Positions 1-64,000 of a DNA stretch of 64,000 nucleotides are shown piece by piece. A model generated the notes under the pieces. That model worked only from the letters and a program-made list of their open reading frames with translations, had not been told where the DNA came from and searched no databases. Numbering within the stretch: position 1 is the stretch's first letter; every line of letters begins with the position of its first letter. The stretch is taken from NCBI GenBank assembly GCA_963677595.1, contig OY782041.1, positions 224,001 through 288,000 of the forward strand, in the 5' to 3' direction. The translations under genes were made by a program, and so were the position numbers. Source of the DNA: Spirochaetia bacterium (GTDB lineage: Bacteria > Spirochaetota > Spirochaetia > CAKZLE01).

Positions 1-2
1 AC

Positions 3-476
3 ATCATCCTGACGAAGCTCGGGATGACGCCGATCCAGTGGAAGGCAGCCCCGGTCCCGAACTTCCTGGCCATGATCATGACGAATGTCTGGCTGGGGAT
101 CCCGTTCATGATGGTCATCAGTCTCGGTGCACTGCAGAGCATCTCCTCTGAGTACTACGAGGCAGCTGACATGGATGGAGCGACCGGGTACACGAAACTC
201 TCGAAGATCACCCTGCCCCTGATGAAACCGGTCCTCGCCCCATCGATCATGCTTGGGATCATCTGGACGTTCAACAATTTCAATATTCCATACTTCATCA
301 ACGAGATGAAGCTGGAGAGTTCCGAGATCCTGATCACAGCCCTCTTCCGGGCAGCGTTCAACTTCAACCAGTATGGATTCTCGGCAGCCTTCGCTGTCGT
401 CATCTTCCTCATCCTCTTCGGTCTGACCCTTCTCTACATCCGCTTGACCGGAGCCCTGAAAGGAGTCACCGAATGA
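3..476 (+). CDS. Carbohydrate ABC transporter permease (MalF-like), 5'-truncated by the window edge
   Basis: EAA loop 'YYEAADMDGAT', TM helices; frame is open to the window start; overlaps the next gene by ATGA. Confidence 0.9.
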   Translation: MILTKLGMTPIQWKAAPVPNFLAMIMTNVWLGIPFMMVISLGALQSISSEYYEAADMDGATGYTKLSKITLPLMKPVLAPSIMLGIIWTFNNFNIPYFINEMKLESSEILITALFRAAFNFNQYGFSAAFAVVIFLILFGLTLLYIRLTGALKGVTE

Positions 477-1312
477 ACCCGCTGAGAAAGAGAAACTACG
501 GGAACACCCTGGCACACGTGATCCTGATCCTTGCCTGCCTGATCACCATCTACCCGATCCTGCGCATCGTGACCGTGTCGCTGAGGCCGGGAAGCCGGCT
601 GCTCTCGACCTCGTTACGGATCATCCCGGAGGATGCCTCCTTCCAGAACTATCGGGCGGCACTCACAGAGCATGATTTCTTCCTCTGGATCTGGAACAGC
701 TTCATCGTGACCATCGCGACCGCCTTCATCGGCCTGGTCATCTCCTCTACGTCGGCCTATGCCCTCTCGAGGTGGAAGTTCAAGGGCAGGAATGCCATGC
801 TGATCTTCCTCCTGGCGACCCAGATGATCCCTGCAGCCATGCTGATGGTCCCCCTCTACCTGCTTGCCGCGAAACTGAACCTGATCAACACCTACCGGGG
901 TATCGTCGTGGCCTATTCGGTACAGGCGATACCGTTCAGCATCTGGGTGCTCAAGGGGTATTATGACTCGATCCCGAAGACGCTCGAGGAGGCGGCCATG
1001 ATCGATGGTTCGACACCGATGTACACCTTCTGGAAGATCATCCTTCCCCTAGCTGTACCAGCACTGGCGATCGCCTTCCTCTTCAACTTCATGAACTCCT
1101 GGAATGAGTTCATGCTTGCCAGGATCATGCTGCCGAAGGGCGACATGTTCACCTGGCCGCTGGGCCTCCAGGCACTGCAGGGACAGTTCAACACCAACTG
1201 GGGCATCTACGCCGCATCATCGGTGATGATCTCGATCCCGGTGGTCGCATTGTTCCTCTACTCCTCGAGATGGCTCGTCTCAGGATTGACAATCGGATCG
1301 GTAAAAGGGTAA
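473..1312 (+). CDS. Carbohydrate ABC transporter permease (MalG-like)
   Basis: 'LEEAAMIDG' EAA motif, 'WIWNSFIV', 'WNEFMLA', hydrophobic segments. Confidence 0.93.
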   Translation: MNPLRKRNYGNTLAHVILILACLITIYPILRIVTVSLRPGSRLLSTSLRIIPEDASFQNYRAALTEHDFFLWIWNSFIVTIATAFIGLVISSTSAYALSRWKFKGRNAMLIFLLATQMIPAAMLMVPLYLLAAKLNLINTYRGIVVAYSVQAIPFSIWVLKGYYDSIPKTLEEAAMIDGSTPMYTFWKIILPLAVPALAIAFLFNFMNSWNEFMLARIMLPKGDMFTWPLGLQALQGQFNTNWGIYAASSVMISIPVVALFLYSSRWLVSGLTIGSVKG

Positions 1313-1343
1313 GAATGGATTCTATAGGATAACAGGCACGTTT

Positions 1344-2351
1344 ATGAGTATAACGATCAAGGAAGTAGCAGAATACGCAGGGGTCGCCCCCTCGACGGTG
1401 AGCAGGGTGGTCCACAACAACCCGAAGATCAGCCTCGAGACCCAGGAGAAGGTCAGGGAGGCGATGAAGGTCCTCGGCTACCACCCCAATGCAGCGGCAC
1501 GCTCATTAGCACGGGGAAGGACCCACACACTCGGTCTCATCATCCCCAACTCAGCGGAGGACCTCTTCACAAAACCCTTCTTCATCATGGCGATGCGGGG
1601 GTTGAGCATCGAAGCCCAGAAACGCGGCTACAACATCATGTTCTCCTTCTCCAGCAGCGCCGAGGAGGAGGTCTCCTTCCTGAAACAGTTCATACGGCAG
1701 AACATCGTGGACGGGGTCATCCTCATGACCTCGAGCCGGGATGACAAGTGCATGGCATACCTCGAGGAGAAACGGTGCCCCTACACGGTCATCGGCCGTC
1801 CGGAGAGCAGGTTCGAGCATGCACTCTGGGTCGATAATGACAACTTCCAGGCCATGTACAACCTGGTCTCCAACCTGCTCCAGAAGGGGCTGCGAAGGAT
1901 CGCCCTCCTCGGGGGGCCACAGCAGTTCAGCGTAACACAGAACCGTCTCCGTGGCTACCAGGAGGCGCTGAGGACCCATGGGATCACGATCGATGAGGAC
2001 CTCATCTGCCTCGCCGGGACCTACCGGGAGGTCGAGGGGTACCAGGGGATGAAGACTGTGAGCCAACGGACCTCCTTCGACTCGGTGATCGCGACCGATG
2101 GGTTCATCGCACTCGGAGCCCTGGACTACCTCAAGGAACATGATGCGATGGTCCCCATAGCCGGGTTCAACAACACGACCCGCAGCCAGTGCAGCTCCCC
2201 GCCGCTCACGACGGTCGACATCCAGCCGGAACTGCTCGGCAGGCGTGCGGCAGCCCTCCTGATCGACCACCTCAGCGGGATCGAGCATGCTCCCCGCTAT
2301 GCGATCGTGGACACGATCCTCATCGAGCGGGAATCGACCCTCTCCCTGTAG
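1344..2351 (+). CDS. LacI-family transcriptional regulator (MalR-like)
   Basis: N-terminal 'TIKEVAEYAGVAPSTVSRV' HTH, 'YHPNAAARSL' hinge, sugar-binding domain. Confidence 0.95.
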   Translation: MSITIKEVAEYAGVAPSTVSRVVHNNPKISLETQEKVREAMKVLGYHPNAAARSLARGRTHTLGLIIPNSAEDLFTKPFFIMAMRGLSIEAQKRGYNIMFSFSSSAEEEVSFLKQFIRQNIVDGVILMTSSRDDKCMAYLEEKRCPYTVIGRPESRFEHALWVDNDNFQAMYNLVSNLLQKGLRRIALLGGPQQFSVTQNRLRGYQEALRTHGITIDEDLICLAGTYREVEGYQGMKTVSQRTSFDSVIATDGFIALGALDYLKEHDAMVPIAGFNNTTRSQCSSPPLTTVDIQPELLGRRAAALLIDHLSGIEHAPRYAIVDTILIERESTLSL

Positions 2352-2355
2352 GGGA

Positions 2356-2796
2356 TCACAGCTCCTTTCCGGTGACACGCTCGGCAGCCAGCTTCCAGAC
2401 CCGTACAGCCTCGACAGCTTCAGGAGTGAACTCCCAGGCCTCATCTGAGTAGTGGGCCATGATGCGGGACAACGCTTCCACCTTCCCCGTATAGCCTGTC
2501 ACCTCTGAGACCTGCCCGTACCCGATGACACTCCTTCCGGACATACCCCAGCCGCAGGGAGCTTTATCATGCGGCTGCAGCCTTACATCCTGCTCCATCT
2601 CGAAGCAGACGGTCCCCCCGCCCTCGAGGTAGGCGATCTTCCTGCCCTCACGTGCCGTGTGGAAATAGATATGCGACCCGTCGTACCCGTAGTTCAGCGG
2701 GATGATATACGGGAGGGATCCTGCAGAAACAGCGAGCCGCATGACCTCTGCCCCCCTGATCACCTCATCGATCCGTGCACGATCCCTGATCTCTTT
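2356..2796 (-). pseudogene. Pyridoxamine 5'-phosphate oxidase / NimA-like flavin-binding protein, 3' part, interrupted by IS110
   Basis: 'PYIIPLNYGYDGSHIYFHTAREGRKI...VCFE...SVIGYG' family motifs; no start codon on this side of the IS; joins in frame to 4374-4392. Confidence 0.88.
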
Positions 2797-2809
2797 ATTT
2801 GTCTGTAGA

Positions 2810-2815
2810 TGTCAA
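2810..2815 (-). promoter_or_regulatory. -35 box (TTGACA) of the IS110 circle-junction promoter
   Basis: Joining right end to left end gives TTGACA-17 nt-TAGTAT (-10 box at 4368-4373). Confidence 0.8.
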
Positions 2816-2930
2816 GGGGTATAAACAAGAAAGTTTTGGCAATTCAAATAGACACAATTCTCCGAGACCTTAAAAATAAGGACTTGCGTGGGGAGGTGGT
2901 TAGTGATAGGCTAAAACCGTTAGATTGGCT

Positions 2931-4100
2931 TTAGCTGGTTATTGAGCTCTTATCGGAATTAATCTGCCAGGATCGGGTTCCGACGAGAGCTTCAAGTTTA
3001 TAGTATTGCAGTTTCTTCAACAGATACTGTTCCCCGTCAGGCATCCGGTAGATGTCACCGTTCTTCAGCAGAGCGAATCCGATAGAGAGCATCTTATTAG
3101 CAATGGCAACTGATGCTTTCTGACCAAGCTTCCGTCGGCTCTCAAGACGCTGCCAGTACCGAGTAAGAGAACAATCTCTCCTAAAGCTCTTGATCCCCCA
3201 GGCTCCCTGCATGATGTGCCTCCTGATCGGCATACACCCGTGACGAGAGACCCCGAGCTGCTTATCGACCGTCCCAGATTGATCCTTCTTCGGGATGAGA
3301 CCGATATAGTTCCTCAGTTGGTTAGCAGAAGAGAATCGGTCTCCATTACCGAGGAAGGCAATGAGCGTTACAGCCGTGATGTCTCCGATGCCAGGGATCG
3401 AGAGCCAGGAAAGAGCTTCTCGTGGATGAGCGAGAATGATCTCCTTGAGCTTCTCATGAATACGTTCCATCTGCGACTCCAATGATTCAAGCTCTTCGAG
3501 CAGGAGCCCTGCACTGAATAGAGCTATCTCCTCGGCGAGTAGGGTCTCCACCCAGGCCCGTCGCTTGCGAGGATCCTTCAGATCCGATTTCTTCAGGTCA
3601 GGGAACCCCATTCCCGTGAATACCGCATGAAGCTTGTTGATGACCTTCGTACGATACTGAGCATAGGCGATGTGAAGTTTGACTACTGAGCGCTCAGCAG
3701 ATTCCTGTTCAGTCGGGATGGGAACCAGTACCCAGTTCTCAGGATGGGCATCCCGTGCATACTTAGCCAATTTTGCAGCATCTTGCCGATCTGTCTTGCA
3801 GATCGACTCGAAGATGATATGCAGTTTCATGGGGTTGAGTACATACACGTCTGCTTCGGTGTGCTTCAGCAGATACCGTGCGAGGTTGAAGGAAGATGTC
3901 CCTCCCTCCATAAAGATCGCATCTCCTGCTTTGAACCGTTCAGCGAGTCGCTGACGTCCTTGAGCATTCATCTTCTCGTTGAAGAAGTGATTCTTCATGA
4001 ACCCTTCTTCTGCTAGCAGCATACACCCAACCAGAGTCTTCTTGGAAAGATCCAAGCCGATGATCCTGGTTGCCGTCAATCGTAAAGGTCTGTCTATCAT
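2931..4100 (-). CDS. IS110-family transposase / DEDD bridge recombinase
   Basis: RuvC-like DEDD residues in 'IIGLDLSK', 'FMEGG', 'KTDRQDA'; C-terminal 'SIPGIGDITA...YIGLIPKKDQSGT' with the conserved Ser; GAGGAGG RBS. Confidence 0.96.
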   Translation of the reverse strand: MIDRPLRLTATRIIGLDLSKKTLVGCMLLAEEGFMKNHFFNEKMNAQGRQRLAERFKAGDAIFMEGGTSSFNLARYLLKHTEADVYVLNPMKLHIIFESICKTDRQDAAKLAKYARDAHPENWVLVPIPTEQESAERSVVKLHIAYAQYRTKVINKLHAVFTGMGFPDLKKSDLKDPRKRRAWVETLLAEEIALFSAGLLLEELESLESQMERIHEKLKEIILAHPREALSWLSIPGIGDITAVTLIAFLGNGDRFSSANQLRNYIGLIPKKDQSGTVDKQLGVSRHGCMPIRRHIMQGAWGIKSFRRDCSLTRYWQRLESRRKLGQKASVAIANKMLSIGFALLKNGDIYRMPDGEQYLLKKLQYYKLEALVGTRSWQINSDKSSITS

Positions 4101-4149
4101 GGCAGCCTCCTCAAAATAAAATTAACGGATAGTTGGGAAGCTTTATGAC

Positions 4150-4362
4150 AGGAAGTGCGTAGATGTCCTTCATTTTTATTATTGAGATCATTCCCGGGGA
4201 GAATTCCCCGGGAAGTCTCCAAGTAGTCTTCGATGACCGGTCAGTGTATCTTTCTCATTGAGGTATGTCTGGCAGTCCAGCATCCATCACAATAGATCAT
4301 TACACGATCACCGGTTCCCATTCTCCGTCAAGAATAGGATAGCATCTATGACTTCTCAACTA
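4150..4362 (-). ncRNA. Predicted IS110 bridge/seek RNA in the long upstream non-coding end
   Basis: Lies downstream of the junction promoter. The 5' and 3' ends pair (GAAGT/ACTTC, TAGATG/CATCTA, TCCT/AGGA). Two internal loops carry segments matching the target site and the donor junction. RNA ends are approximate. Confidence 0.8.
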
Positions 4363-4373
4363 CAGTCATACTA

Positions 4374-4392
4374 CTTTCTCTGCTCTTCTCAT
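4374..4392 (-). pseudogene. 5' fragment (MRRAEK) of the IS110-interrupted flavin-binding protein gene
   Basis: ATG AGA AGA GCA GAG AAA G| continues as |AG ATC AGG GAT at 2792; TATAAT lies 7 nt upstream of the ATG. Confidence 0.85.
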
Positions 4393-4666
4393 ATGCATGA
4401 TTATACCTGCGGCGTAGTTCTTTTCAACTGCAGGCGTACATGATCTCCATAAACCCTCCGATATTCATCAACATAATTAGTTGCATTGCTATTTATTCTG
4501 GGCTAGAATAAATTATATAGAATAACAAAAAAAGGCAGATCAACTATGGTGTATGTTTCTTTGTGTCAGACAATACTGCTTCGTATCCTTTTTTCGATTC
4601 GTCAACAACCCTTCAGCGACCGGTGTACCACGACACGCATACAGCCACCCCTAGAGGGGGTGCTGC

Positions 4667-5491
4667 ATGGGTAAGCCTGTCCACAAATACATCAGCCTCC
4701 TCTTCGGGATCGCCGGCATCCTCAACTTCCTCTCCACCTTCTTCGGGACGGTGACCGACTGCCCCTTCTGCAGCGGCTATGAGCTCAGGTGGTGGAGCTA
4801 TCCCCTCCTCGGAGTCGGGATCTACTTCCTGTGGACCTACTTCTGCACACGTGAACGGGTAGTCCTGAGCCTGCAGGATAAGACCGTGACAGTCAACATG
4901 TCCGTGATCATCCAGTATTCACAGTTCGGGTTCATCTACCTGATCTCGATCTTCGTGGCGTTCCACCCGCTCCACAACAACTTCACGATGGAACTGCTCT
5001 TCCTCGCCCTGCTGCTCGGGCTGCGGTACCAGCTGATCAAGATCCGGGGGAGCATCTTCATGGGGGTCACCACCTCCATTGCCTTTGAGTTTGCTGCCTT
5101 CCAGAACGGCACACCCCTCGACGGGCTGTATGTGCTGATCTTCGCAGGAGCCATCATCTTCGTCCTGCTGCTCATCCACATGGACTTCCTCAAGATCGAC
5201 TCAAGCATGCATGAGCGGATCCTCCATGTGGAGACGCGCCTGAACCAGTACGAAAAGGAAACCCTCGACCCGGGGGACTTCCCGTTCACCCCCAGGGAAC
5301 TGGACGTCCTGAAGGCCCTCTGCCTGACGCACGGCTCCAACAGTGATATAGCTAGCGGTCTCGGGATCAAGGAACAGACGGTCAAGGGGCACCTGAAGAA
5401 CATCTTCGACAAGGCAGGGGTCGATGACCGACACCAGCTCGTCGACCTCTTCAGGCATGCCTTCATCATGGATGACGACCTTGACCATTAA
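4667..5491 (+). CDS. Membrane-anchored LuxR-type HTH regulator (paralog 1)
   Basis: Multiple N-terminal TM segments; C-terminal 'FTPRELDVL...SNSDIASGLGIKEQTVKGHLKNIFDKAGV'. Confidence 0.85.
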   Translation: MGKPVHKYISLLFGIAGILNFLSTFFGTVTDCPFCSGYELRWWSYPLLGVGIYFLWTYFCTRERVVLSLQDKTVTVNMSVIIQYSQFGFIYLISIFVAFHPLHNNFTMELLFLALLLGLRYQLIKIRGSIFMGVTTSIAFEFAAFQNGTPLDGLYVLIFAGAIIFVLLLIHMDFLKIDSSMHERILHVETRLNQYEKETLDPGDFPFTPRELDVLKALCLTHGSNSDIASGLGIKEQTVKGHLKNIFDKAGVDDRHQLVDLFRHAFIMDDDLDH

Positions 5492-5548
5492 GGGAATCAA
5501 ACGTTCCGAAGCTGCAGATACGTGCTATACTGACAGGAGGAGTAAGAC

Positions 5549-6376
5549 ATGGAAGATGATCGATTCAAGACAGTCAGCCTGATCTACGGTATCATCGGTA
5601 TGCTCACCTGCATCATGCAGGTGGTCACGGTCATGACAGAGACGGACCTTGGCGATGAACACACACTGGCCTGGTGGTGGTACATGATCCTCATTATCGG
5701 GATCTTCTTCCTCTGGATGGCCTTCAAGAAACGGGGCACCTACTCCATCACCCTGTTGGGGAAGACCATCAAGATCAACCTCTTCCGCATCACGAAGGTT
5801 CTGCATTTCGTCGTGATGTATATCTTCTCCGTAGTGGAGATCAACGCTGACCATACGAGCCAGTACGGCATGATGATGCTGTTCATCTCCCTCATGATGG
5901 GGATCAAGTACCGGCTGATCCGAAAGCGGGGGATCATCATCTGCCTGATCATCTTCGCAGCCTCGCTCGAGACGGGTGCAGTCCAGGCAGGGTATCCCTT
6001 CCGGGCAGTCTACACCTTCATCTTCGCAGGGTTCTACTTCGGTATCCTGAGCGTCCTCTATACCGATGAACTGCGGAAATACTTCACCCTGGCAAAGAAC
6101 TTCCATGAGAAACTCCTATCGGTAGAGGAGAAGCTGAAGAAGTATGAGGGTCAGACCTTCGACCCGGAGGCCTTCCAGTTCACTCCCAGAGAGAGGGAGA
6201 TCCTGAGTATCCTCTGCACCACGCACGGCACCAACCAGGAGATCTCAGACCAGCTTGGGATCAAGGTCCAGACCGTGAAGACCCATATAAAGAACATCTT
6301 CGACAAGGCAGGGGTCGATGACCGGCATCAGTTGATCGATCTCTTCAAGCATTCCTACATCCAGGATGAGACGTAA
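5549..6376 (+). CDS. Membrane-anchored LuxR-type HTH regulator (paralog 2)
   Basis: Same architecture; 'FTPREREIL...TNQEISDQLGIKVQTVKTHIKNIFDKAGV'; AGGAGG RBS. Confidence 0.85.
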   Translation: MEDDRFKTVSLIYGIIGMLTCIMQVVTVMTETDLGDEHTLAWWWYMILIIGIFFLWMAFKKRGTYSITLLGKTIKINLFRITKVLHFVVMYIFSVVEINADHTSQYGMMMLFISLMMGIKYRLIRKRGIIICLIIFAASLETGAVQAGYPFRAVYTFIFAGFYFGILSVLYTDELRKYFTLAKNFHEKLLSVEEKLKKYEGQTFDPEAFQFTPREREILSILCTTHGTNQEISDQLGIKVQTVKTHIKNIFDKAGVDDRHQLIDLFKHSYIQDET

Positions 6377-6382
6377 GGAGGA

Positions 6383-7645
6383 TCAGTAAACTAACTCCTG
6401 GCATCGGAGGAAGAACCGCTCATCCCCGAAATTCCCTGACTTGAGAGCCAGGCTGACATCACGGTCCACCGCCCGGATCCAGGGGACTCCCGGGGCGATC
6501 TGCTGGCCGATATAGAAACTCCTGACCCCTAAGACCTGTACGACCTTCCCGGAGGTCTCCCCGCCCCCGATGATAAGCTTCTTCACTCCCCCGTCGACCA
6601 GCCTGCTCGCGACAGCCGAGAACAGCAGTTCGATCCGCTCCCCGAGCCCCTCGCCATAGGCCTCCCGGTTACACTCGATGACATCCGGCAGGGCTGTTGA
6701 ATAGATCATCGGGGCATGCGCATCGTCGGCATGGTCCAGCAGCCAGGTGACAAGCTCATCTTCATACGAAGGGTTATGGATTACTGCTTCAGGATCGACG
6801 AATCTCGAGGCGGCGAGCTGCCGGTAGAAGTCTACCTGGCGGTTCGTCATGACCGAACATGACCCGGAGATGATGGCCGAAGGCCCTCTGGACGGTCTCC
6901 AGGAGTCATGGACGGTAGGCGTATCTCCATGTTCGCTTGACCACGCCCTGACCAGCCCCCCGATGAGGGCTGACCCGCCGGTGATGAGCACCTCATCTCT
7001 GCAGGCTGAGCCGATCGTATCGATATCGTCATCAGTCAGGCAGTCCGGGATGATATACCGGATACCTTCTGAGCGCAGCTTCATGATATCAGTCTTCACA
7101 GCCTCCACGCCGTCCCAGACATGCTCGATGAAGATATTCCCCGACTTCCCCCTCGACTGGGCATCCATGATGCGTGAGAGGGAGGGATCCCGCATCGGGG
7201 TCACAGGATGGTCCTTCATCCCCGAATCACTCAGGAGCTCATTCCCGGCAAAGAGGTATCCCTTATAGACGGTGCGGCCGTTGACCGGGAAAGCCGGGCA
7301 GATCACGGCATGGTCTGCCTCCAGCGCATCAAGCAGGGCATCAGTCACCGGTCCGATGTTCCCCTTCGGCGTGCTGTCGAAGGTCGAGCATACCTTGAAG
7401 TAGAACCGCGAGCAGCCCTGTCCCTGCAGCCAGGCAAGGGCTGCCAGGGACTGGTTGATCGCTTCTCCTGCGGGGCAGGAGCGGCTCTTCAGGCTGACCA
7501 CATAGGCATCAGCCTCTGCCGCAAGATCCCCATCCGGAACCCCGGCAGTCTGTATCGTCTGCAGCCCGCAGCCTGCAAGAATCCCCGCGATATCGGTCGC
7601 TCCCGTGAAATCATCTGCGATGACCCCGATCCTGTGTTTCATCAT
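6383..7645 (-). CDS. otnK: Four-carbon acid sugar kinase (3-oxo-tetronate kinase, DUF1537 family)
   Basis: 'IGVIADDFTGATD', 'FKVCSTFDSTPKGNIGPV', 'GGETSG', 'LALKSGNFG'; start moved to the ATG after AGGAAGGTGGAG. Confidence 0.85.
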   Translation of the reverse strand: MMKHRIGVIADDFTGATDIAGILAGCGLQTIQTAGVPDGDLAAEADAYVVSLKSRSCPAGEAINQSLAALAWLQGQGCSRFYFKVCSTFDSTPKGNIGPVTDALLDALEADHAVICPAFPVNGRTVYKGYLFAGNELLSDSGMKDHPVTPMRDPSLSRIMDAQSRGKSGNIFIEHVWDGVEAVKTDIMKLRSEGIRYIIPDCLTDDDIDTIGSACRDEVLITGGSALIGGLVRAWSSEHGDTPTVHDSWRPSRGPSAIISGSCSVMTNRQVDFYRQLAASRFVDPEAVIHNPSYEDELVTWLLDHADDAHAPMIYSTALPDVIECNREAYGEGLGERIELLFSAVASRLVDGGVKKLIIGGGETSGKVVQVLGVRSFYIGQQIAPGVPWIRAVDRDVSLALKSGNFGDERFFLRCQELVY

Positions 7646-7750
7646 CTCCACCTTCCTGGACCCCATTATGCCCGGTGATTGCGGGAACGGCAAGACGATC
7701 TCACACCTCAATCGTTCAGATTCTCCACCTGTCATGGTATAATCACTGGT

Positions 7751-8128
7751 ATGAGACGAATCGGAATCTTTGCGATCATCATAGGTACGGGTATCATCCT
7801 GCTCTGGGGGTTCCTGCTTGCCGCAGGTGGAGTTCCCGAGATCAGGACCGCCCCGGTGAGTATCACCTTCCACCTGATAGCGGAACTCCTGATGGGGACA
7901 GCATCCCTGACCAGCGGGATCCTGATCCTGCAGGGCATACCAGCAGGCACCTATACCTATCTCATCACCAGCGGGATGATCATCTACTCGGTCATAAACT
8001 CTTCAGGCTATTACGGGGATACCGGGGAGTGGGTGATGGTGGCTATGTTCATGGTAATCCTCATCTCCACCCTGGTCACTGATACCATGCTGCTGAATCG
8101 CATCTTTCAGGCTGGGAAGGACCGATAA
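7751..8128 (+). CDS. Hypothetical 4-TM membrane protein
   Basis: Four hydrophobic segments; TGnTATAAT 7 nt before ATG 7751. Confidence 0.7.
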   Translation: MRRIGIFAIIIGTGIILLWGFLLAAGGVPEIRTAPVSITFHLIAELLMGTASLTSGILILQGIPAGTYTYLITSGMIIYSVINSSGYYGDTGEWVMVAMFMVILISTLVTDTMLLNRIFQAGKDR

Positions 8129-8152
8129 AAAAACCTCATCCGAAGATGAGGT
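8127..8152 (-). terminator. Rho-independent terminator after tRNA-Phe
   Basis: ACCTCATC-TTCG-GATGAGGT followed by a T run on the minus strand. Confidence 0.85.
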
Positions 8153-8153
8153 C

Positions 8154-8226
8154 TGCCGCCGAACAGAATTGAACTGTTGACACGTGGATTTTCAGTCCAC
8201 TGCTCTACCGACTGAGCTACAGCGGC
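8154..8226 (-). tRNA. tRNA-Phe (GAA), CCA not encoded
   Basis: GCCGCTG TA GCTC AGTCGGTA GAGC A GTGGA CTGAAAA TCCAC GTGTC AACAG TTCAATT CTGTT CGGCGGC A cloverleaf. Confidence 0.97.
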
Positions 8227-8277
8227 ATGTCGTTGTCTTGACGACAAGAGAATGTATATAATTTGAGCGGGAAATTG

Positions 8278-9024
8278 TCAACCCCTCTGGGAGAATTTCT
8301 CGTAATAGTGCATCTCCAGCTCCCATAATCGCCTGTTTCCGGCACTCCGTTCAGCCCTGTCTACCGGAACGGGGATCGTCCCCCGTATTGATGCAGGCCT
8401 GCCGGAGAGGATGATCACCTCATCCGAGAGGAGCAGGGCCTCCTGGATGTCATGGGTGACCAGCGCGGTCATCCTCGGCGTCCTCTGCCAGATGGCCTGG
8501 TAGGCTGCGATCAGGTTGAACCGAAGATCAGCATCCAGGGACTGGAAGGGTTCATCCATGAGGATGAGCTGTGAGGGATAGGCGAATGCACGGGCGATCG
8601 CGACCCGCTGCCGCATACCCCCTGAGAGCTCTCGCGGGTACAGGTACTCGAACCCCTTCAGTCCGACGAGTTCCACGAACTGCAGGACCCGTTCCTTCCG
8701 CTCTGCCGCATCCGTGATATGGTTGCGCAGCACGAGCTCGATGTTCTCAGACACATTCCGCCACGGCAGCAGCCGGGGTTCCTGGAAGAGGTAGCTCAGG
8801 CTCGCGACATTCGTCGTGGAGCTCATCGGCACACCTGAGATGGTCCCTGAGTCAACCTGCTCCATGCCGGCGAGCATGTGGAGGAGCGTGGTCTTCCCGC
8901 AGCCTGAAGGCCCGACGAGGGCAACGATCTGCCCGTCCCCGATGGTCAGGGAGAGGTCATGAAAGACCTCGAGTGACCCCTGAGCTGTCTCATATGATTT
9001 CGACACCCCCTCGATCCTGATCAT
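8278..9024 (-). CDS. NitT/TauT-family ABC transporter ATP-binding protein
   Basis: Walker A GPSGCGKT, 'LSGGMRQR', 'LMDEPF', 'VTHD'. Confidence 0.93.
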   Translation of the reverse strand: MIRIEGVSKSYETAQGSLEVFHDLSLTIGDGQIVALVGPSGCGKTTLLHMLAGMEQVDSGTISGVPMSSTTNVASLSYLFQEPRLLPWRNVSENIELVLRNHITDAAERKERVLQFVELVGLKGFEYLYPRELSGGMRQRVAIARAFAYPSQLILMDEPFQSLDADLRFNLIAAYQAIWQRTPRMTALVTHDIQEALLLSDEVIILSGRPASIRGTIPVPVDRAERSAGNRRLWELEMHYYEKFSQRG

Positions 9025-9785
9025 ACTTCACCCCCGCGCCGTTTTCTCATGATCCTGACCCCGCCGTCAAAGAGCAGGTCGCTCAATGCGTTGAGCAGTA
9101 TCGCGACAATCGTCCACCCCATCACCGTTGCCGTCTCCAGGTTGATCTGGGCATACTGCATGGCAGAGCCCACCCCGTGCTTCGGGACGGTCAGGACCTC
9201 CGCGGCGATGACCACCTTCCAGGTCATCCCCAGGGCGCCTTTCGCCCCGGCGATGATGAACGGCAGCATCGAGGGTATCGTGATATGAAACAGCGACTGC
9301 CATCGGTCCAGTCCATAGACCCTGCCCATCTGGATGAGCTTCGCATCCCGTTTCTCCATGCCGACGAGCAGGTTCTGGTAGAGGACCGGGAAGCCCATGA
9401 GGAAGGCAGAGAAGACGGGGACCGTACCGGTCTTGAACCAGATGAAGGCCAGCAGGATGATCGCCATCACGGGAGTCGCCTTGATGACGGAGAGCACCGG
9501 GCGCATGACGGCGCTCACGGTCCGGCTCTGGCCGCCGAGCAGCCCGAGGACGAGCCCTGAAGCCATGATGATGAGGAAGCTGCGCAGCGCACGGGCCACA
9601 GTCGCGCCGATCGCGACCCAGGAGTCGGGGTTTGAGAAGAACGAGAGGAACTCTCCCAGTACCGAGACCGGTTCCGGGAGAATGATCGGTATGCCCATTA
9701 CGACGGCAGCAGCCTGCCAGATCCCCAGCAGGATGACTACCGTGAGGGCTGTTACCAGACTAGTTCGCCATATAGAATGCTTCAT
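9021..9785 (-). CDS. NitT/TauT-family ABC transporter permease
   Basis: 'ILPEP', 'WKVVIAAEVL', TM helices. Confidence 0.9.
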   Translation of the reverse strand: MKHSIWRTSLVTALTVVILLGIWQAAAVVMGIPIILPEPVSVLGEFLSFFSNPDSWVAIGATVARALRSFLIIMASGLVLGLLGGQSRTVSAVMRPVLSVIKATPVMAIILLAFIWFKTGTVPVFSAFLMGFPVLYQNLLVGMEKRDAKLIQMGRVYGLDRWQSLFHITIPSMLPFIIAGAKGALGMTWKVVIAAEVLTVPKHGVGSAMQYAQINLETATVMGWTIVAILLNALSDLLFDGGVRIMRKRRGGEV

Positions 9786-10845
9786 CCGGGAGTGACCCTC
9801 CTATAGAAGCAGGTGCATACTCTTTCAGGACTTCAAGGTAGGCCTCTATCGAAGCCCTTGCGTCTGCTGCGTCGATATAGACGAGGTTGCAGTTCGGGAT
9901 CGCCGGCTGGGCAAGAGCAGCAGTGAGGATCTCATGCTTCTCGATGAGTGCAGCTGCATCAGCAGGATTGGCATTCACCCAGTCGATCGAGTTCTCCACT
10001 GCCATCCTGATCACCCGTACGACCTCAGGGTGTTCTGAAGCGAACGCACCCCTGATCAGCAGTGCTGTCATCGGATAGGTCGAGGTCCCGGTGATCGATG
10101 ACCACTCCTCCTGGAAGTCCAGGACTCGCCGTACTGCCTCACTCTTGGACTCAGCCATCGTTGCGAAGGGTTCCGGGAGTACGGCGGTCGTCACCTTGCC
10201 GGCGATCAGCATCTGTGTCAGCTGTGCCGCGACGTTCAGGGAGAAGTCGAACTCGACATCCTCACCGACGGCAAGGCCGTTCTTCTCGAGGACGAACTTC
10301 GGCACATACTCAGGTGTGGATCCCGCTCCGGGGATGTTCACGCTCTTACCGGAGAGGCTTGCCGCCTGGTCGGTAACTGCCGGATCAGAACTCATCAGGT
10401 AGAGCATCCCCTCCCCGGTGACTGCCGCCAGCTTCACGTCGATCCCCTTGTTGTAGATCGAGGAGGCTGCATTGACCGGCATCGCTACCACATCCAGCTC
10501 CCCCGAGGCAAGCCGTGCGATCGCCTCAGTCGGCGAAGGCAGCACCTGGGATTCTACCGAGATGCCGTCCACCAGGTCCGGTCCCTCCTCGATCAGCTTC
10601 ACGTATCCGAAGCCTGTCGGTCCCTTGAAGACCGCGAGATTGACCTGTACCGTCCCTGCAGGACTGGCTGCTGCCTCAGGCGCGGCCGGTGCCTCCACGA
10701 CTGCGGGCTCCTCCGCAGGGGCTGCCGGTGCCTCGACTGCGGGGGCCGGCTCTTCCTTGGCTTCCTGGGCACCCCTGGCAAAAAGGGTTCCGGCAGAGAC
10801 CAGCATCAGTACCATAAGTACTGACAGTATCTTAGCTATTCTCAT
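9760..10845 (-). CDS. NitT/TauT-family ABC substrate-binding protein
   Basis: Signal peptide ('LFARGAQE'), Ala/Pro/Glu linker, 'KGPTGFG', 'AVLPEPF', 'IPNCNL', 'GGSLPDEAFY'; start at ATG after GAGGAG. Confidence 0.88.
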   Translation of the reverse strand: MRIAKILSVLMVLMLVSAGTLFARGAQEAKEEPAPAVEAPAAPAEEPAVVEAPAAPEAAASPAGTVQVNLAVFKGPTGFGYVKLIEEGPDLVDGISVESQVLPSPTEAIARLASGELDVVAMPVNAASSIYNKGIDVKLAAVTGEGMLYLMSSDPAVTDQAASLSGKSVNIPGAGSTPEYVPKFVLEKNGLAVGEDVEFDFSLNVAAQLTQMLIAGKVTTAVLPEPFATMAESKSEAVRRVLDFQEEWSSITGTSTYPMTALLIRGAFASEHPEVVRVIRMAVENSIDWVNANPADAAALIEKHEILTAALAQPAIPNCNLVYIDAADARASIEAYLEVLKEYAPASIGGSLPDEAFYMAN

Positions 10846-10864
10846 AGTGTTCTCCTCAATTCTC

Positions 10865-12121
10865 TCAATCGGTGATGACGACCCGGAAGTACCGTTTCTT
10901 ACCGGCCCTGAGAAGCAGTTCCCCGTCCTCGGAGCTGGACGCATCGATCACAGCGTCTATGGCGGTGATCTTGACGTCATTGACGACAGCACCGCCCTGC
11001 TGGACGAGCCGTCGTGCATCACTCTTCGTCTTGCAGAGTTCGGTCCTGGCGAACAGGTCCATGACATTGATCCCGGCAGCGAGTTCTGCCCTCGGGATCT
11101 CCACAGACGGGATTGCCTCCTTGTCGAGGGACGCTCCCCCGCCCTGGGTCGAGAAGGCCGCCCTGGCAGCCTCCAGTGCCTTGTCAGCCTCTTCCTTCCC
11201 ATGGATGATCTTCGTCTGCTCGTATGCAAGGATCTCCTTGGCTTTGTTGACCTCCTGGTCCTTCAGCTTGGCAAGTTCATTGATCTCCTCGAGGGGGAGG
11301 AAGGTGAACATCTTCAGGAACTTCACGACATCGGCATCGGCGACATTCCGCCAGTACTGGAAGAAGTCATAGGGGCTGAAGAGCTCCGCAGAGAGGAACA
11401 CTGCCCCCTTCTCGGTCTTGCCCATCTTCTTGCCGTCCGACCTGGTCACCAGCGGGAAGGTCAGTCCGTAGACCTCCTCACGCTCGCAGCGCCGGGTAAG
11501 CTCGACGCCTGCCACGATGTTCCCCCACTGGTCGTCCCCGCCCATCTGGAGGCGGCACCCCTCGTCCCTGAAGAGGGTGAGGAAGTCGAAAGACTGCAGC
11601 AGCTGGTAGTTGAACTCGATGAAGGAGAGCCCCTTCTCCAGCCGCTGCTTATAGGACTCGAAGGTGAGCATCTTGTTCACGGAGAAGTGCTTCCCGATGT
11701 CACGGAGGAACTCGATGTAGTTGAGTCCCCCGAGCCAGTCATAGTTGTTGAGCATGACGGCCTTGCCTTCTGCCCGGTCAGGGTCGAAGTCGACGACGGT
11801 GCCGAGCTGTACCTTGATTGCCTCCGAGTTGCTGCGGATCTGCTCGATGGTGAGCATCTTCCTCATCTCGGTCTTCCCCGAGGGGTCGCCGATCATCGAG
11901 GTGCCGCCGCCCACGAGGGCGATCGGGTTGTGCCCTGCCTCCTGCATGTGGTGCATGGCGAAGAACGGCACCATATGCCCGATATGGAGGCTGTTCCCGG
12001 TCGGGTCTACCCCGACATAGAACTTGACGGGGCCCGCCTCCATCAGCTTGTCCAGTGCCTCGATATCGGTGCACTGTTTTATGAAACCACGGTCCTGAAG
12101 GACCTGTAATGCTTTGTTCAT
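10865..12121 (-). CDS. tyrS: Tyrosine--tRNA ligase
   Basis: 'DPTGNSLHIGH', 'QMGGDDQWGNI', 'KMGKT', C-terminal S4 domain. Confidence 0.98.
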   Translation of the reverse strand: MNKALQVLQDRGFIKQCTDIEALDKLMEAGPVKFYVGVDPTGNSLHIGHMVPFFAMHHMQEAGHNPIALVGGGTSMIGDPSGKTEMRKMLTIEQIRSNSEAIKVQLGTVVDFDPDRAEGKAVMLNNYDWLGGLNYIEFLRDIGKHFSVNKMLTFESYKQRLEKGLSFIEFNYQLLQSFDFLTLFRDEGCRLQMGGDDQWGNIVAGVELTRRCEREEVYGLTFPLVTRSDGKKMGKTEKGAVFLSAELFSPYDFFQYWRNVADADVVKFLKMFTFLPLEEINELAKLKDQEVNKAKEILAYEQTKIIHGKEEADKALEAARAAFSTQGGGASLDKEAIPSVEIPRAELAAGINVMDLFARTELCKTKSDARRLVQQGGAVVNDVKITAIDAVIDASSSEDGELLLRAGKKRYFRVVITD

Positions 12122-12138
12122 CCTAAGAATATCTCCAG

Positions 12139-13464
12139 TTACGCTCGTTTGTATGCCTTGATCGCTTCCCTCATGGTCTGTGCCAGCTCAGCGATGGGAA
12201 CGCGGATCTGCTCCATCGAATCCCTGAAACGCAGGGTCACCGTCTGATCGTCCTTGCTCTGGTAGTCGACGGTGATGCAGAACGGTGTCCCGATCTCGTC
12301 CATCCTCCGGTACCTCCTGCCGATTGCACCCGACTGGTCATAGAAGGTGGCGAAATCCTGGCGGAGCTCCTTCTCGATCCCGGATGCGAGGTCGGCGATC
12401 CCGTCCTTCTTCACCAGCGGCAGCACGGCAACCGTGACCGGGGCGACCTCCGGGTGGAAGTGCATGACGACACGGGTGTCGCCGCCCTCGAGCTCCTGCT
12501 CCTCATAGGCATCGGAGAGGACCATGAGCACTGACCGGGTAAGGCCTGCCGAGGTCTCGATGACATAGGGGACATACCGGGTGTTGTCCACCGGGTCAAG
12601 GTACTGCATATCCTTGCCGGAGTACTCCTGGTGGCGTCCGAGGTCGAAGTCGGTCCTTGAGTGGATCCCCTCCAGCTCCTGCCAGCCCATCGGGAACTCG
12701 AACTCGATATCGAAGGCATCCTTCGCATAATGGGCGAGCTCGTTCTCACCATGCTGGTGGAACCTGAGCTTGTCCTTCCTGATCCCGAGCTTGTCGTAAT
12801 AGCTGATCCGGGAGTTCTTCCAGTAATCGAACCACTGCTCGTCATCACCGGGGCGGACGAAGAACTGCATCTCCATCTGTTCGAACTCGCAGGTCCTGAA
12901 GATGAAGTTCTTCGTGGTGACCTCATTCCTGAACGCCTTCCCTACCTGGGCGATCCCGAAGGGGACTTTGACCCTCGAGGTCTGCACGACGTTCTTGAAG
13001 TTCGCGAAGATCCCCTGGGCCGTCTCAGGCCGCAGGTAGACGATACTCGAGTCATCCTTCACCGGCCCGAGATGGGTCGAGAACATGAGGTTGAACTCCC
13101 TCGGCTCAGTGAAGGTCCCCTTGCTCCCGCAGACGGGACAGGGTGCCTCGAGGTCGATGTGGTCAGCCCTGAACCGGCTCTTGCACTGCCGGCAGTCGAC
13201 CATCGGGTCGGTGAAGTTCGCGACATGGCCGGAAGCCTCCCATACCCGGGGGTGCATCATGATAGCTGCATCGAGTCCCACGATATTGTCATGGAGCTGC
13301 GTCATCTCCTTCCACCAGAAATCCCTGACCCGGTTCTTGAGTTCCACACCGAGTGGACCGTAGTCCCAGGCCCCAGAGAGCCCCCCGTAGATCTCACTTG
13401 ACTGATATACGAACCCTCTCCTCTTGCAGAGAGAGACGATCTTTTCCATCGTTACGTTTCCCAT
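12139..13464 (-). CDS. glyS: Glycine--tRNA ligase (homodimeric type)
   Basis: 'YLRPETAQGIF', 'GKAFRNE', 'EFEQMEMQ', 'IGRRYRRMDEIGTP'. Confidence 0.97.
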   Translation of the reverse strand: MGNVTMEKIVSLCKRRGFVYQSSEIYGGLSGAWDYGPLGVELKNRVRDFWWKEMTQLHDNIVGLDAAIMMHPRVWEASGHVANFTDPMVDCRQCKSRFRADHIDLEAPCPVCGSKGTFTEPREFNLMFSTHLGPVKDDSSIVYLRPETAQGIFANFKNVVQTSRVKVPFGIAQVGKAFRNEVTTKNFIFRTCEFEQMEMQFFVRPGDDEQWFDYWKNSRISYYDKLGIRKDKLRFHQHGENELAHYAKDAFDIEFEFPMGWQELEGIHSRTDFDLGRHQEYSGKDMQYLDPVDNTRYVPYVIETSAGLTRSVLMVLSDAYEEQELEGGDTRVVMHFHPEVAPVTVAVLPLVKKDGIADLASGIEKELRQDFATFYDQSGAIGRRYRRMDEIGTPFCITVDYQSKDDQTVTLRFRDSMEQIRVPIAELAQTMREAIKAYKRA

Positions 13465-14945
13465 TATTCTCCTACCTCTTGTGTTATCTGTGTTATCGCC
13501 CGGTCAAGGCGTGCTAACGTCGTCTCCAACCCGACGAGCCTGATCGACTCGAAGAGCGGCGGTGAGATCGAGGACCCGGTGACGGCTACCCGCAGGGGCA
13601 TCAGCACGGCACCTAGCTTTACTTCGAGCGCCTCTGCGGCAGTTCGGTACTCCTCCTCGAGAGTCTCATCATCCTTGTCGCCCATCGCCTCGATGAGCTC
13701 CCTTCCCTTCTTCAGGATCTCACACGTCTTCTCAAGACTCGTCTTCTTCGGTATGAGCGCCTCGTTCGCGGGAGTCTCGATCTCGCAGAAGAGGAACTTC
13801 GTCATCGCGCTGACGTCGCTGAGCAGCTTCAGCCGCTCGGCGATGATCGGGATCATCCTGGTGATGGTCGCCTCCTGCTCATCAGTCGGGGGATCTGCGA
13901 CGATCCCGTCCCGGACGAGGAACGGCACGAGGAGGTCCCGGAGCTCAAGGTAACTCTTCTGCCTGATGTACTGGCCGTTGAACCAGAGCAGCTTCTTGTA
14001 ATCGAAGACACCCGGAGCCTTGTTGATCTTCTCCAGGGTGAACACCTTCTCGAGCTCCTCCCGCGTGAAGAACTCGGTCTTGTCATCGAAGGACCAGCCG
14101 AGCAGGCTGATGTAGTTGAGCACAGCCTCAGGCAGGTATCCCTGGTCACGGAAGTCCCGCACAGCAGTCGAACCGTGGCGCTTGGAGAGTTTCTGGCCGT
14201 CCTTGCCCATGACCATGGGAAGGTGGCAGTACTTCGGGGGCTCCCAGCCGAACGCCTCATAGAGCAGGATATGCAGCGGCCCTGAGGGGATCCACTCCTG
14301 TGCCCGCATGATATGGGTGATGCCCATGAAGTGGTCATCGATCACATTTGCGAGATGGTAGGTCGGGAACCCGTCTGACTTGAGGAGCACGGGGTCGGGA
14401 CTCACGTCCTTGTTCTTCCGCGTGATGTCACCCATGAGCTCATCATGGAAGGTGGTCTTCCCGTCGAAGGGGACCTTCAGCCGGATCACGCGGGAGAGCC
14501 CTGCTGCCTCATTGGCAGCAATCTGCTCGGCAGTGAGGTCACGGCAGCGGCGGTCATACCCCTGGTTCTTGCTCTTGCTCTTCTGCTGCTCTACCCGCAG
14601 GTCGGCAAGCCGTTCCGGGGTGCAGTAGCAGTAGTAGGCCTTCCCGTCATCGACGAGCTTCTGTGCATACTCCTTGTAGAGGTCGAACCGCTCAGACTGG
14701 ATATAGGGACCAACATCCCCGCCCTTCTCGGGGCCTTCATCCCAGTCGATCCCGAGCCACTCCAGGGTGGAGTAGAGGTCATCCAGCGCCTCCTGGTGGG
14801 ATCGCTCCTGATCGGTATCCTCGATCCGCAGGATGAACGACCCGCCGTTGGCACGTGCGAAGAAATAGTTGAACACAGCAGTCCTGACCCCGCCTATATG
14901 CTGGAGGCCGGTCGGGGACGGTGCATATCGTACACGAACACTCAT
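13464..14945 (-). CDS. gltX: Glutamate--tRNA ligase
   Basis: 'RYAPSPTGLQHIGG', 'LRIEDTD', 'KLSKRHG'. Confidence 0.98.
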   Translation of the reverse strand: MSVRVRYAPSPTGLQHIGGVRTAVFNYFFARANGGSFILRIEDTDQERSHQEALDDLYSTLEWLGIDWDEGPEKGGDVGPYIQSERFDLYKEYAQKLVDDGKAYYCYCTPERLADLRVEQQKSKSKNQGYDRRCRDLTAEQIAANEAAGLSRVIRLKVPFDGKTTFHDELMGDITRKNKDVSPDPVLLKSDGFPTYHLANVIDDHFMGITHIMRAQEWIPSGPLHILLYEAFGWEPPKYCHLPMVMGKDGQKLSKRHGSTAVRDFRDQGYLPEAVLNYISLLGWSFDDKTEFFTREELEKVFTLEKINKAPGVFDYKKLLWFNGQYIRQKSYLELRDLLVPFLVRDGIVADPPTDEQEATITRMIPIIAERLKLLSDVSAMTKFLFCEIETPANEALIPKKTSLEKTCEILKKGRELIEAMGDKDDETLEEEYRTAAEALEVKLGAVLMPLRVAVTGSSISPPLFESIRLVGLETTLARLDRAITQITQEVGE

Positions 14946-15145
14946 AACACATCCTTACCATCAATCTTGATTTCACGGCTCTCATCGGTATTTCATGGGA
15001 ACACATGAATTTCACTGTTGTTATTGCTATAGGTTATACTCAATTCCCCGCCTTTTTACAACAAGGAACAGCGCTTTCCTATAGTAGCAAATAAAATAAA
15101 CCTATGATAGACTTCCAGGACACATCAACGTTGATAGAGGTCATC

Positions 15146-16366
15146 ATGACACAGAGATCGCTGATCATCACCTTCGGGATCCACCAGGCCCTTCACTGGC
15201 TCTCACTCGGCATACTGATCCCGGTCCTCGTACTCATCCAGCAGGCTAAGGGACTCTCCCTCCTCGAGGTCGGGAGTGTCATGGCTGTCTACGGGATCGT
15301 GGTCATCCTTCTTGAGGTTCCCACCGGATCCCTGGCCGACCTCCACGGGAGGAAGCGAATCTACCTGATCGCCACAGCTGTGAACCTCCTTTCGACCTCC
15401 ATGCTGCTCTTCGTCTCATCCTTCTCCGGTGTCATGGCAGCCCTCATCGTCTACGGTATCTCCCGTGCCCTGAACTCAGGCTCGATGGATGCATGGTTCG
15501 TCGATGAGTTCAACAGGGTCTCCCCTGACGGGAACCTCCAGAGAGCCCTTGCGGTCATAGAAGTAGCCGTACTCATCGCGCTGGGGATCGGGTCCCTCCT
15601 CGGGGGGTATCTCCCCGACGGGATCGGGGCCATCCTTGAACCATACCGACTGCTTGACCGCTACAGCGGGAACATCCTCGCAGCACTGGGCATCATGCTC
15701 CTGCAGCTGTGTTATACCGCATCGGTCATCCGGGAGCATGAGCTGCCGCAGGCAGAGAGACGCAGCATGGCTTCCCAGCTGGCAGCATCGTTCAAGTTCA
15801 GCATCTCCCACCGCACGATCCTCCTCCTGCTGCTTACGACCCTTACGCTCGGGATCGGGTTCTCCACAATGGAGACCTTCTGGCAGCCGAGGGTTCGGGA
15901 GATCGGGGGAGAGGGCCTTCCCTCCCTGACCTTCGGCATCCTCTCAGCCGGCTACTTCATCGCTGCAGCGATAGGGTCCCTGGTGATCATACCGATCGCA
16001 CGGCGCTTCAAGGATGCATACCCCAGGCTACTGGCCCTGACCAGAATCCTCTTCGGCATCGGGTTCATCATGCTTGCCCGGCAGAGCGGCCTCTACTCCT
16101 TCGCCTGCTGGTATTTCATCCTCTTCAGCTTCAACGGGGCTTCTTCCTCCCCCCATAACGCACTGCTCAACAGCAAGGTCCCTTCAGAGAAGCGCTCCAC
16201 GATCCTCTCGCTCTCCTCCCTGGCCCTGCAGGCCGGCGGCGCGATCGGATCACTGGCAGGGGGGATCATCTCGGAGCGTTTCGGCATCCCTGTCACCTGG
16301 GTCGCGGCAGGGATCCTGCTCATCCTCTCCTCAGGGCTCTACCTTGCAGTCCGCACCAACGACTGA
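15146..16366 (+). CDS. MFS transporter
   Basis: 'LEVPTGSLADLHGRKR', 'SGSMDAW', about 12 TM segments; start could be 15104. Confidence 0.88.
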   Translation: MTQRSLIITFGIHQALHWLSLGILIPVLVLIQQAKGLSLLEVGSVMAVYGIVVILLEVPTGSLADLHGRKRIYLIATAVNLLSTSMLLFVSSFSGVMAALIVYGISRALNSGSMDAWFVDEFNRVSPDGNLQRALAVIEVAVLIALGIGSLLGGYLPDGIGAILEPYRLLDRYSGNILAALGIMLLQLCYTASVIREHELPQAERRSMASQLAASFKFSISHRTILLLLLTTLTLGIGFSTMETFWQPRVREIGGEGLPSLTFGILSAGYFIAAAIGSLVIIPIARRFKDAYPRLLALTRILFGIGFIMLARQSGLYSFACWYFILFSFNGASSSPHNALLNSKVPSEKRSTILSLSSLALQAGGAIGSLAGGIISERFGIPVTWVAAGILLILSSGLYLAVRTND

Positions 16367-16921
16367 TTCGATGAAGTAGCGATGGAAACGACCATCCGTG
16401 GTAAGCTCGGGATGGAAAGTCGTCACGAGGATGTGCGCCTGCCTGCAGGCGACGGGATGCCCCTGCCAGCTGCTTAAGACCGCTACCCCTTTCCCGGTCT
16501 CAATGATCCTCGGGGCCCGTATGAACACTGCCGGGAACGCATCACCGACCCCTTTCACCGAGACTACTGCCCTGAAGCTGGACAGCTGTCCCCCGTAGGA
16601 ATTCCTCTCGATCGTGTAATCGGCAGCATGAAGGATGGGCTCCTGTCCGGTGATCCTGCCTGCCAGCAGGATCGCCCCGGCACAGGTCCCCCATACGGGC
16701 ATACCTTCGCAGATCCGCTGCCTCAGCCGTTCGAGCAGGCCGAGCCGACCGAGGAGCCGGTAGTGGGCCGGGCTCTCACCCCCGGGAAGGATGAGGGCAT
16801 CAGCCTCCTCCAGTTCCGCAAGGGTCCGGACAGGCAGGGTCCTGACGTTCAGGGCCCTGAGCATGCTCAGGTGCTCTTCGACACCGCCCTGGAGGGCAAG
16901 GACTCCAATGAGGGGTCCCAT
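16331..16921 (-). CDS. pdxT: PLP synthase glutaminase subunit
   Basis: 'IGVLALQG', 'LPGGES', 'GTCAG', 'FIRAP', 'FHPELT'. Confidence 0.95.
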   Translation of the reverse strand: MGPLIGVLALQGGVEEHLSMLRALNVRTLPVRTLAELEEADALILPGGESPAHYRLLGRLGLLERLRQRICEGMPVWGTCAGAILLAGRITGQEPILHAADYTIERNSYGGQLSSFRAVVSVKGVGDAFPAVFIRAPRIIETGKGVAVLSSWQGHPVACRQAHILVTTFHPELTTDGRFHRYFIESVVGADCKVEP

Positions 16922-16922
16922 G

Positions 16923-17801
16923 CTACCAGCCCCTGGCCGCATAGTGCTCCCCACTGCCTAATTGTGAGATCTCACAGCCGCGCATGGCTTCCCCGAGCCC
17001 TCTCGAGACCTCAGCCACGGCCGCCGCATCGGTATACTGCGCCACAGCCAGGACGATAGCCCTCGCCCGTCGCGCCGGGTCCTCCGAGGTGAAGATCCCG
17101 GAACCGACGAAGACTCCCTCGCTGCCGAGATGCATCATCAGTGCGGCATCCGCAGGCGTTGCGATACCGCCTGCGGCGAAGTTGACCACGGGAAGCTTAC
17201 CGGTCTCTGCGACTTCACAGACCAGCTGGTAGGGAGCACCGAGCTCCTTGGCGGCACTCATCAGCTCCTCACGGCCCTTCCCTCGAAGAGCGCGTATCTG
17301 GCTGGAGATCATCCGCTGGTGCCTGACTGCCTCCACGATGTTCCCGGTACCGGCCTCGCCCTTCGTCCTGATCATGCTCGCACCTTCCCCGATCCTCCGC
17401 AGAGCTTCCCCGAGGTCCCGGGCACCGCAAACGAAGGGTATCCTGAATGCGTGCTTGTCGATGTGGTACTGGTCATCCGCAGGGGTGAGGACCTCGCTCT
17501 CATCGATATAGTCGATCTCGAGGGCCTCGAGGATCCTCGCCTCGACGATATGGCCGATCCGGGCCTTCGCCATGACCGGGATCGAGACAGCATCCCGTAT
17601 CTCGGTGATCATCTGAGGATCGGACATCCGGGCGACCCCGCCGGCCTTCCTGATCTCTGAGGGGACCCGTTCCAGCGCCATGACGGCAACAGCCCCTGCT
17701 TCTTCCGCTATCCTTGCCTGCTCGACATTCACCACATCCATGATCACCCCGCCCTTGAGCATCTTCGCGAGATCCCTGTTCAATCCTGCCTGTTCGTTCA
17801 T
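16923..17801 (-). CDS. pdxS: PLP synthase lyase subunit
   Basis: '[10 protein letters not shown]', 'VMAKARIGH', '[10 protein letters not shown]', '[13 protein letters not shown]'. Confidence 0.97.
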
Positions 17802-17816
17802 CTCCATCTCCTTGAC

Positions 17817-17828
17817 TGTATCGATACA
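17817..17828. promoter_or_regulatory. Candidate PdxR operator palindrome TGTATCGATACA
   Basis: Perfect 12-bp palindrome between divergent pdxS and the MocR regulator. Confidence 0.6.
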
Positions 17829-17903
17829 ATTTACTAAAATACATATAGCATACCGGAACAATAGATCCCGATTACGGTATAGTCAATCAGCGAGGTGGTA
17901 CAA

Positions 17904-19412
17904 ATGGAAGAAAGTAATATCGTACCGATACAGTTTAGCGGCACCCTGCCGAAATACCGGCAGGTCTATGCAGGGTACCGGGAGTGCATCGAGTCAGGCT
18001 CGATCCTTCCGGGTGAGCGGCTCCCCTCGATCAGGAAGTTGGCAACCGGGCTCGGGGTGAACACGGTCACGGTGGTAAAGGCCTTCGACCTGCTCGAGGC
18101 AGACGGCCTCGTCGAGAAACGGGCGGGTTCCGGGGTATTCGCTGGCAGGCCTGCAGGTCCGAGGCCTGCTCCAACGGAGGCCCTGCAGGATGAGGAACTC
18201 TTCGAGGATGACGAGATCAGCCTCATGCAGCAGGGGTCCATCTACATCCCCGAAGAGGTCTGCAACCTCGCCACCTCCACCCCGACGGCAGGACTCTTCC
18301 CGATAACCCCCTTCCAAGAGGCGATCAACCGGGTCCTCGACCGGGACGGGGGGAATGCCTTTCTCTATGACGAGAGCAACGGGTACTATCCCCTCCGGCA
18401 GCACCTGTGTTCGCTACTGCAGGGGGACTATGGACTCACTATCCCCGCTGACCGGCTGCAGATCATCTCCGGGGCACAGCAGGGGCTCGATATAACGGCG
18501 AAAGCGCTCATCGCCCCGGGGGACTGCGTGCTCGTCGAGGACCCCTCCTATACCGGGGCCCTCGCGGTATTCCGTTCGCGGGGAGCGAATGTGGTCGGGA
18601 TCCCATTGCTCCCGGACGGTATAGACCTTGCGTTCCTTGAACAGGCAGTATCCCATTACCAGCCGAAAGCCCTGTACCTTATGCCCGACTTCCAGAACCC
18701 TACCGGCATCAGCTATGCTGATGAGAAACGGGAACGGCTGCTGGGAATTGCACGGGAGCACAATTTCTATATCATCGAGGATGACTATATCTCCGACCTC
18801 TATTACGCGAAACAGCGGGAACACCTTCCCCTGAAGATCTATGACAGGGAGGAGGATGAGCGGGTCATCTACATCAAGAGCTTTTCCAAGCTCATCATGC
18901 CCGGGCTCCGGCTCGGTTTTCTCACAGCTCCCGAGGCCCTCACCCACCAGCTGCTGAAGGCAAAACATCTCTCTGACATCTCCTCCTCTGCCTTCCTCCA
19001 GCGGGCTTTTGCCGAATACATGGGATCAGGGATCCTGGAAAGGCACCTCGAGAGCATCAGAGGAGTCTACCGGGAACGGTTCGGCCTCCTGGTACGTGCC
19101 GTCGAACAGCACCTCTCCAATTGGACTGAGTACCGGATAGCCCAGGGAGGGTTCAACCTCTGGCTGCAGCTCCCTGCCCATGTCTCAGCCCTCACCCTCT
19201 ACGGGAAGGCTGCGGCGGAGGGGATCCTCCTGACCCCGGGGAATGTCTTCCGGAGCGGGACGAGGGATTTCGATTCCTACATCCGCTTGAGCATCGCCGG
19301 GGTCAGCAACGAAGAGATCGATCCGGGGATCGCGGCCCTGGCACGGGTACTCCTGCCGCTGATGCACGCGAAAAAAAAGGACCGAACCGGCAGGTTCAGT
19401 CCCATTCTGTAA
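17904..19412 (+). CDS. MocR/GabR-family PLP-dependent regulator (PdxR-like)
   Basis: GntR wHTH 'LPSIRKLA...VNTVTV' plus aminotransferase domain 'FQNPTG', 'IIEDDY', 'SFSK...PGLRLG'; divergent from pdxST. Confidence 0.92.
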   Translation: MEESNIVPIQFSGTLPKYRQVYAGYRECIESGSILPGERLPSIRKLATGLGVNTVTVVKAFDLLEADGLVEKRAGSGVFAGRPAGPRPAPTEALQDEELFEDDEISLMQQGSIYIPEEVCNLATSTPTAGLFPITPFQEAINRVLDRDGGNAFLYDESNGYYPLRQHLCSLLQGDYGLTIPADRLQIISGAQQGLDITAKALIAPGDCVLVEDPSYTGALAVFRSRGANVVGIPLLPDGIDLAFLEQAVSHYQPKALYLMPDFQNPTGISYADEKRERLLGIAREHNFYIIEDDYISDLYYAKQREHLPLKIYDREEDERVIYIKSFSKLIMPGLRLGFLTAPEALTHQLLKAKHLSDISSSAFLQRAFAEYMGSGILERHLESIRGVYRERFGLLVRAVEQHLSNWTEYRIAQGGFNLWLQLPAHVSALTLYGKAAAEGILLTPGNVFRSGTRDFDSYIRLSIAGVSNEEIDPGIAALARVLLPLMHAKKKDRTGRFSPIL

Positions 19413-19420
19413 GCTGGTGT

Positions 19421-21889
19421 TTAGATGAAGAGGTTGCTGTAGGCTTCCTGTGCATCACCGAGGTAGGAAGCCACACCGCCGTATTCGATACCGTCGATCA
19501 GCTCCTCCTTCTTGATCCCCATGACGTCCATCGACATGGTGCAGGCTATCGCCTTGCCGCCGTTATCTAAGAAGGTCTTCAGCAGGTCGCCGGTCGAGTC
19601 GATATGCTTCTTCTTCATGATCGACTTCATCATACCGGTACCCATGCCGCCCATATGCATCTTCGAGAGGGTGAGCTTCTCGACACCTCTCGGCATCATC
19701 TTTGCGAACATCCTCTCGACAAGGCTCTTCTTCACCCTGACTCCCTGGCCCTTCCGCAGGATATTGAGCCCCCAGAAGGTGAAGAAGATCGAGACCTCCT
19801 TCCCCATGGCCATGGCGCCGTTCGCGATGATCAAGGCTGCCAGGGCCTTATCGAGGTCGCCGCTGAAGACGACGAGCGTCTGCCGGTTCTTCTCGAGGGC
19901 AGGTCGGTTCTTCACCTGGGCCTTCCCCTTCTGGATCTGCGCCTCGATCTGTCCGCCGGCACTCTCGATCGATACGAGGGAGTTCCCGGTCTTCTCGGCC
20001 CAGACCCCGATATCCTTCTTGAACCCCGGGTCAGTCGCCTTCACGACGAGAAGGTCGCCCTCTGCGAGGCCGTCCATAGCCTGTTTGGTCTTGAGGATCG
20101 GTCCCGGGCACTGGAGTCCGCAGGCATTGAGTTCCACAGACCGGGTCTCCCGGGATGCTGCGGCAGGCGCCGGTTTAGGTCTCCGGCCAAGAGAGTCTGA
20201 GAGCTGGGCGAAATCCTTGCGGTTATCCTGCGGGAGGAAGAGCGGCTGCCACAGCTTGTATCCCCCGTCGAGGTTGAGTGCCTTGAACCCTGCATGCTCG
20301 AGGATCTTCGCTGCCACATAGCCCCGCTGCCCGACCTGGCAGTAGACGAGGTAGGTCTTCTTCTTATCGAGCTCACCGAGCCTGCTTCTGAGTTCATCGA
20401 CCGGGATGTTCACGGACGTCGGGATCACCCCGAGTTCATGCTCATCGGCTGTCCTGATATCGAGGAGGACGGTATCGCCGCGCTCGAGCAGCCCCTCGAG
20501 TTCATACCACCTGAACTGCTTCACCATGCCCTGCAGCAGGTTCTCGGCAGCATAGCCCGCGATGTTCACCGGGTCCTTCGCTGAGTTGTATGGCGGTGCA
20601 TAGGCGAGCTCGAGCTCCTGGAGGTCATAGATCGACAGGTTACCCTTGATCGCCGTGGCAATGACGTCGATACGCTTATCGACCCCGTCATAGCCTACTC
20701 CCTGTGCGCCGAAGATCCTTCCTTCCGGTGAGAAGAGGAGCTTCAGGATGAAAGGGACAGCCCCAGGATAGTACCCGGCATGGTTGTTCCTGTTCACGGT
20801 CACGACCAGGTAGTCCTTGCCGTACTCGAGACCTGCTGCCTTGAGGGCCTTCTCGTTGAGTCCCGTCGCAGAGACGGTCAGGTCGAAGACCTTGAGGATC
20901 GAGGTCCCCATCGAGCCGGTATAGCTCTTCCGGTTGACCCCGAGCATGTTGTCAGCGACGATACGTCCCTGCCGGTTCGCAGGCCATGCCAGCGGGATGA
21001 GGGCTTCCCTCCCGTTGATGTAGTTGCACACCTCGATGGCGTCCCCGACGGCATAGATGTCCTCATGGGAGGTTTGCAGGTACTCATCGACCTTGATTCC
21101 CCGGGTCTTTCCCGTCTCGAGGCCTGCACCGAGAGCCAGTGAGGTCTCAGGCCGTACCCCGATCGCGAGGATGACGATATCGGCAGAGAGCTCGGCACCG
21201 CTCTCGAGGGAGACGTTCACCGAATCAGCACCGTCGGTGAACTTGGTGACCCCGTCCCCGAGGTAGAGCCCGATATGGTTCTCCTTGAAGTGCTGGTGGA
21301 CCTGTGCCGCGATGTCGATATCGACGGGGGCGAGCACCTGGTCCATCTTCTCGACGACGATCACGGAGATCCCCTTGTCATGGAGGTTCTCTGCGATCTC
21401 CATGCCGATGAACCCGGCCCCGATGACCACAGCCCGGTCAGCCTTGGTCTCGGAGAGCTTCGCAATGATCCTGTCCATGTCGGTCATGTTGCGCAGGGTC
21501 AGGATCCGGTCAGAATCGATCCCAGGGATCGGCGGCCGTGCAGGCTCGGCACCCGGGGAGAGCAGGAGCTTGTCGAACGTCTCGGTATACTCTTCCCCGC
21601 TCAGGAGGTTCTTCGCCTGGACACTCTTCCCGGCCGTGTCGATGGAGAGGACCTCGGTCTGCACCCGTACATCGATATTGAACCGTTCCTGCATCCCCTC
21701 GACCGTCTGGACGAGGAGGTTATCCCGTTCCGTGATGGTCCCGCCGATATGGTAGGGCAGCCCGCAGTTGGCGAAGCTGATATACTTCCCCCGCTCGAAC
21801 ATGATGATCTCGTGCTCCTCACCCAACCTTCTCAACCTGGCAGCAGCACTCGCGCCTCCTGCGACACCTCCGACGATTATGACTTTCAT
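19421..21889 (-). CDS. CoA-disulfide/persulfide reductase fused to rhodanese, TusA and DsrE-like domains
   Basis: 'GGVAGGASAAARLRR', 'SFANCGLPY', 'YAPPY', rhodanese 'YCQVGQRG', TusA 'GLQCPGP', DsrE 'FFTFWGL...ACTMSMD'. Confidence 0.92.
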   Translation of the reverse strand: MKVIIVGGVAGGASAAARLRRLGEEHEIIMFERGKYISFANCGLPYHIGGTITERDNLLVQTVEGMQERFNIDVRVQTEVLSIDTAGKSVQAKNLLSGEEYTETFDKLLLSPGAEPARPPIPGIDSDRILTLRNMTDMDRIIAKLSETKADRAVVIGAGFIGMEIAENLHDKGISVIVVEKMDQVLAPVDIDIAAQVHQHFKENHIGLYLGDGVTKFTDGADSVNVSLESGAELSADIVILAIGVRPETSLALGAGLETGKTRGIKVDEYLQTSHEDIYAVGDAIEVCNYINGREALIPLAWPANRQGRIVADNMLGVNRKSYTGSMGTSILKVFDLTVSATGLNEKALKAAGLEYGKDYLVVTVNRNNHAGYYPGAVPFILKLLFSPEGRIFGAQGVGYDGVDKRIDVIATAIKGNLSIYDLQELELAYAPPYNSAKDPVNIAGYAAENLLQGMVKQFRWYELEGLLERGDTVLLDIRTADEHELGVIPTSVNIPVDELRSRLGELDKKKTYLVYCQVGQRGYVAAKILEHAGFKALNLDGGYKLWQPLFLPQDNRKDFAQLSDSLGRRPKPAPAAASRETRSVELNACGLQCPGPILKTKQAMDGLAEGDLLVVKATDPGFKKDIGVWAEKTGNSLVSIESAGGQIEAQIQKGKAQVKNRPALEKNRQTLVVFSGDLDKALAALIIANGAMAMGKEVSIFFTFWGLNILRKGQGVRVKKSLVERMFAKMMPRGVEKLTLSKMHMGGMGTGMMKSIMKKKHIDSTGDLLKTFLDNGGKAIACTMSMDVMGIKKEELIDGIEYGGVASYLGDAQEAYSNLFI

Positions 21890-21892
21890 TGA

Positions 21893-22123
21893 TTATTCTT
21901 CCTCCGCATTGTTCATGAGGAACGCTGCAAAATCCTGCAGGTTCTCAGCCTTGAATATGGTGATACCCCGGTCCTGGTTACCGAGCACGACCAGGGAATC
22001 CCCCGGGTTGATATTGAAATACTCCCGGGCCTTCTTCGGGATGACGATCTGTCCCCGCTCCCCGACTTTCACGGTCCCGCAGATACAGGAACCATCCTTG
22101 AACTCTAACATTGCTTTCCTCAC
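21893..22123 (-). CDS. AbrB/MazE/SpoVT-family DNA-binding protein
   Basis: 'GTVKVGERGQIVIPKKAREYFNINPGD'; start may be 22111. Confidence 0.88.
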   Translation of the reverse strand: MRKAMLEFKDGSCICGTVKVGERGQIVIPKKAREYFNINPGDSLVVLGNQDRGITIFKAENLQDFAAFLMNNAEEE

Positions 22124-22340
22124 TCATACAAATATGATTTTTCATACTTTTCGTATCCAACATAGTGACTTCGAATCGCTTAGTCAATATTATCTGCAGG
22201 GATTTGTGATAATTCTTCTGATATGCACTACAACATGCATAAGTTTTCTATTTATATTCCATATTTCACATTTTTAATCAATGTTGTCTTATTTTTGTAT
22301 CGTTTAAGATCATGCTGTCATATGTGTTGCGGATTAAAGA

Positions 22341-22364
22341 ACAGGCAGTATACACACTGCCTGT
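22341..22364 (-). terminator. Probable terminator after ugd
   Basis: ACAGGCAGT-6 nt-ACTGCCTGT then TCTTT on the minus strand. Confidence 0.6.
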
Positions 22365-22394
22365 AGGAAGAAAAGAGGTTATGGTGAAGAGAGC

Positions 22395-23723
22395 TTATCT
22401 GCCGACGCATTCGTAGAAGAAACCGAAGGCCTCGATGTATTCACGTTCATAGAGGTTCCTCAGGTCGAAGAACCAGCGGCCCCGCATAGCGGAAGAGACC
22501 TTCGAGATGTTGAGCTGCCTGAACTGGTTCCACTCGGTGAGGATGACGAGCGCATCCCCGCCGGATGCTGCCTCATACTCATCCTGGCAGAAGGTGACCT
22601 GGTCCCTGATCGCTGAGAGTCTCCATTCAGCTTCCCGTTCCCATTTCGGATCATAGACACGCAGCTCGGCACCGGCTGCCGCCAGTCCCGGAAGGATCGT
22701 CAGGGAAGGCGATTCACGCATGTCGTCAGTCCCCGGCTTGAAGGTCAGCCCCAGGACTGAGATCACCTTGCCTGAGAGACTGCCGCCTTCTGAGAGCCTG
22801 CCGATGATCTTGTTCACCATCCTCGTCCGCTGGTACGCATTAGCCTGAACTGCAGCCTCGACGATAGTCATCGGGCTGTTATGGGTCCGCCCCATATGGG
22901 CAAGGGCTCTCGTATCCTTCGGGAAGCAGCTTCCCCCATAGCCTGGGCCGGGATGGAGGAACTTGGAGCTTATACGTCCATCCATCCCCATGCAGGCAGC
23001 GATATGGTGGACATCCGCCCCGACCTCCTCGCAGAGGTTCGCCATCTCGTTGATGAAGGAGATCTTCACTGCCAGGAAGGTGTTGTTCGCATACTTGATC
23101 AACTCAGCGGTCTCGCGGTCAGTCTCGACGAGGGGCACCTTGTTCAGGGTGAGGGATCGGTATACTTCCCGCATGAGTACAAGAGCCCGTTTGGACTCCG
23201 TCCCGAGAACTACCCGGTCTGGGTGCATGAACTCATAGAGGGCTGCCCCCTCACGCAGGAATTCCGGGTTCGAGACGACATCGAACGGGATCTCGACCCC
23301 GCGTTCAGCGAGCACCACCCTGATGACATCCTCGACCTGCTTCCCGGTCCCGACCGGCACGGTCGATTTATCGACGATGACGAGGTAGGAATCCATGTAT
23401 GCCGCGATCTCCTCTGCTGCCTGTAGTACATAGGTCAGGTCAGCGCTCCCATCCTCGCCTGGAGGGGTCCCTACCGCGATGAAGAGCACATCAGCATGGA
23501 GCACCGCCTCTTCCAGGTTCGTGGTAAACCGCAGCCTGCCGCTGCTGCGGTTCCGATCGAAGAGTTCCTGCAGGCCGGGTTCATAGATGGGGACCATCCC
23601 TTCCTGCATCGATGCGATCTTCTTAGCATCGGTATCGACACAGATGACATCCGAACCGAACTCTGCCATGCAGGTCCCGACGATCAGACCAACGTATCCT
23701 GTACCTACCACTGAAATGTTCAT
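22395..23723 (-). CDS. ugd: UDP-glucose 6-dehydrogenase
   Basis: 'VGTGYVGL', 'KSTVPVGT', 'SNPEFLREG', 'GYGGSCFPKD'. Confidence 0.95.
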   Translation of the reverse strand: MNISVVGTGYVGLIVGTCMAEFGSDVICVDTDAKKIASMQEGMVPIYEPGLQELFDRNRSSGRLRFTTNLEEAVLHADVLFIAVGTPPGEDGSADLTYVLQAAEEIAAYMDSYLVIVDKSTVPVGTGKQVEDVIRVVLAERGVEIPFDVVSNPEFLREGAALYEFMHPDRVVLGTESKRALVLMREVYRSLTLNKVPLVETDRETAELIKYANNTFLAVKISFINEMANLCEEVGADVHHIAACMGMDGRISSKFLHPGPGYGGSCFPKDTRALAHMGRTHNSPMTIVEAAVQANAYQRTRMVNKIIGRLSEGGSLSGKVISVLGLTFKPGTDDMRESPSLTILPGLAAAGAELRVYDPKWEREAEWRLSAIRDQVTFCQDEYEAASGGDALVILTEWNQFRQLNISKVSSAMRGRWFFDLRNLYEREYIEAFGFFYECVGR

Positions 23724-23858
23724 GCCGAAGCCTCCTTGAGAAGGTAACGGTATGAGCTTATGCCGTGATTATGAGAAATCGATGTGGTGCAGATGTATAT
23801 TCAGCAAGAAGTCTTCCAGATTGGTTACACCCATGAGGTTTCAGGCAGCAGCCTCACG

Positions 23859-24761
23859 CTACAGGGGGACTTCGAAGGTCAGGGTGTCAAAGGAATCCAC
23901 GGTCGCAACGTTCTCGAGGACAGACCCTTGCGTATCCACCAGGGAACTCTCCCCCTCCCAGAACAGGTTGAAGGCCTCCCCGGTCAAGCAGAGGGTCAGC
24001 CCGTAGCGGCTCCCGCTCTCCTCGACGCGTTCAGGCACTGCACGGGTAAAGCGCTCTTCCTCCTCCTCGGTGAACTGCGTCCCGTTCGCCTTGATGTCGA
24101 TCCAGAGATCCACCTGGCCGAACTGGTCCTCCCATTCGGAGAAGAAGGTGTCGCGGCAGATCGTCACGGCGACCTCCTGCCCCTCAATGGTGAACGGCTG
24201 GGCATCTGAGACCTCGCCTCCCTCGATCCCGCAGTACTCCTCCTCGAAGGGGGTGCAGTAGACCTTGTCCTGGGAATAGATCACCCCGCCGTCCGGGTCA
24301 ATGACGATCATCCGGTTCACCAGGTCTTTAGTCTCAGGTTCATAGACGAAATAGGTCCCGGGAATGATGTAGCAGTCATATTCACGCGCCAGGTTCTTCC
24401 AGCGCACCACCTCTCCCTGCATCTCAAGGGACTGTTTGGTGAAGAGTTCCTCTATCGACTGGTACCCGTACTCAGACGAGACTTCCTCCCAGGCACCGAG
24501 GAAGCTATCATACGCCTCAACGATGGGGCCGAACTCATCCAGGGCAAGGAAGACGCTGGTGTATTCCGGGAAGACCACGAGGGTCTCGGGTTCCTGCTCG
24601 GTGAGCACCCCCTCGACATCCTCCCAGAACTCCTCCGGCTCGGTGATATACTCCATATCCATCTCCCACTGCACGGCGGTGACTGTCAACTCATCAGCCG
24701 ATGCCGATACGATACCCAGGGTCAGGAAGATGAAGATAAGGAGTGCTGCCGTTCTGTTCAT
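23859..24761 (-). CDS. Exported carbon-nitrogen hydrolase (nitrilase superfamily)
   Basis: Signal peptide; E-K-C triad in 'VFPEY', 'QDKVY', 'TICRD'. Confidence 0.8.
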   Translation of the reverse strand: MNRTAALLIFIFLTLGIVSASADELTVTAVQWEMDMEYITEPEEFWEDVEGVLTEQEPETLVVFPEYTSVFLALDEFGPIVEAYDSFLGAWEEVSSEYGYQSIEELFTKQSLEMQGEVVRWKNLAREYDCYIIPGTYFVYEPETKDLVNRMIVIDPDGGVIYSQDKVYCTPFEEEYCGIEGGEVSDAQPFTIEGQEVAVTICRDTFFSEWEDQFGQVDLWIDIKANGTQFTEEEEERFTRAVPERVEESGSRYGLTLCLTGEAFNLFWEGESSLVDTQGSVLENVATVDSFDTLTFEVPL

Positions 24762-25037
24762 AGGTGGTCAGTATAATCGTTACCCGCAGGACCTGCAAGG
24801 ACCTGACCCTCAGGAGTGGGGTAAAGCCTGTTAAGGTATATTCTGGGAATACTGTACATTGGAGGATATCAGGCAGAGGATTCTTTCAGCAAACCCAATG
24901 AGTTTCTGATATACTGGTAAGCGGTCTTCGTCCAACGAATCCAAAGATTCCCAGGAATCCGAAGCAGTATCTGGTACCGGAAACAATGCAGCTGCCCAGG
25001 CAGCCGTAGATAATATAACGCATCTATTTCAGGAGTC

Positions 25038-25826
25038 TTGAAGTTGGTCTCTTTCTCACGGTACCGCGAACTGCCCCCGCTGTTCGATGCACATATCCAC
25101 CTCACCCATGCCCTGGACGGGGCATACCCCGACCACTTCTCCTACTTCACCAATGCTGCTTCCCCCGACGGCTGGGCTGCCATCCTCGAGGTCAAACATC
25201 CCGGAGTCCTGCCGTTCATCGGCATCCACCCGGAATGCGGGTCCGGGCCGATCGATGATATCGGGTGGGGGGAACACTTGAACGAGCTCGAGGAGCTGGC
25301 AGGGACCCACCATATCGGGATCGGGGAGTGCGGGATAGACAACAGGTTCTACCAGAGCTTCACCAAGCAGGAGCAGGGGGAACTCTTCGAGGTCCAGATA
25401 GCTATCGCACAGAAGTACCACAAACCAGTCACCATCCACCATGTCCATGCCGCAGAGATGGTGATCTCCCTGCTGAAGAGGCTCTCGGTGGATATACCGT
25501 TCATCGTCCACGGGTTCTACGGGTCGCTCCAGACTGCGAAGAGGATCCTCGACCTTGGGGGCTACCTCTCGATCTCGACGAACCTCCTCAGGTCCAGCGA
25601 GAAGTTCAAGCAGATCGCCGCCTATATACCGGATGACCGGCTCTTCATCGAGACCGACTACCCCTACACCTTCATCCCCGCTCCATGGGCTGATTACTCG
25701 TATGCGGAGATACTCTATACCTGGTATGAGCAGGTTTCACGGGTCAGGCAGATTGACATTCTCGAGCTTCTTGATATAGTGCTGAGGAATGGAACGGTTT
25801 TTACGAATACAACGTCTGCTCGGTGA
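25038..25826 (+). CDS. TatD-family hydrolase
   Basis: 'FDAHIH', 'GIHP', 'IGECGID', 'VHGFYG', 'FIETD'. Confidence 0.9.
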   Translation: MKLVSFSRYRELPPLFDAHIHLTHALDGAYPDHFSYFTNAASPDGWAAILEVKHPGVLPFIGIHPECGSGPIDDIGWGEHLNELEELAGTHHIGIGECGIDNRFYQSFTKQEQGELFEVQIAIAQKYHKPVTIHHVHAAEMVISLLKRLSVDIPFIVHGFYGSLQTAKRILDLGGYLSISTNLLRSSEKFKQIAAYIPDDRLFIETDYPYTFIPAPWADYSYAEILYTWYEQVSRVRQIDILELLDIVLRNGTVFTNTTSAR

Positions 25827-26541
25827 GTCGAAGCACCGCAGGCTGCAGGATGCACATGTCACGGTCGTCGGGGTCGGGGCTGTCGGCAGCTATGCCGCAG
25901 AGGCCCTTGCACGCTCAGGTGTCGGGCACCTCAGGCTCGTCGATTTCGACACGGTCAGCATCAGCAACATCAACAGGCAGCTCATAGCCCTGGAATCGAC
26001 ACTGGGCCAGAAGAAGTGCTATGTGGCAAAAGAACGGATCAGGGATATCAACCCTGCCTGCGAGGTCGAGGCCCTCGACCTCTTCGTCCATAACGATACC
26101 ATGCAGGAAGTCCTCGCCGAACCGATCGACGTGCTCATCGATGCGATCGACTCGGTGAGCTCGAAGGTCGCCCTGCTCGAGTCAGCCTACACCCGCGGCA
26201 TCAGGACCTTCTCGTCCATGGGAGCAGCCCTGCGGACTGACCCCTTCTCTATCCATAGGACGGACCTCATGGATACCCATACCTGCCCTCTGGCTCGCCA
26301 GATCAGGCAGAAACTGCGTAAGCGGGGAGTCGGTAAGGGAATAGAAGTGATCTTCTCCGATGAGGAGATCTCATTCACCTATACGGAACCGGGAGATGAG
26401 GAGAGACAAGCGTCGGGAGAACAGCTCTATGAGAGGGGACGTGAGAGACGGGTGCTCGGCAGCATGGCTACGGTCACCGGCATCTTCGGCCTCATGCTTG
26501 CCCAGACTGCCATCGACAGCCTGACTGCCGGGGATCAGTAG
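25789..26541 (+). CDS. tcdA: tRNA threonylcarbamoyladenosine dehydratase (ThiF family)
   Basis: 'GVGAVGSYAAEALARSGVG', 'SNINRQ', 'DAID', 'SSMGAA', 'CPLARQIRQKLRK'. Confidence 0.88.
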   Translation: MERFLRIQRLLGESKHRRLQDAHVTVVGVGAVGSYAAEALARSGVGHLRLVDFDTVSISNINRQLIALESTLGQKKCYVAKERIRDINPACEVEALDLFVHNDTMQEVLAEPIDVLIDAIDSVSSKVALLESAYTRGIRTFSSMGAALRTDPFSIHRTDLMDTHTCPLARQIRQKLRKRGVGKGIEVIFSDEEISFTYTEPGDEERQASGEQLYERGRERRVLGSMATVTGIFGLMLAQTAIDSLTAGDQ

Positions 26542-26551
26542 ATCCTGAGTA

Positions 26552-27496
26552 TCAGTAGATCCTGCGTTTCTTCAGGGCAGACTCTTCATACCTGGAGACG
26601 GCATCCGAGAGGTTCGGCATTGCCGTCTGGGCACCAAGTCGTTCGGTCACCATGGAAGCGAAACAGTTCGCGAAACGGATCGCGTTCTCTATGGCCTCCC
26701 CTTCCCCGAGGGCATAGGCAAGGGCCCCGTTGAACCCGTCGCCGGTCGCCATCGTATCCACGACCAGGGCATCACCAATGGACTCTACCTGGAAGAAGAG
26801 GTCCCGGTCGCAGTAGTAAGCCCCATCCTTCCCGCTGGTAAGGATGACCTTCTCCACCCCTTTATCGAGCAGGAGCTGGGATGCTGTATAGATGGCATGG
26901 TCATCGGTCGGATAGATACCGGTCAGGTAATAGAGCTCCCTCCTGTTCGGGGTGATGATCGTCGTACAGGCAAGAAGCTCATCGGGGAACTCCCCGGAAG
27001 GGTCCGGGTCGAAGATCACCACCTTCCCCTGGTCTCTGGCGATCCTCGCACAATGGAGGCTTGTCTCGTACGGGATCTCTGCCTGCAGGAGCAGGTAGTC
27101 ACAATGCTCGATGATCGACTGCTGTCCCTGCACATACTCGATCGTGACCTCCTGGTTACCCCCCGGGATCACGAGGATCTTATAGTCTCCCCCGGTCTCA
27201 TGCTCCACCAGGGCGATGCCGGAACTCACGCCTTCGAGCATCTCCACACCGGAGGTCTCGACTCCGATGTTATCGAGGTGGGTCAGGTACCGCCTGCCGT
27301 AGATATCGTCACCGAGGCAACCGACCAGGTAGACCTCCTGCTCGAGGAAGGCAAGCGCTGCTGCCTGGTTCCCGCCATGCCCCCCGGGTGAGGTCTTGAA
27401 GCTGTTCCCGAAAAGGTGTTCCCCGCGTTCAGGGAACCGATCACAGGTTGCGAACAGATCCATGTTCAGACTGCCGACTACACAATATCTTGCCAT
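26552..27496 (-). CDS. Ribokinase-like PfkB kinase
   Basis: 'VVGSLNMD', 'PGGHGGNQA', 'TPNRRE', 'VDTMATGDGFNG'. Confidence 0.85.
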   Translation of the reverse strand: MARYCVVGSLNMDLFATCDRFPERGEHLFGNSFKTSPGGHGGNQAAALAFLEQEVYLVGCLGDDIYGRRYLTHLDNIGVETSGVEMLEGVSSGIALVEHETGGDYKILVIPGGNQEVTIEYVQGQQSIIEHCDYLLLQAEIPYETSLHCARIARDQGKVVIFDPDPSGEFPDELLACTTIITPNRRELYYLTGIYPTDDHAIYTASQLLLDKGVEKVILTSGKDGAYYCDRDLFFQVESIGDALVVDTMATGDGFNGALAYALGEGEAIENAIRFANCFASMVTERLGAQTAMPNLSDAVSRYEESALKKRRIY

Positions 27497-27791
27497 ATAA
27501 CATCCCTGTCCGATTAATCTTCTCTCCCCTACATACTACTCCAGTACAGCATTGGATGCAACCGACAATCCCGTGCATCGGATTTGTCCATACTGATGTG
27601 GTTGGAATTCTATTGACATTCAACTGAGATGGATTATAGTAAAAATTAGCTATGAGCTTTGAGTCCTATACCACAGGGGATCTGTACTGCAGAGGGGATG
27701 TGTGAAGGCTGCCGTTCGATTGAGAGGATCGATACGGCAGGTCAACCTGTTCAGGGCTGCACTGGCAGCCTAGACATAGTATGGAGGGGAT

Positions 27792-28001
27792 ATGTCTCGA
27801 GAACACCATAGGCAGATTTTCATGTCTGAAGAGGATCTCTATAACTATTATACCGACGTAGATGACGACGACGATGATGACGACTTCGACCCGGAAGACG
27901 ACGATGAGTTCGATGAGGACTTCGACGAACTGGAAGAAGACGAGGATGATCTCTTTGAGGACTATGATTTTGACGATGACTATCTCTATGGTGATGATTG
28001 A
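27792..28001 (+). CDS. Small, extremely Asp/Glu-rich protein
   Basis: GGAGGGG RBS, upstream TTGACA-16-TATAGT, downstream hairpin; synonymous codon variation within the acidic tract. Confidence 0.65.
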   Translation: MSREHHRQIFMSEEDLYNYYTDVDDDDDDDDFDPEDDDEFDEDFDELEEDEDDLFEDYDFDDDYLYGDD

Positions 28002-28009
28002 ACCGCTTA

Positions 28010-28035
28010 GGTCATCAGGGCTGCCCCTGATGACC
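28010..28035. terminator. Hairpin between convergent genes
   Basis: GGTCATCAGGG-CTGC-CCCTGATGACC, 11-bp stem. Confidence 0.7.
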
Positions 28036-28047
28036 CCGTCTGAGCCG

Positions 28048-28635
28048 TTACCATAGTAGGGATGTTTTCAGGATCGGGAGGATCGGCAGGTCCGTATCCT
28101 CCGTATAGTCCCCGATAAAGGCATATCCGTGCAGTCCCACCGAGAGGACTGCCCCACCAACAGGTCCACTGAACCCGAAACCACCGCCGCCGAAGATGAT
28201 CCCGCCGGAGAGAGATTCAGCCAAAGTGATCCCTGTCCCATTACCGAAGATCCCAAGATTAGTGAAGTCAGCCTCGACGTAGAATGAACTCGGGGAAGAG
28301 GAGAGGTGGTATCGTGCCCCTGCCTCAGCGACATAGACGAAGATGAACTCATTCCCTTCGATCATCTGCGGGAGGATCATTGCCGTGAAATAGTTCAGCG
28401 GCGCGAAGGTGACCTGGGCATCGAGCCTGTCCGTCAGCCCATAGGCAGCCGTTATGCCGAACGGCGCGATCTTGAGGACCTCCACGTTCGGGATCGGCAG
28501 GGCATACATCCCCAGGCCGATCCGCAGGTCCCCTTCCCTTCCCGCATCCATACCATACGTATCCGCACTGTAGAGCGGCAGGACTGCAGCACTCAGCAGG
28601 AACACCGCAGCTATGATCATCAGTCTGTTTCTCAT
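28048..28635 (-). CDS. Hypothetical exported protein (possible small beta-barrel)
   Basis: Signal peptide, GGAGG RBS, alternating Gly/hydrophobic strands, terminal Trp. Confidence 0.65.
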   Translation of the reverse strand: MRNRLMIIAAVFLLSAAVLPLYSADTYGMDAGREGDLRIGLGMYALPIPNVEVLKIAPFGITAAYGLTDRLDAQVTFAPLNYFTAMILPQMIEGNEFIFVYVAEAGARYHLSSSPSSFYVEADFTNLGIFGNGTGITLAESLSGGIIFGGGGFGFSGPVGGAVLSVGLHGYAFIGDYTEDTDLPILPILKTSLLW

Positions 28636-28802
28636 TACTCATTTCCTCCATTACTACAAGGAGAACCTGCCTCCTCATACGAAGTTACATCTCACGTTGA
28701 AACAAACGTTCAAGGGCCCTGCTGCATGCTGGGATCTGGCTTCTAGCCCAGGATCTTCAGGACTTCAGACTCTGGGAATTCTGTCACACGTGCACTCAGG
28801 TA

Positions 28803-29705
28803 TCAATCAGCCAGGGTATCCTGGAGTTCCCTGATGGCATCTTCACTCAATCCTGTGATATCAGCGATATCAGGGGGAGACATCCCCTTAGCCAACATTC
28901 GCTTTGCAATCGCTTTCTTTTCTTCCTCTACGATCGCCTTCTCCCGAGCCAGGGCATCCTGTACTGCCAGCCTTCGCTGTTCCTTGTGGTACCTGCTCAC
29001 ATCCTCATCGCTTATGTGTATCATCTGATCTACCGCCTTGTCGAAGATCGCGTTCCGTTGACAGAGTTCCTCGAGCTGTGTCTCATCCTCCAGCCTGAAG
29101 AATGTCGTCCACTGATCCCTCAGGCTCTCGGGATCATCATGGTCCATACGCTTAAGCTCCACGAAGACCATCTCCATGAGATCCGTGAACTCTTCTTTCG
29201 TCTCCCGGTCATGGAAGGTCATGTGCCGTATATAGGACCTGGTCGTATCCGGCTTCTCTTCGTAGTTCTCTCCGTCCTTATCTTCTTCCGTCTCTATCAG
29301 ATTATAGCACAGAAAATTGAGAGTTATAGCCTTGCCGAAATCGGCAGGCCGCTTTCGGCAGTCTCCCTTCTTGATCTGGCTTGAGTAGAGGCGGGCAAGG
29401 TAATGCAGGCTGCGGGGCATGATGTCAAACTCATTACGGACCTGGACCTCGACGTTGATATGCTCGTTGTTCGAGGTGAGGACCCGCAGGTCGAGGCGGA
29501 AGAGCTTGTCATCGGGGTATTCCCGCTCTATTTCCGTGGTCATGATCGTGATGTCCTCCGGGCTCTCCGCGGAGATGTCGAGGTAGGCGGTGAGCAGGGA
29601 GAGCAGCAGGTCCTTGTTCTCCTCCTTGGTGAAGATCGCCTTGAAGACGATGTCACTGGTAAGCGGCAGCAAGGTGCTGTTCCCGTACTTGATCTCTTTA
29701 AACAT
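28803..29705 (-). CDS. Rpn-family recombination-promoting nuclease (PD-(D/E)XK nuclease / putative transposase)
   Basis: 'SDIVFKAIF', 'RLDLRV...INVEVQ', 'RSLHYLARLYSSQIKKG', 'FVELKR', C-terminal 'IAKRMLAKGM..DIADITGLS'. Confidence 0.92.
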   Translation of the reverse strand: MFKEIKYGNSTLLPLTSDIVFKAIFTKEENKDLLLSLLTAYLDISAESPEDITIMTTEIEREYPDDKLFRLDLRVLTSNNEHINVEVQVRNEFDIMPRSLHYLARLYSSQIKKGDCRKRPADFGKAITLNFLCYNLIETEEDKDGENYEEKPDTTRSYIRHMTFHDRETKEEFTDLMEMVFVELKRMDHDDPESLRDQWTTFFRLEDETQLEELCQRNAIFDKAVDQMIHISDEDVSRYHKEQRRLAVQDALAREKAIVEEEKKAIAKRMLAKGMSPPDIADITGLSEDAIRELQDTLAD

Positions 29706-29790
29706 GCGGGTTCCTCCTGTGTTCGTATAGCTACTACAAACAGGATTTAGTTAGATTTGATTTAAAAAATGCTGCGATCGATGAAAAAAA

Positions 29791-29963
29791 TATGACTGTA
29801 GTTGAGAAGTCACAGATGCTATCCTATTCTTGACGGAGAATGGGAACCGGTGATCGGATAATACTCCTTTGTGACGGATGCTGAACTTTCAGACATACCT
29901 CAATCAAAAAGATACACTGCCCGATCATTGTAGACTACTTGGAGACTTCCCGGGGAATTCTCC
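29791..29963 (+). repeat. Orphan copy of the IS110 left end / bridge RNA, no recombinase attached
   Basis: Gapless 156/173-nt match to the reverse complement of 4198-4370. Confidence 0.92.
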
Positions 29964-30035
29964 TGACAGTCTTACTGCGGCTGGACGATTCCGGCATCCG
30001 ACCAGTTGAACAAACCTACCGTTCCGGTATAATCC

Positions 30036-30938
30036 ATGGGTATGGAACAGATTCTCGGACAGGCCCTGGCACTGGTCATAGCAGTATGCTGGGCACAGAA
30101 CTCCCTCGTCTTCTCATATACCGGCGGCAGGATCGGAGCGAACACCACAGCCCATGTCAGGCTGTGGATTGCGCTGCCGCTCATCCTTGCCGTCCACAGG
30201 ATCTGGCTTGGCTCCTGGTTACCGCAGGGATACGGATTGGAGACCTGGCTCCCCCTCGGGCTCTCCGGGGTACTTGGCTTCTTCATAGCGGACATCCTGA
30301 TCTTCCAGTCCTACGTCCTCCTCGGCCCGAGGGAGACCCTCGTGATCCTGACGACATCGCCCATCATCATCGCTCTCCTCTCTGCGGCATTCCTGCAGGA
30401 GGCATTATCCCGGATGCAGGTCTTCGGGATCCTGACGACGGTGGCAGGGGTCATGTGGGTAGTACATACGGAGACGGAGAGACGCAGGAAGGAGCAGCGG
30501 CACAGCCTCAAGGGCATCCTGGCGGCACTCGGCGGGTCAGTCACCCAGGCAGCGGCCATGGTCCTCTCACGGGCAGGGATGGATGAAGGGATCCATCCGC
30601 TCTCCGCTACGGTGATCAGGATAAGCTTCGGGTTCATCGGGCTTGTGGTGATGGTGATCCTGCAGGGAAGGTTCATCGATGACTTCAGGAAAGCCGGATC
30701 TGTGAGGATCCTCCTCCTGATCACGGCAGCCGTGGCTGCAGGTCCCATCATAGGCATCAGCCTCACCCTCTATGCCATAACCCTCGCCCCGGTGGGAGTC
30801 GTGACCGCGATCAGCCAGATCAGCCCGATCCTCCTGCTTCCCGTCGAACGGTACGCCTTCGGGAAGAGGATCGGCCTCAGTACCCTTGCGGGCACGGCCG
30901 TCGCGATCTCAGGCACGATTATCCTGATCGCAGCCTGA
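30036..30938 (+). CDS. DMT/EamA-family transporter
   Basis: Two EamA-like repeats, about 10 TM segments; start may be 30042. Confidence 0.88.
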   Translation: MGMEQILGQALALVIAVCWAQNSLVFSYTGGRIGANTTAHVRLWIALPLILAVHRIWLGSWLPQGYGLETWLPLGLSGVLGFFIADILIFQSYVLLGPRETLVILTTSPIIIALLSAAFLQEALSRMQVFGILTTVAGVMWVVHTETERRRKEQRHSLKGILAALGGSVTQAAAMVLSRAGMDEGIHPLSATVIRISFGFIGLVVMVILQGRFIDDFRKAGSVRILLLITAAVAAGPIIGISLTLYAITLAPVGVVTAISQISPILLLPVERYAFGKRIGLSTLAGTAVAISGTIILIAA

Positions 30939-31005
30939 ACGAGAAGACCTATATTTCGGCTTCATTACGCTTGCGTACGGCTCTCAGTGGCTGTATCATA
31001 AAGAT

Positions 31006-31503
31006 ATGGGTAGCTGTACGTATGACGATTCATTCCTATTCTCACACAGTCTCTTTGGCGGCCTTTCCTGTGAGGAGATAGATTATATCAGGGACTGCTT
31101 CAAGGAGGAGGTGTATGAGGGCGGACAGCTCATCCTCACCCAGGGGGAACCCAACAACAGGATCTTCTTCATCCTCGAAGGGGGAGTCGAGATCCTGAAG
31201 CACCCCGTGGACCTGGGAGATGCAGATCGGCTCATCTCGACCCTGATCGCGGGGGATACCTTCGGGGAGATGGAACTCATCGACATCCAGCCCTGCGCCG
31301 CCTCAGCCAGGGCTGTAGGCAGCACCACGGTCCTGACGTTCACCAATTACGATCTCTACCGCCTCTCCAAGACCCACCTGAAGGTCTATGCCATGATCAT
31401 CATGAACCTTGCCCGGGAGATCAGCAGGCGGCTGCGCAAGACCGACCAGGACCTGGCTGAGATCATGTACGAGACGCAGAAGCAGATCACCTCGTTCGAC
31501 TAG
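31006..31503 (+). CDS. Cyclic nucleotide-binding domain protein
   Basis: 'ILTQGEP...[10 protein letters not shown]', '[21 protein letters not shown]', 'ISRRLRKTD'. Confidence 0.88.
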
Positions 31504-31850
31504 AAGGTCCCCGAGATCCTGTTATCATCATCAACGATCACCACTGACGGCGTGAAGGCATCTGCCTCCTCTTCCGTCATGGAGGCGTATGCGACGATGA
31601 TCACCTTGTCCCCGGGCTGCACCAGCCTGGCGGCTGCCCCGTTGAGGCAGATCTCCCCCGGCTCCCCGTTGATGATGTAGGTCGTGAGCCGTGAGCCGTT
31701 CGTGATATCGAGTACATCGACTTTCTCATATTCCCTCATATTGGCAGCCCGGTAGAGTGCCGGGTCGATCGAAATCGAACCGACATAGTTCAGGTCTGCC
31801 CGTGTCACCGTTGCCCGGTGTATCTTCCCTTTGAGCATCTCTATCGTCAT
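31500..31850 (-). CDS. panD: Aspartate 1-decarboxylase
   Basis: '[20 protein letters not shown]', 'LNGAAARL'. Confidence 0.96.
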
Positions 31851-32617
31851 GGATTCATCTCCTGTGCAGTATAGATCCCTTCCAGGACCAGGTCAGGAAG
31901 GATCTGGTCGAACAGACCCGATGCGGTGAACAGACCGGAGAACCCCCCGGTCCCCAGCACGACGGTCTCCCCGCTGGAGAACTGCTCCTGCTTCAGCCGG
32001 GTGATCACCTCCCGTGCTGTACCGAGGGCCCCGTAATAGAGACCTGACTGTATGCTGGTCTCCGTGGTCTGCCCGCAGACACGCTCCGGGGTGGTGATCT
32101 CCACCTTCGGCAGTTTTGCCGTGTTCTCCTCGAGCGCCTTCATGGAGAGCCGCATACCCGGGACGATCACGCCCCCGATATACTCCTTCCCCGCCGTGAT
32201 GACATCGAAGGTCGTCGCCGTCCCGAAGTCGGCGACGATCAGGTTCTTTCCCGGGTACCTGGCGACCCCGGCGATCGCGTTGGAGATCCTGTCGGCTCCT
32301 ACCGCGGCGGGGTTCTTGTACCGGATCTTCAGCCCGGTCCTGACCCCGGACTTCAGCATGAACGGCTCGTGCCCGAAGTAGCGCCTGCAGCTGTTGTAGA
32401 GCGCATGGTTGAGGTCCGGTACGACCGAACAGCAGGCGACCCGCTTCACCTCTTCAGGGTCGAACCCGTTCTCCCGGATCACCCCTTTCAGGAAGAACCC
32501 GAGTTCATCCGAGCTGATCCCCATATCGGTGACCTTCCTGAACCGCAGGACCACCTTCCCATCCTTGAACAACCCGGCATACAGCTGTGTGTTACCGGCA
32601 TCTATACATAGAATCAT
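31847..32617 (-). CDS. coaX: Type III pantothenate kinase
   Basis: 'IDAGNT', 'VGADR', 'DFGTATT', 'IQSGLYYG', 'TGG'. Confidence 0.95.
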
Positions 32618-33276
32618 ATTCTCTCCTTCAGGTAGTTCATCAGCCATGCGGCCATCTCTTCCTTGGTCATGGTCTCACCAAGACGGCCGGCCTGGCTGTA
32701 GTAGGCAGCTTTATGGATCAGCGGCCCGATCGTAAACAGGTCGTTATGGACCACCAGGTCGCAGCAGCCCCGTGAGAGCAGGGCATCCACAGCTGCCTGC
32801 TGCTCCTCTGCCGATTGCGTGTTCGTCAGCTTGAAACCGATGAGGATGATCTCTTTCTCAGAGAATGATCGTATCCTGTCTATGATCTTGTGGTTCTTCC
32901 TGAACCGCACCGTGAACTCCTCGGATGACGGGAGTTTCCCGTTATATGAAGGTTCGACCCTCCTGCCGTCATCGTAGATGATCTCTGCCGGCGAGAAGTC
33001 ACTGACAGCTGCCAGGTGGATCACGGCATCGTACCGTTCCCTCCCGAGCATATACTGAAGCTTCTTCTCAAGGTCATTGAAATCATCGAAACGCAGGGAC
33101 TTCTCAGGTGTCAGGTTCAACTCCGTGAACCGGCCTTTCAGCAGATGGACGGTGTGGCCCGCCCGGGTGAACTCATTTGCCAGCACGTTACCCGTCGAGC
33201 CGCTGGAGAGGTTCGTGATCACACGGACCCCGTCAAGGTTTTCGCAGGTCCCGCCTGAAGTTATCAGCACTTTCAT
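32614..33276 (-). CDS. coaB: Phosphopantothenate--cysteine ligase (stand-alone)
   Basis: 'LITSGGTCENLDGVRVITNLSSGSTG', 'HLAAVSDF', 'IGFKL'. Confidence 0.9.
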   Translation of the reverse strand: MKVLITSGGTCENLDGVRVITNLSSGSTGNVLANEFTRAGHTVHLLKGRFTELNLTPEKSLRFDDFNDLEKKLQYMLGRERYDAVIHLAAVSDFSPAEIIYDDGRRVEPSYNGKLPSSEEFTVRFRKNHKIIDRIRSFSEKEIILIGFKLTNTQSAEEQQAAVDALLSRGCCDLVVHNDLFTIGPLIHKAAYYSQAGRLGETMTKEEMAAWLMNYLKERI

Positions 33277-33815
33277 AATGAACTCCTGATGAAGGAAGCC
33301 GTACGTTCCGGCGAGATCAGCCTGCCGCTGCCGTGGACCCCGCAGGCAAGCGCCCCCTCCTCGGTCGGGAGGATGTGTGCTCCCCAGGATGCAAGGGTCT
33401 CCAGGTTCCTCACGACGGCGGGGTGTGCGAGCATGTTGCTGTTCATCGCCGGGGTCACGAGGTATGGTACTCTGAAGTTATTGGCCAGAAAGAGCGCTGA
33501 GACGAGGTCTTCCGCCGTACCTGCTGCCAGGCGGGCGATGGTCGTCGCCGATGCCGGGTAGAGGATGATGAGATCCGCCCAGTCAGCCAGGCTGATGTGG
33601 TTGATCCGGTGGGGTTCTGAGAACATCGAACTCTCCACCGGCCTTCGGGTGACCCCTTCCAGGGCCGACGGCCCGATGAACTCCAGGGCCTTCTCCGTCG
33701 CGACGCACTGCACTTCATGCCCATCCTTCCCCAGCAGGGAGGCAAGGCTTGCGGCCTTATAGGCGGCCACTGAACCTGAGATACAGAGAACTATGTGCTT
33801 ACCTGATTCTGACAT
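33273..33815 (-). CDS. coaC: Phosphopantothenoylcysteine decarboxylase (stand-alone flavoprotein)
   Basis: 'SGSVAAYKA', 'HISLADWAD', 'PAMNSNM', 'LACG..GSGRL'. Confidence 0.92.
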   Translation of the reverse strand: MSESGKHIVLCISGSVAAYKAASLASLLGKDGHEVQCVATEKALEFIGPSALEGVTRRPVESSMFSEPHRINHISLADWADLIILYPASATTIARLAAGTAEDLVSALFLANNFRVPYLVTPAMNSNMLAHPAVVRNLETLASWGAHILPTEEGALACGVHGSGRLISPERTASFIRSSL

Positions 33816-34563
33816 TGTCTATCAACCTCACAGTACCGAGGAAGACCGCCGCAAGCAGCCGGTCCTCCCACGCTTCGATATAATCGACGATGAACCCGTG
33901 CTCCACGAGCAGGAGCTTCATCTGTTCGATCCCGACACCTGAAGAGATCACCCGGTGGAAATAGGGGGCAACCTCCTTCTCATGCTCGGTCAGCAGCAGG
34001 TTCCTCGAACTCAACGCGAGGCCGGAGGCTTCCCTGACGATGGGACAGGGAACGATCTCCGTATCGAGGAAGAAGGTCTTCACCATCCCGCTGATCAGCC
34101 GGTACTGCTGCCAGTCCTTCTCCCCGAAGTAGGCCCTGTCGGCTGAGGAGAGCATCAGGAGCTTCAGGACGACGGTCAACACCCCGGTGAAATGGCCGGG
34201 CCGTGCAGCCCCGCAGAACCGCTTGGTGACCTCGGTCTCGATCACCTGGTAGGTGAACCCGTCCGCATACATATCCTCATAGCCGGGGGTGAAGAGGAGA
34301 TCGACCCCGAGTGATTCCAGGATCGCCAGGTCCTCGTCCAGCGGCTCGGGGTAGGCTGCAAGGTCATCCGGGTTGTTGAACTGGGTAGGATTCAGGTAGA
34401 TGCTCACGGCAGTGAGGTCATTCTCAGCCAGGGACCGCTCGACGAGGCTCACATGCCCCGCATGGAGTGCCCCCATGGTCGGGACGAACCCGATGCGCTT
34501 CCCGGCAGCCTTCTCCTGCCCCAACCGCTCTTTCCATTGATACGGATCCTTGATGATGGTCAT
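33799..34563 (-). CDS. panC: Pantoate--beta-alanine ligase
   Basis: 'GFVPTMGALHAGH', 'NPTQF', 'RPGHFTGV', 'FGEKDWQQ', 'LALSSRN', 'RLIDN'. Confidence 0.96.
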   Translation of the reverse strand: MTIIKDPYQWKERLGQEKAAGKRIGFVPTMGALHAGHVSLVERSLAENDLTAVSIYLNPTQFNNPDDLAAYPEPLDEDLAILESLGVDLLFTPGYEDMYADGFTYQVIETEVTKRFCGAARPGHFTGVLTVVLKLLMLSSADRAYFGEKDWQQYRLISGMVKTFFLDTEIVPCPIVREASGLALSSRNLLLTEHEKEVAPYFHRVISSGVGIEQMKLLLVEHGFIVDYIEAWEDRLLAAVFLGTVRLIDNVRIR

Positions 34564-35348
34564 CGGTAACTCTCCTTCTTGGACGGGAACACACGTTCCT
34601 TTGACTCCTGATCATAACGATTCAGCGCATCGATCATGAGCGATGCACCATCCATATACTGTCTCACGAACTTGGGCGGCTCCGCCTCGATGAGGCCGAG
34701 CATGTCATGCAGCACCAGGACCTGCCCGTCGACCATGCTGCCTGCCCCGATCCCGATCGTCGGGATCCTCAAAGCCTCGGTGATCTCCTGCCCGAGCGAT
34801 GCCGGGATGCACTCGAGCACGACTGAGAAGCAGCCGAGCTCCTGGAGCTTCAGAGCCTCCTCCATGATCCTCTGCTGGTCCCCGCTCTTCTTTCCCTGGA
34901 CCCTGAACCCGCCGAACTGGTGCACGGACTGCGGGGTCAGCCCGAGATGCCCCATGACCGGGACACCGGATCCCACGATGTGGGAGATGATCTCCTCATG
35001 GCCTGACACACCCTCGAGCTTCACGGCATTGGCTCCGGCACGCATCAAGACCTCTACCGTCTCCATCGCCTGGGTGAGTCCCTTGCGGTAGCTCAAGAAC
35101 GGCATGTCCCCGATGATGAACCCCTTCGGGGCTCCCCGCCTGACTGCCCTGACATGCATCGCCATCATCTGCGTGTCTGCGAGGATGGTGGTATCATCCC
35201 CATGCATGACCATGGCGAGGCTGTCGCCTACCAGTATGGTGTCTACCGATGAGCGCTCGATGAGGGCGGCACTCCAGCTGTCGTAGGAGGTGACCATCGT
35301 GATCGGGATGCCTTCTGTCTTTCTACGAATGAAATCCTGGGAATTCAC
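34560..35348 (-). CDS. panB: 3-methyl-2-oxobutanoate hydroxymethyltransferase
   Basis: 'LVGDSLAM', 'DMPFLSY', 'VKLEG', 'GHLGLTPQS', 'IGIGAG...DGQVLV'. Confidence 0.96.
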   Translation of the reverse strand: MNSQDFIRRKTEGIPITMVTSYDSWSAALIERSSVDTILVGDSLAMVMHGDDTTILADTQMMAMHVRAVRRGAPKGFIIGDMPFLSYRKGLTQAMETVEVLMRAGANAVKLEGVSGHEEIISHIVGSGVPVMGHLGLTPQSVHQFGGFRVQGKKSGDQQRIMEEALKLQELGCFSVVLECIPASLGQEITEALRIPTIGIGAGSMVDGQVLVLHDMLGLIEAEPPKFVRQYMDGASLMIDALNRYDQESKERVFPSKKESYR

Positions 35349-35545
35349 AGTACTGCTCCTTGCGGCCAGAAAGGAGGAGAGGTATGTGCTGTCTTTGAAG
35401 TGGATGATTGGGGTACTGGTACCTGTCCGTCATAGATCAAGTCCTTCCTGTGGTTTTTTTAGTCGGAGAGATCATTACCGGTCGTTGCGGCAAGCCGTCA
35501 ACGCCTGATCTCACGCTACAACTATACTCATACAGGAGAAGAAAA

Positions 35546-36247
35546 TCAAGCGCCGAACTGCCGTATCACCAGGACTGCGGCAAGGAGGATCCCGTTCGAG
35601 AGGTTGTGAATGAGGATCGGGCCGAGCAGGGAATGGGAGTACTCGAACATGACGGCATAGAGGACCCCCATCGCGAGGGCAAGGGACTGGGAGAGCGGGT
35701 CGATGGTGCTGATCGAGAAGGGAGTGAACGAGATGGCCACCCCGGCGGCAGCGAAGAGGACCACCGAGATGAGGCCCGCGACGGAGATCCCCTTCCTGAA
35801 GAGCGGGAAGGTATGGGCGAATACTGGATGGAGCATGCCGATCACGAAGGCACGGAAGAGTACCTCATCCGAGAGCCCTGAGAGGGTGAAGGCGTATACG
35901 AGGTCCCCTGCTCCCGGGTCCAGGGGGGATGAGAAAAGCAGGACCCAGAGCGTCGCCGCAGCGGTCCAGAACAGCGTGAATAATCCTGCAGTCTTCAGGC
36001 TCCAGGACGCATGGTTGAGGTTGAAGCCTATATCACGGAAGCTGAAGGAACGGGAGAGCAGCAGCATGACCGCCAAGGAGAGGAGGAGCTGCACCCCGCT
36101 GCGGGCCGCATCCCAGAGTGCTCCCCATCGTTCGATGGGAAGGAGGTCTGCGATCAGCACCCCTGCACGCGGGAAGATCCTGATGCAGATGATCACGAAG
36201 GCGAGACGGATTATCCTGTGTGCCCATAACTCCGATCGTTGACTCAT
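35546..36247 (-). CDS. CPBP (CAAX/Abi)-family intramembrane protease-like protein
   Basis: 'SDEVLFRA' (variant of EExxxR), 'PILIHNLSN', TM helices. Confidence 0.75.
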   Translation of the reverse strand: MSQRSELWAHRIIRLAFVIICIRIFPRAGVLIADLLPIERWGALWDAARSGVQLLLSLAVMLLLSRSFSFRDIGFNLNHASWSLKTAGLFTLFWTAAATLWVLLFSSPLDPGAGDLVYAFTLSGLSDEVLFRAFVIGMLHPVFAHTFPLFRKGISVAGLISVVLFAAAGVAISFTPFSISTIDPLSQSLALAMGVLYAVMFEYSHSLLGPILIHNLSNGILLAAVLVIRQFGA

Positions 36248-36376
36248 GCATCCTCCTCGGTCCATCATAGCATGAGGGAGGAGGCCTGTGCAAATCCTGC
36301 TTGAAGTAAAAGTTTAGCTACCACAGAGGGTGAGTTCTGTATATAATGGTCTTATTACACAAAGGCAGGTGCATCC

Positions 36377-37723
36377 ATGAGTCCAGTCACACGAAAGACC
36401 AAATTCGGGTTCGGTATAGGCGATCTTGGGGGAAATCTCTTCTTCACTATCATCGGGTTCTACCTGCTCTACTACCTTACCGATATCGTGGGGCTCTCAG
36501 CCGCCCTGGCAGGCACCGTCCTCATGATCGGGAAGATCTGGGACGCGGTCACCGACCCGGTCACCGGCTTCCTCTCTGACAGGACCCGGTCCCGCTGGGG
36601 GCGCAGGCGCCCCTATATGTTCGTCGGGTCGATCATCGCCTTCTTCGCCATGGGACTCATGTTCACCGACCCGGGCATCACGAGCCAGCTGCCGCTCTTC
36701 TTCTATATGACCGGTATCTTCTGCCTGCTCAACACCGCCTACACCCTGGTGAACATCCCCTATGCGGCACTGCTGCCGGAGCTCACCAGCGACTTCAACG
36801 AACGGACAGTCCTCACCGGGTACCGCATGAGCTTTGCCGTCATCGGCACCTTCCTCGGTGCGGGAGCGGTCTTCCCCATCATCGGGCTCTTCGGTGACCC
36901 CACACGGGGATGGAGCATCATGGGCTATATCATGGGGGGCATCATGCTCGCCTCCTGCATGGTCACCATCCTGACGATCAGGGAACCGGACCATGTCCAT
37001 GACCACGGGCAGACCGGGTTCCTCCAGACCTACCGGGAAGCCCTCAGGAACACGGTCTTCCTCCGTGCACTCATTCCCTGGGCCCTCTTCATCACCGGGA
37101 CCACCATGGTCCAGGGAGCCCTGGTCTACTATTTCGCCAATATATTCGGGGACGAGGGACTCTTCCAGATCGCCCTGCTCTTCCTACTCACCATGAGCCT
37201 CCTCTTCATCCCGATCTGGGTGAGGATCTCGAAGCGCATCGGGAAGAAGAACAGCTACAACATCGGCATGGGCATCATGTCGGTCGGGGTCCTGCTCTTC
37301 TCCCTGGCAGGGGAACAGCTCGGCCCGATAGTCGCCTGCGTGATCATGGCTGCTGCGGGCATCGGGCTCTCGACCCATTACGTCATGCCCCACTCCATCC
37401 TCCCGGATGTCGTGGAACACGACAGCATCCACTACGGCGGGGTACGCCGGGAGGGTGTATTCTCGAGTCTCTGGACCTTCTTGAGCAAGATCGGCCAGGC
37501 TTTGGCCCTGGCGCTCAACGGCTGGATCCTCTCCATCGCCGGGTACCAGCCCGACACGGTCGCTACCGATTCCGCCATCCTGGGGATCAAGCTGGTGTGC
37601 GGGCCCTTCCCGGTCATCTTCTACCTTATCGGGATCATCATCCTCGCACAGTACCCGATCAGCCGGGAGTATTATGAGAAGATGATCGCCAACCGGCTCG
37701 AACCGGCTGAGGCAGGGGAATAG
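36377..37723 (+). CDS. Glycoside-pentoside-hexuronide (GPH) family MFS transporter
   Basis: 'IWDAVTDPVTGFLSDRTRSRWGRRRPY', 'NIPYAAL', 'RREGVF'. Confidence 0.93.
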   Translation: MSPVTRKTKFGFGIGDLGGNLFFTIIGFYLLYYLTDIVGLSAALAGTVLMIGKIWDAVTDPVTGFLSDRTRSRWGRRRPYMFVGSIIAFFAMGLMFTDPGITSQLPLFFYMTGIFCLLNTAYTLVNIPYAALLPELTSDFNERTVLTGYRMSFAVIGTFLGAGAVFPIIGLFGDPTRGWSIMGYIMGGIMLASCMVTILTIREPDHVHDHGQTGFLQTYREALRNTVFLRALIPWALFITGTTMVQGALVYYFANIFGDEGLFQIALLFLLTMSLLFIPIWVRISKRIGKKNSYNIGMGIMSVGVLLFSLAGEQLGPIVACVIMAAAGIGLSTHYVMPHSILPDVVEHDSIHYGGVRREGVFSSLWTFLSKIGQALALALNGWILSIAGYQPDTVATDSAILGIKLVCGPFPVIFYLIGIIILAQYPISREYYEKMIANRLEPAEAGE

Positions 37724-37724
37724 C

Positions 37725-39101
37725 ATGGGAAAAGAGAAGAAGACACAGACGCTTCCCCGGGCGACCTACGGGATCGGGTTCGTCGCTCCCCGCTACTCCG
37801 CTGCTGCGAGGAGATTCATGACCATCGTCGGCGGGGCCTATATGAGACTGTTCGAGGGGGTGCGGTCGGTAGGCATCATGCATGAGGAGATCCTGATCCA
37901 GGAATTGCAGAAGTTCTATGACGGGGAAGGACGGCTCATCCTTGCGTTCAGGCATGTCGCGAAGGAAGATGCTCCGGTCATGATGTATGCCCTCTCGAAG
38001 CGGCTCAACCGATCCATACGCAAGCTCAACCGGTCGCGGAAGAAGGGAGAGAAGATCATCCCCCATGCACGATTCCTCTATGGCAGGGATGTACTGAACT
38101 GGGCAGGCCGTGCTGCCGTATGGCTCTTTCCCAGGATCGGCTGCGTTCCTGTCCAGAACCGGTGGTCCAACAGGAAGGGGCTCGATATCCTGCGGGAAGA
38201 GATGAAGGACGGCACATTCCCGCTGGCCCTCGCCCCCGAGAGCCAGGTGACCTACCATATGTACAAGTGCTCCGATATCTCCTCGGGGATCTCCTCCCTT
38301 GCCTCCTGGGGGGAGGCCAGTACCAAGGATGTCTCGATCATCCCGATCGCCGTGGGCTATAAGCACAGCGAGCACCGGGAGCAGTTCATCCGCGATATGG
38401 TGGACCGCTGGGAGGAGGAGACCGGCATCAGGATCCTCGGCAAGGAACACGCACCGGTGATCGACCTGCTCAGGGAGCTCACCGACAGGACCTTATCCCT
38501 CCTGGAAGAGTTCTACCACCTGGAGTGTGGGGAATCCTTCGAGAAACGGATCGCCTCGATCTGCGAGGCCGGCCTCGACACGGCTGAGAAGCTCGCCGGG
38601 CTCACTCCCGAAGAGAGCTGGCTCGACCGGCTCTTCCGCATCAGGTATACCGGCGCCTATGCGCTCAAGCCCGAGGACCGGGACCCCGCAGCCCTGCCGC
38701 CGCTGGGCAGGAGCCTGGCTGACCTGGATGCCGTGCAGGCCCATATCTACCTGCGCCACTCCCAGATCATCGATGTGCTCGAGTATCTTGACCCGTCCTA
38801 TATCTACCCGGGATGCTCCCTCGGCAGGTGCTGTGAGTATGCCCTGAACCTCCTCGACGTCCTCAACCGGATGAAAGGAGGCAACATCAATACCCGCTAC
38901 ACCCCGAAGAACAAGGATGCAGTCATCCTCATGGGAGAACCGATCCAGCTCTCACGGCTGCTCGAGGACCAGGAGATGAACCGTAAGCAGAGGCTCACCT
39001 TCATCACTGACACGACCCAGTACCTGCTGCAGCAGGTCTCCGAACAGCTCGAGGGGCTGTGGGAGACCGAGTACACTACTGCAGCTTCAGATGATGGATG
39101 A
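37725..39101 (+). CDS. Putative glycerophospholipid acyltransferase
   Basis: HX4D motif 'FRHVAKED', 'PLALAPES', 'IIPIAVGY'. Confidence 0.7.
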   Translation: MGKEKKTQTLPRATYGIGFVAPRYSAAARRFMTIVGGAYMRLFEGVRSVGIMHEEILIQELQKFYDGEGRLILAFRHVAKEDAPVMMYALSKRLNRSIRKLNRSRKKGEKIIPHARFLYGRDVLNWAGRAAVWLFPRIGCVPVQNRWSNRKGLDILREEMKDGTFPLALAPESQVTYHMYKCSDISSGISSLASWGEASTKDVSIIPIAVGYKHSEHREQFIRDMVDRWEEETGIRILGKEHAPVIDLLRELTDRTLSLLEEFYHLECGESFEKRIASICEAGLDTAEKLAGLTPEESWLDRLFRIRYTGAYALKPEDRDPAALPPLGRSLADLDAVQAHIYLRHSQIIDVLEYLDPSYIYPGCSLGRCCEYALNLLDVLNRMKGGNINTRYTPKNKDAVILMGEPIQLSRLLEDQEMNRKQRLTFITDTTQYLLQQVSEQLEGLWETEYTTAASDDG

Positions 39102-39564
39102 TCTCGGCCGTATAGAGCGTATGGTAGTCCCCTTGCGGGTAGTGTTTGTCCAGGGAACGGTCAGTATGATCCTTCTCCATGACTGAGGTGTTCACGATCT
39201 TCCCGAAGAGGTGATCCCCCGGGATTGCCACGTAGGGTATATGCCCCTCTTCATGGTACTGCAGCGGCAGACTGCAGACGGCGAACTTGTCGTGGTCCCG
39301 CCCGGACTCAGTCCCGCAGAAGGCCAGCTCCTTCGCGAACTGCTTTGGTCGGGGGACTGTCACGGAATAGTGAGAAGCCCCTTCCATGAGCGCGAAGGTA
39401 TGGCGTGACGGACGGACCCCCACGGTCATGACCTCCCTCCTCCAGAAGAACCCGAGTTCAAACCAGCCGATCGTCATGGTATTGAGTCCTGTCGGTGTCT
39501 CCACCGTGAGGAACGCCCCTCTCTGTACCTGCTCCATCAGTTCCGCGTACTGTATATCGATCAT
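39076..39564 (-). CDS. Flavin reductase-like protein
   Basis: 'NTMTIGW', 'VRPSRHT', 'FCGTESGRDHDK', 'DYHTLY'. Confidence 0.88.
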   Translation of the reverse strand: MIDIQYAELMEQVQRGAFLTVETPTGLNTMTIGWFELGFFWRREVMTVGVRPSRHTFALMEGASHYSVTVPRPKQFAKELAFCGTESGRDHDKFAVCSLPLQYHEEGHIPYVAIPGDHLFGKIVNTSVMEKDHTDRSLDKHYPQGDYHTLYTAEIIHHLKLQ

Positions 39565-39656
39565 GGTCTATACCCCCTTATTGCTGTCCCCCATGATACC
39601 AGAAATCCCGGGGGAGCATCTACATGGGAATCGAGGAAAATCTTCAGCGGCAAAGC

Positions 39657-39717
39657 TTGACGGCACCATCTACTTGTACTATAGTATTATTGTACTAATC
39701 CTTTAGTACAATAATAC
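39657..39717 (+). promoter_or_regulatory. sigma70 promoter overlapped by a GntR/YtrA-type operator
   Basis: TTGACG-17-TATAGT (39657-39685); perfect 15-bp inverted repeat GTATTATTGTACTAA-4-TTAGTACAATAATAC (39684-39717). Confidence 0.85.
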
Positions 39718-39728
39718 AAAGAAGGAGC

Positions 39729-40142
39729 TTGACTGTTGTGACAGATCTAGGATTACAGAGACTTGAATTCAGTCTCGATCCCAAGAGCGGCGTCCCCTAC
39801 TACAAGCAGGTCATCCTGCAAGTGGAGATGGCTATCGCCGACGGGCGGCTGACCCAGGGGGACCAGCTGCCGACCGTTCGTTCGCTTGCAGTAGACCTGA
39901 GCATCAATCCCAATACCGTCGCACGTGCCTATAACGAGCTTGAGATACGCGGGATCGTGACGACCCAGCAGGGGACCGGGACGTTCATCAGTGACAAGCA
40001 GATCGAACTGACAGCAGTCCAGCGGGAAGAGGTTCTCGCTGAACTCTCGAAATCGTTCGTGTCGAAAGCGAACTCCTACGGGTTCACCATTGATGAACTC
40101 CTGGATTATCTAGAGGAACTCGGCCGCGACGGCAGCCGATAA
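39729..40142 (+). CDS. GntR-family (YtrA-like) regulator
   Basis: 'PYYKQV', 'QLPTVRSLA...INPNTVARAY', 'QGTGTFI', short C-terminal domain. Confidence 0.93.
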   Translation: MTVVTDLGLQRLEFSLDPKSGVPYYKQVILQVEMAIADGRLTQGDQLPTVRSLAVDLSINPNTVARAYNELEIRGIVTTQQGTGTFISDKQIELTAVQREEVLAELSKSFVSKANSYGFTIDELLDYLEELGRDGSR

Positions 40143-40158
40143 GGGAGGATACGAAAAG

Positions 40159-41262
40159 ATGAATTTCTTTGAATCGAAGAATGAGAAGATCAAGAACTTC
40201 AAACCGAAGAAACTGAACAAGGACTACTCATACCATGCATTGTCTCTGCTGGTGCTCGCACTGTTCATCGTTGCGGGCATCGTGGTACAGCTCGGCATCT
40301 ACCCCGACAGCAACACCATGAGTATCGTCGAGATAGCAATCGGGATCCTCTTCGGGGGGATCATCATGTCGCTGCTGCCGGTATGGGTGGTCACCGTCCT
40401 GCTCACCATCGGCCTGTGGGTCTCGTTGATGGCGAACTTCGACCTCTCCTATTCCATCATGGGCCTGGCAGGCTCCCTCGGCTTCCTCGTCTCCTCCTCC
40501 GTGCAGCTGATCTACCAATGGGATAAGGTGGTCATCCTGAGGATGGGAAAGTTCAAGAAGGTCCATGGTCCGGGCCTCTTCTTCCTCATCCCCTTCATCG
40601 ACCGGATCGCCGCCTTCGTCGATACCCGTATCAGGGCGACGGACTTCAGCGCCGAGAAGACCATCACCCGGGACACTGTCCCGGTCCATGTCGATGCCCT
40701 GGCCTTCTGGATGATCTGGGATGCAAAGAAGGCCGTCCTCGAGGTCGAGGATTATGTGGATGCGGTCATCCTCTCAGCCCAGACAGCCCTGCGGGATGCC
40801 ATCGGGCAGAATGACCTGAGCTCCCTGCTCTCCGAGCGGGATGAGCTCGGCAAGAGGATCCAGCAGACGCTCGATAAGAAGACGAACCCCTGGGGAGTCA
40901 CCATCCTCTCGATTGAGATCACCGAGATCATCATCCCGAAGGAGCTGGAGAACGCCATGAGCAAGCAGGCCCAGGCTGAACGGGAGCGGCAGTCGAGGGT
41001 CATCCTCAGTACCGCCGAGGTAGAGATAGCAAAGAAGTTCGAGGAGGCTGCGAAGCGGTATGAGAACAACCCGACCGCCCTGCAGCTGAGATCCATGAAC
41101 ATGGTGTACGAGGGGATCAGGCAGAACAGTACGTTGATGATGCTCCCCTCCTCCGCCCTGGACCAGATGAACCTGGGAGCAGCCTTGGGAACTGCCGCAC
41201 TGCAGAAGTCGCAGCAGCTCGAACAGAAGAACGAGAAAACTAACGAGAAGAAAGAGCAATAA
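40159..41262 (+). CDS. SPFH/stomatin (slipin) family protein
   Basis: 'GPGLFFLIPFID', 'ITRDTVPVHVDA', 'AQTALRDAIG', 'QAQAERERQ'. Confidence 0.92.
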   Translation: MNFFESKNEKIKNFKPKKLNKDYSYHALSLLVLALFIVAGIVVQLGIYPDSNTMSIVEIAIGILFGGIIMSLLPVWVVTVLLTIGLWVSLMANFDLSYSIMGLAGSLGFLVSSSVQLIYQWDKVVILRMGKFKKVHGPGLFFLIPFIDRIAAFVDTRIRATDFSAEKTITRDTVPVHVDALAFWMIWDAKKAVLEVEDYVDAVILSAQTALRDAIGQNDLSSLLSERDELGKRIQQTLDKKTNPWGVTILSIEITEIIIPKELENAMSKQAQAERERQSRVILSTAEVEIAKKFEEAAKRYENNPTALQLRSMNMVYEGIRQNSTLMMLPSSALDQMNLGAALGTAALQKSQQLEQKNEKTNEKKEQ

Positions 41263-41277
41263 GAGGGAGGCAATGCA

Positions 41278-41958
41278 ATGATCAAGATCGACAGCGTGAT
41301 CCGGGACTACCATGCGGGGGAGTCAGTCGTACATGCACTGAGAGGGGTATCGCTCGATATCGAGCAGGGGGAGTTCATCTCCATCGCCGGGCCGTCAGGC
41401 TCAGGGAAGACAACCCTGCTCAACCTGATCGGGTGTATCGACGCCCTTGACGGCGGGGACATCACGATCAACGGGGAGAAGGTATCCACCATGGGGAAGA
41501 AGGAGAAGACCAACTTCAGGAGGATCAACCTTGGGTTCATCTTCCAGACCTACAACCTCATCCCGGTACTCACCGCCTATGAGAACGTCTCGTTCGTCCT
41601 CTCCCTGCTCGATGTACCTGAAGCCGAAGTAAAGAGCAGGACGTTGGGACTGCTGAAGGAGGTCGGGCTCGAGGGGATGGAGTACAGGAGGCCCGACCGG
41701 CTCTCGGGAGGGCAGCAGCAGCGGGTGGCCATCGCCCGCGCGCTCATCAAGCAGCCGGACATCGTGCTGGCGGATGAGCCGACGGCAAACCTCGACTCGA
41801 AGACCGGCGAAGATATCCTGAAACTGATGAAGGAGATGAACCGGAAGCATAATACGACGTTCGTCTTCTCGACCCATGACAGGATGGTCATGGACTACGC
41901 TGACCGGCTGGTCATGCTCCATGACGGACAGATCATGAGTGATGAAAGGAGGCCATGA
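41278..41958 (+). CDS. LolD/MacB-type ABC ATP-binding protein
   Basis: GPSGSGKT, 'LSGGQQQRVAIARA', 'LADEPTANLD'. Confidence 0.93.
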   Translation: MIKIDSVIRDYHAGESVVHALRGVSLDIEQGEFISIAGPSGSGKTTLLNLIGCIDALDGGDITINGEKVSTMGKKEKTNFRRINLGFIFQTYNLIPVLTAYENVSFVLSLLDVPEAEVKSRTLGLLKEVGLEGMEYRRPDRLSGGQQQRVAIARALIKQPDIVLADEPTANLDSKTGEDILKLMKEMNRKHNTTFVFSTHDRMVMDYADRLVMLHDGQIMSDERRP

Positions 41959-43205
41959 TGAAATTCCTCATTTCCCTGGCGTTCAAGAACCTGACCAGGT
42001 ATAAGAGAAGGACCCTCATCACCGCAGGCGCTATCGCTGTCGGCATCATGATGTACATCTTCATAGACGCCATGCTCATGGGGGCTGAATATGAGTCAGT
42101 CAGGAACCTCAAGTGGTATGAGACAGCTTCAGCGAGGATCCTCCATGAGGATTACTGGGACGATCGCTTTCAGTACCCGCTCGATGTCAACATCGAGGAT
42201 CCAGATAAGATCCTAGACCGGCTCGATGAGGCCGGGATCACCGCCACGAAGCGCATCCGCTTCACCGGTGACCTGATCCTCAGCGCTGCTGAGTTCGGGG
42301 AGGACGGGAACATGCCGGTGACCGTCACGGCCATCGACCCGGACCGCGATTATGATGTCTACCATTTCTCCGACACCCTGATCGACGGGCGGTTCCTCGA
42401 ACCGGGAGAGGACGCTGCCGTCCTCGGTTCCTGGTTCGCCGAGGATATAAACGCATCGGTGGGCAACTGGGTAACGGTCGTCACCCGCGGCAACGGGGGG
42501 TTCTATGAGGCGATCGACCTCGAGATCGTCGGTATCGTCAACTGCCCGAACCCGAACGTGAACAGGGCCCTCCTGATGATCCCCATCGATACGGCAGACT
42601 ACTACCTCGCCATGGACGGGGCCGCGACGGAGATCAACATCAAGCTGCCCGACCAGGCAGATGTCGATGCCGAACTGCCGAAGATCCAGGAACTGCTCAA
42701 CGGCGACCACCTTTCCGTCATGAGCTGGGAGGCTATGGCCTTCGACTACCTGGCACTGGCAGAGGCAAAGCGGGGAGGGACGAGCGTCATCCTCCTGCTC
42801 ATCTTCGTGATCGCCGCAGTCGGTATCTCCAATACGATGCTCATGGCTATCTTCGAGCGTATCAGGGAACTCGGCATGATGCGCTCCCTCGGCATGGCTG
42901 ATTCCAAGATCAGGATCGCCTTCATCATCGAGGCAGCCGGGATAGGCATGGTCGGTTCGTTCCTGGGGGTCATCCTCGGCATCCTCGCCGACTACTGGAT
43001 CGTCAACTACGGGATCGACTTCACCTTCATCATGCGGGAGATGGATATCGGGTACAGGATCCAGGGGATCTTCAGGGGAGCCTGGAACCCCGGAACGATC
43101 ATACGGGCGTTCTTCGCCGGGACGATCATCTCGACCTTCGTCGCCATCCTGCCGACGAACCGGGCTCTGCGGATGGATATCCCATCATGCCTGAGACACC
43201 AGTAG
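41955..43205 (+). CDS. LolE/FtsX-like ABC permease
   Basis: 'KNLTRYKRRT', 'NTMLMAIFERIRELG', one TM + large extracytoplasmic domain + three TM. Confidence 0.9.
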   Translation: MMKFLISLAFKNLTRYKRRTLITAGAIAVGIMMYIFIDAMLMGAEYESVRNLKWYETASARILHEDYWDDRFQYPLDVNIEDPDKILDRLDEAGITATKRIRFTGDLILSAAEFGEDGNMPVTVTAIDPDRDYDVYHFSDTLIDGRFLEPGEDAAVLGSWFAEDINASVGNWVTVVTRGNGGFYEAIDLEIVGIVNCPNPNVNRALLMIPIDTADYYLAMDGAATEINIKLPDQADVDAELPKIQELLNGDHLSVMSWEAMAFDYLALAEAKRGGTSVILLLIFVIAAVGISNTMLMAIFERIRELGMMRSLGMADSKIRIAFIIEAAGIGMVGSFLGVILGILADYWIVNYGIDFTFIMREMDIGYRIQGIFRGAWNPGTIIRAFFAGTIISTFVAILPTNRALRMDIPSCLRHQ

Positions 43206-43214
43206 GAGGACCGT

Positions 43215-44453
43215 ATGAACAAGAAACTGATGATGACAGCATTGAAGAACATATCACGGAACAAGCGGAGATCGATCCTCTCAGCCGTGGCGATCGCGGT
43301 CGCGGCCATGAGCATCGTCATGCTCTTCGCCATGATCGCGGGCATGTCGAACGATATGGAGTACAATCTCAAGAACTACTACACCGGGAACATCCAGATC
43401 CAGCATAGGGATTTCGAGGAGTATGAGCGGTACAACCCGGTACACCTGACCGTCGACTGGGATGCGATCGCCCCGGTGCTCGGTTCCATCGACGGTGTCG
43501 AGGCCTATACGCCGAGGATCAACTTCCCCGTGAGTATCTATATCGACGAGGAGACCCATGGAGCGCTCGGGGTCGGCGTCGACCTCGAGCAGGAGGCTGC
43601 CTACAATAAGGATATCGAAGCTATCGTCTACGACGGCAGGCTCCCTGCAGCTGGGCAGAATGAGATCATCATGGGAGGGCTGCTGGCGAACAACCTCGGC
43701 TTAGCGATCGGGGACAGGGTCACCCTGCTCTCCACCACCGCCGCACGGGGGACCAACGCGATCACCGTGGAACTCGTCGGGATCGCCTCCTATCCGGTGA
43801 CCAACATGAACGCATCCACCTTCTGGATGCCGCTCGGCCGGGCCCAGTACTTCCTGAAGATGGACGGAGGGGTCTCTAACATCCTTATCAAGACTGCTGA
43901 GGATGCCAAGGAGAAGGACCTCATCCCCGTGATCGGCGAGGCACTCATGCAGACGACCGGGACGGAGTTCGACATACAGGCATGGACAGACCTCAATGTC
44001 ATGTACGGGTTCCTGAAGATCGCCCAGTACATCTACTACTTCATGGGTGTCTTCTTCTTCCTCCTCGGGAGCACGGTCATCATCAATACCACGATGATGG
44101 TCATTTTCGAGCGTATGCGGGAGATCGGGACCCTGGCAGCGCTCGGGATGCACGGCAAGGAACTGGTACGCCTCTTCCTGCTGGAAGGCATGTTCATCTC
44201 GACGATCGGCTCGTTCTTCGGGGTCACGCTCGGGGTAGTCTTCACCAACATCCTGAGCAGGGTGGGGATAGACTTCACCGATGCCCTCTCCGGCATGGAC
44301 TTCGAGATGTCATCGATCCTCTACCCGGAGGTCAATGTCCCGATCACGATCATCGTATTCTTCTATGCGATCGCCATCGCATCCCTGGCTACGCTGATCC
44401 CGTCCAAGAAGGCTTCACGGATCGAACCGGTTGAAGCGTTGCGTTACATCTAG
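43215..44453 (+). CDS. LolE/FtsX-like ABC permease
   Basis: 'KNISRNKRRS', 'NTTMMVIFERMREIG', 'PVEALR'. Confidence 0.9.
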   Translation: MNKKLMMTALKNISRNKRRSILSAVAIAVAAMSIVMLFAMIAGMSNDMEYNLKNYYTGNIQIQHRDFEEYERYNPVHLTVDWDAIAPVLGSIDGVEAYTPRINFPVSIYIDEETHGALGVGVDLEQEAAYNKDIEAIVYDGRLPAAGQNEIIMGGLLANNLGLAIGDRVTLLSTTAARGTNAITVELVGIASYPVTNMNASTFWMPLGRAQYFLKMDGGVSNILIKTAEDAKEKDLIPVIGEALMQTTGTEFDIQAWTDLNVMYGFLKIAQYIYYFMGVFFFLLGSTVIINTTMMVIFERMREIGTLAALGMHGKELVRLFLLEGMFISTIGSFFGVTLGVVFTNILSRVGIDFTDALSGMDFEMSSILYPEVNVPITIIVFFYAIAIASLATLIPSKKASRIEPVEALRYI

Positions 44454-44465
44454 AGAGGTTACGAA

Positions 44466-45206
44466 ATGAAACGATACAGAATCATGACAAGCATGGTACT
44501 CCTCCTGCTCTCAGTCTCACTCCTGTCTGCCATGACGGCAGAGGAGATCATGCGAAAAGCCGACGAGCTCCAGACCTTCGACAGCTCCTACTCGACCGGG
44601 GAGTTCAGGATCTCAGACCGGTTCGGGACCAAGGTCACGACCTTCAACGCCTGGTCTCGGGGGGCCGAGGAGTCCCTGATCGAGTTCACCAGTGTCGCCG
44701 AACGGGGCCAGAAGGTCCTGAGGACTGATGACTCCATCTACCTCTACTACCCGGATGCTGAGGAACTCATCAGGATGCAGGGCTCAGCCCTGCGCCAGGG
44801 GATGCTCGGGTCCGATATCTCCTACGAGGACATGACCGGCGGGAAGGACCGCCTCTCCCAGTACGACATCGTCCTGAGCGGGGAGGAGGCCCTCCTTGGG
44901 AGGGACTGCTACGTCCTGACCTTGACGGCAAAGACCAGGTCCGTCCCCTACCCCAAGGAGATCGTCTGGATCTCCAAGGACAACTACCTCGTTATGAAGG
45001 GGGAGTACTACACGAAATCAGGGAGGCTGCTCAAGGAGCTTGAGGTCCTTGAGACCGGCACCTTCGACGGGCTCGAGGTGGCCGTGGAGACGAGGATCTC
45101 GGACAAGATGAAGACCGATACCGAGACGATCATGGTCCTTGAGAGCCTTGATCTCGATGCGCGGGTCGATGATGATATCTTCTCGCTCGAAGAACTCTCC
45201 TGGTAG
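44466..45206 (+). CDS. LolA-like outer membrane lipoprotein-sorting protein
   Basis: Signal peptide, 'GQKVLR...YLYYP', 'GSDISYEDM', 'GRLLKEL'. Confidence 0.82.
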   Translation: MKRYRIMTSMVLLLLSVSLLSAMTAEEIMRKADELQTFDSSYSTGEFRISDRFGTKVTTFNAWSRGAEESLIEFTSVAERGQKVLRTDDSIYLYYPDAEELIRMQGSALRQGMLGSDISYEDMTGGKDRLSQYDIVLSGEEALLGRDCYVLTLTAKTRSVPYPKEIVWISKDNYLVMKGEYYTKSGRLLKELEVLETGTFDGLEVAVETRISDKMKTDTETIMVLESLDLDARVDDDIFSLEELSW

Positions 45207-45215
45207 GAGTACCGT

Positions 45216-46352
45216 ATGAAGAAGTTCCTGACCATAGTACTTGCCCTGCTGGTCGCGATTCCTGCGGCTGTGTATGCAGACGGGACCCTCACCATGGACT
45301 ACTCGCTGTTCGAGACCGTCCTGCGGACTATCGATACCGCAGGAGACGTCTCCTGGCTTACCACCCCTGCCGGGAGTGCGGAGCTGTCCTACAGTTCGAC
45401 CGGCAACAGGAACGTGAAGAGTGAGGTCGCCCTCTCGATCGTCATGCCTGACATCTCCACTGCGGACTTCGGACTGCCCAAGGACCTCTCCTTCGCCCTG
45501 GTCTCCCTCGACAAGGCCTACGTCAAAGCCCGGTTCCCCGAGTTCAGGCTCACGGCGGGGAAGACCCGCCTCAGCTGGGGGGACGGGTTCGTCTTCAACG
45601 CCGGGGACATCCTCTTCGACAGCCTGAGCACCGCAGTGGACCTGACCTCGAGTGAAGTCAGGAGTGACACAGACTGGCTGGTCTCGGTGAATGTCCCCCT
45701 GGGACGGTTCTCCTTCGCCGAGGCGGTCCTCCTTCCGCCGGACGATATGGATCTCGGGCACCTCTCAGCAGGAGGGAGGCTCTATACCACCATCGAGAGC
45801 CTGAAACTCGAGACCGGCTACATGTTCACCTATGATGCTGCCCAGACAGGTTATGAGCACCGCCTGTCCTTGGGACTGCAGGGGAATCTCGAGGCTGACT
45901 GGTACCTCTCGGGTGCCGTGAGCCTTCCCGGCCCCGGCTATGATACGGCCGGGACCCTCTTCGAGGACTCCCTCGATATTACCGCAGGGCTCTTCTACAT
46001 CCACCAGATTGACTCGGTACGAACGCTCACCCTGGGGCTCGAGTCACTGATCCAGCCCTATGAGAGCTGGGCAGAGAGTGCCGGGGGGAAGGACTACGGT
46101 ATCTTCCTCTATCCCGAGATCGGTTTCACCCCGAATGACACCGTATCGCTCTCCCTGCGGTCGATCTATTCCCCGATCGACGGATCAGCACAGGTCACCG
46201 CGGGCGGGTCCTGGAATGTGTTTCAGGGGTTCTCCCTCCTGGGGTACCTCATCGGGCAAGTCGGGGATGATGACGACCTCTTCTCCTGGGGGAATACCGA
46301 TCCCGGCTGGACATCCCTGACCTGCATGGTCGGGGTCAACTATATCTACTGA
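45216..46352 (+). CDS. Hypothetical exported protein, likely outer-membrane beta-barrel
   Basis: Signal peptide, 'LDKAYV...LTAGKTRLSWGDG', alternating strands, terminal aromatic residue. Confidence 0.7.
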   Translation: MKKFLTIVLALLVAIPAAVYADGTLTMDYSLFETVLRTIDTAGDVSWLTTPAGSAELSYSSTGNRNVKSEVALSIVMPDISTADFGLPKDLSFALVSLDKAYVKARFPEFRLTAGKTRLSWGDGFVFNAGDILFDSLSTAVDLTSSEVRSDTDWLVSVNVPLGRFSFAEAVLLPPDDMDLGHLSAGGRLYTTIESLKLETGYMFTYDAAQTGYEHRLSLGLQGNLEADWYLSGAVSLPGPGYDTAGTLFEDSLDITAGLFYIHQIDSVRTLTLGLESLIQPYESWAESAGGKDYGIFLYPEIGFTPNDTVSLSLRSIYSPIDGSAQVTAGGSWNVFQGFSLLGYLIGQVGDDDDLFSWGNTDPGWTSLTCMVGVNYIY

Positions 46353-46369
46353 TAAGGAGGTCTGGTGCC

Positions 46370-47572
46370 GTGTTCGAGAAGCTGATGGATCGCTGGTTCT
46401 TCTACGCCTGCCTGCTCGGGGCAGTGCTCAGCACCAGGATCCAGCCGGTCATACCCGATGATACTGCCGAGGGGCTGATGCTCATCCCCTTCATACTCAT
46501 CCTGGCTTCCCCGGCTGCCATCTTCATCAGTCGACACGGGTACCGGGTATATGCGGCCCTCAGTGCCCTGGGGCTCGGGGCAGCGCTGTCTATCGAGATC
46601 CTGATCCATCAGAATCTCTTCCTGATCGACAGCCTGCTCCTGCTCCTGATCATCACCACCCTCGTCTACGAGGTCTATGCCGGGGACCAGCAGCGTTCGG
46701 GGATCGACCTCTCCGCCGGAAACCTCCTCCTCATACTCCTGGCAGTGGTATCGGTCTACTCCGCAGCACACTGGTACGGGCCGGACCTCATCTGGTTCAG
46801 GCTGCTGCCGTTCATCCTCACCTTCTTCGTGATCTCCTACCCCGTCGCGAACCGGGTCCTCCTGCGGACAGCTGGGGGGCTGACCCTCACGGTCATCGTC
46901 TATCACAGCCTGATCATCTACCAGCGGGACCAGGAGCTGCTGAAGACCCTGGTATCGATCCCTCATTTCCTCATCTGCCTCACCGCAGTGATCAGGTCGC
47001 TGAACATGCCCACACCGCAGGAGATAGACCTCCGCATGACAGACTGGATCGAGTCGAACAGAGAGTTGCCGGTCGCCGATGTGGAGGAGTATGGTGACTG
47101 TTCAGCCAAGATCACGATCTACCCCTGGACGAAGAATCCCAACAGGTTCATACCCCATCACTACCGTACCCAGGCCCTGCGGGGGCTTGATGCCATCCTC
47201 ACCTCCTGGGAGGGCATGAAAGGTTCATATGCCGGGGACACCGACCTCCAGCTCTGGGTCTTCGGGACCTACCCGGGACTCTCAGAGGCAGTATGCGCGG
47301 GGGTACCACAGCCGGGGGACCGCAGGACGAACTACTTCGATCCCGTGGCTGAACCGCTGCGCTTCTCTCCCCCTCCCCGGTACCTTACCATGTCCCTGCC
47401 CGGGTATGCCTGGGAACGGTGGCAGGTCATCGACCGTGAGTATGAGTATCTTGATGACCTGACGGCAGCACAGATGCGGAGGCTGCGCAGGAAGGGGTAT
47501 CATGAGGTGCCTGGTCCTGAACGATCGTTCCAGAAGGTGATCGACACGGTATGGGTCGGGAGAAAAAAATGA
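46370..47572 (+). CDS. Hypothetical protein: multi-TM N-terminal half plus soluble C-terminal domain
   Basis: AAGGAGG RBS before GTG; hydrophobic to about aa 210, then polar. Confidence 0.7.
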   Translation: MFEKLMDRWFFYACLLGAVLSTRIQPVIPDDTAEGLMLIPFILILASPAAIFISRHGYRVYAALSALGLGAALSIEILIHQNLFLIDSLLLLLIITTLVYEVYAGDQQRSGIDLSAGNLLLILLAVVSVYSAAHWYGPDLIWFRLLPFILTFFVISYPVANRVLLRTAGGLTLTVIVYHSLIIYQRDQELLKTLVSIPHFLICLTAVIRSLNMPTPQEIDLRMTDWIESNRELPVADVEEYGDCSAKITIYPWTKNPNRFIPHHYRTQALRGLDAILTSWEGMKGSYAGDTDLQLWVFGTYPGLSEAVCAGVPQPGDRRTNYFDPVAEPLRFSPPPRYLTMSLPGYAWERWQVIDREYEYLDDLTAAQMRRLRRKGYHEVPGPERSFQKVIDTVWVGRKK

Positions 47573-47743
47573 GCCATGATACAGAGGGGCTGTACCATGA
47601 CCCGGTATGTTAGTAAAAACCATCAAACTGATAAGTTTTTCTTTTCCTGTTGTTCTTTGTTGCATTACCATTATTAGGGCAAAGTGACTATCTGTCAAAC
47701 TATTTATTGAAAAAAATATCTATTTCTCACAGTCAATAACCAC

Positions 47744-47772
47744 TTGTCTCCAAGCCCGCACTACGTTACAAT
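47744..47772 (+). promoter_or_regulatory. Candidate sigma70 promoter for the riboswitch-led operon
   Basis: TTGTCT-17-TACAAT ending a few nt before the riboswitch P1. Confidence 0.65.
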
Positions 47773-47777
47773 GAGTG

Positions 47778-47878
47778 CGTACTTCCGAGTCAGCAAGTCC
47801 TACGGCCCCTGCTATGGACTGCGACCGTTAGAGGTCACCTGGGAAACTGGTGCCCTTCCCGTATTTGGAAAGGAAGCG
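47778..47878 (+). ncRNA. Moco RNA motif riboswitch (P3-less, Tuco-like variant)
   Basis: P1 CTTCC/GGAAG; P2 GTC-GC-AGTCC/GGACT-GC-GAC with a CCTACG...TATGG receptor; P4 GAGG-CACC..GAAA..GGTG-CCTT; 3' signature CCCGTATTTGGAAAGGA overlapping the RBS. Confidence 0.85.
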
Positions 47879-49363
47879 ATGTTTGGTAGAAGAACTCTCT
47901 CTTGCGGTATCATGATCCTGTGCTGTGTGGTCTTCCCGCTGTCCGGTCTCGAAGTCAGCGTGAACGGAAAGCCATACCAGTCCTTGCATGATACTGAACT
48001 CACAGAACTCATCTCACCCCTCCCCGCCGGGCTGGTCTCTTCGGAGTCCTCTTTGGGTATTGCTGTGTCACAGCTCATCCCCGTGATGTTCGAGGCATGG
48101 CGGATCACCATTGACGGGGTTGTTATATCGGACGACAGCCTGGCAGAACGGCTTGAGCACTCCTACCTCTTCCGGGATGCCGGGGTATGGTCCATTCAGC
48201 TCGATGACGGTCTTATATTCCAGAACACTGAGAGCTTATCGGTCGAGGGGGAAGAACTCCTCGATGATGAGCTAGAGATATGGGTCAGCTGGGAGGGCGA
48301 GGATGAGCTGAGAACCGAGATCTCAGCCTTCGCGGACCGCAATGGTATCGAGGTCACGGTGCTCCATATCCCGAACCCGGAATCCCGCCTGGTCTCCGTT
48401 CTCAGGGGTGGGGGGAACCCTCCCGACCTTATCATGTGCTCTCCCGGGAATCTCTACAGCCTCGTCGAGTCAGGGGCCCTGCAGCCCCTTCCTGCATACC
48501 TCTCGACGGGCCTGGGCCGACAGGGGCTTGACACCTTCTCCTACCAGGGAAAGCAATGGGCCCTTCCGTTCTACTATGACACTCAGCTTCTGATCTACAA
48601 CCCGGAACTCATAGACCTGCCGGGAGGATCGAGTCTCACCCTTTCCGACCTGGAGCGGGCAGTCGCTGCGCTTGTCGGGACTGTCCCGGTCCCCATGAGC
48701 TGGAATGCCTACTCCTCCTATTGGCTGATGCCCTTCCAGGCAAGCTTCGGGAAGGCGCGCCTCACCGAACCGGACGGGTCGATCATCCTTGACGATGCCC
48801 AGACTGAGGCAGCCCTCTCCTACATCGTGAAGCTCGCGCAGCAGGAATACTTCACGCCGCTCGAGCGTGATGCCATGATCTCGTTCTTCGCCTCAGGCCG
48901 TGCCGGGGTGATCTACTCGGCTTCCTACTCGATCCCCTACTTCCAGGAACTTAGGATCCCGTTCGCCGTAGCCCCGGCACTGGTCAATGACCGGACAGGC
49001 TTGCCTGTCTCCCCCATGCTCGATTACAAGGCGATCGGCCTCACCCGGCAGTCAAAGCACCCGGTCCTCGCATACCGGCTGCTCTCCTACCTCATGGGAA
49101 TCGAGGTCCAGACCCGTTTCAACCAGCAGCTCTTCAAGCTCCCGGCCAACACCTATGCACAGCAGCTGCTTGAGGAGAGCACTGCCTACTACCGGACCAT
49201 AACCGACCAGGCTTCCCACGGCCAGACAGTACCGTCGACGGCATCCTATGCAGCCTACAAGAACATCATGTGGAAGCTGCTGAGGTTCGCCCTCTCCGGG
49301 CAGCTGAGCCCTTCCGCAGTCCTGGAACAGGGAGAGCGATTACTGAAGGAGACACTGCCGTAG
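47879..49363 (+). CDS. Extracellular solute-binding protein (sugar-type) with an extra N-terminal domain
   Basis: Signal peptide; 'PPDLIM', 'QWALPFYYDTQLLIYNPELI', 'FFASGRAG'; about 120 extra residues before the SBP domain. Confidence 0.85.
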   Translation: MFGRRTLSCGIMILCCVVFPLSGLEVSVNGKPYQSLHDTELTELISPLPAGLVSSESSLGIAVSQLIPVMFEAWRITIDGVVISDDSLAERLEHSYLFRDAGVWSIQLDDGLIFQNTESLSVEGEELLDDELEIWVSWEGEDELRTEISAFADRNGIEVTVLHIPNPESRLVSVLRGGGNPPDLIMCSPGNLYSLVESGALQPLPAYLSTGLGRQGLDTFSYQGKQWALPFYYDTQLLIYNPELIDLPGGSSLTLSDLERAVAALVGTVPVPMSWNAYSSYWLMPFQASFGKARLTEPDGSIILDDAQTEAALSYIVKLAQQEYFTPLERDAMISFFASGRAGVIYSASYSIPYFQELRIPFAVAPALVNDRTGLPVSPMLDYKAIGLTRQSKHPVLAYRLLSYLMGIEVQTRFNQQLFKLPANTYAQQLLEESTAYYRTITDQASHGQTVPSTASYAAYKNIMWKLLRFALSGQLSPSAVLEQGERLLKETLP

Positions 49364-49408
49364 CAGTGTAATACCGAATATAAGAAAAAACTTTAACAGG
49401 AGTAACTG

Positions 49409-50791
49409 ATGAACAAGAGATTCTTAGGCGTTCTTTTACTGATGCTGGGCATCCTGCTGCTGGCAGGCTGCACCACCACCGAAAGCGGGACTTCCGTCGA
49501 GGTGACAGCAGAGACTGAAGTCGATGCAGTCGCCCATGCGACACCGGCAGGTGAAGGGTGGCATGTGACCCTCACAGGGGTCCGGACGGACGAGCTGTGG
49601 GAATCACAGGCAGCTGCAGATCCCAAATGGCTGGAGACTGTCCAGTTCGAGAAGAAGGGGGAGCTGAGGACCTATACGGCCCTCGCCTTCTCGGAAGTGA
49701 TCGCCATGATCGACGATGCGGACGGGTCCATGCCCTATAGCTTCCAGCAGGGGGCTTGGGATGCAGGTTATGACATCACCGTGACCGCCGCGGACGGGTT
49801 TGCCGCGACCTTCAACACGGCTGACTACCCGGCAGAAGGGATCTACCTCGCAGTGACTCAGGACGGGGAGAGCACCCTCCCCATGCTCGTCGGCGATATC
49901 CCGGGGCAGATCCAGGTCAAGGACATCGTCTCCATCGAGACCTCACTCGCACCGGTGGCGCTCGAGGAGAACCAGTTCGAGTTCATCCTCGAGATCGGGG
50001 ATAAGACAGCGACCTTCACCCTTGCCGAGCTCGAGGATCATCCCTACTTCATCGAAGGTCCCGGGGAGTACAAGAACACCTATGACAACGTCTTCACCCA
50101 CGTCTGGGGCGGGGTCAAGCTCGTGGACCTCATCAGCGACGTGTTCCCGCTCACGGCTGACCAGAGTGTGACCATCATCGCCACTGACGGCTACGAGATG
50201 GACTACAGCGGGTCACAGCTGCTTGACCAGGCAGACGGGACCTGGATCCTCGCATTCATCGAAGACGGGGAGTATATGCCGGAAGACCCGGGATACATCC
50301 GCCTGGTGAAGGTCGGCCCCGACACACCCCAGATCACCGGTCACATCTCTGCACGTATGGTGAAGAAGGTGCAGATCAAGGATGTCTCCTTCACTGACTT
50401 CACCCTCTCCATCGACAGCGCTGCAGGGACCGAGGAGCTCGACCGGCAGACGATCCAGAGCGGCGTGACTTCACAGAGAACGACCGTGAACTACTTCAAC
50501 AAGAAGAGCGGGGAGACTGTCAGCTACCTGGGTCTTCCCCTGTTCGAATTCCTTGCACACTATGACGGCTACGACACGGTCACCGTCGAAGCTTCGGACA
50601 GGTACTCGATCACCCTCGCTGCAGATGAGGTAGCCGGGAACAGCGATGTCATCCTGGCCATGTACTACGGTGACGGGAGTGAGCTCTCTGAGAATGAAGC
50701 CCCCCTCATCATCGTATGGGATGCCGAAGCTGACCTCGTGCCTGCCGGCATCAAGGCAGTCAGGAGCGTGACCCGCCTCATCCTGGACTGA
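49409..50791 (+). CDS. Lipoprotein with three molybdopterin-binding oxidoreductase-like repeats
   Basis: Lipobox LAGC; repeated motifs WGGVKL/YLGLPL, AxDG[YF], LA..DG, V[KR]xV; no Cys in the mature protein. Confidence 0.78.
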   Translation: MNKRFLGVLLLMLGILLLAGCTTTESGTSVEVTAETEVDAVAHATPAGEGWHVTLTGVRTDELWESQAAADPKWLETVQFEKKGELRTYTALAFSEVIAMIDDADGSMPYSFQQGAWDAGYDITVTAADGFAATFNTADYPAEGIYLAVTQDGESTLPMLVGDIPGQIQVKDIVSIETSLAPVALEENQFEFILEIGDKTATFTLAELEDHPYFIEGPGEYKNTYDNVFTHVWGGVKLVDLISDVFPLTADQSVTIIATDGYEMDYSGSQLLDQADGTWILAFIEDGEYMPEDPGYIRLVKVGPDTPQITGHISARMVKKVQIKDVSFTDFTLSIDSAAGTEELDRQTIQSGVTSQRTTVNYFNKKSGETVSYLGLPLFEFLAHYDGYDTVTVEASDRYSITLAADEVAGNSDVILAMYYGDGSELSENEAPLIIVWDAEADLVPAGIKAVRSVTRLILD

Positions 50792-50793
50792 CC

Positions 50794-52794
50794 ATGAGGA
50801 TACGACCATCGCTTCACACCAGGTGGCAGCTGCTGCTTCCGGCGGCGCTCATCGTCGCAGCTGCAGGAGTCGCCCCGTTCGCTGAAGCGGTGGTCACCTC
50901 ATTCTTCCACGACATCTACGGGCAGAGAAGCCCCGCAGGGTTCGACAACTACCGGTACCTCCTCTCAGACCGGGGCTTCTCCTACAGTCTCAGGATCAGT
51001 CTGGTCTGGGCACTAGGGAACACGGTCCTGGGGTTAGGAACTTCCCTCCTGCTGGCCTGGCGGATCTTCATGCGGGGAAGGAGGGGCAAGCTCCTCTACC
51101 TCTCCCTGGTCATCCCCTGGGCAGTCCCCGTCTATATCGCCGTCCCGGTCTGGAGGTCCTTCTTCCATGGGGACGGGGGCACCTCGCTCTTCTCCACGCT
51201 CACGGGGATCCATATAAACCTGCTCACCGACCCGATTGCGGCATTCTGCTCGACACTGTGGGTAAGCGTCTGGCTTTCGGTCCCCTTTACCGGGTTCGTC
51301 CTCCTGAGCAGCCTCAAGCGCATCCCCGGGAGCCTCAGGGAAGCCGCCATGATCGACGGGGCAGACAGCAGGCAGGTCCTGCAGTATGTCTACCTGCCGC
51401 AGATCAGGAATGCGATCGCCGTCATGTCGGTGCTGAACGTCATCAAGTTCCTGAAGGAGTTCAATGTCATCTTCCTCATGACCTCGGGCGGCCCGCCGCT
51501 GGTCTCGGGGATCACTGACCGGTTCATCATCGGGGCAACGACCACCCTCGATGTCCTGGTCTACGAGATCTTCCAGACCCGGGAGGATATAGGGATCTCA
51601 TCAGCCTATGCCGTGCTCCTCGCGGGGGTGGTCATCCTTATCATGCTCCTCTGGCTGCGGGCCCGGAAGGGGAACAGCTCACGGATCCTGCCGGCAGTGC
51701 TCACCGGTCTCGCGCAGGTACCCTTTTCCGGCATCCCGGGCATCATCCTTGCTGTTCTTTATCCGGTCAGCGGGATCGTTTCCAGGAAGGCCTTCAGGCT
51801 TACGCTCATCCTGCACGCGGGACTGACCTGCTTCATGGTCATCTCCAGGGGATTCCTGGAAGGCTTCTCCCCGGGGTTCCCCCTCGCCCTGCTGGTGTAC
51901 CTGATCATCTTCTCGAAAGACGGGGCAGCTTCCCGCCCGGTGAGGACCCCACAGGGCTTCTCACGGACTGCCACCAGACTGTTCACCCTGACCACGCTGG
52001 TCCTCTCCTGTCTGTTCATCATCGCGGCCCTGCTCATGGTGTTCATCGTCATCTGGCTGAGCTTCTCCGGCCTCGGCAGCAGCTACATAGACTCGCTCAT
52101 TCCCCCCTTCCCGACGGTTACCAACTATGTGAAGATCATCGTGGATGAGGGGATCCTCAGGCACTTCCTCAACACCCTGCTGCTCTCAGGCTCCACTGCC
52201 CTACTGCTTCCCCTCATCATCATGCCTGCTGCCTACTACCTGCTGCACCGGGGGAACAGGACCGCCTTCGGCGTCATGACCTTTCTCCAGATCCTCGGGC
52301 TCTATGGCGGTATGCACTCCCTCATCCCGCTCTACTCATTCTTCCGGCGGCTTCACTTGATCGACTCGTACATCCCGCTCGTCATGATCTACCTCAACCA
52401 CGCGATCCCCTCTGCCTTGTTCACGACGCTCGCCTATATGGAGAAGATCCCTGCTTCCTTCGAGGACCAGGCGCGCCTCGAGGGGGTAAGCGCGTTCCAG
52501 TACCTTCGGCTGATCCTCTTCCCGGTCAGTCTCCCGATCATCGGGGTGAACATGGTCCTGGCATTCATCGCAGCATGGAACGGGTTCATGGCTCCCCTGC
52601 TCTTCCTCAACACGGAGGGCAGCTTCCCCATCAGCGTCAAGCTCTTCTCCCTCGTGGGAAATCTCGCGTCAGGCTTCCCGAAGTGGAATCTCTTCGCCGC
52701 TGCATCGCTCATCAACTGCCTGATCCTCTCAGTGCTCCTCCACCGGGTACGTAAACCGATCAATGACAGCAGTCTGCAGTCCATCATGGAATGA
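50794..52794 (+). CDS. Fused double ABC permease (MalF-like + MalG-like)
   Basis: Two EAA loops 'LREAAMIDGA' and 'FEDQARLEG' in one 666-aa ORF. Confidence 0.88.
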   Translation: MRIRPSLHTRWQLLLPAALIVAAAGVAPFAEAVVTSFFHDIYGQRSPAGFDNYRYLLSDRGFSYSLRISLVWALGNTVLGLGTSLLLAWRIFMRGRRGKLLYLSLVIPWAVPVYIAVPVWRSFFHGDGGTSLFSTLTGIHINLLTDPIAAFCSTLWVSVWLSVPFTGFVLLSSLKRIPGSLREAAMIDGADSRQVLQYVYLPQIRNAIAVMSVLNVIKFLKEFNVIFLMTSGGPPLVSGITDRFIIGATTTLDVLVYEIFQTREDIGISSAYAVLLAGVVILIMLLWLRARKGNSSRILPAVLTGLAQVPFSGIPGIILAVLYPVSGIVSRKAFRLTLILHAGLTCFMVISRGFLEGFSPGFPLALLVYLIIFSKDGAASRPVRTPQGFSRTATRLFTLTTLVLSCLFIIAALLMVFIVIWLSFSGLGSSYIDSLIPPFPTVTNYVKIIVDEGILRHFLNTLLLSGSTALLLPLIIMPAAYYLLHRGNRTAFGVMTFLQILGLYGGMHSLIPLYSFFRRLHLIDSYIPLVMIYLNHAIPSALFTTLAYMEKIPASFEDQARLEGVSAFQYLRLILFPVSLPIIGVNMVLAFIAAWNGFMAPLLFLNTEGSFPISVKLFSLVGNLASGFPKWNLFAAASLINCLILSVLLHRVRKPINDSSLQSIME

Positions 52795-52797
52795 AAG

Positions 52798-53286
52798 TTA
52801 GAAATCAGCATCCTTCACGATCGTGATGAAGAGCCCGCTCTTCCTCTTCTCGACCTTCATCCTTTTGAGGTACTCCTTCCTCAAGTGCTCAGGCAGTCCC
52901 CCGGCCTGCCATGCATACTCCTCGGCTACCCGATGCTCCGCATCATCAGGGAATGCGGCTGCCACGGCCCTCAGGGCATAGAAGACCCCGAAGGCATGCT
53001 GGGGGACATGTGCAGTCCCGACCGCCTGTCCTGCGGCCCGTGCCGCATTGAAGGCAGCATCATGCCCCTTCACCTCCCGGGCAGCTGCATGGGCCCCAAG
53101 TGATGCCGCCCTGATCACCGCCATGCTGAACACGCCTGTTCGGACCCACTCCCTGCAGGCTCTCAAAGCCTCCCTAGGCCTGGTATCTGCCGGGAAGGAC
53201 TCCTCGAAGAACGGGAGCACCCGTTCTACGCAGTCAGCAGCCCATGAGGCGAGGATCTTCTTGTCTTCGAGACTGTATTTCTTCAT
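52798..53286 (-). CDS. Imm5-like (putative immunity) domain protein
   Basis: 'WAADCVERVLPFFE...DTRPREA', 'AHAAARE', 'AARAAGQAVGTAHV'. Confidence 0.75.
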   Translation of the reverse strand: MKKYSLEDKKILASWAADCVERVLPFFEESFPADTRPREALRACREWVRTGVFSMAVIRAASLGAHAAAREVKGHDAAFNAARAAGQAVGTAHVPQHAFGVFYALRAVAAAFPDDAEHRVAEEYAWQAGGLPEHLRKEYLKRMKVEKRKSGLFITIVKDADF

Positions 53287-53365
53287 GGAACTCTCCATCT
53301 ACAAAAGTACCAGTACTATACCGCACAAGTCCATCTCGCGGCAGCTTCTTTTCCGAAGAATCGAA

Positions 53366-53393
53366 TTTACACGTTCTTTACACACTGTTTACA
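53366..53393 (+). promoter_or_regulatory. Three TTTACA direct repeats at 11-bp period (OmpR/PhoB-type box)
   Basis: TTTACA at 53366, 53377 and 53388, upstream of the 4Fe-4S/FMN genes. Confidence 0.65.
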
Positions 53394-53456
53394 AAACCAT
53401 GATGACGTACAGCTCGGGAACCGTTATCTTTAGCTAAATACTAAGGTAATACAGGA

Positions 53457-54206
53457 ATGACTATGAGAAAGAAAGGAAGATTCTACCAGACACGATTCAC
53501 CTGGTACCAGGGACTGAGGCTGCTGTTCCAGCTGCTCTACCTCACAGCGACCGTGTTCGCCATAGTCGGCAAGGACTTCATCGTCGCGATTGCCCTTATG
53601 GCGATCGCCCTGATCGGCGGGGCATGGTTCTGCGGCTGGCTCTGCCCCTTCGGGATGGTGCAGGAATGGTTGGGGAGGCTCGGCAACCGGCTGTTCCGGT
53701 TCAAGCTCACGATCCCGCAGAAGGCGGAGAAGTACCTGAGGCTGCTTCGGTATCTCCTGCTGGCCGCCGGGACAGCAGGGCTGATGGCCCTGGGATTCCT
53801 CAGTGCCCCCTATAACACCTTCATCAGTTCGATCAGCGGCGTCGCCGCATCGATCACGGTGACTGCCTGGGTACTGCTAGGACTCTTCCTGGCAGCTTCC
53901 CTGGTCATAGACCGCCCGTTCTGCAGGTACTTCTGCACTGAAGGGGCACGATACGGGGTGCTTAGCCTGGGCAGGCTCTTCACCATACGCAGGAATGAAG
54001 AGAGCTGTGTCAGCTGCGGGATCTGTGACAGGGCCTGCCCGACACAGGTAGTGATATCGACGAAGAGGCAGGTACGGAATGCACAGTGTATCAACTGCAT
54101 GGAGTGCATCGCATCCTGCCCGAAACCGGGAACCCTCACCTACGGGTTCGCATTCACGAGAAAGAAGAAGGGACAAGGAGAAGATACAGATGAGAAAGAT
54201 GAGTAA
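53457..54206 (+). CDS. Membrane 4Fe-4S binding protein (NapH-like)
   Basis: 'FCGWLCPFG', 'RPFCRYFC', 'CVSCGICDRACP', 'CINCMECIASCP'. Confidence 0.9.
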   Translation: MTMRKKGRFYQTRFTWYQGLRLLFQLLYLTATVFAIVGKDFIVAIALMAIALIGGAWFCGWLCPFGMVQEWLGRLGNRLFRFKLTIPQKAEKYLRLLRYLLLAAGTAGLMALGFLSAPYNTFISSISGVAASITVTAWVLLGLFLAASLVIDRPFCRYFCTEGARYGVLSLGRLFTIRRNEESCVSCGICDRACPTQVVISTKRQVRNAQCINCMECIASCPKPGTLTYGFAFTRKKKGQGEDTDEKDE

Positions 54207-54600
54207 GGTTTCATTGGCAGTCACGATACTGCTTGTAGCGGGGATCACCATGCTGTTTAGCTCAGCACGGTTCTTCGGGCACGCATCATATGCGGAAGTG
54301 CTCGGGATCAATGTGACTGAACAGTCCTATACTGACGGTATCTACACTGGTACTGCCGACGGGTTCCGCCCCGGTATTGTGGTGGAAGTAGCGATCGAGG
54401 AGAGCTCGGTAGCATCGGTAACGGTTACCGAACACCACGAGATCGGCCCGATGTACTGGAGCAGGCCTGTATCACTGATCCCGGCAAGCGTGGTAGAGCA
54501 GCAGAGTACTGCAGTGGACACGATCTCAGGGGCAACAGCCACCAGCAAGGGAATCCTTGCCGCCGTGGAGGATGCCCTGGGCAAGGCCCAGGTGCAGTAG
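54190..54600 (+). CDS. FMN-binding domain protein (flavinylation substrate)
   Basis: N-terminal anchor, 'YTDGIYTGTADGF', 'VDTISGATATS'. Confidence 0.88.
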   Translation: MRKMSKVSLAVTILLVAGITMLFSSARFFGHASYAEVLGINVTEQSYTDGIYTGTADGFRPGIVVEVAIEESSVASVTVTEHHEIGPMYWSRPVSLIPASVVEQQSTAVDTISGATATSKGILAAVEDALGKAQVQ

Positions 54601-54615
54601 CACAGCAGGTGTGAC

Positions 54616-54645
54616 AGGGTCTCCCTTCAAGAGAAGGGAGACCCT
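54616..54645. terminator. Terminator hairpin between convergent genes
   Basis: AGGGTCTCCCTTC-AAGA-GAAGGGAGACCCT, 13-bp stem. Confidence 0.85.
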
Positions 54646-54653
54646 TATTCTTG

Positions 54654-55181
54654 TTACAGCAGCGCCTCGATATCGGAGGCGATGGTCTCGGGTGTGACCA
54701 TAGGCTCATACCGCCGGATCACCTTCCCTTCCCGGTCAACGAGGAACTTGGTGAAGTTCCACCGGACCTCGCCCTCGGCAAGACCGGCACCTACCTTCCG
54801 GAGGAACTCAGCCTTCTCGCCCTCTTCCTCGACAACATTGCCCAGGGACTCCTTCTTCAGGAGGGTGAAGAGCGGGGATGCATCCTCGCCGTTGACATTT
54901 ACTTTCGCGAAGGTCCTGAACGAGACGCCGTAGTTGAGCTGGCAGAACTCAAGGATCTCCTCATCCGTCCCCGGAGCCTCGTTGAACTGGTTGCTCGGGA
55001 AGCTGAGGATCTCGAACCCCTTGCCGGAGAACTGCTTGTAGATCTTCTCCAGCCCCTCGATCTGTGGTGTGAACCCGCAGATCGTGGCAGTGTTCACGAC
55101 CAGCAGGACCTTTCCCTGGTACTCACTCAGTGAGACATCTTCATGTTTCGAGGTTTTTACGGTTATATCATATAGTTTCAT
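54654..55181 (-). CDS. Glutathione peroxidase family protein (Cys type)
   Basis: 'VNTATICGFTPQ', 'FPSNQF', 'WNFTKFLVDREG'. Confidence 0.93.
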   Translation of the reverse strand: MKLYDITVKTSKHEDVSLSEYQGKVLLVVNTATICGFTPQIEGLEKIYKQFSGKGFEILSFPSNQFNEAPGTDEEILEFCQLNYGVSFRTFAKVNVNGEDASPLFTLLKKESLGNVVEEEGEKAEFLRKVGAGLAEGEVRWNFTKFLVDREGKVIRRYEPMVTPETIASDIEALL

Positions 55182-55238
55182 AATAATTCTCCCTTGTATG
55201 TAATATCATCATAGAGTAGAGATAAATCAACACAAAAC

Positions 55239-56267
55239 TTACGGGGCGGTGGAATCATTGGTGAACGAGGGCATGAACGGGTGGAAACCCCAGTCACCGT
55301 ACTTTTCCTCGTTTCCAGAGACTGACGGATCATCATAGTCAGGTCCCAAGTCGATGACGTCCAGGTCAGATGCCATGGTCGCCGACATCTTCGAGGCATC
55401 CGTCTCATACCAGAAATTCAGGGTATTCGTAATAATCGGGGTACAGCTGATCGTATATCCTGTGTGGAATGTGAAATCATCCCAGGAGGCGTTCAAGCCG
55501 CCGACATCATTGTATGTATCGATGACCGTCTCATGCGTGGCATCATCATAGTCTTCTTCAGCACCCCAGAATACGGAGTTATCAAACTGGTCGATGATGG
55601 ATTCCGGCCCTATCCCGGAAGCAGGATGTGTAGGACTGAACGATGCTGCATCATCTTCAGCCAGGATGAAGAAATCGGTATCTGCCCCAGGTTCGATGAC
55701 TCTCCGGAGCCAGTACCACCCGTCAGGATATGCCGCAACTGGGGTACCTGTTCCATCTTCAATCCCAGAAAGATAGATCGCGATATCGCGTCTCCAATAA
55801 TCATGATCAGGGTCAGGATTGAAGTAGAATCGTACCAATGTCTGGCTCTCATCCCCATCTGCTGAAAAGATCAGATTGTACCCAGTCTCATCGGCGCTGG
55901 AAGGAACATGAAAGGCAATCTCCAGTTCCATCTCGATATAGAGGGGGGTGATGATACACTCATCATAGGTCGCACCATCAGCTAATGCATCATACGGATT
56001 GTTCAGGATGTACGCAAGGGAACCGACACCGCTGGTGAGGGTCAGGTCTATGATCTCAGGATTCGTGCTGCTTGCATTGATGATCTGCCGGTCATGTAAG
56101 GAATCTGAAGTATCATTCAGTTCCATGTTTATCACTGCGATCTTGTATTCCGTGGGGGTGACATCCCGGCTGTCATCCGTCTTCCCGGAACCGAACAGGC
56201 AGCAGGATGCTGCCGTGAAGGTGATGATCACTGCCAGGATCAGCAGTACTGCAGGTTCTCGTTTCAT
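55239..56267 (-). CDS. Hypothetical acidic lipoprotein
   Basis: Lipoprotein-like signal ending 'AASC'; Asp-rich; more A/T-ending codons than neighbours. Confidence 0.7.
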   Translation of the reverse strand: MKREPAVLLILAVIITFTAASCCLFGSGKTDDSRDVTPTEYKIAVINMELNDTSDSLHDRQIINASSTNPEIIDLTLTSGVGSLAYILNNPYDALADGATYDECIITPLYIEMELEIAFHVPSSADETGYNLIFSADGDESQTLVRFYFNPDPDHDYWRRDIAIYLSGIEDGTGTPVAAYPDGWYWLRRVIEPGADTDFFILAEDDAASFSPTHPASGIGPESIIDQFDNSVFWGAEEDYDDATHETVIDTYNDVGGLNASWDDFTFHTGYTISCTPIITNTLNFWYETDASKMSATMASDLDVIDLGPDYDDPSVSGNEEKYGDWGFHPFMPSFTNDSTAP

Positions 56268-56368
56268 ACATATCCCCCATGGTATCAGGTTGATGTGCAG
56301 ACTTCGTGTGCAGGCTTTTATTACTGACAGTATACCATACCGGGAGCGTCACAGACATGGTTCACGGG

Positions 56369-57136
56369 TCAATTCTCTGTTTCGGTTGTGTACCAGGCTA
56401 TGGCATCAGAGATGAAGGCAGCCAACCCTGCAGCGATCTGCTCGTAATAGTCCGTGAACCGCAGGTCATGGACATACAGGGATCCAAGCCCCTTGAAGAC
56501 CTCCATGCTGCAGCTGTAGAAGCTGCGGTCTATGTAGGCATGGTAGCGCTTCACCTGTTCCTGGACTTCAGGATCAGACGGGAGGGCCCCAGCCTGCATG
56601 AGCCGGGCTATCTCCTGGTTTATCTTCCCGCCCTCTTCCAAGACCTGTTTCCAGTCATCCTTCGAGTACTTACCGGTTCGCTTCCTGCTCTCGGCGACCA
56701 GCTTGGGATCATACGTTCGGTCGACCTCTTCGTCATACTGTTTCTGGTCCTGCAGGATCTCATCAATATCGAGCCCGTTGAACCGGTCCTTGTCACTCAT
56801 AACAGCCTCCCCCCTCAATTCTGCCAATGTCCTGTCGATGGTACCGATCACTGAACCCAGGCGGTTCCGCTTCGCACTGATCAGCCTCCTCTGTTCCAGC
56901 AGGGAAGCTTCCAGGTCGAATCCCGGGGTATACAGGACTTCCCTGATCTGTCGCAGTGAGTACCCGAGCTCCTTGTAGAGCAGGACCTGCTGCAGGTACT
57001 TCAGTTCACGAGGGCCATAAGAGCGATATCCGTTGCTCTGTGTCTCGGCCGGCTTGAGCAGGCCTATCTCATCATAATACTGCAGCGTCCTCACCGAGAT
57101 GCCGGCAAGACCTGCGAGTTCACTGATCGTGTACAT
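56369..57136 (-). CDS. MerR-family regulator with TipAS effector domain
   Basis: 'YTISELAGLAGISVRTLQYYDEIGLL', 'NGYRSY', 'GLGSLYVHDLRFTDYYE...GLAAFISDAI'. Confidence 0.93.
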   Translation of the reverse strand: MYTISELAGLAGISVRTLQYYDEIGLLKPAETQSNGYRSYGPRELKYLQQVLLYKELGYSLRQIREVLYTPGFDLEASLLEQRRLISAKRNRLGSVIGTIDRTLAELRGEAVMSDKDRFNGLDIDEILQDQKQYDEEVDRTYDPKLVAESRKRTGKYSKDDWKQVLEEGGKINQEIARLMQAGALPSDPEVQEQVKRYHAYIDRSFYSCSMEVFKGLGSLYVHDLRFTDYYEQIAAGLAAFISDAIAWYTTETEN

Positions 57137-57155
57137 CGTTGACTCCTCTGTACCG

Positions 57156-57186
57156 ATACTACCGTATCACGGTACGTGAGGGTCAA
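57156..57186 (-). promoter_or_regulatory. MerR-type promoter with 19-bp spacer and dyad operator
   Basis: TTGACC-19 nt-TAGTAT; spacer contains TCACG-TAC-CGTGA. Confidence 0.88.
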
Positions 57187-57686
57187 GGGATAACTTTCAC
57201 GATCTCTGAAAAGACCGGATCATCGTCCAGTCCCACGATGAAGGCCCCCTCCGGCTCCTCCAAGTCGGCAAACTGGCTTTTGAGCATATCAGGGGAGAAG
57301 AAGTGCCCAGACCTCTGGGAAATCATCCGGTGGATCGTATCGTAGGTCCCACGCAGGTAGACCAGGAGACAGGCTCCAGAGAGCCTTCCGGTAAGGGTCG
57401 TGCGGTAGGAGGCCTTCAAAGCAGAGCAAGCCAGGACGACCCCGTCCTGCTCATGCTCTTCGAGTATCTCAGCAAGACGTTCGAGCCAGGGCTGACGGTC
57501 CCGGTCATCCAGGGGGATCCCCTCCCGCATCTTCCTGATGTTCTCGGGTGGATGCACATCATCTGCATCAATGAACGGGATTCCTTTCTGTTTGGCAAGG
57601 AGCTTCCCGAAGGTGGACTTCCCCGACCCCGATACTCCCATGACGATATAGACCATATAGGATTCTACCATAACCAAAGCTTTCAC
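57183..57686 (-). CDS. Gluconokinase (GntK/IdnK type)
   Basis: 'MGVSGSGKST', 'DADDVHP..NI.KM..GIPLDDRDRQPWL', 'ACSALKASYR', 'SQFADLEEP'; start uncertain. Confidence 0.92.
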   Translation of the reverse strand: MKALVMVESYMVYIVMGVSGSGKSTFGKLLAKQKGIPFIDADDVHPPENIRKMREGIPLDDRDRQPWLERLAEILEEHEQDGVVLACSALKASYRTTLTGRLSGACLLVYLRGTYDTIHRMISQRSGHFFSPDMLKSQFADLEEPEGAFIVGLDDDPVFSEIVKVIP

Positions 57687-57797
57687 TGCTAATATAATCG
57701 ATAAAAAATCCTTTATTTAGCATATGCTACCTTGAATCATGTGATTATATAGTAAATAATGATAATCATTCTCAAAAAAAATAAAGGAGCCGCAATC

Positions 57798-59156
57798 ATG
57801 CGAAATGTTGACGTATTGATCATCGGAGGCGGAGCATCAGGCCTCCAGTCTGCCATCACCACCAAACAGACCTACCCCGACAAGGAAGTAGTCCTCGTCA
57901 GGAGAGAGGAGAAAGTCCTCATCCCCTGCGGGATCCCCTATATCTTCGGAACACTGGAGAGCAGCGACAAGAACATCCTGCCGGATGCCCTGCTCACGAA
58001 CCTGGGTGTCAGCATCGTCGTGGACACCCTGACCTCAATCAACAGGGAGGAGTATGAATGCACCTTCGAAAGCGGAGAGAAGATCTACTACAAGAAGCTC
58101 GTCCTCGCCCTCGGCTCAAAGCCCTCCAAACCGGGCTGGCTCAAGGGTGCTGATGCGAAGAACGTGTTCACCATCCCGAAGAACAAGGTCTATCTCGATG
58201 CCATGCTCGAGTCGATCTCCTCACTGAAGAAGATCGTCGTCGTCGGAGCAGGGTTCATCGGGGTCGAAGTCTCCGATGAGCTGAACAAGCGGGATTTCGA
58301 GGTGACCCTCATCGAACTCGAGGAGACCATCCTGAGCAAGGCATTCGACCCGGAGTTCGGGAAGATCGCTGAAGAACACCTCACCGAGCGCGGGGTGAAG
58401 ATCATCACCGGTAAGGGGATCACCGAGATCAACGAGGAAGATGGTATGGTGAAGAGCATCACTCTCTCCACCTGGGAGACCATCGAGGCTGACGCCGTCG
58501 TCCTCTCCATGGGCTATGTCCCCAATACCGATATCCTCAAGGATACCGGGATCGAGATGAACGGGCGAGGCTTCATCAAGACCTGTGAATACATGCGAGT
58601 GCTGCCCTGCAGCTCCGATATCGTGGCAGTCGGCGACTGTGCCGAGAAGCACGATTTCGTCACACGACAGGTAGACGGGACCATGCTGGCATCGACAGCC
58701 TGTGCCGAGGCCAGGATCGCGGCCATGAACCTCTACGGCCTGAGCCCCTGCAAGTCCTTCACCGGGACCATCGCCATCTACTCCACGGCGATCGGGGACC
58801 ATGCATTCGGTACAGCGGGCATCACCGAATCACGGGCTACCCAGGAAGGGTTCGATATCGTGAGTGCGAGCTTCACGGGAGTGGACACACATCCCGGCAA
58901 CCTTGCCCACACCCATAAGCAGACGGTCAAGCTGATCGTGGCAAATGACTGCGGGCTGATCCTCGGCGGGGAAGTCTATGGCGGTCACAGTATCGGGGAG
59001 CTGATCAATGCGATCGGGTTCCTCATCCAGAGCCGGGTCACGGTGAAGACGCTGGTGACCATGCAGATCGGGACACAGCCGCTCCTTACCGGGTCACCTG
59101 CCGGGTATCCGCTGATGAAGTGTGCTGAATTGTTGGTAAAAAAGATGAGAGGGTAA
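57798..59156 (+). CDS. FAD-dependent pyridine nucleotide-disulfide oxidoreductase (NADH oxidase-like)
   Basis: 'IIGGGASG', 'IPCGIPY', 'VGAGFIGVE', 'AVGDCA', 'GTQPLLT'. Confidence 0.9.
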   Translation: MRNVDVLIIGGGASGLQSAITTKQTYPDKEVVLVRREEKVLIPCGIPYIFGTLESSDKNILPDALLTNLGVSIVVDTLTSINREEYECTFESGEKIYYKKLVLALGSKPSKPGWLKGADAKNVFTIPKNKVYLDAMLESISSLKKIVVVGAGFIGVEVSDELNKRDFEVTLIELEETILSKAFDPEFGKIAEEHLTERGVKIITGKGITEINEEDGMVKSITLSTWETIEADAVVLSMGYVPNTDILKDTGIEMNGRGFIKTCEYMRVLPCSSDIVAVGDCAEKHDFVTRQVDGTMLASTACAEARIAAMNLYGLSPCKSFTGTIAIYSTAIGDHAFGTAGITESRATQEGFDIVSASFTGVDTHPGNLAHTHKQTVKLIVANDCGLILGGEVYGGHSIGELINAIGFLIQSRVTVKTLVTMQIGTQPLLTGSPAGYPLMKCAELLVKKMRG

Positions 59157-59213
59157 CTCCCTTATCTCCTTCTTTTAACTTCTATGCAGGATGACGTTGT
59201 CATCCTGCATTCT

Positions 59214-60104
59214 TTATGCCCTGATGTAGTTGTAGATCTGCTGGGAGAACTTCTCGAGCTGGCTCAAGCCGGTGATCGGCTTCCCGTAGGTGGAGATGAT
59301 CTCGATGACCGTATCCGGGAAAGCTTTCGCAACCTGGTCAGGCCAGGGGGAACCGGGCAGGCACTTGTTCAGCATGATCCGCTGCAGGCGTATGCCCGAC
59401 ACGGCAAGCTGCTCCCTGATCTCCACGGCCTCCTCGAGGTTCATGACGTCCTTATTGAGTACGAGGACGAACTCCGCAGCCACGGGGTCCTGGAGCTTCC
59501 TGTTCAATGTCTGGTACTGGGTCTGCATCTTCTGCAGGCGGGTGTATACCGGGTCTTCCAGGACGTAGCCCGTATCCATCCCCTTATGGGCAAGGTGTGC
59601 CTTCCGCGCCAGGATATCAGCCCGCTTCGCGAGCAGGGATTCGATCCAGTAGAGGGAGAGCCCGGGTAAAGTCAGGGCCTTGATCGTGAGGTGGGTCGAT
59701 AACGTGTCGATCGCTATATCATCGAAGGTGTCTGAGAGGAGTGCATCCTGCATGATCATCAGGGTGGACATCTCATCGAGGCCGGGCGAGAACTGCAGGA
59801 GATCATAGGCAGGTTCATCATGGGTCCCCCGCCTTCGGAATACCTTCTTCAGCTCCTTCTCCCTGCCGGTGAGGTACTCACGGCTGTACCTGGACACATC
59901 AGTCTGGGTCAGCGTCAGGTTCGAGGAGATCTTCCGGTTCTTCCTGCCAAGGACGACCTCGAAGATCTGGTCTAGTCCCTTATGCATATCCATCGAGTTC
60001 AGGAGCGTACGGCTCCCGTCGAGCGCTGACCGCATGGTATCCAATGCAGCGCAGGTAGTCTTTCCTGAGCCTTCCTTCCCAAGGTATACATGTAGTTTTG
60101 CCAT
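59214..60104 (-). CDS. ArsA/Get3-family ATPase (divergent motifs)
   Basis: 'GKEGSGKTT', 'SPGLDE', 'IDTLSTHLT', 'LNK'. Confidence 0.8.
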   Translation of the reverse strand: MAKLHVYLGKEGSGKTTCAALDTMRSALDGSRTLLNSMDMHKGLDQIFEVVLGRKNRKISSNLTLTQTDVSRYSREYLTGREKELKKVFRRRGTHDEPAYDLLQFSPGLDEMSTLMIMQDALLSDTFDDIAIDTLSTHLTIKALTLPGLSLYWIESLLAKRADILARKAHLAHKGMDTGYVLEDPVYTRLQKMQTQYQTLNRKLQDPVAAEFVLVLNKDVMNLEEAVEIREQLAVSGIRLQRIMLNKCLPGSPWPDQVAKAFPDTVIEIISTYGKPITGLSQLEKFSQQIYNYIRA

Positions 60105-60116
60105 AATCCCGCCTTG

Positions 60117-60395
60117 TTACGTGAGAGTCCTGTAGGGAATGCAGTCATCGAGTTTCGGGTTGTGCCCGATCATCTCGAACAGTTCCTCCTCCAGGTACGG
60201 AAGCAGTTCAAACGCTACCATACATGGAGGGCCGGGCAGGCCGAAGAAGGCACCGTAGACCTCAATGGTGAAAGCATGCTCCATCTCCGTGATCCTGCGG
60301 ACTGCCAGACGATCCATGAACCCAAGCTTCTTGTTCTGTTCCTGCAGGCCTTCACTGCCTGTCATGGGGTCTGTCACGTCTACAACCTCACACAC
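60117..60395 (-). CDS. Small ArsA-associated hypothetical protein
   Basis: 'YGAFFGLPGPP...FELLPYLEEEL' resembles small proteins of cstA-arsA loci (from recall); start uncertain. Confidence 0.55.
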   Translation of the reverse strand: MCEVVDVTDPMTGSEGLQEQNKKLGFMDRLAVRRITEMEHAFTIEVYGAFFGLPGPPCMVAFELLPYLEEELFEMIGHNPKLDDCIPYRTLT

Positions 60396-60549
60396 CAGTT
60401 AGTTTTTACTTTTAGTCGTCATACTTTCTGTTCGTAGCAGGGTATCTGATTTCGATTATAATAACATATAATAGGAAAAAAAGTTACTTAAATGTATAAG
60501 CATACAGGAAAAATCTTAGCGTTCTGTGAACTTTTTGCGGTGAATACCC

Positions 60550-61140
60550 TCACAAGACCTGCTGCAACTCACTCCGGATCAGGGTATCTGCCAGCTTGAG
60601 ATAGGATACGATCTCATCGGAGTCCTCCCTGAAGTCGTTCTGTATCCAGTTCGTGACGATGGCGATCATCCCGCCCTCCCCGAAGAGGTAGATCTTCTCG
60701 AGCCTTCCTGCATGAACCGGCCCGACCTTCCGCTTCCACTCTTCGAGAAACTGTTCCCGGGTAGACTGCAGGATCTTCTTCATGAGGTTCCCTCCCCCGT
60801 GACCGGAGAAGACCAGCCTGCTGAGCTCCTTGTTGTCGAGCAGGGCACCCAACAGGTCACGGCTCATGCTGTCTATATCATCAGGAGTGCTGATCGCCAG
60901 GGTGATGATCTTCATGAACCTATCCTCGATGGTGGACAACAGGTGCTCGGGCCCATAGTAATACCGGTAGAAGGTATTGCGGTTGATGTCAGCCTCCCGG
61001 CAGATCTCAGTAACCGTGATCTGCCCGATCTCCTTCTCCTGCAGCAGGGCAAGCAGGCTCTGGGCAAGCACCATCTTCGTATACCGGGTCCTCCGGTCCT
61101 CTTTCCCGTCAGGTTCGAATACTGCCTCAATATGCTTCAT
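60550..61140 (-). CDS. TetR/AcrR-family regulator
   Basis: 'DRRTRYTK', 'ITVTEICREADINRNTFYRYY'. Confidence 0.93.
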   Translation of the reverse strand: MKHIEAVFEPDGKEDRRTRYTKMVLAQSLLALLQEKEIGQITVTEICREADINRNTFYRYYYGPEHLLSTIEDRFMKIITLAISTPDDIDSMSRDLLGALLDNKELSRLVFSGHGGGNLMKKILQSTREQFLEEWKRKVGPVHAGRLEKIYLFGEGGMIAIVTNWIQNDFREDSDEIVSYLKLADTLIRSELQQVL

Positions 61141-61189
61141 AGGCACTCCTCCTTGATCAATGGCTGTTTGCAGCCATTCTGGATGTAAT

Positions 61190-61215
61190 CGAACAGAACA
61201 TACCTGACCTGTTCG
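61190..61215. promoter_or_regulatory. Candidate TetR operator
   Basis: CGAACAG-12 nt-CTGTTCG between divergent tetR and SDR genes. Confidence 0.55.
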
Positions 61216-61280
61216 GGAACAGACAGGCTACAGCCAAGTCCTCATTGTCCTGTCAGTCATGCTGTCTCTATTATATAGGT

Positions 61281-62315
61281 ATGTATAGAAACCAACAAGC
61301 TGTCGCTTTTCATGGCAACAGAAAGATCCTGGTCACCGGGGCATTCGGGAACCTCGGGGAGAAGACCCTTGCGGAGGCACTGCGGCGGGGGTATGAGGTG
61401 AGCGTCTTCGATCTCCCCACGGTGAGGAACAAGAAGAAGGCAGCAAGCCTAAAGGATGCGCAGGTCCATCTCTTTTGGGGGGACCTGCGTGAACCCGGGG
61501 TGATCGCAGAGGCAGTCAGGGGGCAGGATGCAGTCATCCACCTGGCAGCGGTGACCCCGCCGTTCAGTGAACGCAACCCAGACCTCTCCCGGGAGGTCAA
61601 TGTGGGTGGGACGGAGAGGCTCCTCGAAGCTATCGAGGGGTGCATGCCCCATCCGGCCCTGGTGTTCTCCTCCTCCATGAGCATCATGGGGGCAGATGCC
61701 GATCGCACCCCTCCCCTCCACGTCGATGATCTGTTGAGACCGAGCTCCTGCTACACGGAGCAGAAGATCGCGTGTGAACAGCTGATTAGGAAGTCGTCGA
61801 TCCCCTGGATCATCGAACGGTTCGGGGCCGTGATCAACACCGAGCTGTCTGCCGAGACCGGCTCCCTGAAGGACTTCATGTCGGAGGTCTTCTCGATGAA
61901 CCTTGATACCAGGATCGAGGCGATCTGGAATATCGATGCGGCAGCAGCTCTGCTCAATGCCGCTGACCTGCTCTGCCGGGAACCGGAGACAGCAGGCAGC
62001 AGGACCCTCTTCATCGGGGGCGGGGCATCAGGGGGCTGGCAGCTCACTGCGAGGGAGTTCTACACCGCGATCTTCGAGGCTGTCGGTTTCGGCATGCTCG
62101 ATGAACACAAGTTCAGTGACCAGCCCTACCCTGCAGACTGGCTCGACACCGAGGAAGGCCAGGAACTCCTCGGCTACCAGAAGCATTCGTTCGACCAGTT
62201 CATCTTGGCATTAAAAGAGCATATGGGCTTCAAGCGGCACATGGCCAGGCTCCTTAAGGTATTGATCAGGTACATCCTCGAACACCAGGCCAAGGCCAGG
62301 TCAGGATTGGAGTGA
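61281..62315 (+). CDS. NAD-dependent epimerase/dehydratase (extended SDR)
   Basis: 'LVTGAFGNLG', 'VIHLAA', 'VNVGGT', YxxxK 'YTEQK'. Confidence 0.88.
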   Translation: MYRNQQAVAFHGNRKILVTGAFGNLGEKTLAEALRRGYEVSVFDLPTVRNKKKAASLKDAQVHLFWGDLREPGVIAEAVRGQDAVIHLAAVTPPFSERNPDLSREVNVGGTERLLEAIEGCMPHPALVFSSSMSIMGADADRTPPLHVDDLLRPSSCYTEQKIACEQLIRKSSIPWIIERFGAVINTELSAETGSLKDFMSEVFSMNLDTRIEAIWNIDAAAALLNAADLLCREPETAGSRTLFIGGGASGGWQLTAREFYTAIFEAVGFGMLDEHKFSDQPYPADWLDTEEGQELLGYQKHSFDQFILALKEHMGFKRHMARLLKVLIRYILEHQAKARSGLE

Positions 62316-63008
62316 GAAGAGCTTTGCCAGGGCCTTCCGGTCCAGCTTCCCCCATGGGTTCTCCTCCACCTTGAACGGCGTGATGAACATCCAGTCATAG
62401 ACCGGGTTCAGCAGCTTCTTCACCAGCCGCCCTTTGACCCTCTGTTCGAGGACCAGACAGCCCAGCTCCATACGCTTGTTCAGGTGCGATAGGGCATCGA
62501 GTTGTATGACGGAATCCGTGAGGGTCGGGTACTCCCGGTTCTCCCAGCTGATGACCACGGAGAACGGCAGGTCCGTGACCTTCCGCGACACCTCGAAGCG
62601 CATCCCCGGATTGATCACATAGCATGTGTCAGTCTCAGCGAACAGCCTGCACCGCTCTGCGGCTGCCTGATCATAGGAAGAGGGGAACTCGTCGAGGAAT
62701 ATCCCGTCGATCCCGGGGTACCACGCGAACCAGTCCGCGAGCATGGACTTGACCTGCTCAGACGGGGTCTTCAGATACCCCACGGGCAGATAGCCGAGGA
62801 CCCGGATCCCGGAAGCCTTGAGGAGACCGATACCTCTCGTGTAATGCTCCTGCACCCCGGGCCCAGGCCCGTTGTACGGATTGATCACGGCCATGACCGG
62901 TATCGCTGGATGATCATGCCCGAGCTGTGCCAGGTGCTCCCAGTCAGTGGTCGGGCTCCCCCCAGGCTTGTGGTTGGGGTCTATATAGAGCGGTATGAAG
63001 ATTCCCAT
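62301..63008 (-). CDS. Spherulation-specific family 4 protein (GH135/Sph3-like)
   Basis: 'FIPLYIDP', 'AVINPYNGPG', 'VLGYL', 'IDGIFLDE', 'INPG'; real start is MGIFIP at 63008. Confidence 0.82.
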   Translation of the reverse strand: MGIFIPLYIDPNHKPGGSPTTDWEHLAQLGHDHPAIPVMAVINPYNGPGPGVQEHYTRGIGLLKASGIRVLGYLPVGYLKTPSEQVKSMLADWFAWYPGIDGIFLDEFPSSYDQAAAERCRLFAETDTCYVINPGMRFEVSRKVTDLPFSVVISWENREYPTLTDSVIQLDALSHLNKRMELGCLVLEQRVKGRLVKKLLNPVYDWMFITPFKVEENPWGKLDRKALAKLFSLQS

Positions 63009-63125
63009 ACCTAGAGTGTACCACAGGCAGGGCTGGTTTAGGTATGAAAAGTCCGGCACTGGACCTTGAATAATGGGTTCCAAACATTGTAATCTTGCAT
63101 ATCTTACGGTAAGGGGTGGAAATAG

Positions 63126-64000
63126 ATGAAGGTTGCCTGTTTTGGAGAATTGCTGTTTGACCATATCGAGGGAGTCTACTACCTGGGGGGAGCCCCCACG
63201 AACTTCGCGGGGCACTGCGCTAAACTGGGAGCCGAAGTCTACCTGTTCACCGCCATCGGGGATGACGATCTTGGGAGCCGAGGCCTGGCAGAAGCAAAGG
63301 CGCACGGGATCAGGGACCAGTTCATCACCGTCAACGACCATAAGACCGGGACGGTGGAAGTCACCCTCAAGGAGGGGATCCCCAGCTATGACATCGAGTT
63401 CAGTGCCTGGGACCATATCTCCTTCGATCCTGAGCAGCAAGAAGCCGTGAAAGCGATCGATTTCGACCTCTTCTACTTCGGGTCCCTTGCCCAGCGTACC
63501 GAGGACAACCGAGAGTTCCTCCACTCGCTCATACCACAGCTCTCCTTCAAGGAGGCCTTCCTCGATGTGAACCTCAGGCAGGAGTTCTACTCCGCCGCAG
63601 TCATCAGGGACTCCTTCACCTATGCGACCATCGTGAAGGTGAATGACGAGGAGCTGCCGGTCATCTCAAGACTGCTCTTCGATGAAGAGCTCGGGGCGGA
63701 GGATTTCTACCGACGGGCTGCCGGGCAGTACAACATCAGGACACTCATCCTCACCTGCGGCAAGGACGGGGCATACTACTATACTGCTGAGGACTCAGGG
63801 CATATACAGCCTAGTGACGTCAAGGTCGTCGATACCGTCGGTGCCGGGGACAGCTTCTCCGCCGGCTTCATGAGCGCGCTCTTCCAGACCGGGGATGTGA
63901 AGAAAGCCGTGATCTTCGCCACCTATCTGGCCGATTTCGTCGTCTCGAGCCAGGGAGCATTACCGGATTACCCGGCACGGATCGAAGAGAAGCTTGAGGA
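63126..64000 (+). CDS. PfkB-family carbohydrate kinase (fructokinase-like), runs off the window
   Basis: Hand translation MKVACFGELLFD...LGGAPTNFA...DVNLRQ...KVNDEE...VVDTVGAGDSFSAG; absent from the ORF track because no stop lies inside the window. Confidence 0.92.
   Translation, partial: MKVACFGELLFDHIEGVYYLGGAPTNFAGHCAKLGAEVYLFTAIGDDDLGSRGLAEAKAHGIRDQFITVNDHKTGTVEVTLKEGIPSYDIEFSAWDHISFDPEQQEAVKAIDFDLFYFGSLAQRTEDNREFLHSLIPQLSFKEAFLDVNLRQEFYSAAVIRDSFTYATIVKVNDEELPVISRLLFDEELGAEDFYRRAAGQYNIRTLILTCGKDGAYYYTAEDSGHIQPSDVKVVDTVGAGDSFSAGFMSALFQTGDVKKAVIFATYLADFVVSSQGALPDYPARIEEKLE

Follow-up and report, generated by a model that had tools for sequence, protein, structure and literature searches.

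The 64,000-nt stretch of Spirochaetia bacterium DNA analysed here (the window) carries a gene that is split by an insertion sequence. This locus raises the questions of which kind of element interrupted the gene, how the landing site was chosen, and whether the gene could be restored by excision. We are highly confident that the insertion is an intact, recently spread IS110-family element of the ISLin1 lineage, likely an RNA-guided recombinase, with a predicted two-loop bridge RNA upstream of the transposase gene and guides arranged in the order known from the IS1111 group. The features on which this reading is based are listed in Table 1.

Table 1. Features of the element, its predicted bridge RNA and the interrupted gene (window coordinates; guides are given on the element strand).
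Feature	Position	Strand	Remarks
Host pyridoxamine-5'-phosphate-oxidase-like (PF12900) gene, 3' part	2356..2795	-	PF12900, E 1e-23
Right core AA (element strand)	2794..2795	-	AAA common to all five copies is 2794-2796
IS110-family element with one copy of the 2-nt core	2796..4376	-	1581 nt; based on five same-ended copies and the empty-site joint
Right sub-terminal inverted repeat	2800..2816		Contains outward-facing -35 box TTGACA (2815-2810)
DEDD recombinase/transposase	2931..4100	-	389 aa; D17, E65, D104, D107, S275
Predicted bridge RNA	4170..4345	-	5' hairpin, target-binding loop, donor-binding loop
3' donor guide AATAATAAA	4175..4183	-	Right-end terminus plus core
5' donor guide GACTACTT	4221..4228	-	Reverse complement of core plus left-end start
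3' target guide TGAGAAA, then GA	4249..4257	-	Left target plus core; GA is the likely handshake dinucleotide
5' target guide TGATCTATT	4291..4299	-	Reverse complement of core plus right target
Left sub-terminal inverted repeat	4352..4368		Lies 6 nt inward of the core; -10 box TAGTAT, 4373-4368
Left core AA	4375..4376	-	4377 is a guide-specified target base
Host gene 5' stub	4378..4392	-	Now MRRAEKVV-stop, running into the element
Host promoter-like site TTGAAA-16-TATAAT	4400..4427	-	11/12; points into the element's left end
Left-end-only remnant	29783..29963	+	89% identical; hairpin and whole target loop kept, guides differ

The transposase comprises an N-terminal DEDD RuvC domain and, at the C-terminus, a domain carrying a conserved serine, which is the architecture of the IS110 family. 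It matches PF01548 and PF02371 of Pfam as well as NF033542 of NCBIfam (201 bits against a cut-off of 140), and D17, E65, D104, D107 and S275 are invariant in 20 relatives. With the domain matches and catalytic residues present and the breakpoints precise, the original prediction of an intact IS110-family element holds. The left end (~275 nt) carries the RNA region, and the right end is ~135 nt long. The sub-terminal inverted repeats pair at 13 of 17 positions and lie 6 and 3 nt away from the AAA; at locus L001 both repeat arms have changed together. The proposed combination of an upstream non-coding end with imperfect sub-terminal repeats is thus borne out. Joining of the two ends gives TTGACA-17 nt-TAGTAT, which agrees with the consensus at 10 of 12 positions and is exactly the junction sequence that had been proposed, and TTGACA was present in the raw right ends of three of three relatives.

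The CTTT noted beforehand on both sides of the element is indeed found at 2793-2796 and 4374-4377. Nevertheless, its fourth repeated base is a matter of chance, since the right flanks of the five genomic copies continue after AAA with G, A, G, T and T. A 4-bp CTTT core was therefore rejected: the five copies share only AAA (TTT on the forward strand) on both sides. In two relatives (L074 and L049) the left core is GAA or TAA and the guides carry the matching base, so that the invariant core is AA. The junction sequence is unaltered by this correction. The core is short at both boundaries and there is no true target duplication, as judged from the five copies and from an empty allele that keeps one core.

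Besides the window copy and four other full copies (96-100% identical), the genome contains one left-end remnant and one 46%-identical paralogue. All five full copies have identical ends, and none was found to end differently. Over 1586 nt, the window copy and a second copy do not differ (100% identity). Contigs from two of three sequencing runs (X1 and X3, from two studies) contain a joint from 2792 to 4374 that skips 1581 nt, the exact length of the element plus one core; the empty allele was thus found at the predicted breakpoints. In X1, which may be the source sample, this joint has a depth of 28.7 and a shorter side of 26 nt, and in X3, from a separate study, a depth of 2.8 and a side of 36 nt. 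X2 contigs showed no such joint at the window site and, at the site of the twin copy, only an unclear one. The identical second copy and the polymorphic site in X1 support the earlier claim that the insertion is recent.

The twin copy (C1:1662861; L009:1225-2808) lies directly before a terminator-like hairpin, and its 5' guide fits its target one base out of register. Copies 3 and 4, at C1:2593636 (L013) and C1:2379286 (L011), each split an ORF: one insertion lies at codon 3-4 of a short 74-aa frame, perhaps HipA-N-like, and the other at codon 21 of a 111-aa ORF on the opposite strand, presumably phage AAA-ATPase-like. In X1 and X2, element ends are also joined to flanks that belong to none of the five genomic sites, which implies that these populations hold additional insertion sites. 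The paralogue (C1:2615576-2616691; L017) carries a left end and an RNA of its own, and no right end could be recognised. The remnant ends within the donor loop, and its predicted target equals none of the five occupied sites; it could supply a target-loop-only RNA in trans.

The original prediction left the bridge RNA unidentified, and it is this RNA that explains the site. The leader at the left end folds with z = -4.68, better than all 200 shuffled sequences, and in the consensus fold across 15 close relatives 16 of 47 pairs show compensatory changes. In these relatives a hairpin is followed by a stem that encloses a large internal loop and then by another stem; the most variable RNA columns are both sides of the first loop. 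A search of Rfam gave one chance match below the gathering score. At the sequence level the non-coding end contains loops matching the target and the donor, as in the IS110 family, the second loop matching the circle junction with the same polarity as in the target loop. In both loops the guide for the top strand precedes that for the bottom strand, which is the IS1111-type order, though the RNA lies upstream. The GA that follows the 3' target guide likely corresponds to the handshake dinucleotide, as judged from PMC13626964.

If the loops specify target and donor, guides and flanks should vary together among relatives. We ran permutation tests (20000 permutations each). Their significance is overstated, as A-rich or AG cores are common to related loci, and inspection of the sequences preceded the writing of the parsing patterns. 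For the close relatives, 23 loci were examined; L040, L041 and L047, whose 8-nt 5' guide went unparsed, and loci lacking one flank were omitted. The 5' guide against the right target scored 63 versus 50.0 ± 4.3 in a fixed register (77 of 20000; 12 distinct pairs, 8 guides), and 83 versus 64.6 (1 of 20000) when shifts from -1 to +2 were allowed, in the null as well. The 3' guide against the left target scored 95 versus 71.9 ± 9.0 (55 of 20000; 15 pairs, 6 guides). Distant relatives gave 174 versus 144.6 and 200 versus 160.3 (0 of 20000 each) with 27 of 35 loci parsed and eight omitted. A first, stricter parse (11 of the 35 loci) gave only 1046 of 20000 for the 3' guide. The donor loop, examined in 24 of 24 loci, scored 117 versus 100.0 (0 of 20000) and 153 versus 143.1 (1 of 20000); the donor guides are imperfect, the 5' one often matching at 4-5 of 6 positions. 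One mis-assigned left end (L056) was kept in the counts. Controls in the IS621 guide order were null for the close (8175 and 15454 of 20000) and the distant relatives (15122 and 17132), and stood at 1833 and 18601 for the donor loop; that order was rejected as null in four tests (close, stricter-parse, distant and donor). Of the 12 close pairs, 5 need a register shift for the 5' guide to fit the right target; shifts of -1 in L003 and L038, +2 in L039 and +1 in L044 suggest slippage along an A-run core.

Removal of the element and one repeat leaves an open frame of 151 aa starting with MRRAEKEIRD. The homologue in a genome of the same genus is likewise 151 aa long and starts with MRRDDKEITD, which agrees with the N-terminus restored in the original prediction. 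The host gene scored far below the NCBIfam cut-offs for Nim nitroimidazole reductases (41 against 260 and 27.6 against 270 bits). Codons 4-8 match 12 of the 14 positions of the ideal target, TGAGA-AA-TAGATCA. Genome sites matching 11, 12 and 13 of the 14 positions number 290, 36 and 2, respectively; as 36 other places match at 12, the host gene was not specially chosen. It was likely hit only because these codons fit the guides, and the outcome is an insertional knockout, likely near one-way. We also looked for an outward hybrid promoter that might rescue the 3' part of the gene, and rejected it, there being no -10-like box 16-18 nt past the right-end TTGACA. The plus strand encodes, in tandem (4667-5491 and 5549-6376), two membrane proteins of ~275 aa whose C-termini are very similar, the former carrying a LuxR/GerE helix-turn-helix.

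The best named match of the transposase among 72,556 plasmids was ISLin1 of Leptospira interrogans (28% identity, E 1e-35), and the two fall in one clade supported at 100/98, and at 99 in a second analysis. The placement in an IS110/IS1111 tree, which the original prediction had called for, is thus firm at the level of the ISLin1 clade. The tree references were 16 plasmid proteins, with IS621, ISEc21, IS110 and IS1111 themselves absent, the IS621 branch being represented by L109 (E 3e-32 to 8wt6) and a midpoint root used for drawing only. In this tree the clade lies outside the core IS1111 clade at 100/100 and is separated from six IS110-side references at 96/95; approximately unbiased (AU) tests rejected none of four placements (p 0.074-0.44), the branches being long. 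Placement as sister to IS1111 had p 0.32.

Relatives with a name were found in Sphaerochaeta-like spirochaetes and in a Cloacimonadota MAG, and close homologues are sparse among kin (3 of 150 other genomes at E<=1e-40, 36-44% identity). One relative, in genome G097, is 36% identical and present in 12 copies with core AG and the same anatomy. Its 12 insertions (L007, L010, L012, L014, L016 and L018-L024) lie within a different small mobile element, in the terminal inverted repeat, and the guides of this relative match that repeat. Repeats of the 13/17 type with 6/3-nt extensions recur through the clade; in 27 parsed relatives they pair at 8-11 of 11 positions, 8 being the parse threshold. We found no publication on the guides of ISLin1 or its lineage; the tree figure of PMC11187229 and Supplementary Table 5 of PMC11208160 lay outside that search, and either may already class ISLin1 and locate its RNA.

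Three other explanations deserve consideration. The original prediction proposed that excision could switch the host gene back on, and the insertion might accordingly be a reversible switch, with the gene restored in a fraction of the population by frequent precise excision (phase variation like that of IS492). Clean excision would indeed yield exactly the observed empty allele, and filled and empty alleles coexist in X1. Nevertheless, the filled and empty depths are similar at the window site (23.1 and 28.7) and the twin site (30.6 and 41.5), and X1 also has two SNP haplotypes with depths of 26.6 and 27.3; taken together, a mixture of two strains fits X1, and the empty allele looks like that of a sister strain. 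At the twin site, moreover, excision would leave A at the core, whereas the empty allele in X1 reads C; either a base was overwritten on insertion or the strains are different at this position. The host promoter-like site reads into the element, albeit it is a consensus match only (3 such sites found against 3.1 expected in shuffles), and IS621 excision is aided by read-through, with post-excision junctions detected; according to the same study (PMC13626964), insertion of IS621 in vitro is stronger than its excision by ~2,000-fold. Circles of ISEc11 (PMC11187229) and CazIS110-1 (bioRxiv 10.1101/2025.10.25.684509) form without re-joining of the target; excision on record is either infrequent or copy-out. 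The circle junction, proposed to be detectable by read mapping, was not seen in the contigs of X1, X2 and X3; as contigs drop rare forms, this is no proof of its absence. Considering also that the site is one among dozens matching equally well, we regard the switch as unlikely, and re-activation of the host gene by excision is unsupported.

If the element were an ordinary member of the IS110 group, working like IS621 or ISEc21 with the bottom-strand guide first and its repeats incidental, then an upstream RNA with two simple internal loops, a 389-aa protein and an SG motif would all be as expected; AU tests reject neither a grouping with the IS110 references (p 0.44) nor one with an IS621-like protein (p 0.074), and the source data of PMC11187229 place ISLin1 under the IS110 family. 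This is, nevertheless, very unlikely: the guide tests in IS621 order were all null, the order seen here already contradicts it, and both the recurrence of the extended repeat across the clade and the split from the IS110-side references speak against it. It is least probable of all that the protein alone sets the target through a preference for A-rich sites and that the guide matches are coincidental. Targets and guides are A/T-rich, and the matches are imperfect and at times shifted; yet variable positions alone still covary in the close relatives (103, 0 and 52 of 20000). In the same genome, furthermore, a sister copy (C1:145124-146702; L015; 96% identical) whose transposase is 97% identical occupies a different site that matches its changed guides: both target guides have changed, and they fit their own site at 7 of 7 and at 6 of 9 positions plus two G-U wobbles.

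The preferred reading thus remains RNA-guided insertion by an ISLin1-lineage element. By analogy with IS621, ISEc11 and ISEc21, the ends would join into a circle and thereby build TTGACA-17-TAGTAT, from which the RNA and the transposase would be transcribed. Movement, the RNA and the activity of the junction promoter at this element are inferred from these relatives. The target loop would read ~14 nt around the AA core and the donor loop the circle junction, and transcription reading through from the host promoter could help the window copy to form circles on rare occasions.

RNA-guided recombination by IS110 and IS1111 elements has been in print since 2024, and it is therefore ordinary to find a housekeeping-type gene split and the junction resolved; the element is a well-resolved variant of a known RNA-guided family. 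Its value is modest and comparative, as it departs from a defining feature of each published group. It is attractive to speculate, although we hold this only tentatively, that the ISLin1 lineage, common in spirochaetes, represents a third architecture of bridge recombinases, in which guide polarity is uncoupled from where the RNA lies and IS1111-type ends and guide order are combined with an upstream, IS621-like two-loop RNA. It would then be an evolutionary intermediate, with polarity set by the protein and the ends rather than by RNA position, and its A-run core would tolerate slips of -1 to +2 and core mismatches. If this is the case, a target base can be overwritten on insertion, and the event would not be cleanly reversible. 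With dozens of guide-target pairs and, in the same genome, a reprogrammed sister copy, the lineage forms a clean natural series in which the determinants of guide polarity, and the extent of core slippage that a bridge recombinase accepts, become testable. It also corrects the assumption that an upstream RNA implies an IS621-type guide design, which is relevant to mining for editing tools.

In the IS1111 group, the top-strand guide comes first, near-perfect sub-terminal repeats of ~11-13 bp or more have 7/3 or 6/3 extensions and the RNA is downstream, whereas ISEc21 has the reverse guide order and an upstream RNA; exceptions in RNA position, such as ISMtsp17, and natural reprogramming have been noted (PMC11187229). 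For IS621, the loop geometry has been described, RNA position tracks phylogeny closely and target insertions are tolerated (PMC11208160). The present element resembles the IS1111 seekRNA elements ISEc11, ISKpn4 and ISPa11 (PMC11187229) in guide order and in the 6/3 extensions of its repeats, and differs from them in its imperfect repeat (13/17), in an RNA that is upstream instead of in a downstream non-coding region, and in a transposase of 389 aa, compared with 330-350 aa, that lies outside the core IS1111 clade. With IS621 and ISCro4 (PMC11208160, PMC13626964) it shares the RuvC-DEDD and serine domains (E 5e-14 and 1.5e-14 to PDB 8wt6 and 9t56), the upstream RNA, separate target and donor loops, a 2-nt core read by all guides, and tolerance of mismatches and target insertions; the protein is distant, the repeats are long where those of the IS621/ISEc21 group are absent or 2-3 bp, and guide polarity relative to the transposase gene is opposite to the bottom-strand-first order of that group. 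ISLin1 itself (L037, NZ_CP092665.1) has the upstream non-coding end, the sub-terminal repeat, a 2-nt core, the junction TTGACA-17-TAGTAT, the top-strand guide first and a similar 5' hairpin loop, and is distinguished by core AG instead of AA, 357 instead of 389 aa, and another target. It occurs in tandem (L037:200-600 and 1640-2000), its target being a 36-bp tandem repeat array, and its guides are readable in the same order. The element of the window is therefore best filed under the ISLin1 lineage rather than under either published group.

Follow-up and report, generated by a model that had tools for sequence, protein, structure and literature searches.

In the window, the 64,000-nucleotide stretch of Spirochaetia bacterium DNA analysed here, we interpret the segment upstream of an IS110-family recombinase gene, with high confidence, as the left end of an intact insertion sequence, whose four guides match the insertion site and the element's own ends, and which likely encodes a bridge RNA steering the recombinase. 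The element's ends and its AA core were located, no target sequence is duplicated beyond this core, three of the four guides covary with the sequences that they match, and it is established in which order the guides stand with respect to the element.

The element spans 1,579 bp (2796..4374, minus strand) between two copies of its core. Its ends were placed by comparing the five full copies present in the genome, which are 97–100% identical (two of them, L001 and L002, 100%) and diverge at 4374 and 2796, AA abutting each end. The genome also holds one truncated left end and one distant relative, with 46% protein identity. The element sits at an AA core behind the sixth codon of a PNPOx-like gene (PF12900), of which the first six codons occupy 4392-4375 and the main part 2356..2793 (minus strand); removal of the element in silico yields a single stop-free PNPOx-like frame of 151 codons. 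The left target flank of 4 nt with the left AA copy (4375..4380) and the right AA copy with the right target flank of 7 nt (2787..2795, both minus strand) were delimited by copy comparison and by the empty site. This empty allele was found in two public runs, X1 at depth 28.7 and X3 at depth 2.8, in contigs where the flanks are joined and 1,581 bp are missing, equal to the element and one copy of the core. There is therefore no target duplication beyond the core, as is typical of the IS110 family. An AA/TT core had been proposed in the preliminary description, and these contigs fix it together with the position of the element ends.

Run X1 contains filled and empty alleles at the window site and likewise at the L002 site, plus one insertion absent from the window genome, which indicates recent movement. 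At L002 (1504-3087), the X1 empty allele reads AC and both junctions of the filled copy read AA, reflecting either strain polymorphism or conversion of a mismatched core at insertion; TA was found at the left junction in L046/L051.

Genome searches with the single protein gave few members, 2 of 6 at the order level and 7 of 401 at the class level, a plasmid search with IS5075 returned IS5075/IS4321 only, and none of 76 candidates from viral contigs was confirmed. The distant member with 46% protein identity (L018, G000:C1:2615293-2616691) has a homologous leader, and its right end is not recognisable downstream of the gene. The truncated left end (29783-29963 of the window, plus strand) lacks a recombinase; what remains of it are the 5' hairpin, one half of the donor hairpin and a target loop whose guides differ. 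It lies a short way upstream of a gene encoding an Rpn-family nuclease (28803-29705, minus strand; TIGR01784). At 4667-5491 and 5549-6376 (plus strand) lie two paralogous genes in tandem, each for a membrane protein that has a LuxR-type helix-turn-helix domain at its C terminus.

The recombinase (389 aa; 2931..4100, minus strand) carries PF01548 and PF02371, and scores above the NCBIfam cut-off of NF033542 for IS110 RNA-guided transposases. In an alignment to IS621 and ISCro4, residues D17, E65, D104, D107 and S275 match the IS621 catalytic positions, and they are conserved in the alignment of homologues; the protein combines the DEDD RuvC-like domain and the Tnp domain with catalytic serine of the broad IS110 family. 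It is 27% identical to the IS621 recombinase over 261 aa, and among the 11 named elements tested, that of ISLin1 scores best (28%, E 3e-47). In a tree of 26 rows, with these 11 named elements as the only references and one row (L110, a mis-called frame on a very long branch) carrying no information, the spirochaete family forms its own clade with support 100/99, and its grouping with ISLin1 is moderately supported (88/93). The family falls outside the clade of IS5075, ISYen1, ISShdy1 and ISKpn2 (100/100), taken as IS1111-side from published element listings, and outside the pair of IS621 and IS1000A, which we take to be of the IS110 group, in a tree that is unresolved at its base.

The left-end segment likely encodes a bridge RNA for this adjacent recombinase. 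The predicted RNA, of about 205–210 nt, would extend over 4150..4357 (minus strand), its 5' end being placed by a predicted junction promoter and its 3' end by a stem joining the two ends. For the strand 4345-4140 the folding energy is -70.9 kcal/mol (z -5.6), and none of 200 shuffles was as stable. An Rfam search gave nothing over the leader, and elsewhere in 1-12000 only a tRNA and one hit at E 0.91; a tRNA gene lies at 8154-8226 (minus strand). We gathered 140 loci, duplicates included, from genomes and metagenomes, 139 of them with a recombinase match. A homologous leader is present upstream of the recombinase in 114 of these 139 and downstream in none. At 14 loci the leader had no hit though the 5' part of the gene was present, six of these being distant relatives at 30–36%; most of the others are truncated at a contig end or miss the start of the gene.

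Two hairpins of this RNA stand out in the homologues. The 5' hairpin with a conserved GACG-type loop (4316..4339, minus strand) is an RNAalifold consensus helix with compensatory changes, and the perfect hairpin within the donor arm (4191..4214, minus strand) is both in the fold and a covarying helix. RNAalifold recovers these two only, as the MAFFT alignment used (A2) is poor in variable stems. Pairing of the RNA 5' and 3' ends, which had been claimed beforehand, is borne out: the stem of 4355-4341 with 4168-4152 is in the minimum-energy fold (14 pairs, probability 0.73–0.98) and covaries in homologues, own ends giving -11.5 kcal/mol versus -8.2 for swapped ones over 39 distinct pairs. In this fold, the end stem would put the donor guides inside a multiloop. 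A three-way junction formed by 5' GATG/CATC pairing was found in 18 of 45 single folds, versus 30 of 45 for the end pairing, which covaries, and was not preferred.

The segments on which the preliminary description had built its two arms were all found at the stated coordinates on the minus strand: CGGTGATCG (4313-4305), CGGTCATCG (4239-4231), TGATCTATT (4299-4291) and GAGAAAGA (4256-4249) in the target arm, ACTACTT (4227-4221), AATAAA (4180-4175) and the hairpin (4214-4191) in the donor arm. It had closed the target loop by pairing CGGTGATCG with CGGTCATCG. This stem does better than shuffles, but it is one of two near-isoenergetic registers (-75.6 kcal/mol versus -76.7 for the alternative), and single-sequence folding favours the other one (32 of 45 homologues, versus 9 of 45). 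On alignment A2 both registers exceed shuffles, with 86.9% and 90.7% of cells paired. Both are kept in much of the family (4315-4231 of the window, minus strand), and a conformational switch is possible. Some subfamilies (L023, L053, L007) have an extra hairpin of 30–40 nt between the left inverted repeat and the 5' stem of the RNA.

In the target loop, the 5' target guide TGATCTATT (4291..4299, minus strand) is complementary to the right flank at 8 of 9 positions, and covaries with it in the family (z 6.7 in register, z 9.1 with a 1-nt shift). The 3' target guide, 4 nt followed by the AA core (4251..4256, minus strand), has the sense of the left flank (6/6) and would pair with the bottom strand. 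This guide had been drawn over the whole of GAGAAAGA; the four nucleotides and the core (4256-4251) hold, but the last two bases are predicted to serve in the handshake, and in copy L005 they do not change with the target. At the window insertion site, 10 of the 11 non-core positions match the guides, which is equalled by 2.4e-5 of the 375,851 AA sites of the genome. With the core fixed, own guides match at 10, 3, 9, 8 and 8 of 11 positions at the five sites; genomic AA sites that match at 10 to 8 positions represent 2.4e-5 to 2.5e-3 of the total. The 3/11 belongs to copy L002 read in the fixed register; its long arm reaches 8/9 with a one-base shift. As the L002 empty allele in X1 retains the extra base, the slip is in the target. 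That the extra A might be an assembly error or a product of insertion was ruled out, since X1 contigs show it beside the element and in the empty allele. In copy L005 both target guides have changed: they match their own flanks at 8/11, and crossed pairings give 3/11 in either direction. L005 is a natural reprogramming within one genome.

Guides were then compared with insertion sites across the spirochaete clade. Both ends were called for 71 loci; 6 further ones (6/77) did not pass the inverted-repeat filter. Without duplicates there were 55; 3 whose flanks were truncated at a contig end and 1 site present twice were discarded, which left 51 insertions. Between the 3' target guide and the left flank, 3.75 of 4 positions agree, versus 2.07 for shuffled partners, and the guide is perfect (4/4) in 40 of the 51; the four positions past it give only 1.12 versus 0.89. 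For the 5' target guide and the right flank, agreement in fixed register is 3.43 of 7 positions (shuffled 2.39), or about half, and on distal positions 3.22 of 5 versus 2.13 if a one-base shift is allowed, the unshifted register alone being best in 20 of 51. The picture was the same with one insertion per guide pair (n=45). From these matches, the short target arm appears strict, and the long arm seems to tolerate mismatches and 1-nt slips. As in a bridge RNA, the guides of the target loop read opposite strands and covary with insertion sites. A preference of the family for terminator-like hairpins as targets was considered: strong folding (z below -2) was seen in 13 of 45 right flanks, in 6 of 45 on the left and in 5 of 45 distant windows, a difference that is not significant in a paired test (p 0.43).

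Such complementarity could be mimicked, in principle, by a transposase preferring A-tracts next to an A/T-rich leader, with no RNA guidance at all. The flanks are A-rich (AAAA on the left in 13 of 51 insertions, AA at the start of the right flank in 25 of 51), and L002 matches poorly in the fixed register. A-rich guides do hold less information, and because the insertions are related by descent, p-values overstate. However, the shuffle test allows for composition, which shuffling across elements preserves (z 15–16); among guide positions other than A, 53 of 61 match their own flank; and the reprogrammed copy L005 switches guides and flanks together. Covariation and L005 largely refute this explanation, to which we give almost no weight. 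The guides thus track insertion sites in homologues, the check that the preliminary description had called for, and its broader proposal, a divergent recombinase–RNA pair with predictable guide registers, is upheld by the covariation in 51 insertions, by the reprogrammed copy and by the empty sites.

In the donor arm, the 5' donor guide (4221..4229, minus strand) complements the top strand of the left end, over the -10 box, at 8 of 9 positions. It tracks the left end in the family (5.2 versus 3.8 of 7, 19 distinct combinations, z 6.6), also over 7 classes of -10 box (z 4.0). Its core-facing bases vary: a TT-G ending had been put forward for the 5' guides, and as a family rule it fails for the donor guide, TT being found in 10 of 51 only, in the best register. 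The 3' donor guide (4175..4180, minus strand) has the same sense as the terminal bases of the right end with the core (6/6). It is nearly invariant, changing jointly with the right end in L076, L127 and L052 only, and is therefore barely tested by covariation. A predicted handshake dinucleotide follows the core in the target loop (4249..4250, minus strand), a role assigned by analogy with IS621 (PMC11208158). Its first base equals the first base of the left end at a frequency of 0.73, versus 0.32 when shuffled (22 distinct combinations).

The two ends carry sub-terminal inverted repeats (4360..4368 on the left, 2800..2808 on the right, both minus strand) that match at 8 of 9 positions. Over the family, own repeats match at 8.2 of 9 positions versus 4.7 for swapped ones (29 combinations), and the 51 elements passing the end filter have 0–2 mismatches over 11 nt. 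Since the ends had been searched with anchors in the right end, the -10 box and the inverted repeats, promoter and repeat counts are conditional on this filter. The covarying, IS1111-like repeats raise the question of what reads the ends. The protein itself might do so at the repeats, a processed target-loop RNA of about 80–100 nt being the working form and the donor arm an accessory, as with seekRNAs; in ISEc11, short seekRNAs are described as the abundant and sufficient form (PMC11187229). It would fit this proposal that the donor guide matches at only 4–6 of 7 positions and varies at its core-facing bases. Yet the 5' donor guide changes with the left end across the -10 box classes, and the compensatory changes that maintain the donor hairpin and the 5'/3' end stem argue for a full-length RNA with two loops. 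We consider the short form unlikely, though of the alternatives it deserves the most attention, and retain the two-loop bridge RNA as the preferred reading.

A promoter for this RNA is predicted at the junction of joined ends. The right end carries a -35 box TTGACA (2810..2815) and the left end a -10 box TAGTAT (4368..4373, both minus strand), which fall 17 bp apart once the ends, as fixed by the empty site, are joined through the core. In the 51 elements the -35 box is TTGAC followed by A, T or C, this box having served as a search anchor. No circle junction was found among the joints in public-run contigs at the window and L002 sites, contigs dropping rare forms. Among the public runs listed as containing the sequence, none was of RNA, a result given weight in neither direction. 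As the element's own promoter exists only in joined ends, this copy could be silent, or its leader could act in cis as mRNA leader or DNA, guide RNA coming only from circles of other copies. Against this, a strong sigma-70-like host promoter (11/12, a consensus match only; 4400..4427, minus strand) is directed into the left end and could be a source of read-through RNA, and in IS621 read-through is reported to support excision (PMC13626964). In addition, L001 and L002 are identical and insertion sites are polymorphic in X1, which shows that the family moved recently. A silent or cis-acting leader is, in our view, highly improbable, and the bridge RNA remains our interpretation.

With respect to the element, the guides run opposite to those of IS621, in an IS1111-like order, though the RNA is upstream. 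Pairings in the IS621 order are at chance in the 51 insertions (z -0.5 and 0.4). Read by eye, an IS621 control locus has the order opposite to that of the window element, and ISLin1, the G101 element, L025 and L095 have the same order as the window element. In IS621, the 5' guide pairs with the bottom strand, at the left target, and the 3' guide with the top strand (PMC11208160). The top-first order is described for ISEc11, ISKpn4, ISPa11 and ISPst6, IS1111 members whose RNA lies downstream, and the opposite one for ISEc21 of the IS110 group (PMC11187229). The preliminary description had called the RNA IS621-type, which applies to the two bipartite loops and the upstream position, but not to the guide order, the donor loop set in a multiloop or the sub-terminal repeats.

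Like IS621 and ISCro4 (IS622; PMC11208160, PMC11208158), the element has its RNA in a long left end upstream of the recombinase, a 5' hairpin followed by a target loop and then a donor loop, a predicted junction promoter, and DEDD and serine residues. It also shares with them a long guide of 7 nt plus a 2-nt core, a short second guide, and handshake bases after the core. In the IS621 frame its second core base is T, the opposite strand reading 7 nt + TT + 4 nt, and IS621 is reported to require T at this position. Unlike both, it has the reversed order, an AA/TT core where theirs is CT, sub-terminal repeats of about 9 bp where theirs are 2–3 bp or absent, and donor guides in a predicted multiloop. 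From IS621 it is further separated by the protein (27% over 261 aa) and by the RNA: a profile of the family RNA finds 9 of 9 sister-locus leaders (E 2e-8 to 0.013), including that of ISLin1 (E 7e-6), but misses that of IS621, with none of 10 loci of other named elements below E 0.6.

IS1111 members are defined by sub-terminal repeats with a longer left extension, and a few of them, such as ISMtsp17, have an upstream region (PMC11187229). As in their seekRNA elements, the top-strand match lies 5' of the bottom-strand match, and the inverted repeats are sub-terminal and asymmetric, with the longer extension at the left end and a length within the 7–17 bp of that group; as in many IS1111 orthologues (PMC11208160), the donor guides would lie in a multiloop. 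In contrast to IS1111, the RNA is upstream of the transposase rather than downstream, the repeats are about 9 bp long with extensions of 6 + 4 nt around a 2-nt core (usually 11–13 bp, with 7 or 6 + 3, in IS1111), and the protein falls outside the clade of the four named IS1111-side proteins, given 11 named references and a tree unresolved at its base.

The closest likeness is to ISLin1 of Leptospira interrogans (loci L141 and L142; ISfinder name as annotated), which has a homologous upstream RNA, the same guide order, sub-terminal repeats and a split promoter, but differs by a GA core, a very short right end and other targets. Between its two loci, the 3' guide and the left flank change together. 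ISLin1 (L141:340-440 and 1780-1890) lies within short tandem repeats that each regenerate the target, with the right end of another copy immediately upstream. The G101 sister element (L033-L036, L155, L159, L161-L164) has inserted repeatedly, in at least 7 copies, into a short MITE-like element with inverted repeats, at 7 bp inward from its end, and the guides match that end.

Based on IS621 work, the element would be copied or cut out as a circle (PMC11208158, PMC13626964); whether exit is by cutting or by copying is disputed for IS621 and CazIS110-1. End joining would then build the sigma-70 promoter with 17-bp spacing, and the RNA of about 205 nt transcribed from it would be bound, as in IS621, by a recombinase tetramer. 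A site of about 13 bp (4 nt + AA + 7 nt) would be opened by the target loop and the circle junction by the donor loop, and strands would be exchanged at the core by the DEDD site with serine 275. The geometry would be that of IS621, 7 nt, a 2-nt core and a short arm, laid on the element in the opposite direction. With this reversed direction the long donor arm corresponds to the left end, not the right one, and the strand cut first would be the bottom strand of the element.

The literature already describes bridge and seek RNAs in IS110-family elements, natural reprogramming and guides in either order (PMC11208160, PMC11187229). The mechanism is thus known, and it is the mixed layout that may be undescribed. 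We found no paper on the spirochaete clade or on a guide RNA of ISLin1, papers naming ISLin1 having been judged by title and start of abstract. The layout was not found in passages of PMC11208160, PMC11187229, PMC11208158, PMC13626964 and PMC13604230, nor in those of 10.1101/2025.05.14.653916, 10.1101/2025.10.25.684509, 10.64898/2026.08.14.744561, 10.64898/2026.03.19.712850 and 10.64898/2026.08.31.748434; it may already be drawn in published figures or supplements. A recent preprint models 32,190 bridge RNAs with 86 models, many of them unlike IS621 (10.64898/2026.10.21.760802). That the clade and ISLin1 represent an undescribed third IS110 guide layout, with upstream RNA, IS1111 order, long repeats and a protein outside the core IS1111 clade, is a tentative proposal, which we hold to be possible rather than probable.

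Bridge recombinases are under development as programmable tools for insertion, excision and inversion, and the well-characterised ones, IS621, ISCro4 and ISPpu10, are described with a CT core. The present family offers a distant (27%) AA/TT-core system, of which the four guide registers, the ends and a predicted promoter were mapped from natural variation. If the proposed layout is right, it would add AA-core recombinases by the dozen, reprogrammed in nature, whose short arm is strict and whose long arm tolerates slips. Strand polarity and RNA position would then be separable, against the two-way split of the founding papers, and the clade may represent a surviving step between the designs of IS621 and IS1111. 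The family also cautions against deducing guide design rules from the position of the RNA, as an upstream RNA can read the strands in IS1111 order. A move of the RNA from one end to the other has been put forward by Durrant et al. (PMC11208160); the clade bears on the divergence of the IS621 and IS1111 groups, having IS1111 polarity and repeats without such a move.

Follow-up and report, generated by a model that had tools for sequence, protein, structure and literature searches.

An IS110 left-end fragment at positions 29791-29963 on the plus strand of the window, which is the whole 64,000-nt stretch that we analysed, is most likely inert, a remnant left by an older sister of the five IS110 copies resident in the same genome (G000). 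This fragment, here called the orphan, has the left-end anatomy listed below, sits in a clean insertion, has lost its promoter and carries broken base pairs. A sequence-only reading had offered three explanations, namely a stand-alone RNA that redirects the recombinase, a decoy or regulator, or the remnant of a sibling IS, and the last of these is the one that our results support. The features of the window used in the analysis are:

2794..4376, minus strand: full IS110 copy, with core AA at both ends and the bridge RNA in its left end
2931..4100, minus strand: IS110 RNA-guided transposase, 389 aa (PF01548, PF02371 and NF033542 above cut-off)
28803..29705, minus strand: Rpn/PDDEXK_2 gene, whose repeated leader received the fragment
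29782..29788, plus strand: left flank TGAAAAA, which half-matches guide 2 in the orphan and in the resident IS
29789..29963, plus strand: inserted IS110 left-end fragment (insert of 172-173 nt, 29789/29790-29961)
29802..29830, plus strand: weak sigma70-like match TTGAGA-17-TATTCT (9/12), both hexamers also present in the full copies
29822..29845, plus strand: predicted 5' stem-loop of the bridge RNA, with no difference from the resident IS
29846..29930, plus strand: predicted target-binding loop module, its consensus closing helices partly broken
29857..29860, plus strand: 5' strand of the guide-proximal helix, which pairs with 29913-29916 in the family
29862..29870, plus strand: target guide 1, TACTCCTTT, which would pair with the core and downstream flank and predicts AA-AGGAGTA
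29873..29901, plus strand: distal stem-loop of the target loop, intact
29904..29910, plus strand: target guide 2, TCAAAAA, in the same sense as the upstream flank and core
29934..29940, plus strand: first donor guide ACTACTT, unchanged, complementary to the IS left terminus AAGTAGT
29941..29963, plus strand: half of the donor-loop hairpin, homology stopping just past the apex of a near-perfect palindrome
29962..29967, plus strand: right flank CCTGAC, joined to the left flank where paralogous sites are empty
30036..30938, plus strand: downstream EamA-family transporter gene, with its own promoter-like site at 30006-30033

The transposases of the full copies combine a DEDD/RuvC with a Tnp domain, as expected of the IS110 family, and the PDB matches of the recombinase are ISCro4 and IS621. 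Counting orphan against full copies had been proposed in the sequence-only reading: the genome holds one orphan, five full copies (96-100% identical, two of the five being identical over 1586 nt) and one distant IS110 (46% protein identity); a right end of this IS110 on its own was not found in it. The resident elements share with IS621 of the IS110 group, as presented in the accessible text of two papers (PMC11208160, PMC11208158), a left-end RNA with a 5' stem-loop, target loop and donor loop, a DEDD and Tnp recombinase, and a junction promoter of the kind described for IS621 (PMC11208160). Joining the two IS ends in a circle gives TTGACA-17-TAGTAT, and only in the circle do the -35 TTGACA (2810-2815) and -10 TAGTAT (4368-4373) come together. 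Compared with IS621 as described there, the parent family places the complementary guide first, as read along the transposase strand, and has the core AA (TT on the opposite strand), while the orphan lacks the recombinase, half of the donor loop and the promoter. The bridge RNA of the element at 2794-4376 itself lies in a long left end, as in the IS110 group. The element also shows a subterminal inverted repeat that is imperfect (14/19, by eye), and, relative to the transposase strand, its guides come in the reverse of the IS621 order. Decay is frequent in the family, with an early stop in six of the seven outside copies that have a readable ORF start.

To describe the parent RNA we aligned 14 left ends, comprising the orphan and 13 other elements. 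The alignment points to a 5' stem-loop, a target loop with two closing helices and a distal hairpin, and a donor loop. The consensus structure has 31 pairs, with 93% of cells paired compared with 37-49% when the structure is slid, and two-sided changes at 10 of the 31 counted pairs; these controls lean in the structure's favour because it was derived from the same sequences. Guide 1 occupies positions 72-80 and is complementary to the core and downstream flank, the core being AA, and guide 2 occupies positions 114-120 in the sense of the upstream flank and core. Against their own sites the full copies pair at 6-7/7 upstream and 6-8/9 downstream positions. All five score best with their own guides, which match their own flanks in 5/5 cases, one with a 1-nt shift; that copy is G000:C1:1662865, where the downstream flank matches guide 1 at 8/9 only when shifted. 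By eye, the outside siblings L008, L012 and L013 also follow this register.

Aligned to the reverse complement of 4198-4370, the orphan is a gapless copy with 156 of 173 positions identical. One of its 17 differences lies at position 23 and 16 lie at positions 67-141, none falling in positions 142-173, just as the sequence-only reading had counted. This pair of left ends is the longest inverted repeat of the window. The window also contains a 266-nt direct repeat, 71% identical, in two adjacent genes (5210-5475 and 6104-6369), the first of which is a LuxR-type regulator. Other parts of the earlier description held as well. Guide 1 changes from TGATCTATT in the resident to TACTCCTTT in the orphan and guide 2 from TGAGAAA to TCAAAAA, the hairpin between them is changed, and the first donor guide is untouched. 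Homology ends at 29963, inside the donor-loop hairpin and before the second donor guide, which is absent from the orphan, as is the transposase gene. A functional bridge RNA has a complete two-guide donor-binding loop, and the orphan has none; its leftover half is predicted to refold into a small hairpin. A 151-nt record in run X2 equals 29840-29990 without a difference, which argues against an assembly artefact, with the limits that it extends only 29 nt past the junction and could originate in the source study.

The register explains the flanks of the five full copies and of outside siblings, and the orphan therefore specifies TCAAAAAAGGAGTA, the Shine-Dalgarno-like target that had been proposed for it. 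None of the five full copies occupies an orphan-type (TCAAAAAAGGAG-type) site, and four genomic sites with a 13/14 Watson-Crick match to the orphan target, at G000:C1:391410, 1749025, 330777 and 3128119, are all without an IS. Distinct guides are common in these elements: the 13 other aligned elements carry 10 distinct guide pairs, and guide 2 of a full sibling in run X4 is a single letter away from the orphan's. The full copy at G000:C1:145128 (L007) has guides TACGTTTTT and GAGAAAA that fit its own flanks, and over the 173 nt compared its departures from the main type fall at 9 of the 16 guide positions and at none of the 157 others. With 10 guide pairs in 13 elements and such a copy in the same genome, "reprogrammed", the word first applied to the orphan, means only "from another sibling". 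To judge from these sequences, guide differences between siblings appear normal in this IS110 family.

We then considered how much of the RNA structure the orphan retains. That structure was kept, as first proposed, holds for the stem-loop at the 5' end as well as for the distal hairpin and fails elsewhere, since the orphan breaks four consensus pairs. Three of them (T67-A126, G68-C125 and T61-R130) are kept by all 13 other aligned elements and broken in the orphan only; the fourth, C57-G134, is also broken in L012, L015 and L016. In the guide-proximal helix two of four pairs are broken, again in the orphan only. The A94-U99 pair, once taken as a compensatory change in the orphan, also occurs in the outside siblings L002 and L011 and is probably an older state rather than orphan-specific compensation. 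At positions 94, 99 and 117 the orphan agrees with outside siblings, which points towards an older branch. An alternative 10-bp closing helix (29848-29857/29921-29930) is predicted for the orphan target loop, and just 2.5% of random 7-change sets reach it. Otherwise the changes look close to random: four of the seven private scaffold changes fall in columns invariant in the 13 others (2.6 expected, P = 0.23), the four broken pairs compare with 2.9 expected (P = 0.32), and 3000 random change sets bracket the fold energy (P = 0.18). With invariant-column hits and broken pairs so near random expectation, we see no sign of purifying selection. A copy in the relative G001, likewise without a transposase, also has four private changes at invariant columns.

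The changes are nevertheless unevenly distributed. Outside the guides, 10 of 71 scaffold positions differ in the target loop against 1 of 86 elsewhere (Fisher p = 0.0017), or p = 0.0078 against the closer resident variant. Three of the ten loop changes (94, 98 and 99) occur in other copies or siblings; among the private changes, 7/8 are in the target loop (p = 0.016). Such clustering was absent from all 12 other comparisons (p at least 0.18). Simple decay does not explain it.

The junction promoter is absent from the orphan, which has no right end and neither hexamer intact: at the position of the -10 TAGTAT it reads AAATAT, and there is no -35 at that spacing. We found no terminator for the orphan on the plus strand. 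At the left junction one or two A replace the terminal GTAG present in 5/5 full copies, a replacement that removes the -10 box and the donor half-site, so that the orphan starts 4 nt inside the left terminus and ends inside the donor-loop hairpin. The right junction lies just past the palindrome apex, with the CC at 29962-29963 compatible with both IS and flank. The core AA is not repeated there, and the right end is therefore not a clean recombinase product.

The Rpn gene with the orphan in its leader has four close paralogues in G000, two of which (at G000:C1:1177081 and 2986192) preserve empty sites, GAAAAA/CCTGAC and GAAGAA/CCTGAC; the other two diverge before the site. The empty form, with 6 A, also occurs in runs X3, X4 and X5, and a similar joint in X1. 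From these empty sites, which are paralogous and not proven orthologous, the orphan is an insert of 172-173 nt with no flank lost or duplicated. The five related Rpn/PDDEXK_2 genes (window 28803-29790 and G000:C1:1075931, 1177081, 1991291 and 2986192; 66-81% identical to that of the window) are dispersed and have a common leader that ends abruptly, which suggests a mobile or duplicated cassette; three further, more distant paralogues are also present in G000. Run X1, a strain ~98-99% identical, contains resident-type alleles only, with an empty-type joint upstream of eamA, although graph cleaning could have removed a low-depth variant. In runs X3 and X4, eamA is joined to other DNA at 29963. 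A contig of X1, at window position 29847, leaves the IS left end at ~29843-29847 for unrelated DNA, perhaps by another insertion into the element; the loose-end motif from this run was not found in G000.

The orphan's own site matches its guide 2 only and not its guide 1. The left flank agrees with guide 2 of the orphan at 6/7 positions, the downstream flank agrees with guide 1 at only 3-4/9 with the core included, and the right flank CCTGAC matched no guide 1 that we tested. The match of the upstream flank to the orphan's own guide (7/8 as first counted) had been taken to fit a remnant. It is not diagnostic, since this A-rich flank pairs with the resident guide too (6 Watson-Crick and 1 wobble of 7).

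We next looked for the orphan and its parent in other genomes. A covariance model built without the orphan gave seven matches in the genome (the five full copies, the orphan at 96 bits and the divergent IS110) and none in 150 other phylum genomes under strict filters. With one conserved exact pattern, genome, metagenome and viral databases returned 3, 7 and 0 matches, respectively. Seven of these ten run into a transposase, while L010 and L013 end at contig ends, the edge of L013 falling at the same hairpin as the orphan's end. L009, identical in sequence to L002 and counted once, keeps the whole RNA and loses the gene after ~37 codons. L002 (G001:C4:20221) is the sole copy found in G001, with a complete bridge RNA and a transposase of only ~37 codons, and this query found no full transposase there. 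A full IS elsewhere with the orphan's guides, which would have made it a truncated sibling of a known element, was not found by this pattern search, and a second orphan of this shape was found neither in its own genome nor in 60 relatives, the 150 phylum genomes or the ten pattern matches; among the relatives only the different remnant of G001 appeared. For 29600-30100, Rfam returned nothing with E up to 1. At L011:1109-1216 (IS strand) we observed a solitary IS right end, 80% identical, ~950 nt upstream of a copy that is full yet broken. Absence from syntenic loci of relatives had been named as a mark of an inert fragment, and all four relatives with the gene (G001-G004, 55-66% protein identity) have neither a fragment at eamA nor an Rpn gene nearby. 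These being distant relatives, the absence shows recent origin and not lack of function.

The reading that first drew attention to the orphan is that it encodes a stand-alone target-loop RNA, which would load the resident recombinase, pair with a donor loop in trans and redirect insertions to Shine-Dalgarno-like sites. There is precedent for its separate steps: according to the accessible text of the respective papers, two RNA molecules supply the target and donor loops of one complex and loops kept apart are active in vitro (PMC11208158), bridge RNA acts in trans (PMC11208160), and a target-loop-only RNA is the main species of CazIS110 and supports one transfer step (10.1101/2025.10.25.684509). 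The orphan itself retains the 5' stem-loop, the distal hairpin, a weak internal promoter match and a covariance-model score of 96 bits. Even so, we hold this reading to be very unlikely. No full copy has landed at an orphan-type site, even though four near-perfect ones stand empty; five copies are a small sample, so redirection may still occur rarely. The guide-proximal helix, invariant in the family, is broken in the orphan alone, there is no junction promoter and no plus-strand terminator, and the locus is a single copy, missing from the relatives, from their eamA loci and from the phylum genomes. In the literature searched, with most subscription papers and preprint supplements outside its coverage, we found no natural stand-alone target-loop locus. 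CazIS110-1 comes closest, in that its RNA also has a target loop without a working donor loop, but as far as its accessible text describes it, that RNA is transcribed, in a shorter form, from an intact element and carries that element's own guides, while the orphan is a separate locus with other guides.

A match to a host gene raises two further alternatives. Orphan positions 68-87 are the reverse complement, at 19/20 with G-T as the odd pair, of G000:C1:355367-355386, in a gene whose motifs suggest that it is glutamine synthetase III-like. This gene (G000:C1:353821-355983) is split by an in-frame stop near 354754-354756 in this assembly. The match covers six of the orphan's changes (68, 73, 74, 77, 78 and 85), and it was equalled by 0/400 random guides, 3/3000 shuffled flanks and, across guide 1, 3/600 simulated variants. 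Together with the confinement of changes to the target loop, this would fit a snapshot of natural guide rewriting, either by local, partly templated mutation (68-87 from the glutamine synthetase gene) or by a module swap, of which the orphan would be a dead surviving copy. We regard this as highly improbable. The match was found post hoc (p about 0.005-0.06), its BLAST E-value is 0.063, and 35/600 simulated variants match equally well somewhere in the loop. In register, guide 2 fits the glutamine synthetase site at just 3/7; neither position 67 nor the changes at 130-141 are accounted for, and the three control guide regions show nothing similar (resident guides reach 16/20 at best; G001 has no match within 3 mismatches). 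A co-opted function is no more credible, be it a decoy that soaks up recombinase or an antisense RNA acting on glutamine synthetase mRNA or ribosome-binding sites through the opened guide-1 loop. The broken helix does leave much of 68-77 single-stranded in the predicted fold, the 20 nt can pair with the gene's sense strand, and guide 1 is anti-Shine-Dalgarno-like. Conversely, the orphan has no strong promoter or terminator and is lineage-restricted, the pairing would fall mid-gene and downstream of the in-frame stop, and five full copies are present, with transposition that looks recent and unsuppressed, given the two identical copies. Very doubtful, too, is the combined proposal of a separately encoded target-loop-only RNA that retargets the resident recombinase in trans with a guide copied (20 nt) from a host gene. 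The complementarity to glutamine synthetase stands, beside the clustering in the target loop, as an unexplained lead.

For the remnant of a sister element, the following course of events seems plausible. The sister would have carried its own guides, aimed at TCAAAAAAGGAGTA, as siblings of this family normally do. The recombinase would have started a one-ended event, either an insertion that stayed partial, at a site with a half-match, or a full copy's aborted excision or deletion, two routes that the sequence cannot separate. Host repair may have finished the event at the 2-nt CC microhomology at the palindrome apex, after which GTAG would have been lost at the terminus and unselected changes gathered. 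The resulting orphan would probably make little RNA and guide no recombination. Half-match insertion has been reported (10.64898/2026.08.31.748434, accessible text), and partial IS110 circles are described, in the accessible text of a second preprint (10.64898/2026.08.14.744561), as reusing termini and reintegrating, with empty loci. The reintegrated fragments of that preprint likewise start within 5 bp of a terminus, have an internal, non-donor-like end and an empty form of the site; the orphan differs from them as described in being a single copy with other guides and in not being >99% identical to a resident parent. Neither a partial circle, which contigs would not show, nor the same fragment at an independent site was seen. 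Partial reintegrated IS110 fragments are thus already reported, and the orphan is most likely of that known kind.

Three other origins were considered and rejected. A retro-copy of the RNA is inconsistent with the DNA upstream of the predicted start site that the orphan includes. Quasi-palindrome correction, judged by eye, would explain positions 67 and 134 but not 139. A MITE resembling MITEPpu9 does not fit a single copy without a right end: the ssr9/MITEPpu9 module of ISPpu9 is, like the orphan, a transposase-free RNA-bearing module apart from a related IS110, but in the accessible text of its description (PMC12288879) it has both ends, circles and eight copies, compared with one damaged end and one copy here.

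As a remnant, the orphan matters little in itself, being one more example of a partial IS110 fragment. Were the combined split-guide proposal true, it would be the first natural split-guide IS110 system in the literature searched and a direct trace of IS110 guide reprogramming; it would mean that split bridge RNAs are used in nature by cells or elements, and would offer a handle on the origin of new guides. The orphan also provides a natural test of whether recombinase binding needs the guide-proximal helix. Guide retargeting in nature is plainly on view in this genome, where a single closely related IS group carries three guide sets.

What the first reader, a model, noticed from the sequence alone, without database searches (positions are those of the whole stretch)
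49409..50791. Lipoprotein of three non-catalytic molybdopterin-binding-like repeats
Seen: three units of about 130 aa sharing motifs (YTALAF/WGGVKL/YLGLPL; TAADGF/IATDGY/EASDRY; IYLA/WILA/VILA followed by DG; QVKDI/MVKKV/AVRSV). The only Cys is the lipobox Cys. Established: sulfite oxidase/MsrP enzymes ligate Mo through a Cys. Inference: a multivalent cofactor-capture or protective carrier rather than an enzyme. The extra N-terminal domain of the upstream binding protein ('SLGIAVSQLI...FQNTESLSV') may be a fourth, degenerate copy.
Basis: partly seen in the sequence, partly recalled or inferred. Interest (0 to 1): 0.7.

Follow-up and report, generated by a model that had tools for sequence, protein, structure and literature searches.

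The report
Candidate molybdenum/tungsten cofactor import system
This lipoprotein of three pterin-binding-type domains is the middle gene of a conserved spirochaete ABC transporter that lies behind a molybdenum/tungsten-cofactor riboswitch, and it likely helps import the ready-made cofactor, because many carriers keep the enzymes that need it but lack the genes to make it.

Summary
ORF 49409-50791 is a 460-aa lipoprotein with one Cys (C21, lipobox) and three homologous repeats of the sulfite-oxidase/PruR fold (hhalign 82-99%; Z 15.8 to PruR). It is the middle gene of a cassette (MalE-like binding protein, this gene, fused MalF/G-like permease) that is intact in 69 of 80 loci. A P3-lacking Moco/Tuco riboswitch (RF01055, 53.7 bits) overlaps the first gene's ribosome site; 18 of 23 homologous loci scanned have one.

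In 401 Spirochaetia genomes, 37 of 38 carriers encode AOR-family enzymes, against 84 of 363 non-carriers. Among AOR genomes, 16 of 37 carriers show no moaC, moeA or tupA, while 7 of 84 non-carriers show no moaC or moeA. All 4 such carriers checked keep xanthine-oxidase-family genes.

Best reading (0.7): an importer of metal-loaded molybdopterin/tungstopterin, with the lipoprotein as the capture subunit. Binding and transport are inferred, not shown. The window's own genome can make the cofactor, and its repeat 1 has lost two family residues. I found no such bacterial importer in ten paper searches. This scan noted the same idea on two other genomes.

The parts
47771..47891 (+). Moco/Tuco riboswitch aptamer (Rfam RF01055), P3 stem missing; overlaps the ribosome site and start codon of the first gene
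   Evidence: cmscan 53.7 bits, gathering score 36, E 1.5e-11; the third stem is gaps in the alignment; AAGGA at 47870-47874 and ATG at 47879
47879..49363 (+). Secreted solute-binding protein, MalE-like fold, with an extra N-terminal domain
   Evidence: Pfam SBP_bac_8 and SBP_bac_1; best PDB match Thermotoga MalE, E 1.5e-38; model pLDDT 94.7 and Foldseek
47945..48262 (+). N-terminal domain of the binding protein; probably a degenerate fourth repeat without the pterin-site motif
   Evidence: hhalign 46.8%, E 2e-4; controls 0.7% or less; similar order of strands and helices
49409..50791 (+). Lipoprotein, 460 aa, three sulfite-oxidase/PruR-fold repeats, no Mo-ligating Cys
49409..49549 (+). Signal peptide, lipobox (C21) and disordered linker with DAVAHAT, a degenerate form of a family motif D-x-x-[ST]-x-A-[ST]
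   Evidence: sequence; pLDDT under 50 at residues 20-44; motif in 64 of 91 homologs
49550..49954 (+). Repeat 1 (residues 48-182); the family has D129-G-Y131 and W169, this protein has F131 and Q169
   Evidence: D 90/91, Y 86/91, W 83/91
49967..50389 (+). Repeat 2 (residues 187-327), the most conserved; D260-G-Y262 aligns to the PruR pterin-site N-D-Y
   Evidence: D260, Y262, R298, S314 in 91/91; alignment to 7kom and 7kos
50390..50788 (+). Repeat 3 (residues 328-460); A395-x-D397 invariant, F or Y at 399
50794..52794 (+). Fused two-module ABC permease (MalF-like plus MalG-like); no ATPase gene in the cassette
   Evidence: Pfam BPD_transp_1 twice; NCBIfam MalF E 1e-19 and MalG E 5e-18, both below cut-off

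Best explanation
The three genes likely form a riboswitch-controlled ABC importer for the ready-made, metal-loaded molybdopterin/tungstopterin cofactor, with the three-repeat lipoprotein as its predicted capture subunit. Inferred steps: (1) when cofactor is low the aptamer is empty, the ribosome site is free and the operon is made; (2) the membrane-anchored lipoprotein binds cofactor released by neighbouring cells in its sulfite-oxidase-type pockets, stacking the pterin on the conserved Tyr without fixing the metal, as it has no Cys; (3) it passes the cofactor to the MalE-like protein, possibly docking on that protein's degenerate fourth repeat; (4) the fused permease, driven by an ATPase encoded elsewhere, carries it in; (5) it matures AOR, xanthine-oxidase-family and DMSO-reductase-family enzymes, so that moaC, moeA and tupA become dispensable. 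Shown: the fold, the cassette, the riboswitch match and the co-occurrence. Not shown: any binding, hand-over or transport.
For: Fold equals PruR, a proven pterin binder of the Cys-less SUOX type, and the pterin-stacking Tyr aligns. The cassette is intact in 69 of 80 loci, and 10 of the other 11 are cut by contig ends. RF01055 lies at the first gene in the window and in 18 of 23 cassette loci scanned, including 2 Thermotogae loci. The P3-lacking form goes with tungsten-cofactor genes (PMC2408646, passages). In G062, G153 and G135 the only riboswitch found is the one before this cassette. 37 of 38 carriers have AOR against 84 of 363 others, and 0 of 227 genomes with neither AOR nor moeA carry it. 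Among AOR genomes, no moaC or MoeA was found in 16 of 37 carriers (10 families) against 7 of 84 non-carriers, at equal mean completeness (93.8 vs 93.0); the 240 genomes added later gave 4 of 10 against 3 of 53. tupA was found in 0 of those 16 against 16 of the other 21. G401, with a 3.29-Mb chromosome record, has the cassette, an intact AOR and 6 xanthine-oxidase-family genes but no moaC or MoeA. Distant tandem-repeat relatives sit directly before wtpA in 3 of 3 loci examined.
Against: No binding or transport data. 21 of 37 carriers, including this genome, keep moeA or moaC, so the system is not simply a replacement. 7 of 84 non-carriers also lack the pathway, and 4 of them were checked and have no copy of the binding protein, so assembly gaps or another route exist. 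Most genomes are draft assemblies of 90-97% completeness, the moa genes are clustered, and kin are not independent, so the p-values overstate. Three of four single-chromosome carriers first scored as moeA-less proved to have moaC; the one inspected has a modABC-moaA-moaC operon with a short MoeA-like gene. This protein's repeat 1 has F131 and Q169 in place of the family Tyr and Trp. G401 and L014 show no riboswitch. The binding protein's nearest solved relatives bind maltodextrins. PruR's own pocket is reported as too short for Moco, and I could not measure pocket size here. How an oxygen-labile cofactor crosses the outer membrane is unexplained.
Confidence: 0.7

Rival explanations
1. It imports a metal-free precursor (molybdopterin or cPMP), and the cell finishes the cofactor itself.
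For: The lipoprotein has no metal-ligating Cys, and PruR binds metal-free pterins. ThiF/MoeB-like genes lie beside the cassette in 4 of 80 loci.
Against: The 16 pathway-less carriers show neither form of MoeA nor tupA, so by known chemistry they could not insert the metal.
Confidence: 0.09
2. It is a new tungstate/molybdate (or polyoxometal) importer, with the repeats acting as a metal sponge.
For: Moco riboswitches also control metal transporters, including tupA in this genome. Distant relatives lie next to wtpAB. tupA is missing in many carriers.
Against: Metal alone is useless to genomes without moaC and moeA. The binding protein is MalE-like, not ModA/TupA/WtpA-like. The conserved residues are those of a pterin site.
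Confidence: 0.08
3. The lipoprotein is a redox partner or unusual enzyme: a flavin on the N-terminal linker keeps a bound pterin reduced or turns over a substrate that the transporter then imports.
For: D-x-x-[ST]-x-A-[ST] in 64 of 91 homologs; apbE is in the genome and near the cassette in L013; a Cys-His motif occurs in about half of the distant units.
Against: The strict ApbE motif D-x-x-[ST]-G-A-[ST] (PMC12052999, passages) is in only 5 of 91, and not in this protein. No Cys, no Tat signal and no conserved redox partner gene. This role is compatible with the import model as an add-on.
Confidence: 0.07
4. An ordinary sugar ABC transporter or a PruR-like pterin signalling module; the cofactor link is incidental.
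For: MalE, MalF and MalG are the nearest described relatives; PruR has the same fold.
Against: Conserved Moco riboswitch; 37 of 38 co-occurrence with AOR; no recurrent sugar-catabolic or DcpA-like neighbour among those annotated.
Confidence: 0.04

Closest known systems
PruR periplasmic pterin-binding proteins (PDB 7kom, 7kos, 7kp2, 7rkb; PMC11194511)
   Same: SUOX-type fold without the Mo-ligating Cys; exported; pterin-stacking Tyr aligned.
   Different: Three copies on a lipid anchor rather than one ~150-aa domain; Asp for Asn102; no PW motif; partner is an ABC transporter rather than DcpA; riboswitch control.
Sulfite oxidase family enzymes (SorA, MsrP/YedY, chicken SO)
   Same: Moco-binding fold, Z 11.8-15.8; Pfam PF00174 above cut-off.
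   Different: No catalytic Cys, no Tat signal, no cytochrome partner gene; tandem repeats.
Riboswitch-controlled cofactor ABC importers (BtuCDF for B12, ThiBPQ for thiamine; recalled, not from a call)
   Same: Cofactor-sensing RNA before a binding protein and permease; carriers often lack the biosynthesis pathway.
   Different: Cofactor class with no importer that I found described; MalEFG-like parts; an extra multi-pocket lipoprotein; no ATPase in the operon.
Moco RNA motif, P3-lacking 'Tuco' class (RF01055; PMC2408646)
   Same: Full-length match above the gathering score with P3 absent.
   Different: In the passages I read it is linked to biosynthesis, metal transport and enzymes. The paper notes two such RNAs before 'putative sulphite oxidases' in S. 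wolfei as exceptions; these may be relatives of this family (not tested).
Dietary uptake of protein-bound Moco by C. elegans (10.1101/2020.10.08.332338; search listing and abstract start only)
   Same: Shows that Moco can move between organisms when bound to protein.
   Different: Animal host; no bacterial importer is involved.

Membership tests
Sulfite oxidase family enzyme (MsrP/SorA) | SUOX Moco-binding fold | tested here: met
Sulfite oxidase family enzyme (MsrP/SorA) | Mo-ligating Cys | tested here: not met
   only Cys is the lipobox C21
Sulfite oxidase family enzyme (MsrP/SorA) | Tat export and a haem partner gene (feature recalled) | tested here: not met
   no twin-arginine motif in the signal; conserved neighbours are a binding protein and a permease
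PruR | Cys-less SUOX fold, exported | tested here: met
   Z 15.8 and 15.7 for R2 and R3
PruR | Pterin site Asn102/Tyr104/Trp160 | tested here: inconclusive
   Tyr aligned in R2, with Asp for Asn; a Trp near the end of R1 in 83/91 homologs but Gln here, and its equivalence to W160 is inferred
PruR | PW motif replacing the Cys; single ~150-170-aa domain | tested here: not met
   no PW at the aligned place; three domains, 460 aa
PruR | Operon with a DcpA-type sensor | tested here: not met
   downstream gene is a permease in the loci that reach it, except L052
PruR | Binds a pterin | not testable with these tools
   needs purified protein
Moco/Tuco riboswitch (RF01055) | Score above the gathering threshold, upstream of the gene | tested here: met
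   53.7 against 36 bits
Moco/Tuco riboswitch (RF01055) | P3 stem absent (Tuco class) | tested here: met
   cmscan alignment; class defined in PMC2408646
Moco/Tuco riboswitch (RF01055) | Cofactor-dependent repression | not testable with these tools
   needs a reporter assay
MalEFG-type sugar ABC importer | MalE-type binding fold and two MalF/G-type permease modules | tested here: met
   (NCBIfam scores below cut-offs)
MalEFG-type sugar ABC importer | Sugar substrate | not testable with these tools
   context argues against it
ModABC/TupABC/WtpABC oxyanion importers | ModA/TupA/WtpA-type binding protein | tested here: not met
   only SBP_bac_8/1 and MalE/GanS models match
ApbE flavinylation substrate | D-x-x-[ST]-G-A-[ST] motif | tested here: not met
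   window has DAVAHAT; strict motif in 5 of 91, relaxed form in 64 of 91

The most novel reading that the evidence does not exclude
Anaerobic spirochaetes cross-feed on intact molybdenum and tungsten cofactors through a dedicated importer whose multi-pocket lipoprotein catches and shields the labile cofactor. The hundreds of archaeal- and bacterial-type surface proteins with 2-10 such repeats are cofactor sponges of the same trade, and this explains genomes that carry molybdo- and tungstoenzymes with no cofactor pathway.
Probability: 0.55. Interest if true: 0.92.

Novelty: new variant of a known kind. Interest (0 to 1): 0.8.

Why it matters
A comparative survey states that Mo uptake and Moco biosynthesis are essential in all Moco users, and leaves 'orphan molybdoprotein-containing organisms' without pathway or transporter to possible sequencing gaps (PMC6147048, passages). 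A 2026 review says it is unknown how pterins cross bacterial membranes (PMC13259868, passages). This cassette names three genes and one RNA that make both questions testable in E. coli. If true, Moco and its tungsten analogue join B12 and thiamine as cofactors shared in anaerobic communities. A protein that holds and delivers the cofactor could also help to produce tungsten enzymes and to supply Moco.

Tried and rejected
A single-sequence PDB search found nothing; the profile gave only E 0.092 to PruR. Mob_synth_C (PF06463) was a poor moaA marker, missing this genome's own short moaA, and was dropped. PF12849 mixes TupA with weaker paralogs and was replaced by a TupA protein query. PF13531 hits many unrelated binding proteins; only G402-G404 and G000 scored strongly, G198 moderately. 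MoeA_N alone overcounted pathway loss: G198 and G402-G404 have moaC, so G198 was removed (17 became 16) and three chromosome-level examples were dropped. G044 lacks moaC but has a MoeA_N hit and was counted as pathway-positive. For the 53 AOR non-carriers added later, moaC was tested only in the 3 without moeA. Neighbours outside the three genes are not conserved; the downstream 4Fe-4S and FMN-binding genes occur in only 2 of 80 loci. Minimum-energy folding of the riboswitch gave z 0.27 and adds no support. Promoter and terminator matches were near chance. The ESM Atlas had no hit for the binding protein's N-domain. Complex prediction of lipoprotein with binding protein was not available, nor was the wide structural search, so the contact is untested and the fourth copy has no 3D check. 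Only 7 close loci of one distant relative were retrieved, so the wider family's context is thinly sampled. Expression was not examined. Ten paper searches showed no description of this cassette or of a bacterial Moco importer; the library lacks most subscription papers, and I read no supplements (the PruR Dataset S1 and the riboswitch Fig. S4 may list relatives).

Full report
Observation. The ORF at 49409-50791 encodes 460 residues with a lipobox Cys21 and no other Cys. Pfam Oxidored_molyb passes its cut-off on residues 224-327. A search returned 96 proteins including the query, and 91 were aligned (five partial ones were left out). Profiles of the three thirds match each other at 98.7%, 96.4% and 81.7%. 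The model (pLDDT 88.6) matches sulfite dehydrogenases, PruR and YedY. PruR aligns to repeat 2 at Z 15.8 and to repeat 3 at Z 15.7, far above unrelated rows at Z under 6. The repeats are real.

Pockets. PruR binds its pterin between Tyr104 and Trp160, with Asn102, has Trp in place of the Mo-ligating Cys, and has a pocket judged too short for Moco (PMC11194511, parts 2-4 of 8 read). In repeat 2, M-D-G-Y aligns with PruR L-N-D-Y, and D260, Y262, R298 and S314 are invariant in 91 of 91. All three repeats keep A-x-D-G-Y/F in the family. Repeat 1 also has a Trp near its end in 83 of 91, but this protein has Phe131 and Gln169, so its first pocket may be decayed. The wider family is large: 796 representatives at E 0.001 or better, many with 2-10 tandem units plus SLH, PKD or Ig domains. 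328 of 444 units keep the motif, and 126 of 260 sampled units carry a Cys that this protein lacks.

Cassette. In 80 genomic loci, nearly all titled as spirochaetes, with 2 Thermotogae and 1 Bacteroidales, the order binding protein - lipoprotein - fused permease is intact in 69; 10 others are cut by contig ends and L052 lacks the downstream permease. No ATPase gene belongs to it; three full-length ABC ATPase hits lie elsewhere in the genome, role unknown. The binding protein is MalE-like, and its extra N-domain probably is a worn fourth repeat (46.8%, controls 0.7% or less). Other neighbours vary. An AOR gene lies within 8 kb in 3 of 80 loci and a ThiF/MoeB-like gene in 4 of 80. In G153 (the same stretch as L064) the cassette diverges from an AOR-NuoEFG-like-MoeB operon.

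Distribution. I searched 161 and then 401 Spirochaetia genomes of at least 90% completeness. 38 of 401 carry the lipoprotein, 121 carry a full AOR domain and 150 a MoeA_N domain. 37 of 38 carriers have AOR against 84 of 363 non-carriers; the exception, G040, has the gene in two pieces. None of 227 genomes lacking both AOR and moeA carries it. Among AOR genomes, moeA was missing in 17 of 37 carriers and 7 of 84 others. Checking showed that the Pfam model misses a short MoeA-like gene: G198 and G402-G404 have moaC, and the G198 and G403 regions hold a mod-moa operon. After correction, 16 of 37 carriers from 10 families show no moaC, no MoeA of either form and no tupA, against 7 of 84 non-carriers without moaC and MoeA (Fisher p 2e-5, overstated by kinship; completeness 93.8 against 93.0). 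The later-added genomes alone give 4 of 10 against 3 of 53. The remaining weak hits to the MoeA-like query, in 410-460-aa frames, are probably CinA (inference). No moaA-level hit was found in the 5 genomes tested. The AORs of G062, G401 and G153 are full length with the C-x-x-C-x-x-x-C, E-Y/F-E-T and R-G-G/A-C-H motifs (motif meaning recalled). 4 of 4 pathway-less genomes tested keep 4-6 xanthine-oxidase-family hits, and 3 of 4 have DMSO-reductase-family hits. The window's genome has 9 AOR-domain hits, moaA, moaC, moeA and tupABC, so here import would only supplement synthesis.

Riboswitch. I had reached the import idea from the distribution (note). An earlier scan note on another genome then pointed to a riboswitch, and I tested it here. 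RF01055 matches 47771-47891 at 53.7 bits, with P3 missing, and covers the ribosome site and ATG of the first gene. It was found in 13 of 17 and 5 of 6 cassette loci scanned, 23 of the 80 in all; three misses begin inside the first gene, and L009 and L014 are true misses. P3-lacking forms go with tungsten-cofactor genes (PMC2408646, passages). This genome has three copies: here, before tupA, and before a second ABC operon. In G062, G153 and G135 the single copy found precedes the cassette; G401 has none. Distant relatives lie directly before wtpA in 3 of 3 loci examined out of 7 retrieved, one of them behind the same riboswitch.

Mechanism and rivals. Four lines point one way: a pterin-type pocket, fixed linkage to an importer, a cofactor-sensing RNA, and loss of the whole pathway with the enzymes kept. 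Loss of MoeA and tupA argues for metal-loaded cofactor rather than precursor or oxyanion. Against it stand the lack of any binding data, draft genomes, 7 unexplained non-carriers, 21 carriers that keep the pathway, and the unknown route through the outer membrane. A flavin on the linker is possible (relaxed motif in 64 of 91, apbE present), but the strict motif is absent here. I put import of finished cofactor at 0.7.

Novelty. It is not a sulfite oxidase and not a PruR by membership test; it works like a B12- or thiamine-type cofactor importer (recalled comparison). Ten searches showed no description of it. PMC6147048 (passages) leaves orphan molybdoprotein genomes unexplained; PMC7759655 and PMC13328260 (passages) had no passage on cofactor uptake for the terms searched. 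The scan reached the same idea on two other genomes; those notes are not independent evidence.

Noticed in passing
G000:C1:3998682-4003305: A third Moco/Tuco riboswitch precedes a small exported protein, a FecCD/BtuC-like permease, an ATPase and a binding protein, with a small gene on the opposite strand (identities judged by eye from the translations). It could be a second cofactor or metal importer; L087 has a BtuCDF-like trio beside its tandem-repeat gene.
   Followed up: partly
window 49523-49543: Linker motif DAVAHAT; family form D-x-x-[ST]-x-A-[ST] in 64 of 91, strict ApbE motif in 5 of 91.
   Followed up: partly
window 53457-54600: A 4Fe-4S membrane protein (Fer4_5) followed by an FMN_bind protein carrying DTISGAT; looks like a flavin-based electron-transfer pair; beside the cassette in only 2 of 80 loci.
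   Followed up: no
proteins P0100-P0245: Surface proteins of up to 3139 aa with 2-10 of these repeats and SLH, PKD or Ig domains; about half of the units have a conserved Cys, mostly Cys-His.
   Followed up: partly
P0102-P0104, L052, L072: Longer forms of about 620 aa carry an extra, weakly matching N-terminal repeat; the two Thermotogae loci also have the riboswitch.
   Followed up: partly
G040:C14:3637-4581: The only carrier without an AOR has the lipoprotein gene in two pieces.
   Followed up: no
L094:8472-11854, L095:9875-14441: A short MoeA-like gene (about 345 aa, MoCF_biosynth only) in mod-moa operons escapes Pfam MoeA_N and can fake pathway loss.
   Followed up: yes
window 39729-46352: GntR-like regulator, SPFH protein, ABC ATPase, two LolE-type permeases, a sorting-type protein and a secreted protein; a separate exporter-like cluster, judged mostly by eye.
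   Followed up: no
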